DNA of 32,000 bases from Candidatus Babelota bacterium (GTDB lineage: Bacteria; Babelota; Babeliae; Babelales; Vermiphilaceae). Within the stretch, counting starts at the first letter, position 1. Every line of letters begins with the position of its first letter. The DNA is taken from NCBI GenBank assembly GCA_039809905.1, contig JBDHVY010000001.1, forward strand, positions 990,001 through 1,022,000, in the 5' to 3' direction. The notes beneath the pieces were generated by a model that was given only the letters and a program-made list of their open reading frames with translations, ran no database searches and was not told the DNA's origin. Both the position numbers and the translations under genes were made by a program. This document shows, in pieces, positions 1 through 32,000 of the stretch.

Positions 1-1
1 T

Positions 2-775
2 ATAAAAGATACACAAGAAAATGTACAAACAATTCAAAAAAGCGTGAAGCAGTTAGTAGACGGGTTCCAGCAAGAGAATCTATTATTAAATGCTTTGGAG
101 AAAATTGGACTAGAACATAATCAACGGCTACAGAATCTAGATAGCATGGTTAAGGGTATTTCAAGCCAAAATAAGGAACAATTTGAAGTACTCGAGAGTT
201 CTTTTAAGCAACATGAAACAAGTCTGTTGAAAGTAACTAAAAGTGTGAGTTTATTGACAAAAGAACAACGCTCCTTTAAAGATTCTTGGTATGATCTTTT
301 GAATAAAATGACAACATTAGAATCTATAGTTTATGAAATTCAGAAAGATAGTGAGAGAAAAGCTTTAGAAATACAACAACTTAAAGACCTGCTTGCACAA
401 GCAGAGGAAAGAGATAAGCGAAGTGAAGAAAGAGAGGCGGCATCTGATAAGCTCATTAAAGACCTATATAATGAGTTTGCAAATAGAGCTCATATTTTTG
501 ATCAAAAATTGAGTGAAGTCATTCAGAAACAAGATAAGTCTGATCAAAAACTTGATGAAATACTTCATGATTCGAAAAAAACTAGCGAGAATGTTAATTA
601 TCTTGTAGGTGTTGTACAACTTTCTTTAAAGCCAGGCCACGGACAAGGATCACAACCACAATTATCTTTAACAAAAAAGAAAAAAACTAAAGAAATTGAG
701 TTCAATATACCTGTGTATCCAGTCGATATGTTTACACAAAAGGCCTTGGAAGCTGAGCAGAAGCTCAATGAATAA
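2..775 (+). CDS. Coiled-coil protein, probably 5'-truncated by the window edge
   Basis: The frame is open from nt 2 with no in-frame ATG before the tracked GTG at 44. The sequence is heptad-like and rich in E/K/Q/L throughout (LKDLLAQAEERDKRSEEREAASDKLIKDLYNEF). Stop codon at 773-775. Confidence 0.6.
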   Translation: MKDTQENVQTIQKSVKQLVDGFQQENLLLNALEKIGLEHNQRLQNLDSMVKGISSQNKEQFEVLESSFKQHETSLLKVTKSVSLLTKEQRSFKDSWYDLLNKMTTLESIVYEIQKDSERKALEIQQLKDLLAQAEERDKRSEEREAASDKLIKDLYNEFANRAHIFDQKLSEVIQKQDKSDQKLDEILHDSKKTSENVNYLVGVVQLSLKPGHGQGSQPQLSLTKKKKTKEIEFNIPVYPVDMFTQKALEAEQKLNE

Positions 776-858
776 TAAAGTGGGCTATTAAACAATAGTT
801 TTAAATACGGTATACTATAACTTATAAGACTTTAATTCCATGAATCGGAGTATGACCC

Positions 859-1554
859 ATGAATAATGGTATGAAAAAAGCATTATTAGTTATAGTTGCC
901 GTGATAAGTATCGCCACCGTTATTTGGTATTTTGGATTGCACAATTATATTACCCTAGCATCCTTACAGGAAAATAGAGCAGCTTTAGAAGAAGCTGTTC
1001 AAAAGAACTATCTACAATCAGTTGCGATATTTATAGCTATTTATACCGCTGTTATTACCGTTATGATACCAGGAGTACCACCATTGACCATCATTGGTGG
1101 TTTTTTATTTGGATTATTGCCAGGGGTATTATATTCAGGAATTGCTGCTGCAATAGGGGCAACAATATCGTTTTTGGTAATGAGATACGTTTTAAGTAAT
1201 GTGATCAGGGGTAAATATGCACAAAAATTGGACCGTTTTAATGAAAAGATTTTGTCGCAGGGTGCGGCAAGTTATTTATTAACGATGCAGTTGATAGGGG
1301 TTATCCCTTATTTTGTGATTAATACATTAGCGGCTTTGACAACGGTTTCTATATTTACTTTTTTTTGGACAACGCTCGTAGGTTCTTTACCCATTCTTTT
1401 TGTTTATGCGTTTGCAGGCAGACAATTATACTTGGTTGAATCGGCTGATGGCGTATTTTCGCCACGTATCATAGCATTGCTTGTGGTGTTAGCATTGGTA
1501 GCAATGTTGCCATTATTGATTAAGTTTTTCCGCAAAGATACAGAAGATGCATAA
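859..1554 (+). CDS. DedA / TVP38-TMEM64 (VTT-domain) family inner-membrane protein
   Basis: Multi-pass hydrophobic protein with the family-typical stretch MIPGVPPLTIIGGFLFG...GATISFLVMRY. A GGAG lies 8 nt upstream of the ATG at 859. Confidence 0.7.
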   Translation: MNNGMKKALLVIVAVISIATVIWYFGLHNYITLASLQENRAALEEAVQKNYLQSVAIFIAIYTAVITVMIPGVPPLTIIGGFLFGLLPGVLYSGIAAAIGATISFLVMRYVLSNVIRGKYAQKLDRFNEKILSQGAASYLLTMQLIGVIPYFVINTLAALTTVSIFTFFWTTLVGSLPILFVYAFAGRQLYLVESADGVFSPRIIALLVVLALVAMLPLLIKFFRKDTEDA

Positions 1555-2390
1555 GCAGTTTTAATGTTTTTGATGAGATTCACAAATGTTGAAGAGTGCC
1601 TAACGGCATTAATACCTAGTTTTTGTGCGGCATCAATATTTTCTTGTTGATCATCAATAAACCAACAATTTTCTGGTTGTAGCTGATAGCGGTCAAGCAG
1701 AGCCTGATAAATTGGGGCATGAGGTTTATTTGATTTCACTTCTGCCGAAATTATTATGCCATCAAAAAGATCAAAAACATCGGCATATTCTTTTTTGAGT
1801 AATGCAAATGATTCGCTATCCCAATTAGAAAGGCCATAGACATTGTGGCCTTGTTTTTTGCACTTTTTTATAAATGCTATGCATGCAGGGGATATTTTAC
1901 GAGAACTGATAAATATTTCTGGTGTAAAGATTAACTCTGCAATGTTTTGAATAATACGCTTTTCTGCCTGGCATTTGAACCATTCTGGATGAATAGCAAA
2001 AGCTTGCTGTATTAAGATATTGATGTGCTTAGTAGAAATAAGACCTTGTAGCCATCCATTCATAAGCTTTGGCAACTTATTGCCTTTTTCATCATATGTT
2101 TGCTGATAAGAATCAGTATCTATATTGTGCAGAGCTGCTATCTGATCAAGTATTTCAAAAAGCCTTAATTTTATATAAGTATCAAGATAAAGAGGGTTGA
2201 TGCCTAATTGAAAGCTGCATGCAGCTATATTCATTATGCCTATATGCCTGAAAGACGCTATTTTATCGGTTGAAATAAGTACGCCGCCAAAGTCAAAAAT
2301 AAAGTCTTTTGCAGGCGTTTTTGACGAGGCAGAAAAGGTACCAACAGCAAGGCTTATCATCAATAGTAAGATTTTAAGGGACTTTTTCAT
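1404..2390 (-). CDS. Signal-peptide-bearing HAD-superfamily hydrolase (phosphatase-like)
   Basis: HAD motif I variant FIFDFGGVLI, motif III KSNKP and motif IV WFIDDQQENIDAAQKLGINAV. The N-terminus MKKSLKILLLMISLAVGTFSASS looks like a signal peptide. The ATG at 2390 has a GAGG 6 nt upstream and is preferred over the tracked TTG at 2402. The last ~55 codons are an N/T/S-rich tail antisense to the DedA gene. Confidence 0.7.
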   Translation of the reverse strand: MKKSLKILLLMISLAVGTFSASSKTPAKDFIFDFGGVLISTDKIASFRHIGIMNIAACSFQLGINPLYLDTYIKLRLFEILDQIAALHNIDTDSYQQTYDEKGNKLPKLMNGWLQGLISTKHINILIQQAFAIHPEWFKCQAEKRIIQNIAELIFTPEIFISSRKISPACIAFIKKCKKQGHNVYGLSNWDSESFALLKKEYADVFDLFDGIIISAEVKSNKPHAPIYQALLDRYQLQPENCWFIDDQQENIDAAQKLGINAVRHSSTFVNLIKNIKTAYASSVSLRKNLINNGNIATNANTTSNAMIRGENTPSADSTKYNCLPANA

Positions 2391-2496
2391 GATATGCCTC
2401 AATTACTTATAGGATATTAACTACACTATAAGTCTAAATCAACGCTGTTTTTTGTCAAATAGAAACTTTTCTGCCTGTTTTAAGTTAATTCTGTTT

Positions 2497-2934
2497 TTAT
2501 TTCATGCATGTGTAGCTGATTCTAAAGCTCCACCCATAAACAACTCCTGCTTGAACAGAGATTACCGGAGTACATTGTCTTTTGTAACGTGCTTCGTCAA
2601 ATTTCCCTAGGTCTTCGCGTGAAAGAGTGGTTCTTGCCAGAGTTAATGGATGAGGAACATCATAAAAATTTGAATATTTCATTAAGGGTGAGGTACCTGC
2701 AACTTTAATGGAATAATTTCTGTTTGTGTCTAGTTCTACTGTGTCTCCTGCCTTAACTATATTATTGTTACAATCAAAATTTTGATTGGCAGCAGCTTCT
2801 GCATTAGAGCGGCATCTATAAAATATGTCATATTGAGAATCATTTTTAAAGAGAAATGGGAAGGCAAAAGTATTACTGCTTATCATGCAAAGTAGCGCAA
2901 TCCCAATGATTTGTGATACATTTTTAAAATTCAT
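2497..2934 (-). CDS. Small secreted protein, tandem paralogue 1
   Basis: Signal peptide (IIGIALLCMISSNTFA). Shares YDIF-R-RS, NIV-K-G, NYSI, Y-D-P-P, RED and P-IS-Q-G-VYGW-F--SYT blocks with the adjacent ORF. AAGGA RBS upstream of the start. Confidence 0.6.
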   Translation of the reverse strand: MNFKNVSQIIGIALLCMISSNTFAFPFLFKNDSQYDIFYRCRSNAEAAANQNFDCNNNIVKAGDTVELDTNRNYSIKVAGTSPLMKYSNFYDVPHPLTLARTTLSREDLGKFDEARYKRQCTPVISVQAGVVYGWSFRISYTCMK

Positions 2935-2945
2935 GAAATATTCCT

Positions 2946-3449
2946 TTATTTAGCAACATTTGTCCAATCTTTATTCCATCGTTCGCGGTCTTCATTAGCT
3001 TTATTGGGTGTATTTTTTGTCCATGTATAGCTTAAAGTGAATGTCCATCCATAGACTAAACCGGATTGAATTGAGATTATTGGCATAAATCCTTCCTCAT
3101 ACTGACGAGAAGTGTATTCAATGCTATCTTCTCTATTGAGAGTTTTTATTAGATCCATTGGTTTTGGAAGATCATAATACTGAGACAATGCTGTTTTTTG
3201 ACCAGCACTTCGTATGGAATAATTTTTGCTCTTTGATAGTTGTACTCGCTCGCCTGGTTTGAGAACAATGTTGCTGTTTTCAGGGCTTGTCCATAGGTTG
3301 TCTTGTGCTTGAGCGATTGAACGATCTCTGCAAAAGATGTCGTATCTTGATTTGTTTACTAATATAAAGCTATTTCCGCATACGGTAATTGCACATGAAA
3401 AGAGTGCAAAAACAGTAAAAATAGCTTTGGTTATGAGGCTACGCTTCAT
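2946..3449 (-). CDS. Small secreted protein, tandem paralogue 2
   Basis: Signal peptide (AIFTVFALFSCAITVCG). Collinear similarity to 2497-2934. Only 11 nt separate the two genes. Confidence 0.6.
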   Translation of the reverse strand: MKRSLITKAIFTVFALFSCAITVCGNSFILVNKSRYDIFCRDRSIAQAQDNLWTSPENSNIVLKPGERVQLSKSKNYSIRSAGQKTALSQYYDLPKPMDLIKTLNREDSIEYTSRQYEEGFMPIISIQSGLVYGWTFTLSYTWTKNTPNKANEDRERWNKDWTNVAK

Positions 3450-3637
3450 GAGGGTACCTTTCTGGTAGTGGTTATTTCTTTTATCTAATAATTATTTTGC
3501 CATATTTAGAATTCAAATAGCAATAATTTTTCATTTTAAAAACGCTTTTTGAGGATGGTTTTTTGTCCGAAGTTCCTAATTTTTCCTATTTATAGTATGA
3601 TTGAGAGAGATATTTATGGATTAATGTGATAAGGTTG

Positions 3638-4015
3638 ATGGTGAATTTATATCAAGAAATTTTAATGGATCATTACCGTAATCCACGTAATAATGGGACT
3701 ATTGATCGGCCTGATTTTACTGCAAACCAGCGCAATAGCTCATGTGGAGATGAAGTTTTTTGCACCGGTATTTTTTCCGATAATGTATTAGTAGATGTTG
3801 CTTTTAAGGGCAAAGGATGTGTTATCAGCCAATCGACTGCATCTTTGCTGTCTGAATATGTTAAAAATAAAACCTCAGATGAGATTCTTGCCCTTGCGCA
3901 AGATGATCTTATTGCTATGCTGGGAATGCAATTAGGGCCAGTGAGGTTATTGTGCGCACTGTTGTCTTTGGTTGCTTTGCAGAATGGAGTAAGAGAGTAT
4001 AGAATGGATAAATGA
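3638..4015 (+). CDS. sufU: SufU/IscU-type (NifU N-terminal domain) Fe-S cluster scaffold
   Basis: LYQEILMDHYRNPRNNG, SCGDEV, GKGCVISQSTASLL and C-terminal VRLLCALLS give the three conserved Cys positions of this family. The ATG at 3638 is preferred over the tracked GTG at 3626. Confidence 0.8.
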   Translation: MVNLYQEILMDHYRNPRNNGTIDRPDFTANQRNSSCGDEVFCTGIFSDNVLVDVAFKGKGCVISQSTASLLSEYVKNKTSDEILALAQDDLIAMLGMQLGPVRLLCALLSLVALQNGVREYRMDK

Positions 4016-4079
4016 TTTTTTTCCTTCGTTTTTCTTTTATGGGGTGCCCGAGTGAAGCGAAGCCTAAGCTGGGTTCAAT

Positions 4080-5207
4080 ATGTTAGATCGTTTAAAGCTC
4101 ATCGTTGAATTGCAAAACGTTGCCGATAAACTATTTGTTGATACAACGCCATCATATCATCGTGCTCAAGATGTGTGGCAAGCTATTATTGCTGATCCAA
4201 CATTCATATATAAAGTCCGGCAGGTGCATGATGCTCCATGGCCAGTTCCTTTGTGGGTAGCCGATTTGGCAGATGTTATTTCAATTCAAAAAATTATCGA
4301 ACCATACATAGCTATTTCTGTTGATGGATCTCAGATTTATCCCGATCGGCATAATGTTTTATCATGTTTTTTAATCAACACGGGTTCTGTTGTTTTACCA
4401 TACGGCACTGAAAACACCAAAGTTCAATTATTTTCTGATCCAACAGTATTTGCGGGAGTTGATGAGCATCAACAGCCATTTACTACCGATGGCGTTAATT
4501 GTAAACGCCAAGAATTGGAATTGCGAGCTGGTCTTGATATAGCAAAGAAGATAAAACATGAATATCAAAATGCTACATCATTGCTATTATTTGATGGATC
4601 TCTGATTTTTTGGCATTTGTCATCGAAGGAAATCGGTCTTAGAGATCAGTTTTTGAACGCATATCTTGCATTATTAGATGAGCTTTATGCTGAAAAAATA
4701 CCGGTATGTTGGTATATTAGTATGCCAAAAAGTAAAGAACTGATGAGTTTGGTTCGTTTATATTTATGTAATTTTGATACGAAAAAAAAAGAATTATATG
4801 AATGTGTTGATGCAGTTATTGATAGCGGCATTATGTATGGCGTATTGGAACCATATACGCGGTCTATTGTTTTTAGTAACCATAGCAGTATTAGTGAATA
4901 TTACCCAAATCATTTAAAACCATTCTTTTTTTATCTTCACACGGGTAATGAAATTGGACGTGTTGAAATACCATCATGGGTTGCTCAAGATGAGCATATG
5001 CTTGATGTGATTGCACAAATTGTTATTGATCAGTGTGTTAAAGGGGGAGGATATCCGGTAGCTCTTGCAGAAGCTCATGAGCAAGCGGTTGTTAAAGGTC
5101 CTGATCGTGAATTTTTTTATCACTTTTTACAAAAAATGGGTATGGAACGTAACCATACCCAATCTATTTCACGAAAAAGCTTAAAAAAGCGAGGAATTGG
5201 TATTTAA
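4080..5207 (+). CDS. NurA-domain-like nuclease (stand-alone)
   Basis: Motifs recalled from NurA 5'-3' nucleases: AISVDGSQIYPDRH, LLLFDGSLIFWHL, and the C-terminal RVEIPSWV...GGGYPVALAEAHEQAVV. No HerA-like ATPase lies next to it. Confidence 0.5.
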   Translation: MLDRLKLIVELQNVADKLFVDTTPSYHRAQDVWQAIIADPTFIYKVRQVHDAPWPVPLWVADLADVISIQKIIEPYIAISVDGSQIYPDRHNVLSCFLINTGSVVLPYGTENTKVQLFSDPTVFAGVDEHQQPFTTDGVNCKRQELELRAGLDIAKKIKHEYQNATSLLLFDGSLIFWHLSSKEIGLRDQFLNAYLALLDELYAEKIPVCWYISMPKSKELMSLVRLYLCNFDTKKKELYECVDAVIDSGIMYGVLEPYTRSIVFSNHSSISEYYPNHLKPFFFYLHTGNEIGRVEIPSWVAQDEHMLDVIAQIVIDQCVKGGGYPVALAEAHEQAVVKGPDREFFYHFLQKMGMERNHTQSISRKSLKKRGIGI

Positions 5208-5213
5208 CCAGCT

Positions 5214-6344
5214 TTATCCCAAGAACTTTTTAAAGAAGCTGGTGATAAAACCATCTTCACTTGCTTGAGTGCCAACAATATCAGAGTATTCTTGTAGTTT
5301 CTTTTTGGCATCAGCAGATATTTTAGTTGGAATAAAGCACTGGGTAATAATTACCAAGTTACCATTAGTTTTGCCGCGTAGCTTTTGAAAACCTTGGCCA
5401 GCAATAACTATTTTTTCTCCAACAGGGCAACCTTTAGGAATCTTAATAGTGTGCTTTGTACCATCGATATTTTCGATATCAACCTGACATCCTAATGTTA
5501 ATTGTGGATATGTTAGCATTACATTGCAAATAAGGTCATCATTTTCGCGCTTGAATATCTTATCTTCTTTAACGTGAATGCGTAAGAAAAGATCGCCAGC
5601 AGGGCCACCAAAAAGGCCTGCGTCAGCTTTTTCGCTGACACGTAGTTCTGCATTATCAAAAATACCTTTTGGTATGTTCACGGTAAATTTATCATAGCGT
5701 TGAACGCGTGATTGACCGTTACAGCCTCCGCATGGAGTAGGAATCACAAAACCTTTACCGGAACATGCTCCACATGCTTGCGCATACATAAAGAAGCCTT
5801 GCTTATAATGCATTTCGCCAGAACCATTACAGGTTGTACACGTTTGAGCACTTGTTCCTGTACGAGCACCAGAACCATGACAGGTATCACACGTAAAATA
5901 ATGATGGTATGCTATTTCTTTTTTTGTGCCAAGGAAAGCTTCTTGAAGCGTTATTTCTATTTCTTTGGTTAATGAAAGGCCTGCCTGCGGTTGAGGTCCT
6001 TTTTTACGGCGTTGTTTTGCACCACCGCCAAACATAGAACCAAAAATATCCCCAAAATTTTCAAAAATGTCGTCCATATTCATGCCGCCAGCATGCCCAT
6101 GTCCACCACCCATGCCATTATTTACGCCAGCATGGCCAAATTGATCGTATTGAGAACGTTTTTGCGTATCACCGAGCACTTCATATGCTTCAGTAGCTTC
6201 TTTAAATTTTTCTTCAGCAGCTTTATTATCAGGGTTGCGATCAGGATGATACTTCATAGCAAGCTTACGATAAGCCGTTTTTATCTCATCTGTTGAAGCA
6301 GACTGTGCCACGCCTAATATTTTATAGTAATCAGCTTTATTCAT
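5214..6344 (-). CDS. dnaJ: Molecular chaperone DnaJ (type I Hsp40)
   Basis: J domain with HPD (YYKILGV...KYHPDRNP). G/F-rich linker. Four CxxCxGxG zinc-finger repeats ([32 protein letters not shown]). C-terminal substrate-binding domains. Confidence 0.95.
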
Positions 6345-6384
6345 AGATTTTCTCCTCTATTGCAAGTACCCTGACCTATCCCTT

Positions 6385-6657
6385 TTATTCGTTCTCTTCG
6401 CTTGATTCGCTTGGCTCTTCGGTTTGCACATGTTTTTTAGGCTTGTGAGAACGTAAAGCGCCCAATTTAGCTGTACGAAGGTGTTTTCTTTCTTCAAGTA
6501 CATCATAAGCGGTTTGAATTTCTTTAAATTTAGCTTCAGCCATCGCATCTCCAGGGTTACGATCTGGATGGTATTTCATAGCTAAACCACGATATGCAGC
6601 TTTAATTTCATCCCATGATGCTAAAGAATCAAGTCCAAGAACTTTATAGTGTTTCAT
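6385..6657 (-). CDS. Small J-domain-only protein
   Basis: [37 protein letters not shown]...[13 protein letters not shown] followed by a basic then acidic tail. The ATG at 6657 is preferred over the tracked start at 6714. It lies 40 nt upstream of dnaJ on the same strand. Confidence 0.8.
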
Positions 6658-6713
6658 AATAATCCGTATAGTTAAACTGATATTTTTGTGACTAAATTGA
6701 TATTTTCCTTTCA

Positions 6714-6742
6714 ATTATAGCATAAAAATATTTCTATGCTAA
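6714..6742 (-). promoter_or_regulatory. Candidate sigma70 promoter overlapped by a CIRCE-like inverted repeat
   Basis: The minus strand reads TTAGCA-N17-TATAAT with TGc directly 5' of the -10 (-35 at 6737-6742, -10 at 6714-6719). The same sequence TTAGCATAG-N8-TTATGCTAT contains a 7-bp perfect inverted repeat (TAGCATA/TATGCTA). This resembles the outer arms of CIRCE (TTAGCACTC-N9-GAGTGCTAA). Confidence 0.35.
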
Positions 6743-6868
6743 GGGGGAAATACTCTTTTATGAGGGTAACCCCTAAGTATTGGGTATAGGCATCCGTTCC
6801 GGAGAAAAACCTACTTCGCGTAAAACTAGCAAGGCTGCTGACGGAGGAATGGGTATAAAAGGCTGATA

Positions 6869-7417
6869 TTATCGATTTGTATCATTGATTGCGAGAATGA
6901 GCTTCTCATTTTCGGCAGATTGCTTAAAAGGGCGAGGAAGACAGTTATTTTCGAGGCAAAAATGACCTTTTTTTAGGATTGGTTCAAGATTTTCTGGAAC
7001 TGTTAAAACCAGGTAAAATATGCTTGTTGGAGCTAATTTTTCTTCTTCATCAAAATCAAGAATAAGAGTCTGTGTTTTGGGGTTCCATTGGCCATCACAG
7101 ATAAGGTTTTGTTCGATAGCCAAAAATTCTTTGCCACTGTTTTTTCGATAGAGCGAAGCAATCAAGTTATCAAGATTTTCGCCATGCCAGCTGAGATTGA
7201 TTTTATCCACAAAAATGGGATGTTTCGATCTTTTTTTAAAGGTAATACTGCCGATAAGTATCCATTTTCCACCAAAATCCGCGCATTTATTGTCATTGCA
7301 ACCTAGTTCTTGCCATTTTGATTTTAAAATAATATCAAAATTATCTGTTGGATGAGTAATCATGCATGAAAAACTCATGATACTGAGCAATAAAATAAAT
7401 ATGCTGGCTTTCATCAT
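6869..7417 (-). CDS. Secreted hypothetical protein
   Basis: MMKASIFILLLSIMSFSCM signal-like N-terminus, with GGAGA just upstream of the ATGATG at 7417/7414. No recognisable domain. Confidence 0.55.
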   Translation of the reverse strand: MMKASIFILLLSIMSFSCMITHPTDNFDIILKSKWQELGCNDNKCADFGGKWILIGSITFKKRSKHPIFVDKINLSWHGENLDNLIASLYRKNSGKEFLAIEQNLICDGQWNPKTQTLILDFDEEEKLAPTSIFYLVLTVPENLEPILKKGHFCLENNCLPRPFKQSAENEKLILAINDTNR

Positions 7418-7477
7418 TTCTCCAAATAGGGATATTTTTTTATATCCTATCACACCATTGATTCCCGGGTGAAGTTT

Positions 7478-8425
7478 TTAATACATTTTTACGGTTATAG
7501 GGATGATGTATGTCATTCGGAATGGGTCAGGTAAATATGTTGGAACAGGAGGAAATGCTGAACTTCCTTCTTCAAATATAAAAAGAAAGAAATTATCCCA
7601 AAGTTTATTTCCTGATGATTTTTTTATCATGAGTTCTTGTATAATACCGTCTCTATTTAACACAAAAAATAAATGCATCTCCCCATCTACGGGAAAACGC
7701 GGGATTTTGTGATCATTTATTCTCAAAGCATTTTGTAAACACCATTCCAATTTTTGTAAATAACGTTCATATTTCATTTGTTCATCAGAAGGAATGCCTC
7801 GTTTCATACCAAGCATCGATACACCATAAGAACCAGCATTTTCTTTTTTATGATCTAAAAATCCTTGCGTAAGTTGTGCAAGAGTAAGAGGAGGTTTTTG
7901 GGCAATCGGAATAGATTTATGTGGAGTTCTTTTAGGACGGGGTTTTCTTTTTTGTTCCACAGCAGTTTTTTGTGAAATTTTTGCTGTTTCTTGTACCACT
8001 ATTTCATTTTTTGCATATTCGGTACGCACTGTAGCTTCTTCTTTTATTTCTGGTGCTATTTCCTGTTTATTCTCAATTTTTTCTTCTATTACATCTTGAG
8101 CTGTCTGTGTGTTTTTCTGATCATCTTCAACAATTTTTGAGAGCTCTTTTTGTTGTGGGATATCCTCTTGGTCTGGTAAAGTGTCTTCAAAAAATACAGG
8201 AGCGCCAAAATTACCCGCACGAGCTTGAGTTTCCACCCAAGGCTTGTTTTGTTTTTGTTCTTGTTGTTGTTCTATTATTTCCCTCAGATGATCTTGCTCT
8301 GTATTTGTGGTCAGATTCGGGCGTGTTTTTTGTATAAAAATATAAAATACTGTGCTTACATGAAAAAGAAGAGATAAAAGAAGTGCTATGATCGTGATGT
8401 TTCTGCCCGTGGAAAGAAGATTCAT
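7478..8425 (-). CDS. TonB/TolA-family energy-transducer-like protein
   Basis: N-terminal anchor with an S-x3-H motif (IIALLLSLLFHVSTVFYIF). Long E/K/Q/P-rich spacer (KRKPRPKRTPHKSIPIAQKPP). C-terminal TonB-like block GEMHLFFVLNRDGIIQELMIKKSSGNKLWDNFF...FPPVP. Confidence 0.5.
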   Translation of the reverse strand: MNLLSTGRNITIIALLLSLLFHVSTVFYIFIQKTRPNLTTNTEQDHLREIIEQQQEQKQNKPWVETQARAGNFGAPVFFEDTLPDQEDIPQQKELSKIVEDDQKNTQTAQDVIEEKIENKQEIAPEIKEEATVRTEYAKNEIVVQETAKISQKTAVEQKRKPRPKRTPHKSIPIAQKPPLTLAQLTQGFLDHKKENAGSYGVSMLGMKRGIPSDEQMKYERYLQKLEWCLQNALRINDHKIPRFPVDGEMHLFFVLNRDGIIQELMIKKSSGNKLWDNFFLFIFEEGSSAFPPVPTYLPDPFRMTYIIPITVKMY

Positions 8426-8542
8426 AACATTCCCTTTTTTATTATTATTTTACGGGAATGTTTGATAAAAAGAAAATAAGATTTTTAAGGAGATCAACTG
8501 ATCGATAATCTTGAATATACCCAGCGAGCATATGATGTAGCT

Positions 8543-9334
8543 TTGCCTGTAGTTCAAGATGCAATATGTTTTTGGAATAATCATCGTGAAGATATTGCTT
8601 ATGAAAATGCTTTAGTGATGTATAAATATGATTTATTACGAGAGCATTTATTATTAGCAATGAAGCAGGCACTTAATGAGTTTTCTGTTGTGGCTGAGTA
8701 CTATCGTAATTGTAGAGGTGAGTGTATTCAGGCAAGCACTACTGTTATCAGTACCTTGAATGAAATTTCCTCAAAAGTTGATGATCGCAAGCAATGGGTA
8801 CTACAAGAAGAGAAAATTGCGCGTGGCAACGGTGCCATAGTAGAAGAATATTTTGCACAACGCAATATCTTAGTTATATCATTCAAAAATGAAGCTCAAA
8901 AGGAGTTTGGTAACCTCCGAAAAGAACGTGACACAGAGATTTTGAAAAAAATAGCTATTCAACAACAAGTAAATGTTGGTTTTTGTGGTGGGCCCAGGAA
9001 GGATGATGATGAGGGTGAGGAAAAAGCAGAAGATTTATCATCTTCAGTAACAATAAGTAAAGATGACGCTCCACACATGTTTGGAAATAGACCAGGACAT
9101 TTGATTGATACCCCAGCTAATAGAAAGCTTTTGATCGAGCTTGGTTCAAACAAAAATAATTTTCTTGGTTTAGATAAGCACGGGAATGAATGGTATGGAA
9201 AAATTATTGCAGATGGTAGACAGCTTTGGGCTAGCATGAGAAATCAGGTAATTAGAAATGGAGGCATTAATAATCCCCCAAGAATATTTCATCCTGATAC
9301 GGGTCTTTGTAAGCCTTTTAAATCTTTTAAATAG
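8543..9334 (+). CDS. Hypothetical protein with polymorphic-toxin-like C-terminal module (start codon uncertain)
   Basis: Helical N-terminal part, an acidic linker DDDEGEEKAEDLSSS, then HMFGNRPGHLIDTPANRKLL...GLDKHGNEWYGKIIADGRQLWASMRNQVIRNGGINNPPRIFHPDTGL. The frame opens at 8489 right after a TAAGGAG. The only in-frame starts are CTG 8498, ATC 8501, TTG 8543 and ATG 8618. Confidence 0.55.
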   Translation: MPVVQDAICFWNNHREDIAYENALVMYKYDLLREHLLLAMKQALNEFSVVAEYYRNCRGECIQASTTVISTLNEISSKVDDRKQWVLQEEKIARGNGAIVEEYFAQRNILVISFKNEAQKEFGNLRKERDTEILKKIAIQQQVNVGFCGGPRKDDDEGEEKAEDLSSSVTISKDDAPHMFGNRPGHLIDTPANRKLLIELGSNKNNFLGLDKHGNEWYGKIIADGRQLWASMRNQVIRNGGINNPPRIFHPDTGLCKPFKSFK

Positions 9335-9348
9335 AATAGAAAATATTT

Positions 9349-9720
9349 ATGAATAGTAATTTACTGCTAACTTCAATACAATCTTTTTATGCGATGCATC
9401 TTTTTTTGGAGCAATATTTTTACGTGACTTCGTCGGATAGCATTGGGGCTTTATTGGGATGTATGCATTTTTTGGAGGATGGAGATACAGCCGATCCAGT
9501 ACTATGGATAGATTGGCGTGAAATGGTCGGAGATGCGCCAATTACTCTTATGCAAGCATTTAAAACAATGAAAGTATTTTTAGATATATATTTTCAGGCG
9601 ACATCATCAAACAATGTGAAAAATATGTTGAATGATATAGGCCTTGTTATTAATGATAAGCCGGGAAAAGAAAAAATATGGGAAAAGTGGCTAATGTCGG
9701 TTGATAAGGTTTTTGAGTGA
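9349..9720 (+). CDS. Small cytoplasmic protein with two copies of a ~55-aa helical module (immunity-like)
   Basis: The ATG is 14 nt after the upstream stop. Module copies are LTSIQSFYAMHLFLEQYFYVTSSDSIGALLG...DPVLWIDWREMV and ITLMQAFKTMKVFLDIYFQATSSNNVKNML...IWEKWLMSVDKV. Confidence 0.65.
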   Translation: MNSNLLLTSIQSFYAMHLFLEQYFYVTSSDSIGALLGCMHFLEDGDTADPVLWIDWREMVGDAPITLMQAFKTMKVFLDIYFQATSSNNVKNMLNDIGLVINDKPGKEKIWEKWLMSVDKVFE

Positions 9721-9732
9721 TCCTAAGCTAAT

Positions 9733-10233
9733 ATGAATAATATAAAAATATCTCAATTAGATCAGTGCGAAATAATTATCAATGATCTAGTATATCTTTC
9801 AGGAAAGCAATCAGAAGAAACTTATCATAATATGTGGTGTATTAGTTTAGATGGTGATCTGATAAAAAATATTAAAATTGAACCACTAAAGTGTTTTATA
9901 GACAGATTAATCGAAAATAGAGAGCAACAAGTGCAATCCAGTAGTTCTTCTGGAAGCATTATTTTTTATATGTGGTTTGATAAACAGACACTGCAGTTAC
10001 GGTTTAATATTATAACAGGAAATGAAAGAACATTACCTTTTACGTGTAAGCTACAATTGTTTAATACTTATGAATCTATATTGAAAAATTTTATTAATAC
10101 AGTCCAAGAAGTTGATCAATTTGGAGATGATATTAAATTTTTTGATAAACAGGATATTAATTGGGATGAAGATGAACAAGAGTACATTTTGGATGTATTT
10201 GTAAAAAAATTGAATGCGAAAATCCATGAATAG
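9733..10233 (+). CDS. Hypothetical acidic protein, unrelated to its neighbours (possible second immunity type)
   Basis: Starts 12 nt after the upstream stop. No signal peptide. Acidic C-terminus (DINWDEDEQEY). No recognisable domain. Confidence 0.55.
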   Translation: MNNIKISQLDQCEIIINDLVYLSGKQSEETYHNMWCISLDGDLIKNIKIEPLKCFIDRLIENREQQVQSSSSSGSIIFYMWFDKQTLQLRFNIITGNERTLPFTCKLQLFNTYESILKNFINTVQEVDQFGDDIKFFDKQDINWDEDEQEYILDVFVKKLNAKIHE

Positions 10234-10423
10234 AAAAATTACGATTGAGGAAGGTTTTTGTGCAATGACTAAATTTTTGGAAAAGTGGTATGGATTTACA
10301 AAGTCAGATGATATAGCTTTTATGTTGAGTGGAATGAGCATGGATCCAGCTTTTTTGAAAGATTGGATTGAGTCTGTAGATATTGTTTTACGAGAACAAA
10401 ATAAAATGCATGAACATGATTAA
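10214..10423 (+). CDS. Small protein with a single copy of the ~55-aa module
   Basis: ITIEEGFCAMTKFLEKWYGFTKSDDIAFMLSGMSMDPAFLKDWIESVDIV. Start is the ATG at 10214 or 10226, and either overlaps the upstream stop at 10233. Confidence 0.55.
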   Translation: MRKSMNRKITIEEGFCAMTKFLEKWYGFTKSDDIAFMLSGMSMDPAFLKDWIESVDIVLREQNKMHEHD

Positions 10424-10799
10424 TACAATAACCCGATTACAAGCTTTTAAGGCTATGAATTGTTTTCTGGATGATTATTATACTAAAACACTGTCGGATG
10501 ATTTGGGATCTTTGTTAGGAGATACGCAGTTATTGGCGGATGAAAGTGGGACATGGGATTCTGTAGCATGGAATGATTGGTGTGTTGCTTTGGAAAAAAA
10601 GGAATCAATTACTCCCTTCGATGCTTTTAAAGGAATGTATAATTTTTTAAAGGCATATTATATAAGAACGTCTTGTTCTTCTCGTGATATAAAAGAAACA
10701 TTGGATAAAATAGATATTTCTGAAAAAAAACTTTTATCTTCTGCTGTATGGTGTTTTTGGATGGAATGTGTGCAAAAGATTGTTCATGAACAAGAATAA
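10410..10799 (+). CDS. Small protein with two copies of the ~55-aa module
   Basis: The ATG at 10410 overlaps the upstream stop (10421-10423). Module copies are ITRLQAFKAMNCFLDDYYTKTLSDDLGSLLG...WDSVAWNDWCVAL and ITPFDAFKGMYNFLKAYYIRTSCSSRDIKETL...VWCFWMECVQKI. Confidence 0.65.
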   Translation: MNMINTITRLQAFKAMNCFLDDYYTKTLSDDLGSLLGDTQLLADESGTWDSVAWNDWCVALEKKESITPFDAFKGMYNFLKAYYIRTSCSSRDIKETLDKIDISEKKLLSSAVWCFWMECVQKIVHEQE

Positions 10800-10800
10800 A

Positions 10801-10827
10801 TTATTAATTTTACATTGAAATTAATAA
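10801..10827 (+). terminator. Perfect 10-bp A/T-only hairpin directly after the operon stop (weak terminator candidate)
   Basis: TTATTAATTT-tacattg-AAATTAATAA starts 2 nt after the TAA at 10797-10799. The stem has no G/C and there is no clear U-tract, so confidence is low. Confidence 0.3.
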
Positions 10828-10914
10828 CTTATTGGTAAAATTTTGATAAAATCATTATAAAACAAGTACTCCAAAGATATACAATAAGTTGCACATATAC
10901 ATAAAGGCTTTCGT

Positions 10915-11751
10915 ATGAATTTCGCTATTATACCAAAGATACATTTGGCAACCTTACTGTTTCTTAGTTGTGTTAATATTCAGTGTAGTGAGTTAGCTTG
11001 CTATACTGAAAAACAACTTCAAGAATTAGATCATAAATTACCTTGTTCAACAAGAGATTATACCAATTATGAGTATGGGATCCGTGTTCAACATTCTTCT
11101 GGTACTGGTATGGGGATTGTTGGGAGTTACTATCCAGGTTCCAGCTCTCACAATCATACGCTGCAAGAAGTAAACTTTCGACCAATGAGTTTTGACAATA
11201 CTTTGTCACAAAAAAAAATCATTTTTATTTTAGAAAATAAAAATGGGGAAGGAATCATATTTGAACGCGAGAAAAACAGTACAAGCATGTGTCTAGATAG
11301 CAATTATTATCCTCGTAAAATCATAACCAAAAAAGCGTTAAACCTTATTGTAAAAGCTCTTAACAATATGCCTGGGATTATTACAGGTCCATATTTAGGT
11401 TTTCAGTCAGCTGATGGAAGCAACGAGGAAATTCTGCTCTTAAATCCCTTTATTCTTATTCAAAAGGAAGATCGCTTTGATGCTAGAAAAGGTTGCTTTG
11501 ATGGTAGAATGTATGTAACTATAAGCGTATTTGATAGATTAGTAGAACGTATCTGCAATTTGTTTCATATTCATGTGAGTACAATTTTTTTTGAAAAGGC
11601 ATCCAATAGTACTACAAAGGCAATACTTCGAGAAAAGTCAAAAAGCTCGTATTATGCAAAGCTTGCAGTTACAGGACTTGTTGTAGCGTTATTAGCTGAA
11701 TTCATTGGCAAAACCTTTTTCAATCCAGACGAATCCCTGCTTTTTAACTAA
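10915..11751 (+). CDS. Signal-peptide protein with C-terminal membrane anchor, unknown function
   Basis: N-terminal HLATLLFLSCVNIQC and a C-terminal hydrophobic helix YYAKLAVTGLVVALLAEFIG. The 3' end overlaps tilS convergently by 60 nt. Confidence 0.55.
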   Translation: MNFAIIPKIHLATLLFLSCVNIQCSELACYTEKQLQELDHKLPCSTRDYTNYEYGIRVQHSSGTGMGIVGSYYPGSSSHNHTLQEVNFRPMSFDNTLSQKKIIFILENKNGEGIIFEREKNSTSMCLDSNYYPRKIITKKALNLIVKALNNMPGIITGPYLGFQSADGSNEEILLLNPFILIQKEDRFDARKGCFDGRMYVTISVFDRLVERICNLFHIHVSTIFFEKASNSTTKAILREKSKSSYYAKLAVTGLVVALLAEFIGKTFFNPDESLLFN

Positions 11752-12684
11752 TACCCACTCTTTATAAAGAGCATGTTTTCCGCCACGTTCATGCGATAAA
11801 AAGCGAATAATTTCATCCAAGAATGTTTGAGTTACAGGAAATTGAACATTGTTGGCAATCAACCACAAAATAATAACGCGATGATGAAGGGAACGATGAA
11901 TAGTTTCAAATTTTTTTATATCAAAAACTTCAATAGTATCTTTTTTTATAATCAAGCTATCGAGTGTTGATTGAGCAATATCATTCAATAAAGCATCATC
12001 TTCCTTGAGGCGATTAATAGTTGCAAGAAAATTATTGTCCCACCGAGCATCAGATTCAATAAGTGCTGGAATGACTTTTTTGCGTATGCGATTGCGTAAA
12101 TAGTCATCAGATTCATTACTTGAATCAATTGCATATGCAATTGAATGTTGATTCAACCATTCTAAAATGTCTGATTTATTTGTTTCTAATAATGGCCGAA
12201 TATATAATCCATGCTTTGGATACATACCAGTCAATCCTGCTAAACTTGTTCCACGGATTAAGCGAATGAAAAATGTTTCTTGTTGATCTTGTGCATGATG
12301 GCCTAAGGCTATGCTATCAGCATTATATTCACGCAATACTTGTTGTAAAAATTGACGGCGCATAGTACGCGCATATTCTTCTTTTGAGCCACGATATTTT
12401 TTTTTGGTCATCGTTAACGATGACATTTTTGTTGAAATAAAATTAATATGTAATTTTTGTGCTAATGTGCGGCAAAACTCTTCTTCTGCATTAGCCTCTA
12501 CGCGCCATTCATGATTAAGATGGGCTGCAATAAGAGTTAGGTTGTATTTGTTTTGCAACGCAACTAATGTTCGCAATAAAAATACTGAGTCAGGCCCACC
12601 AGAGAGCCCAATGATTATTGTATTATTCGCTTCAATGAGCTTATGTTTTGTGATGTATGTTTCGATTTTTTCTAAAAAAAACAT
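11692..12684 (-). CDS. tilS: tRNA(Ile)-lysidine synthetase
   Basis: PP-loop IIIGLSGGPDSVFLL, AAHLNHEWR and ALGHHAQDQQETFFIRLIRG, which are typical TilS N-terminal domain motifs. Confidence 0.9.
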   Translation of the reverse strand: MFFLEKIETYITKHKLIEANNTIIIGLSGGPDSVFLLRTLVALQNKYNLTLIAAHLNHEWRVEANAEEEFCRTLAQKLHINFISTKMSSLTMTKKKYRGSKEEYARTMRRQFLQQVLREYNADSIALGHHAQDQQETFFIRLIRGTSLAGLTGMYPKHGLYIRPLLETNKSDILEWLNQHSIAYAIDSSNESDDYLRNRIRKKVIPALIESDARWDNNFLATINRLKEDDALLNDIAQSTLDSLIIKKDTIEVFDIKKFETIHRSLHHRVIILWLIANNVQFPVTQTFLDEIIRFLSHERGGKHALYKEWVLVKKQGFVWIEKGFANEFS

Positions 12685-12693
12685 GATATTTTA

Positions 12694-13242
12694 TCAGCTA
12701 GCTCTGTTTCTTATAGCGTACACAAAAGCTAGAATTCCTGCCATGCTTATGCTTACTGCTATGCCTAAAACCATTCCAAAAACAGTTCCACCCATAGCAT
12801 AATGTTGTTTCATTTCTGTGCCAGAGTTGTATCCTGCTTCATCTATTGTTTCAGGTTGAGGAATTTTAAGGAACAGTATTTTATGGAGTAACGTGCTCTT
12901 ACCATCTTTAACCACGACATATAAAGGATCATTCAGTGTTACTACATCGTTGTATGTCAAGGGTGAACATAATTCTTTGATGTTAGCAAATTGTTCTTCA
13001 GAGATTGTTATTCGTTTTAAAGGGTTTTTACCATCATGTATCACACCGCGTTTTTGTTTTTTATGGTAGTTAAGATAAAGAGGATTGCCGGTAAAGCCAT
13101 ATTGGCTGTAATTTTCAATTGATTGATTTTCTAAGGTGTTTTTTATTTCACACGGCAATGCTAGTTGATGCACTTGATTTTGACTAGACATCGTTTTCAA
13201 ACTTATCAGCAACAAACTAAGCAATATAAAATTTTTGTTCAT
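12694..13242 (-). CDS. Signal-peptide protein with C-terminal membrane anchor, unknown function
   Basis: MNKNFILLSLLLISLKTMSS N-terminus and a C-terminal helix GGTVFGMVLGIAVSISMAGILAFVYAI followed by RNRAS. Start is the ATG at 13242 or the TTG at 13257. Confidence 0.55.
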   Translation of the reverse strand: MNKNFILLSLLLISLKTMSSQNQVHQLALPCEIKNTLENQSIENYSQYGFTGNPLYLNYHKKQKRGVIHDGKNPLKRITISEEQFANIKELCSPLTYNDVVTLNDPLYVVVKDGKSTLLHKILFLKIPQPETIDEAGYNSGTEMKQHYAMGGTVFGMVLGIAVSISMAGILAFVYAIRNRAS

Positions 13243-13274
13243 GAGTACTCTATGCAATTTTTTATGACTTTAAT

Positions 13275-13310
13275 AAAAAGCCGCCTCTAAAAAATTAAAG
13301 GCGGCTTTTT
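13275..13310 (-). terminator. Rho-independent terminator downstream of gyrB
   Basis: AAAAAGCCGCC-N14-GGCGGCTTTTT. An 11-bp arm with a GC core, flanked by A and T runs, lies 7 nt after the gyrB stop. Confidence 0.75.
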
Positions 13311-13316
13311 AATTAT

Positions 13317-15788
<2,472 letters not shown>

Positions 15789-16040
15789 TTAATTTTTATG
15801 GAAGATAACTATTTCATAATATAATTTCATTATACTTTAAAAGAGAAAAAAAATGAATTATTATAATGGGTTTCTGAGAAAGAGTTTCTCTATGTTTTTC
15901 AAGGAATTTTAGTCAAAAAAAGAAAATATATTTTACTAAAACTTCTTGGCCTAAAGCTGGTTGTTGTAAAATGTGTTAATCATGTTATTATATAAACAAC
16001 AATTTGAATATTTTTTAAAATTTATGTATTGTTTTGCGAT

Positions 16041-16523
16041 ATGTTAGAAACAGTTTTTGGTTCACAAAAAGATCAATTATTTATGCAACAAGCTCTTGAT
16101 CAGGCACAATTGGCAGCTGCAATTAATGAAGTGCCTATTGGAGCCGTTGTGGTGAATGCTCAGGGTGAAATTGTTGGACATGGTTATAATACCGTTGAAC
16201 GTGATTGTACGCAACGATCTCATGCTGAAAGCATTGCCATTGAACAGGCAAGCAAAAAACTGGGTGATTGGCGGCTTAATGGTCATTGGTTATATGTTAC
16301 CTTGGAGCCATGCTCAATGTGCATGGGATTAATAAAGTTGAGTCGATTTGAGGGTGTTGTATATGGTGCAGCATCACCTTTATTTGGATTTCGTCTTGAC
16401 AACCAGGATGATCTTTGGGTATACAAAAGGGATGCCTTTTCAATCATTGAAGGGGTTGGAAAAGAGGAGTCTGCAGCGTTGTTAAAAGATTTTTTTCATA
16501 AAAAAAGGAAGAAAAATGACTGA
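16041..16523 (+). CDS. tadA: tRNA-specific adenosine deaminase
   Basis: CDA-fold zinc motifs HAESIAIEQA and PCSMCMGLI. Size is ~160 aa. The ATG at 16041 is preferred over the TTG at 16029. Confidence 0.9.
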   Translation: MLETVFGSQKDQLFMQQALDQAQLAAAINEVPIGAVVVNAQGEIVGHGYNTVERDCTQRSHAESIAIEQASKKLGDWRLNGHWLYVTLEPCSMCMGLIKLSRFEGVVYGAASPLFGFRLDNQDDLWVYKRDAFSIIEGVGKEESAALLKDFFHKKRKKND

Positions 16524-16884
16524 TAAGCGTGATTTAAAGAATATAGAAGCTGATTTGCTGAAACGTAAAATTGAGCTTGAACAAAAATTGACAGAAATGT
16601 CTAAAGAGCAATTTTCAGATGGGCAGGTGCAAGATCCAGGCGATCAAGCGCTGACTGCGACCATGGAATCTTTGAGAATGTCCCTGCAGGATGCAGAAAT
16701 GGAAGAGTATCGTGGGATTGCAAAGGCCTTAGAGCGGATAAAAGAGGGTGCCTATGGCATCTGTGCTGATTGTGGTAACCCCATTTCGGAAAAACGGCTC
16801 CAATCGTTTCCGGGCACTATGCGTTGCCTGGCCTGCCAAGAGAATTTTGAAGAAAAATCTGCTCATGGAACACCCCAATTTTGA
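16516..16884 (+). CDS. DksA/TraR-family C4 zinc-finger protein
   Basis: Coiled-coil N-terminal half and CADCGNPISEKRLQSFPGTMRCLAC (CxxC-N17-CxxC). The start overlaps the tadA stop (ATGACTGA). Confidence 0.8.
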   Translation: MTDKRDLKNIEADLLKRKIELEQKLTEMSKEQFSDGQVQDPGDQALTATMESLRMSLQDAEMEEYRGIAKALERIKEGAYGICADCGNPISEKRLQSFPGTMRCLACQENFEEKSAHGTPQF

Positions 16885-16977
16885 CAATTGCTTTTTATAG
16901 TCTTATACTAATTAACAAAATAATTGTATTTAAAAAGTTTTTTTCTCAATAACTCATATGTAAGGTTATAGTGCGAT

Positions 16978-17394
16978 ATGGCAAATAAACAAACAATGTC
17001 TACTCAGGCTCCCGTTGCTCACGGTGTAGGACGTCGAAAAACTGCGGTTGCGCGTATTTGGTTGCGCCGTGGAGATGGGCAAATTAGAATAAATGGAAAA
17101 GATCATTTAAGCTATTTTGATACAAAATTTGCAGCAGACATAGCAGCAACTCCATTTAGAGTATGTCCTATTGGTGCAGATTTTAATGTTGAAGTTAATG
17201 TGTTTGGTGGCGGTAAGCAAGCACAGGCTGATGCGGTAAAATTGGGAATTGCCCGTGCATTTGTTGAATTTGATGCTAATGCAAAACCTGTTTTAAAAAA
17301 ACATGGTCTTATGACTGTTGACGCTCGCAAAAAAGAACGTAAAAAATACGGTCAACGCGGAGCTCGTCGTAAATTCCAGTTCGTAAAACGTTAA
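16978..17394 (+). CDS. rpsI: 30S ribosomal protein S9
   Basis: GRRKTAVARIWL..GDGQIRING, GGGKQAQADAVKLGIARA and a C-terminal ARRKFQFVKR. Confidence 0.97.
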   Translation: MANKQTMSTQAPVAHGVGRRKTAVARIWLRRGDGQIRINGKDHLSYFDTKFAADIAATPFRVCPIGADFNVEVNVFGGGKQAQADAVKLGIARAFVEFDANAKPVLKKHGLMTVDARKKERKKYGQRGARRKFQFVKR

Positions 17395-17417
17395 TACGTT
17401 TTTATTTAGATATTCTA

Positions 17418-17449
17418 ACCCCATGCTTGATTTGTCTCAGGCATGGGGT
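17418..17449 (+). terminator. Hairpin downstream of rpsI (terminator candidate, no strong U-tract)
   Basis: ACCCCATGC-N14-GCATGGGGT, a 9-bp stem 24 nt after the rpsI stop. Confidence 0.45.
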
Positions 17450-17507
17450 ATATTAATGTAATCGCTTATCCTAAAATTAAAAATATCTAAAATATTTGAT
17501 TTTATTC

Positions 17508-17650
17508 CCGTGTTCGTAAGGAAACTTTTCAACAAGTTCAGGGCGAGCCCAGCGAGGATTGAAACCTTCGATAAACTCAGGATAAACTCCGTGTTTACTG
17601 CTGACGTGTCCGAAGAAGCCTTGGCGAAGTCGGAGCTTGTCGAAGCATCT
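17508..17650. repeat. Intergenic repeat element, copy A (palindromic MITE/REP-like family)
   Basis: Shares CAACAAGTTCAGGGCGAGC-CAGCGAGGA and GTGTTTACT-CTGACG-TGTCCGAAGAAGC-TT-GCGAAGTCGGAGC-TGTCGAAG-ATC with 24469-24570. Carries a ~25-nt insertion (GAAACCTTCGATAAACTCAGGA) relative to copy B. Confidence 0.7.
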
Positions 17651-17763
17651 TGAATGGGGTTACCAATAAAGTGATAACGAAATTAGGGGATAAAGTATCA
17701 GGGTGAGCGTAAAAGAAATAAGCTAGAATAAATCATCAATGAGACTATAAAAAGGAAGTAATA

Positions 17764-19611
17764 ATGTGTACTGTTGTGGGCTACATAGGAAAGTCTTTTT
17801 GTAGTACATTCATTTTTGAGAGTCTTGCTCGCTTAGAATATCGCGGATATGATTCTGCAGGGTTTGCGTGCCTTGATCCAATTAATCAAAAACTTCTTTA
17901 TTCAAAATCTTCTGGTCAACTCATTAATTTAGCTGAAAAAGTTAAAAAAGATCCCTTTGATGGTTTTTTGGGGATTGGTCATACCCGCTGGTCAACCCAT
18001 GGTGATACATCGCATGAAAATGCCCATCCTCATTTTGATTGTTCAAAAACTATTTCTGTAGTTCATAATGGGATTATCGAAAATTATCTTGAATTAAAAC
18101 AACAAATGCTCAATAACGGGCATTTATTTTTTTCAGAAACAGATACAGAAGTTGTGAGTCATTTATTTGAATCCTTATTACAAAAAAAGGATTTGTCAGA
18201 ACGTGATGTTTCTATTCTTGTGCAACAATTGCATGGTGCCTATGCTTTTATTGTAATGTTGCAAACGTTTCCTGATGTTCTTATTGTGGTGCGTAAAAAG
18301 TCACCATTATGCATTGGCATAGGTGGTAATGAAATGTTTATAGCATCAGATGTTATTGCTTTTGCGGATAAAACACAGAGAGTGCTTTTTTTGCCTGACG
18401 AAAGTTTTGCGTTTGTTTTTCGTGATACTATTCAATTGTATGATTTTCAAGGCAATAAGCTTTTTGCACAAGAGCAAAGAATAGATGCACAATTTGAGCA
18501 ATCACATAAAGGTGAGTATGCGCATTTTATGCTCAAAGAAATATATGAACAAAAAAATGCCATCACAAGGACAATTGAATCATTAAAAGGTAATAAAACT
18601 GTTCTTTTGGAGCAACTTGGTCTTAGTCAGCAACATGTACAAGATATAGAGCAAGTACAGTTTATAGCATGTGGAACATCCTGGCACGCAGCACGTATGG
18701 CTCAATTCTTTTTTGAAGGGATTGTACATATTCCTGTTACGGTGAGTTTAGCTTCTGAATTTAGGTATGGATCTTTTTTCCCTAACAAAAATACTCTGTA
18801 TATTTTTATCTCGCAATCAGGTGAAACAGCTGATGTTCTTGAAGCATTGCGATTAATTAATGCGTATCATTTATCAACGATTGCAATAACTAATGTTGCT
18901 ACAAGTACTATCGTGCGGGAAGCAAAAGGTTTTTTACTCACATGTGCAGGGACTGAAGTAGCTGTTGCTTCAACCAAAGCATTTTCAACTCAGCTTGCAG
19001 CACTTTATTGGTTAGCGCACTATATTGCGCTTGAAAAGAATATGATTGAACAAAAAGATATGCTGCAAGTAGAAAATGATGTGCTTGATGTTGCGCACAT
19101 TCTTGAGGATGCAATTGAATATCATAAAAATGTGATTGATCATAGCGATGCCGTGCGATACGCCTGTTATGATAAGGCTTTATTTTTGGGTAGACACATT
19201 AGTTATCCGTTGGCTATGGAAGCTGCATTAAAATTAAAAGAAATAGCATATGTGTTTGCAGAGAGTTATGCTGCTGGTGAATTAAAACACGGCCCTCTTG
19301 CATTAGTTGATGCTATGATGCCGGTTTATATTTTTTCTCATAAAGATCCTATCATCTACCAAAAACTACTTTCTAATGCGCATGAAGTAAAAGCGCGTGG
19401 AGGTATAATTGTTGCATTTGCGTATAGAGATCAACATGAATTATGTGCACTGGCAGAAACAGTATTTACGATTTCCGAAAATATACCAACACTATTGGGA
19501 CCATTAGCAATGATCGGCCTTATACAATATTTTGTCTATGCCATAGCAAGAGAGCGCGGATGTCCAATCGATAAGCCGCGCAATTTAGCAAAATCAGTTA
19601 CCGTGGAATAG
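17764..19611 (+). CDS. glmS: Glutamine--fructose-6-phosphate aminotransferase (isomerising)
   Basis: N-terminal catalytic Cys (MCTVVGYIG), GIGHTRWSTHG, two SIS domains (CGTSWHAA, SQSGETADV) and a C-terminal LAKSVTVE. Confidence 0.97.
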   Translation: MCTVVGYIGKSFCSTFIFESLARLEYRGYDSAGFACLDPINQKLLYSKSSGQLINLAEKVKKDPFDGFLGIGHTRWSTHGDTSHENAHPHFDCSKTISVVHNGIIENYLELKQQMLNNGHLFFSETDTEVVSHLFESLLQKKDLSERDVSILVQQLHGAYAFIVMLQTFPDVLIVVRKKSPLCIGIGGNEMFIASDVIAFADKTQRVLFLPDESFAFVFRDTIQLYDFQGNKLFAQEQRIDAQFEQSHKGEYAHFMLKEIYEQKNAITRTIESLKGNKTVLLEQLGLSQQHVQDIEQVQFIACGTSWHAARMAQFFFEGIVHIPVTVSLASEFRYGSFFPNKNTLYIFISQSGETADVLEALRLINAYHLSTIAITNVATSTIVREAKGFLLTCAGTEVAVASTKAFSTQLAALYWLAHYIALEKNMIEQKDMLQVENDVLDVAHILEDAIEYHKNVIDHSDAVRYACYDKALFLGRHISYPLAMEAALKLKEIAYVFAESYAAGELKHGPLALVDAMMPVYIFSHKDPIIYQKLLSNAHEVKARGGIIVAFAYRDQHELCALAETVFTISENIPTLLGPLAMIGLIQYFVYAIARERGCPIDKPRNLAKSVTVE

Positions 19612-19613
19612 AC

Positions 19614-20015
19614 TTAGTCTCTCTCATCCCAAGATTTTGTGGTTCTTTCTAATTGTTGGAATAATGCTGTAGATTCTTTCATTTTTGCAATTATTATGTG
19701 TCGTTCCACTGGATAGGGTTTTCCTGGATAGTAAATAAGCTGGTTCCTATGTTTATAATCAAGAAGTTGCTTAATGATTTCATCATTTTCTTTGAGCTTG
19801 ATTATTAATTTTTCACATAATTGGCGAGTAGCAAAATCTGGAGTAGATTTTTCATAATAGCTTGAGTGTAGAATTGATTTACTTGAATGAAAGTCTCTCA
19901 TAATTCCTCTGGTTCTGCGTAATGAAGATGTTCGAGTTGCTAAAAGCATCCCAAGTGTGGTATGAGAATACGTAAAGATGAGTGTAGTAATCATTAAATG
20001 GATTGTCATTTTCAT
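19614..20015 (-). CDS. Small secreted protein (family member A)
   Basis: Hydrophobic N-terminus, then the basic stretch MLLATRTSSLRRTRG, then a helical region EKLIIKLKENDEIIKQLLDY. It is last in a co-oriented, tightly packed gene run. Confidence 0.5.
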   Translation of the reverse strand: MKMTIHLMITTLIFTYSHTTLGMLLATRTSSLRRTRGIMRDFHSSKSILHSSYYEKSTPDFATRQLCEKLIIKLKENDEIIKQLLDYKHRNQLIYYPGKPYPVERHIIIAKMKESTALFQQLERTTKSWDERD

Positions 20016-20017
20016 TT

Positions 20018-20305
20018 TTATTCCGTAGTGTCATCAGAATTGTTCAATTGTAAAGCAGTTGTTATTCTTCGGTTATTTTTTTTTATCTGGTCTTCTAAGT
20101 CCCATATTTTACGTATGCCTACCGATGAATTTCCTCTGAGTAAACGTAATGTTTCTCTATGGATTTTATTTTCTTTGCGAAGTATGGCGCAATATTCTTT
20201 CGTTGTAAGTGATCTTGAAAGTTTTGTTAAAAGCGTGCAAAAGCTTGAGCTATGCATGATAAGTGCCTGAGTAATAAAAAATAAGAAAAATGTTGTTTTA
20301 TTCAT
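20018..20305 (-). CDS. Small secreted protein (family member B)
   Basis: MNKTTFFLFFITQALIMHSSS, then TLLTKLSRSLTTKEY. 2-nt gap to the downstream gene and 8-nt overlap with the upstream gene. Confidence 0.45.
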   Translation of the reverse strand: MNKTTFFLFFITQALIMHSSSFCTLLTKLSRSLTTKEYCAILRKENKIHRETLRLLRGNSSVGIRKIWDLEDQIKKNNRRITTALQLNNSDDTTE

Positions 20306-20765
20306 TTGGATGGCCTTTATATTGGGCTTCTAAAATTAATTGATTAATTCTGAAGCTTACCAGCGAGTGTTTTTCATGATCTTCTTTGATGGCAAACTCT
20401 AGTAATTTTAATTTTTTAATGTCCAAAGGTTCATCGTTATAAGTATAATTAATTGCTGTAATGTCCTGTTGTTTTATATTTTTTACAAGCCGTTGAGCGA
20501 TATTTTCTTGTTCTTGCAATAATTTGTATAATTCTTTATTTCTCTCATGAACTGATTCTAAAAATATTGAACTGTTTTTCGATATTTCTGTCTCTGATAC
20601 ATCAAGAAATTTTTTTTGAGTCATTGTGTTCAGTCTTTTATTTGTGTGATATGTTCTCACAGACAAATGCTTTTCATAACCCAAACGCCTTACTAACATA
20701 CTGAACAAGGAGGTGCTGCTTACCAATACGCCTGTGATAATGCTCAGAGCAATAAATTTCTTCAT
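20298..20765 (-). CDS. Small secreted protein (family member C)
   Basis: MKKFIALSIITGVLVSSTSLFS, then MLVRRLGYEKHLSVRTYH, then a helical region NKELYKLLQEQENIAQRLV. Confidence 0.5.
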   Translation of the reverse strand: MKKFIALSIITGVLVSSTSLFSMLVRRLGYEKHLSVRTYHTNKRLNTMTQKKFLDVSETEISKNSSIFLESVHERNKELYKLLQEQENIAQRLVKNIKQQDITAINYTYNDEPLDIKKLKLLEFAIKEDHEKHSLVSFRINQLILEAQYKGHPNE

Positions 20766-20770
20766 GGGAC

Positions 20771-21130
20771 TTACTTTTTTTCTTGTGTATTATTAGTTGA
20801 ATTATTTCTATAGCGCATATTATGTTCAGGAATAAATGTATCATCATGATCTAAGTGTACAACAGCTGCTAATGCTTCAAAGTTATGAAACAAAATGGAT
20901 TCATTTTTTTCTAATTTATCAATACGTTCTTGTAGTTTTTGAATTGTCATTCTGATTTTATCCTGTTGAGATAGTTCAGGATGTCCACCATTGTAAAATC
21001 TAACGAAATGTGGTTTTTTATAAAATCTTGTTTGTGGTTGCACATTTCTTTGGCGTAATAATGCGGCCATTGGATGAATAGATACTACTGACAGGCATGA
21101 TAATAACCCGGCGATATTCATTAATTTCAT
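20771..21130 (-). CDS. Small secreted protein (family member D)
   Basis: MKLMNIAGLLSCLSVVSIHPMA, then ALLRQRNVQPQTRFY, then a helical region IRMTIQKLQERIDKLEKNE. Confidence 0.5.
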   Translation of the reverse strand: MKLMNIAGLLSCLSVVSIHPMAALLRQRNVQPQTRFYKKPHFVRFYNGGHPELSQQDKIRMTIQKLQERIDKLEKNESILFHNFEALAAVVHLDHDDTFIPEHNMRYRNNSTNNTQEKK

Positions 21131-21159
21131 ACGATACTCCGTTAAAGATGTCTGTTGCC

Positions 21160-21687
21160 TTAACTTATAATAGATTTGTTGCGCATTAGATTATGTATTC
21201 GAGAATTTTCTTGTTCAACTAATTCCTTGAGCTCATTTTTGTTTTTTATTTTTGATTTTATATATACAGTGCTTTTGCTAAACCAATAATAACGAGTATG
21301 GTGCCCTAAGTAATTTGTAGGGTTTTCATTTATACAATAATGACCGTCATGCTTTGTTATCTTATTTGGATGATAACCATACATATCTTCTATAGTTTTT
21401 ATTTGATCAAAAATAGCTTTTGTGAGTGGATTCTGTTCATAATCAATACTGAAAAAATAGTTTTTTATTGAAAGCGTAAAGGGAGGCTCATTAAGTTCAG
21501 GATTTTTAATTTCTTTTTTAGAAGTTAATAGGTTTAGTGAATTTATTTTTTTTTGTATATCGGAGATACCATGAAGATCGATATATAGTAATACTAATCT
21601 TTTTTCAATATCATTTAATGATTTATGCATTGCATTAAGATGATATGGTACTATAAAAAATGCCATAATAGAGAACAACTTGATCAC
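21160..21687 (-). CDS. Small secreted protein, unknown function
   Basis: MIKLFSIMAFFIVPYHLNA signal-like N-terminus. The GTG start overlaps the upstream stop (GTGA). Confidence 0.5.
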   Translation of the reverse strand: MIKLFSIMAFFIVPYHLNAMHKSLNDIEKRLVLLYIDLHGISDIQKKINSLNLLTSKKEIKNPELNEPPFTLSIKNYFFSIDYEQNPLTKAIFDQIKTIEDMYGYHPNKITKHDGHYCINENPTNYLGHHTRYYWFSKSTVYIKSKIKNKNELKELVEQENSRIHNLMRNKSIIS

Positions 21688-22442
21688 GATAATTCCTTTT
21701 TTTGTCTAAGCTTGCGCCATTGTGATTCTGCTTTTTCAGGATCAAAGTTGTTGACTCGTTCATCGCATCCTGAATAACGAATGCCAATAAAGGATATGTT
21801 ATACGATTGCAAAGCTTTTTCAACTGATATGAGATATTTCATTTTATCGTCAACGAATATTATTTTTTCAGGATAATAATTCATGTAATCAAAAAGACAT
21901 AATAAAGCCTGGCCTTTATCATTATTGCCACCAAATAAAATGCTGTTTTTATAAAAACAAGGATGTGGCATGGATAGTACTAAATCATCTTGACTGAAAT
22001 CTGGTACTAAAAATTGGATATCGATATTTTCAAGCTGCTCCAGTGTTCTTTCTGCAACAAAAAGACTGCGTGTAGAAAGGGCCATTATAGGGATGTTATA
22101 TTTTATGAGTTGTGATGTCAGAAAAGGAACAATATTTTCTGTTGGTTCCAGATCAACATTAAATTGTGCATAATAAGTGACGGGCAATGCATAATAAATA
22201 GCAGTAAGGTAATCATGGCCTTGCGCCATTTTTTTGTCCACTAAATGGCAAAACCATTCATCGCTGCTCAATTCTTCTGTCGGATGTGCTAGTGTATTAT
22301 CAATATCAAAGATGACTAACGTTCCGGGGGTAATATAATTGAGCACGGTTTCAATTTTATTGCTTTCAATTATCAGGCACTTAATAGATACATTAGAGAA
22401 TAAAACCAACCATAAAATAGATATGAAGTTATATTTTTTCAT
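21684..22442 (-). CDS. Signal-peptide-bearing HAD-like protein (resembles the DUF2608-type HAD-like family, from memory)
   Basis: MKKYNFISILWLVLFSNVSIKC, then HAD motif I LVIFDIDNTLAHP...SSDEWF, and a motif IV-like IIFVDDKMKYL. The start overlaps the ctp stop by 1 nt. Confidence 0.6.
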   Translation of the reverse strand: MKKYNFISILWLVLFSNVSIKCLIIESNKIETVLNYITPGTLVIFDIDNTLAHPTEELSSDEWFCHLVDKKMAQGHDYLTAIYYALPVTYYAQFNVDLEPTENIVPFLTSQLIKYNIPIMALSTRSLFVAERTLEQLENIDIQFLVPDFSQDDLVLSMPHPCFYKNSILFGGNNDKGQALLCLFDYMNYYPEKIIFVDDKMKYLISVEKALQSYNISFIGIRYSGCDERVNNFDPEKAESQWRKLRQKKELS

Positions 22443-23974
22443 TATATTTTAACCTCCTCAATAGTCAGTGCATCATTACTGATATGATTTTGTTTAAGAT
22501 ATATAAGAATGTCAGCGCGGTTTTTTACAAGATCAGGTGTATATTTTTGTGCCGTATTAAGTGTACTGATAAGAGAAATGCAATCGCGTAGTTGATTATC
22601 ATTTTGAAGCATTTCCTTTGCTCTATCAAACCGTCGACTCCCTTCGGTTTGCGCTGTCTTTTTTTCTTTTGTATCGCTAACTTTTATTTCTTTCTTTTTC
22701 TTTGGCAGTGGCATCCCTTCTTTTGTTACCTTGATGTAATTATCGAGTGTTTCTTCTCGGCCAAAATTTTTAGTAAACCATTGTATCTGTTCTGTAGGAG
22801 GTGTTGTGCGTTCAATGCCAAAATCTGGTTCAATACCTGTTCCTTGGATAGTTGTGTTATCAGGTAAAAAATAGAGACATGTCGTAATTTTTAAGGCGCA
22901 ATTATTGCTTATGGGAATAACTTCTTGTACCGAACCTTTTCCAAATGTTTTTGTACCAACCAAAAATACTAAGTAATCATTGGTTGCATCAGAATGTATT
23001 TTCAAACATCCGGCTAAAATTTCTCCTGCTGATGCAGTATAATTATTAATGAGTACAAAAATAGGTAATGTGTTTTTGATGACAGGATCTCTTTTAGTTC
23101 TGTATTGTTCAATTTCTTGCGCGTTTTTATCCTTAGTTAATGTTACAAGACTGCCTTTTTTTAAAAATAATCCTGCAATATCAATTGCTGCCGTCAGTAA
23201 TCCGCCCGAATTATTGCGCAAATCAAGAATTAATCCTTTATGATTTTGTTCTTGAGATTTTTTGAGTAAAGCTTCTATTTGTTTGACTGCAGCATCGGTG
23301 AACATGCTTAATGAAATGTAAGAAATATTATGACTAGTGATATGAAAACTCAGTGAATGTTGTTCCTTAACAATATCGCGTACTATCTCAAAAGAAAGCA
23401 TATCAGGGCTATTTTCACGCATTACTTTTACTTTTACTACTGTGTGGCGTTCACCTTTCAACAGAGATATTATTTTTTCTGTTGTTAATCCTTCTAATAA
23501 ATCGCCATTAATTTCTACTATTTTATCCATGGGCTGAATGCCAACTTTATCTGCTGGACCATCAGGAATGGTATCAACAATAGTTAAATGTTTATCTTTT
23601 GTTTTTCTCATATTATCAATAACAATACCAACACCAAAAAACTCACCAGATGTTGTTTCAAGCATGTCATGATATGTTTTAGGGTCCAAAAAATTGGAAT
23701 GTGCATCGAGTGAATTAATAAAACCATCAATTGCTTTAATCATGTTTTCTTTTGGATCAGTAATTGCATAATGTTTTTTGTGAGCAATATCCATTGCTTG
23801 TGCAAATGTGCGGGACCAATTAAAAATTGTTTCATCAAATGTTTCATCAGTTACTGCTGCAGTTGAGGTATTATCTGTTGTAACTTCAGCTGATTCAGGA
23901 GTAGTTTTTTCACTTGCCAATGGCATAAACAGGGAAATGATAAATGTTGCAACAACGATACGTGCATTTTTCAT
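22442..23974 (-). CDS. ctp: Carboxy-terminal processing (tail-specific) protease, family S41
   Basis: Signal peptide. PDZ region GVGIVID...VDTIPDGPADKVGIQPMDKIVEINGD. S41 motifs LILDLRNNSGGLL, INNYTASAGEILAG and GTKTFGKGSVQ. Confidence 0.92.
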   Translation of the reverse strand: MKNARIVVATFIISLFMPLASEKTTPESAEVTTDNTSTAAVTDETFDETIFNWSRTFAQAMDIAHKKHYAITDPKENMIKAIDGFINSLDAHSNFLDPKTYHDMLETTSGEFFGVGIVIDNMRKTKDKHLTIVDTIPDGPADKVGIQPMDKIVEINGDLLEGLTTEKIISLLKGERHTVVKVKVMRENSPDMLSFEIVRDIVKEQHSLSFHITSHNISYISLSMFTDAAVKQIEALLKKSQEQNHKGLILDLRNNSGGLLTAAIDIAGLFLKKGSLVTLTKDKNAQEIEQYRTKRDPVIKNTLPIFVLINNYTASAGEILAGCLKIHSDATNDYLVFLVGTKTFGKGSVQEVIPISNNCALKITTCLYFLPDNTTIQGTGIEPDFGIERTTPPTEQIQWFTKNFGREETLDNYIKVTKEGMPLPKKKKEIKVSDTKEKKTAQTEGSRRFDRAKEMLQNDNQLRDCISLISTLNTAQKYTPDLVKNRADILIYLKQNHISNDALTIEEVKI

Positions 23975-24154
23975 GTCATTCCTTTTTTCTTTTAATACAA
24001 GCTAAATGTTGTAACGCAAGTCAATATAATTCTAATCCCATGTTTTGTTTCTTTTCACATGGGGATCTCATAAAAAACGAGAAGTATTTAATTAGAGGTT
24101 AATAGATGTGTATGCTTCAACTACTGTCAAGGAAAATAAAAAAGAAAGGGGTGT

Positions 24155-24436
24155 ATGATACACGTAAAGCAATTATGTATGAGACTCTTATTGGTTATTG
24201 AAATGGCTGGATTCGGGTATTTATATATTTTTGGTAACAACGGCATGCAAGCCCTTGGTGTGCAACGAGCTATAGTCTTAGATTTAGAAAAAAATGTTGC
24301 GCAATTAAAAGATGAAATTGAGCTGTTAAAAAATGATATTTATGCCTGGCAGACTGATGATTTTTATAAAGAAAAAGTTGCACGTGAACAATTGCAAATG
24401 GCGCGTAAAGGCGATGAGCTTTTTTATATTGGATAA
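24155..24436 (+). CDS. ftsB: Septum formation initiator FtsB/DivIC-family protein
   Basis: A single N-terminal TM helix, the coiled coil LEKNVAQLKDEIELLKNDI, and the conserved tail DDFYKEKVAREQLQMARKGDELFYI. Confidence 0.75.
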   Translation: MIHVKQLCMRLLLVIEMAGFGYLYIFGNNGMQALGVQRAIVLDLEKNVAQLKDEIELLKNDIYAWQTDDFYKEKVAREQLQMARKGDELFYIG

Positions 24437-24468
24437 ATCAGTTTTTTTGGTATGATTAATCCGCGTTC

Positions 24469-24663
24469 ACCCTTCAACAAGTTCAGGGCGAGCGCAGCGA
24501 GGAATTAACGCTGTGTTTACTACTGACGGTGTCCGAAGAAGCTTTAGCGAAGTCGGAGCCTGTCGAAGTATCGGCGACGCGAGAAAAGATTTGAATTTTA
24601 AAAAATACTTTTTTAGTCTTATTAAATTTTATTATTGAGCTCATCCTGAACTTGTTGAAGGGT
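24469..24663. repeat. Intergenic repeat element, copy B, bounded by perfect 19-bp inverted repeats
   Basis: ACCCTTCAACAAGTTCAGG at 24469-24487 and its exact reverse complement CCTGAACTTGTTGAAGGGT at 24645-24663. The internal core is homologous to 17529-17650. Confidence 0.8.
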
Positions 24664-24689
24664 TAGCGCACATATTAAGGAACCTTCTC

Positions 24690-25307
24690 ATGAAATTTAC
24701 TTTACCATCGTTGCCGTATGAATACGGCGCTCTTGAGCCATATATTGATGCACAAACAATGGAAATTCATCACACAAAGCATCATCAAGCATATATCAAT
24801 AATTTAATTGCAGCATTGGAAAAGCATCCTGAATTTGAACCGACATCATCTGCCAGTCTTTTGATTGATTTACCAGCTGTTCCTTCTGATATTCGTGCGG
24901 CAGTACGCAATAATGGTGGTGGCCATTTTAATCATTCATTATTTTGGCAGATCATGAAACCTAACGGCGGTGGAGAACCTAATGGATTGCTTGCGCAAGA
25001 AATTAAAAAAATATTTGGAAGTTTTGCAGAATTTCAAGAATTATTTAATGCCCAAGCAAAAGCAGTTTTTGGCAGTGGCTGGGCATGGCTTTCCGTTGGT
25101 AAAGATGGGAAATTGGTGATAACGGGTTTACCAAATCAAGATTGTCCGCTTTCTTTTGATGAAACGCCTATTATGGGTCTTGATGTGTGGGAACATGCTT
25201 ATTATTTAAAGTATCAAAATAAACGTCCTGATTATATTTCAGCATGGTGGCATGTCATTAATTGGGATATGGTAGAAGAAAATTATCGTTCAATTATTAA
25301 AAAATAA
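24690..25307 (+). CDS. sodA: Superoxide dismutase, Mn-type by signature residues
   Basis: [26 protein letters not shown] and [32 protein letters not shown] and LPNQD match the Mn-type rather than the Fe-type pattern (inference from E. coli SodA/SodB signatures). Confidence 0.9.
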
Positions 25308-25325
25308 GTTGAGAGCTAGATACAA

Positions 25326-25964
25326 ATGAATATGTTAAAGAAGTTCATGAGTATATTTTTTATCTGTAATAGTGCATTGATTCACTGTATGGAGCTAACT
25401 GCTGAAACTAAAAATGAGTTTATTAGCCGAACGCAGAATTTGCCTTGTTCTAAAAAATATACACATGCCCTTTCTCAATATTTTATTGAGCCTCGTGGAG
25501 CTAGTGTGGGTTACTATACTATGTGTCCTTATGGAAAATATTATGCAGCATTAAGGTCAGCGGAAGAGAGTCAGCGACAATCATCTCAGCTGATTGTTTT
25601 TACTCACACAGGCGATGTATATGCACGGCAATTTTTGAATTGTAGGCTGTATAAAAATATTACAGCAATTGCTCTTGCGGCAAAGGGAGATATGTTTGCT
25701 ACAATATATGAAGGCGCGTGGTATCAACCGGCTCTATTAAAAATACGAAAACTTAGTACAAAAAAAACAATAAAAAAATATGAAATTTCAACAGGGTTTC
25801 AAGTAGCTTCCACTTTCAATGCCAATGCTGCAATTGCTTTTAACAAACAAGGAACTAAAGTTATTGTTTGGGGTGTGGATGTTTCTCAAAGAGGGTCGTA
25901 TTTAGGGACAGCCCATGGGGCACCGGCGCTTGATTATATGATCTTTGATGTCGAAGATAAATAA
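25326..25964 (+). CDS. Secreted hypothetical protein
   Basis: MNMLKKFMSIFFICNSALIHC signal-like N-terminus. No recognisable domain. Starts 18 nt after sodA. Confidence 0.55.
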   Translation: MNMLKKFMSIFFICNSALIHCMELTAETKNEFISRTQNLPCSKKYTHALSQYFIEPRGASVGYYTMCPYGKYYAALRSAEESQRQSSQLIVFTHTGDVYARQFLNCRLYKNITAIALAAKGDMFATIYEGAWYQPALLKIRKLSTKKTIKKYEISTGFQVASTFNANAAIAFNKQGTKVIVWGVDVSQRGSYLGTAHGAPALDYMIFDVEDK

Positions 25965-26057
25965 GCTGTTTTGTATGTAGTTAATCTAAGTAGTAAAAAA
26001 ATGAGGATATCTTATACTACTTATATAAGATTTATATTTCTTTATAGGATATCTCGT

Positions 26058-27545
26058 ATGGAACTCAAAAACAATATGCACGAATTGCCCGAAGAACAAT
26101 ACCAGGTTCGTGTTGAAAAAGTAAAAAAAATGCAAGAGCTGGGTATTGATCCATGGCCTGCATTCAAAAAGATTAATGCTACAAGTTCGCAAGTGTTACA
26201 TGAATTTTCTGATACAGTAGAATCACGTGAATATGAAGTTGCTGGTCGTATTTTAACATCAAGAATGCACGGAAAAGCAGGTTTTTTCACCATACAAGAT
26301 GAAAGTGGAAAAATACAGTTGTATGTGCGTGAAGATGTTATTGGTGAACAAGCATTTTCTTATATCAATAATTTTATTGATATGGGAGACATTGTTTGGT
26401 GCAAAGGTAAATCATTCAGGACAAAAACGGGTGAAGTTACCATTAAAGCACAAGAATTTGTATTGCTTAGCAAGTGTTTGCATCCACTTCCAGAAAAATT
26501 TCATGGTATAGCTGATAGAGAAATTAAATATCGTCAGCGTTATTTAGATTTAATTACCAGTAAAGAAGATAGAGATCGTTTTATCAAACGTTCTCATATT
26601 GTTTCTGCAATGCGCTCATTTTTCAATGAGCATCATTTCTTAGAAGTTGAAACACCTATGCTTCATCCTATTCCAGGCGGTGCTGTTGCAAAACCATTTG
26701 TAACGCATCACAATGCGCTTGATATGGATTTATATTTGCGTATTGCGCCAGAGCTTTATTTAAAGCGTTTAGTCGTTGGTGGGTTGCCGCGTGTGTATGA
26801 AATTAATCGTAATTTCAGAAATGAAGGTATATCAATTAGACACAATCCAGAATTTACGATGGTGGAATATTATATTGCCCATCATGATTATATGTTTATG
26901 ATGCTCTTTACTGAAAAATTGTTGCAGCATATTGCGCAAACAGTTTGTGGAACTACTGATATAGTATTTGGTGATCATATACTTAATTTTGCGGCACCAT
27001 TTGCACGAATGACTATGCAAGAAGCTGTTGCAGGTGTGGTAAGGTGTGCAGTAGAAGATCTTGAAGGTGAAAAAATTGATGCAATTATTGCACAACATAA
27101 AATTCGTCTTGAACAAAAAAATCCATCATGGGGCTATAAATTAAATACTTTGTTTGAAGAACTTGTTGAATCTACTTTGATTCAACCGACATTTATTACG
27201 CAATTTCCTATAGAAGTTTCACCACTTTCTAAGCGTAATGCAGTTAATTATGATTTTGCAGATCGTTTTGAATTATATGTTGCGGGAATAGAACTTTCTA
27301 ATGGATTTAGCGAGTTGAATAATCCGTTTGATCAAGCCGATCGTTTTAATGATCAAGCAAAGGCGCGCGCAGCAGGGGAAGATGAAACTCATTTTTATGA
27401 TGCTGATTATGTAACTGCGCTTGAATATGGATTGCCACCAACGGTTGGTTGCGGAATTGGTATTGATCGTTTAACGATGTTTTTAACTAATGCACCATCG
27501 ATTCGTGATGTGATTTTGTTTCCGACATTACGGATGAAAGAATAG
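26058..27545 (+). CDS. lysS: Lysine--tRNA ligase (class II)
   Basis: OB-fold anticodon-binding region (EYEVAGRILTSRMHGKAGFFTIQDESGKIQLY). Class II motifs FLEVETPML, YEINRNFRNEG and GCGIGIDRL. The ATG at 26058 is preferred over the tracked upstream start at 25971. Confidence 0.95.
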   Translation: MELKNNMHELPEEQYQVRVEKVKKMQELGIDPWPAFKKINATSSQVLHEFSDTVESREYEVAGRILTSRMHGKAGFFTIQDESGKIQLYVREDVIGEQAFSYINNFIDMGDIVWCKGKSFRTKTGEVTIKAQEFVLLSKCLHPLPEKFHGIADREIKYRQRYLDLITSKEDRDRFIKRSHIVSAMRSFFNEHHFLEVETPMLHPIPGGAVAKPFVTHHNALDMDLYLRIAPELYLKRLVVGGLPRVYEINRNFRNEGISIRHNPEFTMVEYYIAHHDYMFMMLFTEKLLQHIAQTVCGTTDIVFGDHILNFAAPFARMTMQEAVAGVVRCAVEDLEGEKIDAIIAQHKIRLEQKNPSWGYKLNTLFEELVESTLIQPTFITQFPIEVSPLSKRNAVNYDFADRFELYVAGIELSNGFSELNNPFDQADRFNDQAKARAAGEDETHFYDADYVTALEYGLPPTVGCGIGIDRLTMFLTNAPSIRDVILFPTLRMKE

Positions 27546-27563
27546 AGCTAATTATTGGTATTG

Positions 27564-27599
27564 AAAAAGCCTTTCATGATTTTGCATGAAAGGCTTTTT
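27564..27599. terminator. Bidirectional rho-independent terminator between convergent lysS and the hydrolase operon
   Basis: AAAAAGCCTTTCATG-attttg-CATGAAAGGCTTTTT, 15-bp arms with A and T runs on both sides. Confidence 0.8.
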
Positions 27600-27619
27600 T
27601 ATTTTTGCATAATAATCGG

Positions 27620-28768
27620 TTATTTTTTCAATAGAGACTTTTTTACTGCTGCTAGACTATTTAAAATCACTGTTGTTGCTATAACTATTTTAGTTTTATT
27701 GCGAGATGCAAGAGATAATTTATCAGCGGGATAAATTTGTTTTTTGAGCTCATCTACTGTTGGCTGGGTATATTTTAAATCGAGGTCTTTGCATTTAAAA
27801 TATTTCTCATTAAATTTGTGTAATTCATCGATAAACTGTTGAGATTGTTTTTTATGTGATCCATCATCGGTAATAATGATATGGGTTTTTTCGCCCTTAA
27901 GTGCATCATATATTTTTATGGTATCATGATCAGGATTTTCAAGAACGCCATCGTTTTTATGAAAGTGTAATAATATTGGACAAGTAATTTTTCCTCGTAA
28001 TTTCTCGACTTCATTAATTGGTTCTGGGTGATGTGGATCAAAATTATAGTTAGTAACCCTTGGTGCTATTTCGTACTTGATCCCGGAAGAATATGATTTT
28101 TTTAATTGATCCCCAAATAGCATATACACTGCGCTTGCGCTTATTAAGGATGCAAGGTTTATATTACTTTGAGAAGTTTTTCCTTCCAGTGCAGATGAGC
28201 AGATGCTCCATGCTGCTAATGTTCCTGCTGCAAGCGTTGCATGAGATAAATATGTGCTTGCTGTTGAAACTGGTTTATATTTATCTAAGCTGAGAAAGGT
28301 TCCGGTATCTACTAATGCACCATTGTTGATTGCAGCTATTATTTTATCAGCCTCAGCTTTGGAGGTAATTTTAGTGCCTTTAAAATAATCTGGATCGTAA
28401 TTAAGTAATGCAGCTAAACCATTTAATCCCGTTCCAGCACCACAAGAATAACCTACTAATGCAATTGCATCATGACCTTCTTCTACTCGTTCATATAAAT
28501 GATTTGCCAGTTCATGAACAGCCGGCTTTGTATAAAGAACTGCAACATCCCATCTTCCTGGAGAATCCGGGTACACAACGGCTGAATGAGAATCACCTAG
28601 TGTACGAACCCATTGGCGAATTCTTCCATCTTCTCCAAAGCCATGTGAATAAACAACATGAAGCTTTTTTGTAGGTTTTTCATTGCTTTCATTCGTATCA
28701 GTCTTGGTATTGAAAGTAAAGAAAAGCAGACAAGATACAATTGTCTGCTTTTTTATATTTATGTTCAT
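27620..28768 (-). CDS. Secreted alpha/beta-fold hydrolase (esterase/lipase-like)
   Basis: Signal-like N-terminus. Oxyanion-region HVVYSHGFGEDG, nucleophile elbow LVGYSCGAG (GxSxG), and acid/His candidates HFHKNDGVL and DDGSHKK. A ~100-aa hydrophobic insertion may be a lid. The start overlaps the upstream stop (ATGA). Confidence 0.7.
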   Translation of the reverse strand: MNINIKKQTIVSCLLFFTFNTKTDTNESNEKPTKKLHVVYSHGFGEDGRIRQWVRTLGDSHSAVVYPDSPGRWDVAVLYTKPAVHELANHLYERVEEGHDAIALVGYSCGAGTGLNGLAALLNYDPDYFKGTKITSKAEADKIIAAINNGALVDTGTFLSLDKYKPVSTASTYLSHATLAAGTLAAWSICSSALEGKTSQSNINLASLISASAVYMLFGDQLKKSYSSGIKYEIAPRVTNYNFDPHHPEPINEVEKLRGKITCPILLHFHKNDGVLENPDHDTIKIYDALKGEKTHIIITDDGSHKKQSQQFIDELHKFNEKYFKCKDLDLKYTQPTVDELKKQIYPADKLSLASRNKTKIVIATTVILNSLAAVKKSLLKK

Positions 28769-29151
28769 AATTTTTGATGAGCTAAATTAATTATTGCTCC
28801 CTGAATTACACCAGCATCTAGTTCGCATGAACTTGCGTATTCGTTTATTCTGGATGCTAATACTTGATGATTATTTCCTTTTACAAAAAAAACAGTACAA
28901 TGGCATCTGCTGTTGTCGTTCGCAAGTCTGCGTATCAAGTAAGCGTAATGGGTTACAGCTTCTCCTCCAAATGATCTTTCAGCGCTTTCTATCATAGCGG
29001 CTATTTTCTGGTTGGGTATAACGCAATTGCCATCAATGACTGGGAGTTGAAAGTAATGAGTAGAAGAATGTAGAATGATTGCAGATAATGGAATGTTTAC
29101 CATAAATCCACATACTATTAGTATTGAAAAAATTGATTTTTTCATAATCAT
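28765..29151 (-). CDS. Small secreted protein, MIMKKSIF family paralogue 1
   Basis: MIMKKSIFSILIVCGFMVNIPLSA. Shares AE--FGE-VT-H and VFFVKGN blocks with 30460-30807. The first 25 nt region is identical to that paralogue. Confidence 0.6.
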   Translation of the reverse strand: MIMKKSIFSILIVCGFMVNIPLSAIILHSSTHYFQLPVIDGNCVIPNQKIAAMIESAERSFGGEAVTHYAYLIRRLANDNSRCHCTVFFVKGNNHQVLASRINEYASSCELDAGVIQGAIINLAHQKL

Positions 29152-29159
29152 GATTGCCT

Positions 29160-29789
29160 CTATTCTTTATTAATGGTGTTAAGTTTTGTAGGCTCTATAG
29201 TTTTTGGCTTTATGTGAATATTATTATTATGCATTTCCAATGCTTTGCACAAAGCTAAGTTATCTGTATACAGAAATAGTCCATGTGTGGTTTCTTGATC
29301 TTTACCATTAATATTGGCACAAAATACGCAAGGGATTTCAGTAACTGGTTCTTGATCATCTAATTTTTGACCTTTTGGTGACATAATTGGCGCAGTATAG
29401 CGAGTGCCTTTGTGATGCGGATATTTTGGATTATGCTTCATATTGTTAAAAAAATTCTCAGGAGATTCATTATCTTGCTCAAAAAAATCATATTTGCTAG
29501 CGCAAGCTATTGAACTATGAAAAAGATCGCATCCCACGTAGTCAATTATGTTACCAATTGTACTGATACGCTTATTGGAGTAACTATTGTAAACCGGTCT
29601 AACTATTGTTGTCTTAGCTAAATCTTCAGGAGAAATAGGCAAAACATCACCAAGCTCATTTGCATTAAAAGGCATGATAAATGTTTGAGACTTGAGGGCA
29701 GTATTGTTAGTTGATTCTGTTGAATTATTAGCAAAAATAGCAACAGTATAAAATAGTGATAATGGAAGGAGCATTTTTTGTATAGACAT
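29160..29789 (-). CDS. Secreted hypothetical protein (first gene of a three-gene operon)
   Basis: MSIQKMLLPLSLFYTVAIFA signal peptide. Cys-containing, with no recognisable domain. 8-nt gap to the next gene. Confidence 0.55.
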   Translation of the reverse strand: MSIQKMLLPLSLFYTVAIFANNSTESTNNTALKSQTFIMPFNANELGDVLPISPEDLAKTTIVRPVYNSYSNKRISTIGNIIDYVGCDLFHSSIACASKYDFFEQDNESPENFFNNMKHNPKYPHHKGTRYTAPIMSPKGQKLDDQEPVTEIPCVFCANINGKDQETTHGLFLYTDNLALCKALEMHNNNIHIKPKTIEPTKLNTINKE

Positions 29790-29841
29790 TATATATCCTT
29801 TATTAATGTATTATTAATCTCTATTAGATCTTACTAGTTTG

Positions 29842-29869
29842 AGTATATCAAAATCGCAGAAAATGTCAA
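29842..29869 (-). promoter_or_regulatory. Sigma70-type promoter (copy 1 of a duplicated promoter block)
   Basis: The minus strand reads TTGACA (29864-29869)-N16-TGaTATACT (-10 at 29842-29847), about 50 nt upstream of the ATG at 29789. Confidence 0.55.
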
Positions 29870-29897
29870 ATAGAAAATCAATGGATGGTAGGTCGAG

Positions 29898-30278
29898 TTA
29901 ATTAGCGTTTTGTGGTTTTTTATCTATAAGAATTAACGTAGAGTGGCTTTGTTGTAGTTCATTGTAATATTTTGTTAAGGATGCATCATCTCCTGTTGTT
30001 GCGATACCTATAAATGTGCATACATCAAAATATTTGGTTCTTTTGCCATATTCATTTAATGCGTATATTTCGTATAAAAAATCATCAGCTTTTAACTTTT
30101 GCTGGGCTTGCTGTAAGAATTCATTTTTTCTCATTTCACCAAGAAAGCATTTTTCATTATGATTAACAGCCCATAACATCCTCTTGCTGAATCTATGATC
30201 AGTTGCTTGGATTGATTGAGGTAAATGAGCGATAGAACCTAAAGTAATTACAGAAAAAAGTATAGATTTTATAGTCAT
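29898..30278 (-). CDS. Small secreted protein, unknown function
   Basis: MTIKSILFSVITLGSIAHLPQSIQA signal peptide. Similar size and position to the MIMKKSIF-family genes, but only weak similarity to them. Confidence 0.55.
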   Translation of the reverse strand: MTIKSILFSVITLGSIAHLPQSIQATDHRFSKRMLWAVNHNEKCFLGEMRKNEFLQQAQQKLKADDFLYEIYALNEYGKRTKYFDVCTFIGIATTGDDASLTKYYNELQQSHSTLILIDKKPQNAN

Positions 30279-30318
30279 AATGATTCCTTTTCTATTGTAA
30301 TAATTGCTTTTTATTATA

Positions 30319-30346
30319 AATATAGCACAATCGCAGAAAATGTCAA
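30319..30346 (-). promoter_or_regulatory. Sigma70-type promoter (copy 2 of the duplicated promoter block)
   Basis: The minus strand reads TTGACA (30341-30346)-N16-TGcTATATT (-10 at 30319-30324), about 40 nt upstream of the ATG at 30278. Confidence 0.55.
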
Positions 30347-30404
30347 ATAGAAAACCTTGCGCTGAAAAGAATCATTCAGACGTTGTTTTTGATGCAAGAA
30401 AAAA

Positions 30405-30431
30405 GCCTTATGCAAGGCATAAAGCTTTTTT
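30405..30431 (-). terminator. Rho-independent terminator after the 30460-30807 gene
   Basis: The minus-strand RNA reads GCUUUAUGC-cuu-GCAUAAGGC (9 bp including one G-U pair) followed by U6. It lies 29 nt after the stop. Confidence 0.6.
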
Positions 30432-30459
30432 CATAAATATGGTAAAATTTCAGTATTAT

Positions 30460-30807
30460 TTAACTTTTAGATGGCTCATTTTTGAAGTATTTTGCATGAT
30501 ATTTACCAAATGCTTTTTCTAATTCGGTGTCATCATTTCCTTTTACGAAAACGATTAAATATTTACAATCACCTTTATCATCAGGAAATCTGGTTATGGT
30601 ATGCATGTGTTGTGTTACCGGTTCTCCAAAAATTTTTTCAGCTTCATTAATAAACTCATTTATTTCTGTTCTATACATAAAGCAAACAGATGGATAAGTT
30701 GCTCTAGGAGTAAATGTCCTACAAACTGCGTGGGCTTGCGTGTCAGCTAAAATAATATTCGTTAATCCACATATTAATACTAAAAAAATTGATTTTTTCA
30801 TAATCAT
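30460..30807 (-). CDS. Small secreted protein, MIMKKSIF family paralogue 2
   Basis: MIMKKSIFLVLICGLTNIILADTQA, AEKIFGEPVTQH and LIVFVKGND. AAGGA RBS upstream. Confidence 0.6.
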   Translation of the reverse strand: MIMKKSIFLVLICGLTNIILADTQAHAVCRTFTPRATYPSVCFMYRTEINEFINEAEKIFGEPVTQHMHTITRFPDDKGDCKYLIVFVKGNDDTELEKAFGKYHAKYFKNEPSKS

Positions 30808-30958
30808 ATATAATTCCTTAGATAATTAATGTTTCTTTTTTTTAAGATACTATAATTTCAAAAAAATACCAAATAGAAAAAACATTTCTGTTCTATTGCA
30901 AATAGTATCGATAACAATGTATTTTTTTTAAAATTACTATCGTCAAGAAGGGGATAAA

Positions 30959-32000
30959 ATGAAGTATGCATCGAAAATAGGCATAATGACGGGTGTTGTT
31001 GTATTGTTTTTTATGATACACAGAGGGATTGATGCTTTCGATATCTGGGAAACATACGATAAAGCAAAAAATGCAGCAACCTATGCAAAAGAAAGAGTTT
31101 CTAGTGCTGTTTCAACGGGGATTGAATATTTCACAGGGGGTAAAGAACCAACAGCCATCAGAATTAATCCTTATAAAAATACTGTTGCATATATACGTAA
31201 AGGCAATGAATTAAATCCTCAAGAACGGCAATATAGAGAAAAACGACAACCAAAAGTAAAACAAGCGCTTGAAAAAGTAGTTGGCAGATCATTAAATGAT
31301 TCGCAAGTTCCGCGTATATCAATTGTGGCGAGTGGCGGTGGCTATAGAGCTATGTTAGGAACAATAGGAAGTTTGTTGGCGCTCGAAAAAATCGGAATTC
31401 TTGATGCTGCCATGTATATGGTTGGATTATCTGGTTCAACATGGGCAATAGCTTCATGGTTATCAACGGGAATGTCTTTACAAAATTTTAAAGATTACAT
31501 TCAAAAAACGATAGAAAAAAATATTCGTGTTCGGAGTATAAGTGAAACAAAAAATATTATTGATATGCTTTCGGTGAAACTTGTATTTGATGAACCAATA
31601 ACAACCGTTGATATGTACGGGAGTTTACTTGCAAATCGTTTATTGAGTCATTATGGAACTGATGCGCAAAGAGTTTATCTATCGCAACAAGCTGAACGAA
31701 TCAAAAATGCGGATGTTCCGTATCCTATTTATACGTCAATTGATGCACGCGAAGCAGTTGCGCGAGAGCCGCATTGGTTTGAATACACGGCACATGAAGT
31801 TGGATCGCCCTATTTTGCTGTATATGTTCCGAGCTGGGCATATGGACGTCTTTTTGATAATGGGCAATCAATAAATTTTGCTCCAGAGCAGAGTTTAGGA
31901 TTTTTGATGGGCACATGGGGATCTGCATATGGTGTGCATGTTGCAAGAGCATGGGAAGATATTTCAGAATCTATTCCGGGTACGACTATCAAAAAAGCAA
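30959..32000 (+). CDS. cPLA2-type (PLA2_B / lysophospholipase catalytic domain) phospholipase, 3'-truncated by the window edge
   Basis: This ORF is absent from the supplied track because it has no stop in the window. I translated it by hand from the ATG at 30959 without finding any stop. There is an N-terminal anchor IGIMTGVVVLFFMI. Then ISIVASGGGYRAMLGTIGSLLALEKIGILDAAMYMVGLSGSTW, which nearly mirrors the human cPLA2-alpha GGGFRAM...GLSGSTW catalytic-Arg/Ser region as I recall it. Confidence 0.8.
   Translation, partial: MKYASKIGIMTGVVVLFFMIHRGIDAFDIWETYDKAKNAATYAKERVSSAVSTGIEYFTGGKEPTAIRINPYKNTVAYIRKGNELNPQERQYREKRQPKVKQALEKVVGRSLNDSQVPRISIVASGGGYRAMLGTIGSLLALEKIGILDAAMYMVGLSGSTWAIASWLSTGMSLQNFKDYIQKTIEKNIRVRSISETKNIIDMLSVKLVFDEPITTVDMYGSLLANRLLSHYGTDAQRVYLSQQAERIKNADVPYPIYTSIDAREAVAREPHWFEYTAHEVGSPYFAVYVPSWAYGRLFDNGQSINFAPEQSLGFLMGTWGSAYGVHVARAWEDISESIPGTTIKKA

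Follow-up and report, generated by a model that had tools for sequence, protein, structure and literature searches.

A probable polymorphic-toxin gene without its 5′ end, and its immunity genes, in a lineage-specific island of a Candidatus Babeliales genome

Results

In the window analyzed here (the whole stretch of 32,000 nt), positions 8476–11751 are best explained as a lineage-specific island of a Candidatus Babeliales (Dependentiae/TM6) genome that carries a decapitated polymorphic-toxin gene together with its immunity genes, and that would now most likely provide immunity. We put the probability of this explanation, taken as a whole, at about 75%.

Organization of the island

The island opens beside a divergent TonB-like gene (7478–8425, minus strand), which lies upstream of an array of five genes on the plus strand, as the initial annotation had described. 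The spacing of the five ORFs was borne out on re-reading of the sequence: 14 nt separate ORF1 from ORF2 and 12 nt ORF2 from ORF3, ORF3 and ORF4 overlap at 10214–10233, and ORF4 and ORF5 overlap at 10410–10423 if ORF5 starts at ATG 10410; ATGs at 10226 and 10416 are alternatives. ORF1 as annotated (8543–9334, plus strand) begins with TTG and encodes 263 aa, in agreement with public gene calls. The locus had initially been taken to begin at 8486; an in-frame TAA stop (8486–8488) begins at this position, and TTG 8543 is the first canonical start. The stop falls within the left junction of the island (8476–8488), between the conserved sequence upstream of the TonB-like gene and the onset of toxin homology. 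Behind it runs an open frame of 281 codons (8489–9334, plus strand), which we denote ORF1′.

Directly 3′ of the ORF5 stop we located the perfect 10-bp hairpin reported earlier, as an A/T-only inverted repeat (10801–10827, plus strand) that reaches 12 bp if one G-U pair is counted. Its stem is all A/T (dG −6.7 kcal/mol, RNAfold), it has no T-tract, it was not called in a terminator scan, and it is not convincing as an intrinsic terminator. The scans gave no excess over shuffled sequence for either promoter-like sites (11, against a mean of 15.2) or terminator-like sites (1, against 0.9). The last gene of the island encodes a 278-aa ORFan (10915–11751, plus strand) whose N-terminus resembles a signal peptide and whose C-terminus is hydrophobic; the gene shares 60 nt with the 3′ end of tilS.

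The genome is placed in Candidatus Babeliales by its GyrB, which shares 86% identity with that of MAGs of this name. An intact toxin gene with an ORF2 homologue occurs at other chromosomal sites in two related Babeliales genomes. In L003 (tilS 72% identical), the genes after a full-length toxin gene are homologues of ORF2, ORF4 and ORF5 and keep the order seen in the window (78%, 74% and 70% identity). In L024, a full-length 428-aa toxin and an ORF2 homologue (74% identical to ORF2) are encoded between S41 peptidase and SOD genes. In the closest relatives of the window genome (L019 and L020; GyrB 92% and 90% identical), tilS adjoins the TonB-like gene without the cassette, and DNA homology with the closest of them, L019, extends to about window position 8475. 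The 278-aa ORFan is absent from L003, L019, L020 and L024.

The C-terminal module of ORF1

The last ~90–95 aa of ORF1 are well supported by sequence comparison as a polymorphic-toxin C-terminal module (9047–9334, plus strand; 95 aa, pI 9.9), documented by profile search, conservation and an AF2 model. A profile search with the module returned 1438 representatives at E ≤ 1e-3, and the module ends no more than 5 aa from the protein C-terminus in 145 of 153 instances, which upholds the initial statement of a motif recurring at extreme C-termini. Near-invariant positions are H10, F12, G17, H18, D21, T22, N25, R26, Q59, W61, R65, G72, G73 and N75 (module numbering). The carriers range from 97 to 3073 aa and include RHS-repeat, PT-HINT, MafB, PT-TG and signal-peptide proteins, with PT-HINT present in 23 of 111. 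A toxin domain found in this way at the C-terminus of unrelated N-terminal regions is what marks polymorphic toxins (Zhang et al. 2012), in keeping with the earlier view of the terminal ~90 aa. In one locus (L001), the module comes after an Rhs tip with the sequence DPFGLW and precedes a 68-aa immunity homologue. The acidic/Ser linker that joins the module to the preceding region of ORF1, read from the sequence as RKDDDEGEEKAEDLSSS (8996–9046, plus strand), and the module itself had both been quoted exactly in the initial annotation.

The toxin family and the immunity family described below are both large, and both are absent from Pfam, NCBIfam and PDB. Pfam searches with 60 single module sequences gave chance-level matches only, for example to NDUFA12 and, once, to PBECR3 (E 0.12). 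The PDB sequence and profile matches of the searched proteins were confined to a spurious CylK propeller-blade motif and NDUFA12.

The AF2 model of the module (pLDDT 94.5) predicts a helix (23–34) and, after it, a sheet of four strands (39–42, 48–53, 59–65 and 68–75), a layout that fits the canonical one of BECR-fold RNases such as barnase, EndoU and colicin D/E5 as well as RelE/HigB (bioRxiv 10.64898/2026.09.18.752725). The module also resembles BECR-fold RNases and the “BECR-like” superfamily (bioRxiv 10.64898/2026.08.28.747851; 10.64898/2026.09.18.752725) in being small and basic, in its conserved His/Arg residues, in its polymorphic-toxin contexts and in its acidic immunity proteins; the conserved residue types are His, His, Arg, Asp, Asn and Gln. 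The model suggests a BECR-type RNase, and the activity would most likely be that of a metal-independent RNase with this topology. Foldseek searches of PDB and BFVD returned nothing at E ≤ 0.001, and neither sequence and profile searches nor Foldseek against the solved members gave a significant match to an established BECR-fold RNase, the best BECR-type structural match being HigB (TM 0.36, E 0.5).

Two described toxins were compared with the module by their conserved residues. Membership of the SRLase1 family is rejected, since its residues R70, D72, H85 and H97 are unlike those conserved here. Ntox26 is an alpha+beta domain with KHxx[DE], Q, W and H, carried on HINT, RHS and FilH proteins and predicted to be a two-histidine RNase, with no immunity protein listed for it (Zhang et al. 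2012, PMC3482391). The module is likewise alpha+beta, occurs on the same carrier types, and has in many members a K-H near its start as well as an invariant Q-x-W; the order of the conserved residues differs, however, the second His preceding the Q/W in the module. A relation to Ntox26, compared by description alone, may be taken as a lead only.

Probable immunity genes and ORF3

ORF2 (9349–9720, plus strand; 123 aa, pI 4.6), ORF4 (10214–10423, plus strand; 65–69 aa) and ORF5 (10383–10799, plus strand; 127–138 aa depending on the start) are paralogous and contain two, one and two copies, respectively, of a single ~60-aa unit. The unit HMM detects ORF4 at E 4e-25 and two domains in ORF5 at 2e-29 and 9e-27. 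In ORF2 the units are tandem and three-helical. Its AF2 model (pLDDT 94.6) matches nothing in PDB by Foldseek at E ≤ 0.001.

In 19 of 21 loci, spread over many phyla, the gene that comes directly after the toxin module is a homologue of the immunity unit, the reverse of what would have spoken against the initial assignment, namely homologues that never sit beside such small genes. In 16 of 18 instances (L001, L003–L018) it starts between −4 and +19 nt from the toxin stop, and in L022, L024 and L026, too, it is found shortly downstream of the toxin match. Represented among these loci are Gammaproteobacteria, Chlamydiota, Myxococcota, CPR bacteria, Campylobacterota, Acidobacteriota and a Staphylococcaceae MAG. 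ORF2, which starts 14 nt past the toxin stop and has a dN/dS of 0.13, thus occupies the position of the cognate immunity gene downstream of a polymorphic toxin (Zhang et al. 2012), and by this gene context is likely the cognate immunity protein. The proposed layout of one cognate and additional immunity genes agrees with these counts.

The description of the small downstream genes as acidic, amplified paralogues stands for ORF2, ORF4 and ORF5, and acidity for the downstream products generally (pI 4.6–5.6), but ORF3 (9733–10233, plus strand; 166 aa, GC 27%) is unrelated to the other three. We reject it as an immunity paralogue, and with it its initial place among the immunity-like genes, as it resembles neither the unit nor anything else searched. 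Searches of Pfam, NCBIfam, PADLOC and PHROGs gave nothing for this acidic ORFan, which is absent from L003, L024 and all other loci compared and forms a protein cluster with a single member.

Loss of the 5′ end of the toxin gene

The initial annotation saw no recognizable delivery domain ahead of the module, and we likewise find none: ORF1′ has no signal peptide and no Pfam or NCBIfam domain that would serve as an N-terminal trafficking domain, and lacks the Hint domain (Pfam) of PT-HINT carriers (PF07591). The accompanying notion of a complete toxin with a novel layout is not supported, as homology to longer relatives runs past the annotated start to the stop codon. In tblastn searches with three of these relatives (P0072, P0077 and P0075), the alignments begin at window position 8489/8492, the first or second codon past the in-frame TAA, equivalent to residue 193 of P0072, 208 of P0077 and 319 of P0075. 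ORF1′ is 56% identical to residues 193–474 of P0072, 44% to P0077 and 41% to P0075. Because homology continues beyond the annotated start up to a stop codon at the island edge, ORF1 appears truncated, and the delivery region would be absent because the gene has lost its 5′ end. The truncation point coincides with the left boundary of the island. It is seen in two assemblies that are identical over 11,117 nt and may derive from the same reads.

The full-length relatives are 428–588 aa long (P0072, 474 aa; P0077, 487 aa; P0075, 588 aa; the L024 protein, 428 aa) and begin with signal-peptide-like sequences. Their order is signal peptide, optional Hint/PT-HINT, hydrophobic segment, a long conserved pre-toxin region (~300 aa), acidic linker and toxin; Hint is Pfam-confirmed only in P0188 and P0104, with a sub-threshold Hint_2 match in P0075. 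A phmmer search with ORF1 residues 1–168 against the 150 best carriers matched P0072 (1.6e-46), P0077, P0075, P0157, P0188, P0148 and P0104. By these alignments the N-terminal ~165 aa of ORF1, initially described as helical, are the second half of the conserved pre-toxin region instead of a domain of their own. Alignment to P0072, P0077 and P0075, which have equivalent acidic linkers, upholds the register of this remnant (8489–8995, plus strand). The cassettes of L003 and L024 encode a signal peptide and ~190 more residues than ORF1′. The downstream 278-aa protein with its signal-peptide-like N-terminus was considered as the missing N-terminal half of the toxin and rejected, as it has no similarity to any carrier; neither it nor P0072 matches a family in Pfam, NCBIfam, PADLOC or PHROGs.

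Relative to the L003 orthologues, dN/dS is 0.25 for ORF1′ and 0.13–0.26 for the retained genes (0.16 for the flanking tilS), in a comparison where dS is near saturation and recent and old truncation are not distinguishable. Judged by these ratios, the retained cassette genes are not decaying. A strong SD-like AAGGAG lies at the junction (8487–8492), 5 nt ahead of an in-frame CTG (8498). Since the 281-codon frame is intact and, over the divergence measured, under purifying selection and has this element at the junction, the remnant may be expressed, and may be functional rather than inert.

Discussion

Orphan CdiA-CT/CdiI and Rhs-CT/RhsI cassettes of CDI and Rhs loci sit downstream of a full-length gene. 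The locus described here has the same makeup, a 5′-truncated toxin gene that keeps part of a conserved region and homology to full-length genes, without an export signal and with the likely cognate immunity gene next; L001, a classical Rhs-tip orphan, has the same module and immunity gene. It differs in that no full-length carrier lies upstream in the window, where no second copy of the toxin or pre-toxin region was found, in that the cassette abuts a housekeeping gene, and in that no VENN or DPxGL motif demarcates it.

Likeness to PT-HINT polymorphic toxins (PF07591) extends to the exchange of the toxin module among carriers, to the immunity gene directly downstream, and to the signal peptide and PT-HINT of the ORF1 relatives P0188 and P0104. 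For HINT carriers, the routes assigned are Sec/T2SS, T5SS, T7SS or TcdB, never T6SS (Zhang, de Souza, Anantharaman, Iyer & Aravind 2012, PMC3482391). In contrast to such toxins, the window protein lacks a signal peptide and HINT because it is truncated, the Hint of Babeliales-type relatives is N-terminal, before the hydrophobic segment and the ~300-aa region rather than directly before the toxin, and no Pfam model matches either the toxin or the immunity domain.

Judging from the relatives, Sec would export the intact protein, perhaps together with the type II system; Dependentiae depend on components of Sec and of type II secretion (PMC4776705, PMC6561590). Where present, the Hint domain would cut itself off; the C-terminal toxin would act on a rival cell, and the producer would be protected by the small acidic helical protein encoded directly downstream, which would bind the basic toxin. 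From the window copy, ~190 codons would be missing at the start, and with them the signal peptide and hydrophobic segment; the toxin remnant is probably undeliverable. If made, whether by initiation at TTG 8543 or at a non-canonical codon that follows the AAGGAG at 8487, ORF1′ would be cytoplasmic and neutralized by ORF2. The present function of the locus would most likely be immunity: its five units in three genes would protect against the same toxin family from co-infecting relatives, and the toxin remnant would persist as an orphan cassette that could recombine onto a full-length carrier.

ORF1 could instead be a complete stand-alone toxin with an unrecognized mode of delivery (outer-membrane vesicles, piggy-back on a secreted protein, or parasite lysis), the retained helical region acting as an adaptor. 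Its intact frame, its dN/dS and the AAGGAG at the junction would suit a working gene, outer-membrane vesicles are released by Chromulinavorax at an early stage of infection (PMC6561590), and 83 of the 149 best toxin-family representatives are shorter than 300 aa. Many of these short members, however, are contig-edge fragments or obvious orphans (L022, L004–L013), both syntenic or related cassettes have the longer form with a signal peptide, and the homology to longer proteins extends as far as the codon that directly succeeds the stop, and no start is conserved; we regard a stand-alone toxin as improbable. The tight coupling of toxin and ORF2 across 14 nt, with both genes under purifying selection and no export signal on ORF1′, would also fit an intracellular toxin-antitoxin/addiction or abortive-infection module that stabilizes the island or answers stress or phage. 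Such a module would not need 175 residues of pre-toxin region, and three immunity genes per toxin suit an immunity array better than a toxin-antitoxin pair; family-wide, the module is the C-terminus of secreted carriers, and none of the five ORFs has any match in PADLOC, PHROGs, Pfam or NCBIfam, whether to a known toxin-antitoxin or defence family or to another. This alternative, too, seems to us a weak contender.

The organism belongs to an obligate intracellular parasite lineage, and most toxins of intracellular bacteria have been argued to target the host (Zhang et al. 2012, PMC3482391), which raises the thought that the module is an effector against the protist host, with the small downstream products serving as chaperones or having no connection to it. 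Host-directed toxins were tied in the same work to absent immunity genes, whereas here the toxin-immunity pair is kept in 19 of 21 loci, mostly from lineages not known as intracellular, and the window copy has no export signal; we hold a host effector to be very improbable indeed.

The decapitated toxin gene with its immunity array leaves current concepts unchanged and adds members and a lineage to a known kind of system. It would remove a false lead, in that what looked like a toxin without a delivery system would be an ordinary Sec-exported polymorphic toxin whose copy here is truncated, and it provides a clean toxin/immunity pair, both modeled with high confidence, from two large families not covered by Pfam, NCBIfam and PDB. 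Across related reduced genomes, one cassette occupies three chromosomal positions, and one of its copies is decapitated. A bolder proposal, which we find rather unlikely, is that the module is a new RNase toxin fold variant, that the three-helix unit is a new immunity fold, that Babeliales fight each other in the host by secreted toxins, and that the export-less remnant is kept as an addiction/immunity island and is not a dead gene. If it were true, mobile cassettes at three chromosomal sites would mean that obligate intracellular protist parasites fight inside their host with secreted toxins. Immunity genes have been described as notably absent in intracellular bacteria (Zhang et al. 2012, PMC3482391). 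Dependentiae carry polymorphic-toxin cassettes with immunity genes, and the presence of these genes points to co-infecting bacteria that compete with one another inside protists.

Organization of the five-gene locus

ORF1-ORF5 (8543-10799, plus strand) lie between a divergent TonB-like gene on the left (7478-8425, minus strand; weak TonB_2 match) and a 278-aa ORF, beyond which tilS and gyrB are convergent with the five-ORF run. The coordinates of the five ORFs in the initial annotation, the gaps of 14 nt and 12 nt and the two overlaps all agree with the sequence. Position 8486, the left limit of the operon in that annotation, is not a start: an in-frame TAA begins there, and the first canonical start is the TTG at 8543, yielding a 263-aa product that is the same in public gene calls. 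The hairpin placed downstream is a perfect 10-bp inverted repeat at 10801-10827 (dG −6.7 kcal/mol), but its stem is all A/T and lacks a T-tract. None of the five products matched a model in Pfam, NCBIfam, PADLOC or PHROGs. Over 11,117 nt the window is identical to an independent Logan assembly, and both may stem from the same reads.

The 278-aa ORFan (10915-11751), whose N-terminus resembles a signal peptide and whose C-terminus is hydrophobic, runs 60 nt into the 3′ end of tilS (11692-12684), which is convergent with it; none of the related loci contains a homologue. The window has a GC content of ~35%; the segments 19600-21700 and 29500-31000 are of low GC (29-31%) and packed with small ORFs on the minus strand that match nothing in Pfam, and may be additional lineage-specific islands.

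A family of C-terminal toxin modules

The ~95-aa C-terminal module of ORF1 is a genuine polymorphic-toxin domain. Only two relatives came from a word-indexed search; in one of them (P0003), the module comes after an Rhs tip containing DPFGLW. A profile built from three modules and searched against 1.84 billion representatives gave 1438 matches at E≤1e-3, 1033 of them at E≤1e-10. The 150 best proteins, 97 to 3073 aa long, contain 153 instances of the module, 145 of which stop no more than 5 residues short of the protein's C-terminus. Carrier Pfam domains include RHS repeats, PT-HINT (23/111), Intein/Hint_2, MafB and PT-TG, and near-invariant module residues are H10, F12, G17, H18, D21, T22, N25, R26, Q59, W61, R65, G72, G73 and N75. 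The profile matches, C-terminal position, carrier types and conserved residues confirm as genuine the motif that the initial annotation had attributed to polymorphic-toxin C-termini. In GTDB genomes the module is found in Thiotrichaceae, Thiomargarita, Simkaniaceae and other Chlamydiota, Polyangiaceae, Burkholderiaceae, Campylobacteraceae, Thermoanaerobaculia, one CPR bacterium and one Staphylococcaceae MAG.

The top profile match (P0071, 511 aa) carries a signal peptide ahead of two tandem C-terminal modules (~315-410 and ~416-511). A Chlamydiae MAG locus (L008, 6001-7184) contains two module/immunity pairs in succession, the second toxin being a 128-aa orphan-like ORF.

The AlphaFold model of the module, made from a 60-sequence alignment (pLDDT 94.5), comprises a core helix (23-34), an antiparallel sheet of four strands and, at the N-terminus, a short strand and helix. 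Canonical RNases of the BECR fold class are described with this layout (bioRxiv 10.64898/2026.09.18.752725). Because of this modelled layout, the conserved His, His and Arg and the basic charge, we put at roughly even odds that the module is a metal-independent RNase. The motif description of Ntox26 (Zhang et al. 2012) is similar, but its residue order differs, the two being compared by description only.

Immunity genes adjoin the module across genomes

A ~60-aa unit is present in two copies in ORF2, one in ORF4 and two in ORF5. That homologues elsewhere sit beside such small genes was borne out: of the 18 module instances in L001 and L003-L018, 16 have a unit homologue starting −4 to +19 nt from the stop of the toxin gene, the other two being degenerate, and three further loci (L022, L024, L026) pair a module with an immunity homologue. 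In L001, an Rhs-borne module is followed by a gene of a single unit. The unit family comprises 67 matches, every one annotated "hypothetical" and none with a Pfam domain. The AlphaFold model of ORF2 (pLDDT 94.6) consists of two three-helix units with no analogue among solved structures. The pI is 9.9 (basic) for the toxin module and 4.6-5.6 (acidic) for the immunity proteins. The earlier view that all downstream genes are immunity-like thus stands for ORF2, ORF4 and ORF5, the predicted immunity family matching the module, which their unit family tracks, but not for ORF3, an acidic 166-aa ORFan (GC 27%) without a homologue in any compared locus or library.

ORF1 is truncated at its 5′ end

ORF1 had been proposed as a novel toxin without a delivery domain; truncation accounts for that absence. 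Residues 1-168 are homologous to an internal part of longer proteins of the same family: P0072 (474 aa, E 1.6e-46), P0077 (487 aa), P0075 (588 aa), P0188, P0148 and P0104. Judged by eye, these relatives have signal-peptide-like N-termini, and in all of them a conserved pre-toxin region (~200-300 aa) precedes an acidic linker and the module. PT-HINT scores above the Pfam threshold in P0188 and P0104, and a Hint_2 match below threshold in P0075; a Hint-like motif is present in P0148 (by eye) and in P0077, which has no Pfam match. P0072 has no Hint domain, and a Gly-rich hydrophobic segment is seen in P0072 and P0075.

Homology by tblastn extends 5′ of the TTG start to nt 8489/8492, the first codons past the TAA, which pair with residue 193 of P0072, 208 of P0077 and 319 of P0075. 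The divergent TonB-like gene starts just ~60 nt from there, and DNA homology with the upstream region of the closest relative's TonB-like gene reaches ~8475. Since toxin homology begins just after the TAA and TonB-side homology ends at ~8475, ORF1 is cut at the boundary of a lineage-specific island (8476-11751). As judged from these alignments, at least ~190 codons are missing, the export signal among them.

The P0077 contig (JGI 3300041966, Babeliales-like) contains a toxin array in the order 513-aa gene, 99-aa colicin-E3-like "Cytotoxic" domain gene, DUF6980 gene, 206-aa gene, P0077 and 121-aa immunity homologue, with a Gp49 gene and an ankyrin-repeat gene nearby.

The cassette occupies different sites in related genomes

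By its GyrB, which is 86% identical to that of named MAGs, the organism belongs to Candidatus Babeliales (Dependentiae/TM6). In its closest relatives, L019 and L020 (GyrB 92% and 90% identical), gyrB, tilS and the TonB-like gene adjoin (in L019 a 187-aa gene separates gyrB from tilS), and the toxin/immunity cassette is absent from this site. L003 (tilS 72% identical) encodes the full-length P0072 and, behind it, ORF2, ORF4 and ORF5 homologues whose order is that of the window; this cassette lies on the opposite side of tilS from the window copy. L024 (7557-9222) encodes a full-length 428-aa toxin with a signal peptide and an ORF2-type immunity gene, flanked by S41 peptidase/FtsB-like genes on one side and an SOD gene on the other; the counterpart of this site in the window (~23975-24690) is intergenic. 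Thus the cassette is at three different positions in three genomes, and as the L024 site is intergenic in the window, it moves between housekeeping sites in Babeliales. Of these three copies, the window copy alone is truncated. The retained genes have dN/dS of 0.13-0.26 against L003, near that of tilS (0.16), with dS close to saturation.

In L003 (10500-12950 of a 1.05-Mb ENA contig), gyrB is split into at least five called fragments, which look like frameshift errors of long-read assembly, so gene lengths at this locus need caution. The syntenic site of the island in L019, between tilS and the TonB-like gene (13341-13961), is a 620-nt non-coding stretch of 43% GC in a ~35% GC genome. Its ORFs do not exceed 65 aa, and GGGGGTGTGGGGGGCCAGATAAGGGCCCCACCAC is an example of the runs it includes. 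The stretch resembles a structured RNA. Rfam (gathering and E-value modes) and ARAGORN gave nothing credible, and the window, L003 and L020 contain no homologue of it.

Proposed mechanism and present role

In relatives, the toxin would be exported by Sec, perhaps together with type II secretion; genes for Sec and gspD components occur in Dependentiae (PMC4776705, PMC6561590), and HINT has been linked to Sec/T2SS, T5SS, T7SS and TcdB routes, never T6SS (Zhang et al. 2012). In carriers with Hint, self-cleavage would follow export, the toxin would then act on a competitor, and the protein encoded downstream would protect the producer. The window remnant would not be exportable.

The most economical reading of the window locus is an immunity island together with an orphan cassette. 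It is also conceivable that the locus acts in TA-like addiction or that the short toxin is functional. An AAGGAG at 8487-8492 lies 5 nt ahead of an in-frame CTG; this hexamer is scarce (5 copies in the window), and many window genes are preceded by the related AAGGA. From this placement, the ORF1 remnant may still be translated and restrained by ORF2, within what we favor as an immunity island with its orphan cassette.

The locus is a polymorphic toxin/immunity system of the standard type. Our literature search found no paper pairing Dependentiae with polymorphic toxins. What is new is that the module and immunity unit families are both unannotated, and that Dependentiae are a new lineage for polymorphic toxins.

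Follow-up and report, generated by a model that had tools for sequence, protein, structure and literature searches.

Our findings identify, at the end of a 32,000-nucleotide stretch of DNA (the window) from a bacterium of the Dependentiae (TM6, order Babeliales), an obligate intracellular parasite of protists, a gene whose product is a complete, apparently active and predicted-exported phospholipase of the cytosolic phospholipase A2 (cPLA2) type. The protein is a new member of an already known family, in which it falls within an old, sizeable and so far unstudied bacterial branch; our search of the literature turned up no account of a bacterial PLA2_B/cPLA2 member. The best overall explanation, which we consider probable though by no means assured, is that of a Sec-exported PLA2_B phospholipase with a Ser/Asp dyad, used on host lipids and going back to an old exchange with a eukaryote.

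The reading frame is open from the ATG at 30959 to base 32000, with 347 codons and 0 stops on translation, as the initial annotation had described, and it includes the exact string SGGGYRAMLGTIGSLLALEKIGILDAAMYMVGLSGSTWAIASW. Upstream of this ATG an in-frame stop lies 9 codons away with no ATG, GTG or TTG in between, and a putative Shine-Dalgarno sequence precedes the start (Table 1). A scan around the gene for consensus promoters and terminators was uninformative, as shuffling the sequence gave more promoter-like sites, not fewer. The frame was missing from the list of open reading frames, probably because it leaves the window at its end and such frames were omitted. Adjacent sequence supplies the remainder: on Logan contig L001, which is identical to the window over a 5170-base overlap, the full open reading frame occupies positions 4129-5799 and encodes 556 amino acids, with its stop codon at window-equivalent position 32629, 629 bases past the window end. 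The gene is thus intact, and the frameshift or early stop beyond the window that would have marked a pseudogene is absent. Its source contig is 1.23 Mb long, in a genome of roughly 1.2 Mb.

The match of the product to the cPLA2 family is far beyond chance. Pfam PLA2_B (PF01735) is matched at 86.6 bits (E=1.7e-24) by the partial frame and at 91.2 bits by the full protein, against a gathering cutoff of 23, while human cPLA2-alpha (1cjy) is matched at E=1.2e-30 and E=1e-43, respectively, and human cPLA2-delta at E=3.5e-37 by the full protein. The cPLA2 alignment falls into two blocks that represent both halves of the catalytic domain (1cjy residues 149-422 and 542-717). The human motifs that the initial annotation had quoted, SGGGFRAM...YVAGLSGSTW, do stand in 1cjy at equal spacing: S125-GGG-Y-R130 aligns with S195-GGG-F-R200 and G156-L-S158-G-S with G226-L-S228-G-S, with 28 residues from Arg to Ser in each. 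The serine codon proposed as that of the nucleophile encodes Ser158, the aligned nucleophile, and the catalytic aspartate expected downstream is D390 in FVDAGIDFNLPYPP, which aligns with human D549 in VVDSGLTFNLPYP and whose codon lies just outside the window, 126 bases past its end. These three residues, R130, S158 and D390 (human R200, S228 and D549), do not vary across 25 relatives with identity down to 27%; S125, G126-128, G159 and W162 are also invariant in this alignment. In NCBIfam only a LAPAL phage protein was matched, below threshold (21 bits, cutoff 60), and we treat this match as chance.

Table 1. Features of the phospholipase gene and its surroundings, in window coordinates.
Feature	Position	Strand	Basis or remark
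382-aa ORF with signal-peptide-like N-terminus and HGFG...GYSCG pattern	27620-28768		alpha/beta-hydrolase hits sub-threshold, E ~0.02
Putative Shine-Dalgarno sequence GAAGGGG	30947..30953	+	5 nt before the ATG; read from sequence
Start codon with putative Sec signal peptide (residues 1-26, MKYASK / IGIMTGVVVLFFMI / HRGIDA; cut expected before F27)	30959..31036	+	heuristic n/h/c analysis
Linker, residues 27-70, low-confidence long helix	31037..31168	+	AlphaFold helix 29-58, pLDDT 37-51
PLA2_B/cPLA2-type catalytic domain, first part, residues 71-347 (~278)	31169..32000	+	PF01735; alignment to 1cjy
G126-G127-G128-Y129-R130, oxyanion-hole glycines and phosphate-binding Arg (human G196-198, R200)	31334..31348	+	alignment to 1cjy
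G156-L-S158-G-S160, nucleophile elbow; Ser158 codon tct at 31430-31432 (human Ser228)	31424..31438	+	alignment

The predicted structure points the same way, and the family call of the initial annotation stands on sequence and fold alike. The AlphaFold model (pLDDT 85.7, pTM 0.86) is matched by Foldseek to 1cjy at a TM of 0.72 (E 7e-28) and to 5iz5 at 0.71, as against 0.16-0.32 for the patatin-type chains VipD, ExoU, PlpD, CapE and patatin; the protein is accordingly modelled with the capped alpha/beta fold of the cPLA2 type and not with the compact fold of patatin. Human PLA2G4A (group IVA, 1cjy) and PLA2G4D (5ixc, 5iz5) belong to the same Pfam family and are about 30% identical to the window protein over the catalytic domain. 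With these enzymes it has in common, besides the Arg, Ser and Asp residues, their spacing and the predicted fold (TM 0.71-0.72), a C-terminal FNLPYP...F.Y block. The differences lie in what surrounds this core. The distance from Ser to Asp is 232 residues, compared with 321 in cPLA2-alpha, and the cap is therefore about 89 residues shorter than the human one, which holds a lid and a regulatory phosphorylation loop. The human enzyme has a C2 domain and the window protein lacks one, the alignment beginning at human residue 149, after C2. In place of C2, and of the beta-sandwich module that 30% of family members carry there and the window protein is missing, residues 27-70 form a linker in which a Pfam search found nothing, C2 included. 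Homology of that beta module to C2 was considered for the long-form relatives and set aside, as Pfam was empty and domain-level Foldseek returned generic beta-sandwiches at E 0.04-0.2. The protein has two cysteines only, C504 and C512. Their motif occurs in no fewer than 170 of 301 family members but not in the corresponding aligned part of cytosolic human cPLA2-alpha, and we count it among the signs of export.

The N-terminus had been described as a membrane anchor, a description that gives way to the pattern of a signal peptide. The hydrophobic segment spans residues 7-20, with an uncharged core of 14-15 residues that follows 2 Lys and leads into IDA before FD; the closest relatives all have [IVL]-x-A before [VFI]-D at the same position. 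Among 164 family N-termini examined by heuristic n/h/c analysis, 152 have Lys or Arg before the core and 152 an AxA-like site, and the median uncharged core is 18 residues. From the short core, the lysines and the conserved AxA-type site comes the heuristic call that the first 26 residues look like a cleavable Sec signal peptide, cut between IDA and FD after residue 26. This sets the window protein apart from cytosolic cPLA2-alpha, though the call is neutral between a protein that stops in the periplasm and one that leaves the cell. No secretion-system genes occur in the window or its extension; TM6 has, as core features, the Sec system and a type II secretion system in which gspD is present in two copies (PMC4776705), and in the study of Chromulinavorax signal peptides were found on 44% of coding sequences and outer-membrane vesicles were observed in the food vacuole (PMC6561590).

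The branch to which the gene belongs is populous. At 50% identity the close family comprises more than 150 clusters; the best 150 of an exhaustive search were all in the same bacterial clade, and the best 120 from single-protein and profile searches in that clade only. Species genomes of GTDB, scanned with two peptide patterns from 12 closer sequences, a scope that leaves other bacterial phyla possible, contain at least 31 full-length loci; all the taxon-named ones are Dependentiae/TM6/Babeliales, and those checked among the loci labelled 'uncultured Pseudomonadota' or 'uncultured bacterium' share Dependentiae synteny. Among the taxon-named matches listed for these two patterns, the enzyme is restricted to a eukaryote-dependent lineage. 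The cultured Dependentiae (Babela, Chromulinavorax, Vermiphilus) are not among the named matches listed, and the enzyme may therefore not be universal in the phylum. Several genomes have two copies of the gene (about 2 kb apart in one locus, L072), and N-terminal modules are shuffled among family members. A wider set of candidate bacterial PLA2_B proteins, from Acidobacteria, Actinobacteria, Planctomycetes and others (L033-L066), was rejected as Patatin (PF01734, 52-75 bits); these look-alikes from other phyla carry SGGGYRAML and yet match Patatin rather than PLA2_B. One further copy, P0117, lies on a giant-virus-like contig and is nearer to Dependentiae (E 1e-43) than to fungi (E 1e-24). A search with it found no close relatives, pattern scans of IMG/VR for viral copies gave nothing convincing, and the viral folds of BFVD were patatin-type only, so that the giant-virus lead is one isolated virus-like contig.

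In architecture and lifestyle the closest match to the window protein is provided by the fungal phospholipases B, on account of their secretion, their absence of C2 and their action on host membranes: fungal enzymes of this type, of which yeast Plb1-3 and Cryptococcus Plb1 are examples, are secreted by way of signal peptides, have no C2 domain, act as virulence factors on host membranes, and are heavily glycosylated and often GPI-anchored. The PLA2_B proteins annotated as 'Lysophospholipase' in Powellomyces and Mucor, two named fungi that surfaced only through the search with the virus-like copy, are 31-32% identical to the window protein and are 786-800 amino acids long against its 556. Patatin-like proteins such as ExoU, VipD, Rickettsia Pat1/Pat2, PlpD and the CBASS effectors CapE/CapV share the Ser/Asp dyad, GGGxR and GxSxG at the level of the superfamily, and the patatin effectors share the broad theme of bacterial phospholipases used on host membranes; these effectors use type III, IV or V systems for delivery, and host cofactors often activate them. 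ExoU matches the window protein weakly in sequence (E ~3e-3), but the patatin family is PF01734, to which the window protein has no match at E<=0.01. Three lipases of other host-dependent bacteria, Borrelia BB0562, Vibrio VPA0226 and a secreted lipase of Rickettsia, none of them known to be of the PLA2_B type, are likened to the window protein by function only. According to the respective reports, BB0562 frees fatty acids for a fatty-acid auxotroph (PMC8409650), VPA0226 is a type-II-secreted lipase used for egress (PMC7434443), and the Rickettsia lipase aids cytosolic colonisation (PMC12507273).

On the chromosome, the gene sits in ordinary surroundings. Its GC content is 0.357 and its GC3 0.221, both like those of the housekeeping genes gyrB, lysS and recJ, with housekeeping GC3 at 0.20-0.24. 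The order S41 peptidase, SOD, LysRS, variable slot, PLA2_B, variable slot, RecJ, Cmk recurs in about 14 of 31 related loci with LysRS identities of 60-88%, and the position between lysS and recJ is also kept in the very divergent members P0171, P0368 and P0365; the LysRS and RecJ of our genome share 87-88% identity with their counterparts in TM6 SOIL31 and in a 1.5-Mb MAG. The slots on either side of the phospholipase gene are variable, with no conserved partner gene adjoining. With ordinary composition, no island and conserved synteny, the gene bears no sign of recent acquisition, and it is most likely inherited vertically, at a chromosomal slot conserved in many Dependentiae.

In the reading that we prefer, signal peptidase I would remove the first 26 residues, and the mature enzyme would fold in the periplasm, probably with a C504-C512 disulfide. 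Exit from the cell would then be by way of type II secretion or in outer-membrane vesicles. As it has no C2 domain, the enzyme would not be recruited by the calcium-C2 route. Acting as a phospholipase A and/or a lysophospholipase, it would deacylate host glycerophospholipids, supplying fatty acids and lysolipids to a bacterium unable to make fatty acids, and/or it might help in breaching food-vacuole or host membranes. The two main genomic studies of TM6/Dependentiae conclude that these bacteria lack fatty-acid synthesis and depend on lipids of the host, used by an unknown mechanism (PMC4776705, PMC6561590); neither of these studies, nor the Babela paper, mentions a phospholipase, and we found no paper that discusses such a use of one. 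Given this deficiency, it is plausible that an exported phospholipase A/B serves to take lipids from the host or to break its membranes.

The location of the gene among housekeeping genes, and not in an effector island, fits a housekeeping role in lipid remodelling equally well. The enzyme might thus work at the periplasm or cell surface, as a lysophospholipase or transacylase that remodels lipids taken from the host for the bacterium's own membranes, an alternative that we take seriously but judge rather unlikely. Enzymes of the cPLA2 family also act as lysophospholipases and transacylases, and the N-terminus reads as a plain Sec signal without a recognisable effector signal; the conserved slot among lysS, recJ, cmk and sod, the vertical inheritance and the housekeeping-like base composition agree with such a function, as does the building of TM6 membranes from host lipids. 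Against it, a phospholipase of broad specificity kept close to the bacterium's own membranes would need an inhibitor to be safe, and none of the adjoining genes is a conserved partner. Repeated duplication and the shuffling of N-terminal modules are, moreover, more typical of proteins that interact with a host, and the cultured Dependentiae are absent among the named matches listed.

In our preferred account of descent, the gene was most likely exchanged once with a eukaryote early in the Dependentiae, to be followed by vertical inheritance, duplication and remodelling. The PLA2_B family is widespread in animals and fungi, and the literature that names PF01735 or PLA2_B deals with fungi and animals. 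The named bacterial hits all come from one phylum of eukaryote parasites, and an old transfer between eukaryote and bacterium therefore stays plausible; such a transfer between eukaryotes and Dependentiae would be old and may have run in either direction. It is also conceivable, though in our view improbable, that the origin was reversed or independent, with the family native to Dependentiae or other bacteria and the eukaryotic cPLA2 and phospholipases B derived from it, or that several transfers took place. A neighbour-joining tree of 50 sequences, in which the eukaryotes are represented by two human and two fungal sequences only and protists by none, speaks for this in that the eukaryotes do not form one group and the human pair is placed among Dependentiae branches; bootstrap support is 100% for the human pair and for the fungal pair, and 18% for the split between eukaryotes and bacteria. 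Sequences within the sampled family differ as deeply (median 32% identity) as human and fungal ones do (25-30%), and the giant-virus-like copy nearer Dependentiae indicates movement of the gene between residents of protist cells. The backbone of the tree is, however, too weak for any positive claim, as is its sampling of four eukaryotic sequences, and among bacteria the taxon-named full-length matches listed belong to a single parasite phylum, while the family is common in animals and fungi.

What the initial annotation had envisaged, a recently acquired, eukaryote-derived effector with an N-terminal membrane anchor in a local cluster of secreted hydrolases, is largely refuted, and we consider it very improbable. 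In its favour are a family typical of eukaryotes, the hydrophobic N-terminal segment and the company of five signal-peptide ORFans directly upstream. These ORFans are confined to this genome, and Pfam supports a hydrolase domain in none of them; of the supposed hydrolase neighbourhood there survives one possible member, the sub-threshold 382-residue ORF, whereas the nearest Pfam-supported hydrolase, the S41 C-terminal-processing peptidase, lies 7 kb upstream. The N-terminal core is short and ends in a conserved AxA-type site, the composition shows no anomaly, and synteny is kept where LysRS identity falls to 60%. An ancient, widespread bacterial clade, which the annotation had set against a eukaryotic derivation, is what the searches returned, with its many clusters and deep divergence, albeit with named hits from one phylum; of horizontal acquisition, the recent, island-borne form thus falls away and the old form stays plausible. 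Eukaryote-like sequence, and the occurrence of GGGxR and GxSxG in patatin too, might finally suggest that eukaryotic host DNA had been wrongly assembled into a bacterial bin, or that a patatin-like lipase had been misread, but both are refuted and extremely improbable, with the same gene and identical flanks on an independent Logan contig, a source contig of megabase size, bacterial genes on both sides of a single open reading frame that has a Shine-Dalgarno sequence and a composition like its neighbours, and no Patatin match in Pfam, the TM being ~0.3 to patatin types versus 0.72 to cPLA2.

A conserved, predicted-exported and catalytically intact enzyme of the cPLA2/phospholipase B type is a concrete and testable candidate for host-lipid acquisition in the Dependentiae. 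A further-reaching proposal, which we offer tentatively and with some doubt, is that this enzyme family is the missing machinery of host-lipid acquisition, an ancient derivative of a eukaryotic enzyme that was fixed at the base of the Babeliales, that releases fatty acids and lysolipids from host membranes where the bacterial synthesis of fatty acids has been lost, and that was diversified by duplication and swaps of the beta-sandwich module. If true, it would rank with the ATP/ADP translocase as a gene of parasitism that defines the lineage, and an uncharacterised, membrane-targeting beta-sandwich would take the position that C2 has in animals. The 530-residue version described here, C2-less and with a short cap, could offer a compact model for studies of the cPLA2 catalytic domain. 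In a wider sense, the Dependentiae clade may bear on the origin of cPLA2 and on the movement of genes between protists, the bacteria that parasitise them and giant viruses.

The open reading frame that begins at ATG 30959 continues through 347 stop-free codons to the end of the window, and its translation contains the exact motif string quoted in the initial annotation. The nearest upstream in-frame stop lies 9 codons before this ATG with no alternative start between them, and the frame is missing from the ORF list probably because that list leaves out ORFs running off the end. The full product, P0001 (556 aa, 100% identical), is found on a contig of 1,228,744 bases. The independent contig L001, which extends past the window end, is identical to the window across a 5,170-base overlap and places the stop codon 629 bases beyond it; the ORF is thus complete, and the lipase gene is not a pseudogene. 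Pfam PLA2_B, the animal and fungal type, matches the partial ORF with 86.6 bits (E 1.7e-24) and the full protein with 91.2 bits (cutoff 23), and a Pfam scan of the full protein returned no match to Patatin, the usual bacterial type, and no C2 domain. Among all PDB sequences the best match is human cPLA2-alpha (1cjy, E 1e-43), followed by cPLA2-delta (5ixc/5iz5, E about 4e-37). Two blocks align with 1cjy (residues 84-349 with human 149-422, and 383-551 with human 542-717), mapping R130, S158 and D390 exactly onto human R200, S228 and D549. The family assignment, made initially from human motifs that prove correct, is therefore upheld, and the catalytic Asp sought downstream of the window is present. 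The Arg-to-Ser spacing of 28 residues is that of human cPLA2-alpha, whereas Ser and Asp lie 232 residues apart, compared with 321 in the human enzyme, which makes the cap shorter by about 89 residues. The AlphaFold model (pLDDT 85.7, pTM 0.86) superposes on 1cjy with a TM of 0.72 and on 5iz5 with 0.71 (E about 1e-27), compared with only 0.16-0.32 for bacterial patatin-type structures (VipD, ExoU, PlpD, CapE/CapV); both structures used in this work, of this protein and of the N-terminal module considered below, are predictions. Across 25 aligned relatives, reaching down to 27% identity, positions S125, G126-128, R130, S158, G159, W162 and D390 never vary. Together these comparisons show an intact catalytic domain of the cPLA2 family, with its Ser/Asp dyad, under purifying selection.

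Relative to human cPLA2-alpha the protein lacks the C2 domain, has the shorter cap and carries a secretion-type N-terminus, an architecture that parallels the signal peptide plus PLA2_B, likewise without C2, of secreted fungal phospholipase B. Its N-terminus consists of MKYASK, a 14-15-residue uncharged core and HRGIDA|FD, with neither a lipobox cysteine nor a twin arginine to be read in it. Heuristic analysis of 164 full-length family members found K/R ahead of the core in 152 and an AxA-type site in 152, with a median core of 18 residues, and [IVL]-x-A|[VFI]-D occurs at the same place in all close relatives. We infer that a Sec signal peptide describes this segment better than the membrane anchor initially proposed, as the short core and the conserved AxA-type site favor the former on this heuristic call. 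C504 and C512 are the only cysteines of the mature protein, and the CxnCxT..F.Y motif that holds them recurs in at least 170 of the 301 family members and is missing in the aligned stretch of human cPLA2-alpha; this conserved pair suggests a C504-C512 disulfide, which would be compatible with export. Long-form relatives add an N-terminal module of about 100 aa (I.L.N.T...YVA.YY...RP.R...YDR.L...NVGD..G..FYI...G.L.GY), detected by HMM in 90 of the 301 members in 1-3 copies each and missing from the subclade of the window protein. This module has no Pfam match, is confidently predicted to be an all-beta sandwich (pLDDT 85-93) and occupies the place of the C2 domain in cPLA2-alpha, a likeness of position; homology to C2 found no support.

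A pattern-based scan of 185,579 GTDB species genomes with two peptide patterns found at least 31 full-length PLA2_B loci; among the matches listed, all taxon-named full-length loci belong to TM6, Dependentiae or Babeliales, and several genomes hold two copies. Matches in other phyla were rejected as a wider PLA2_B distribution, since only the SGGGYRAML...GxSxG block is common to them and they score 52-75 bits for Patatin, with PLA2_B below threshold. A profile search run exhaustively over 1.84 billion representatives yielded 1,460 clusters with E<=1e-30. Since each of the best 150 of these has E below 1e-139, the close family alone must number more than 150 clusters at 50% identity; within the family as sampled, identity has a median of 32%. 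About 14 loci, with a LysRS that shares 60-88% identity with the one in the window, keep the order S41 peptidase-SOD-LysRS-[variable slot]-PLA2_B-[variable slot]-RecJ-Cmk, and so do the loci of P0171, a long-form member, and of P0368 and P0365, both very divergent. The lipase clade is old, vertically inherited and much diversified, and not a recent import. The initial annotation had set an ancient, widespread bacterial clade against its eukaryote-derived reading; the clade found is indeed ancient and diversified, with a conserved lysS-recJ position and a housekeeping-like composition (lipase gene GC 0.357, GC3 0.221, matching gyrB, lysS and recJ).

Members of the cPLA2/PLA2_B family are common across animals and fungi, and bacterial copies are found, among the matches listed, in one phylum of eukaryote parasites. 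The most economical account is that eukaryotes and the stem of Dependentiae exchanged the gene, in either direction and in one or more events. The distance-based neighbor-joining tree (50 sequences, 200 bootstraps) samples eukaryotes sparsely, with four sequences: human alpha and delta, reconstructed from PDB alignments, and two fungal proteins named 'lysophospholipases' (Powellomyces and Mucor), found by searching with the most aberrant member. Each pair is supported at 100%, while the split of the four eukaryotes from the bacterial sequences receives 18% in a poorly supported backbone. Identity to the window protein is 31% for human alpha and 31-32% for the fungal proteins, which are 25-30% identical to the human ones. 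Of the horizontal acquisition initially proposed, an old exchange is plausible, with neither donor nor direction supported by the tree, and a recent one does not hold. A divergent relative, P0117, lies on L067, a scaffold that also encodes a MutS-domain-V protein with a sub-threshold HNH match, topoisomerase IB, a Ser/Thr kinase and DUF5901 with a weak capsid-P8 match, a content that suggests a giant virus contig. The best matches of P0117 are Dependentiae proteins (E 1e-43), with fungal ones behind (1e-24), and searches of IMG/VR and BFVD yielded neither further viral copies nor relatives of P0117.

The window (GC about 34%) intersperses housekeeping genes, including gyrB, PP-loop ATPase, dnaJ, nifU, rpsI, glmS, a tRNA-type deaminase, dksA, S41 peptidase, Fe/Mn SOD and lysS, with ORFans. 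LysRS and RecJ share 87-88% identity with their counterparts in 'candidate division TM6 bacterium SOIL31' and in a MAG of 1.5 Mb, which places the organism in Dependentiae (TM6, Babeliales). On the 3' side of the lipase gene follow recJ, cmk, two ankyrin-repeat proteins (>750 aa each) and lon. Each of the five ORFs that separate lysS from the lipase gene has a signal-peptide-like N-terminus, none has a Pfam domain, and tblastn against 31 related Dependentiae loci, where the gap is down to about 0.6 kb, gave zero matches; the stretch resembles an islet of secreted ORFans that is specific to this genome and fills a variable slot. Two of them are paralogues, copies of a duplicated putative secreted protein. 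Secreted hydrolase genes had been reported in this neighborhood, and one candidate stands, the 382-aa ORF, though its Pfam matches are sub-threshold (Abhydrolase_6 E 0.019, DUF726 E 0.017) and there is no second. In another locus, the signal-peptide protein beside P0119 may be a eukaryote-like E3-ligase mimic.

Features of the window and of loci carrying relatives (L, contigs; P, family proteins)
Feature	Location	Strand	Remarks
NurA-domain nuclease	4080-5207	+	92.7 bits; among housekeeping genes; NurA is best known from archaea
DUF2608 protein	21684-22442	-	143 bits; among housekeeping genes; adjoins S41 peptidase in L002 and L004 as well (conserved)
Five consecutive ORFs, 382/128/209/126/115 aa	27620-30807	-	Fill the 3.4-kb lysS-lipase gap
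382-aa signal-peptide protein, HGFG...GYSCG	27620-28768	-	Pattern typical of alpha/beta-hydrolase oxyanion/nucleophile motifs
Paralogous small ORFs	28765-29151 and 30460-30807	-	Both begin MIMKKSIF; shared core ...FG..(A)VT(H/Q)...R...D...C....VFVKGN...
Putative Shine-Dalgarno, GAAGGGG	5 nt 5' of ATG 30959	+	Read from sequence
Ankyrin-repeat pair, 777 and 751 aa	L001 9468-14053 (window-equivalent 36298-40883)	+	Directly past recJ-cmk; typical Dependentiae host-interaction genes; not kept in related loci
N-terminal module, carriers	P0171, P0055, P0246, P0308 and others		Related proteins; four copies by eye in P0308
N-terminal module, loci	L008, L010, L012-L018, L021-L023, L027, L028, L032, L071		
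P0117, divergent PLA2_B without signal peptide	L067 5654-7411		ENA metagenome scaffold, 10.9 kb
Signal-peptide protein	L068 3180-3782		Adjoins divergent family member P0119 (27% GC contig); RING-H2-type zinc-finger matches sub-threshold (zf-rbx1 21.9 bits, cutoff 31)
Nucleotidyltransferase and NTase-substrate-binding pair	L071 1702-2396		Toxin-antitoxin-like, in the lysS-lipase slot of another Dependentiae genome
Two PLA2_B paralogues, 954 and 785 aa	L072 7001-14350		About 2 kb apart, two small ORFs between; adjoin Tn5-type transposase, resolvase and Cas12f-like TNB gene

Dependentiae (TM6) are obligate intracellular protist parasites with genomes of 1.0-1.5 Mb (PMC4776705). In the mechanism we propose, the enzyme would be exported via Sec with cleavage of the signal peptide, would then fold oxidatively, and would be released either by the type II system, which is core to TM6 with two gspD copies (PMC4776705), or in outer-membrane vesicles, such as those of Chromulinavorax seen within the food vacuole (PMC6561590). 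It would then deacylate host glycerophospholipids without calcium-C2 recruitment; its positional specificity (A1, A2, B or lysophospholipase) is not readable from sequence. The rationale for such an attack on host lipids is that TM6 lack fatty-acid synthesis and degradation, their route to host lipids being given as unknown (PMC4776705), and that Chromulinavorax infection involves host-membrane disarray, food-vacuole escape and lytic exit (PMC6561590). The main rival is that the enzyme would remodel lipids in the periplasm, which fits the housekeeping neighborhood as well as a host-directed role does.

Some relatives already bear the automatic pipeline labels 'phospholipase A2' or 'cytosolic phospholipase A2' (JGI names). 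None of the three main genome papers on Dependentiae mentions a phospholipase, and in the full-text literature we found no relevant paper on such an enzyme in Dependentiae, Babelota or TM6. With the window protein, a known enzyme family gains a new member from bacteria. In a protist parasite a putative lipase is no surprise in kind, but this one offers a concrete candidate for a gap already acknowledged in the biology of Dependentiae.
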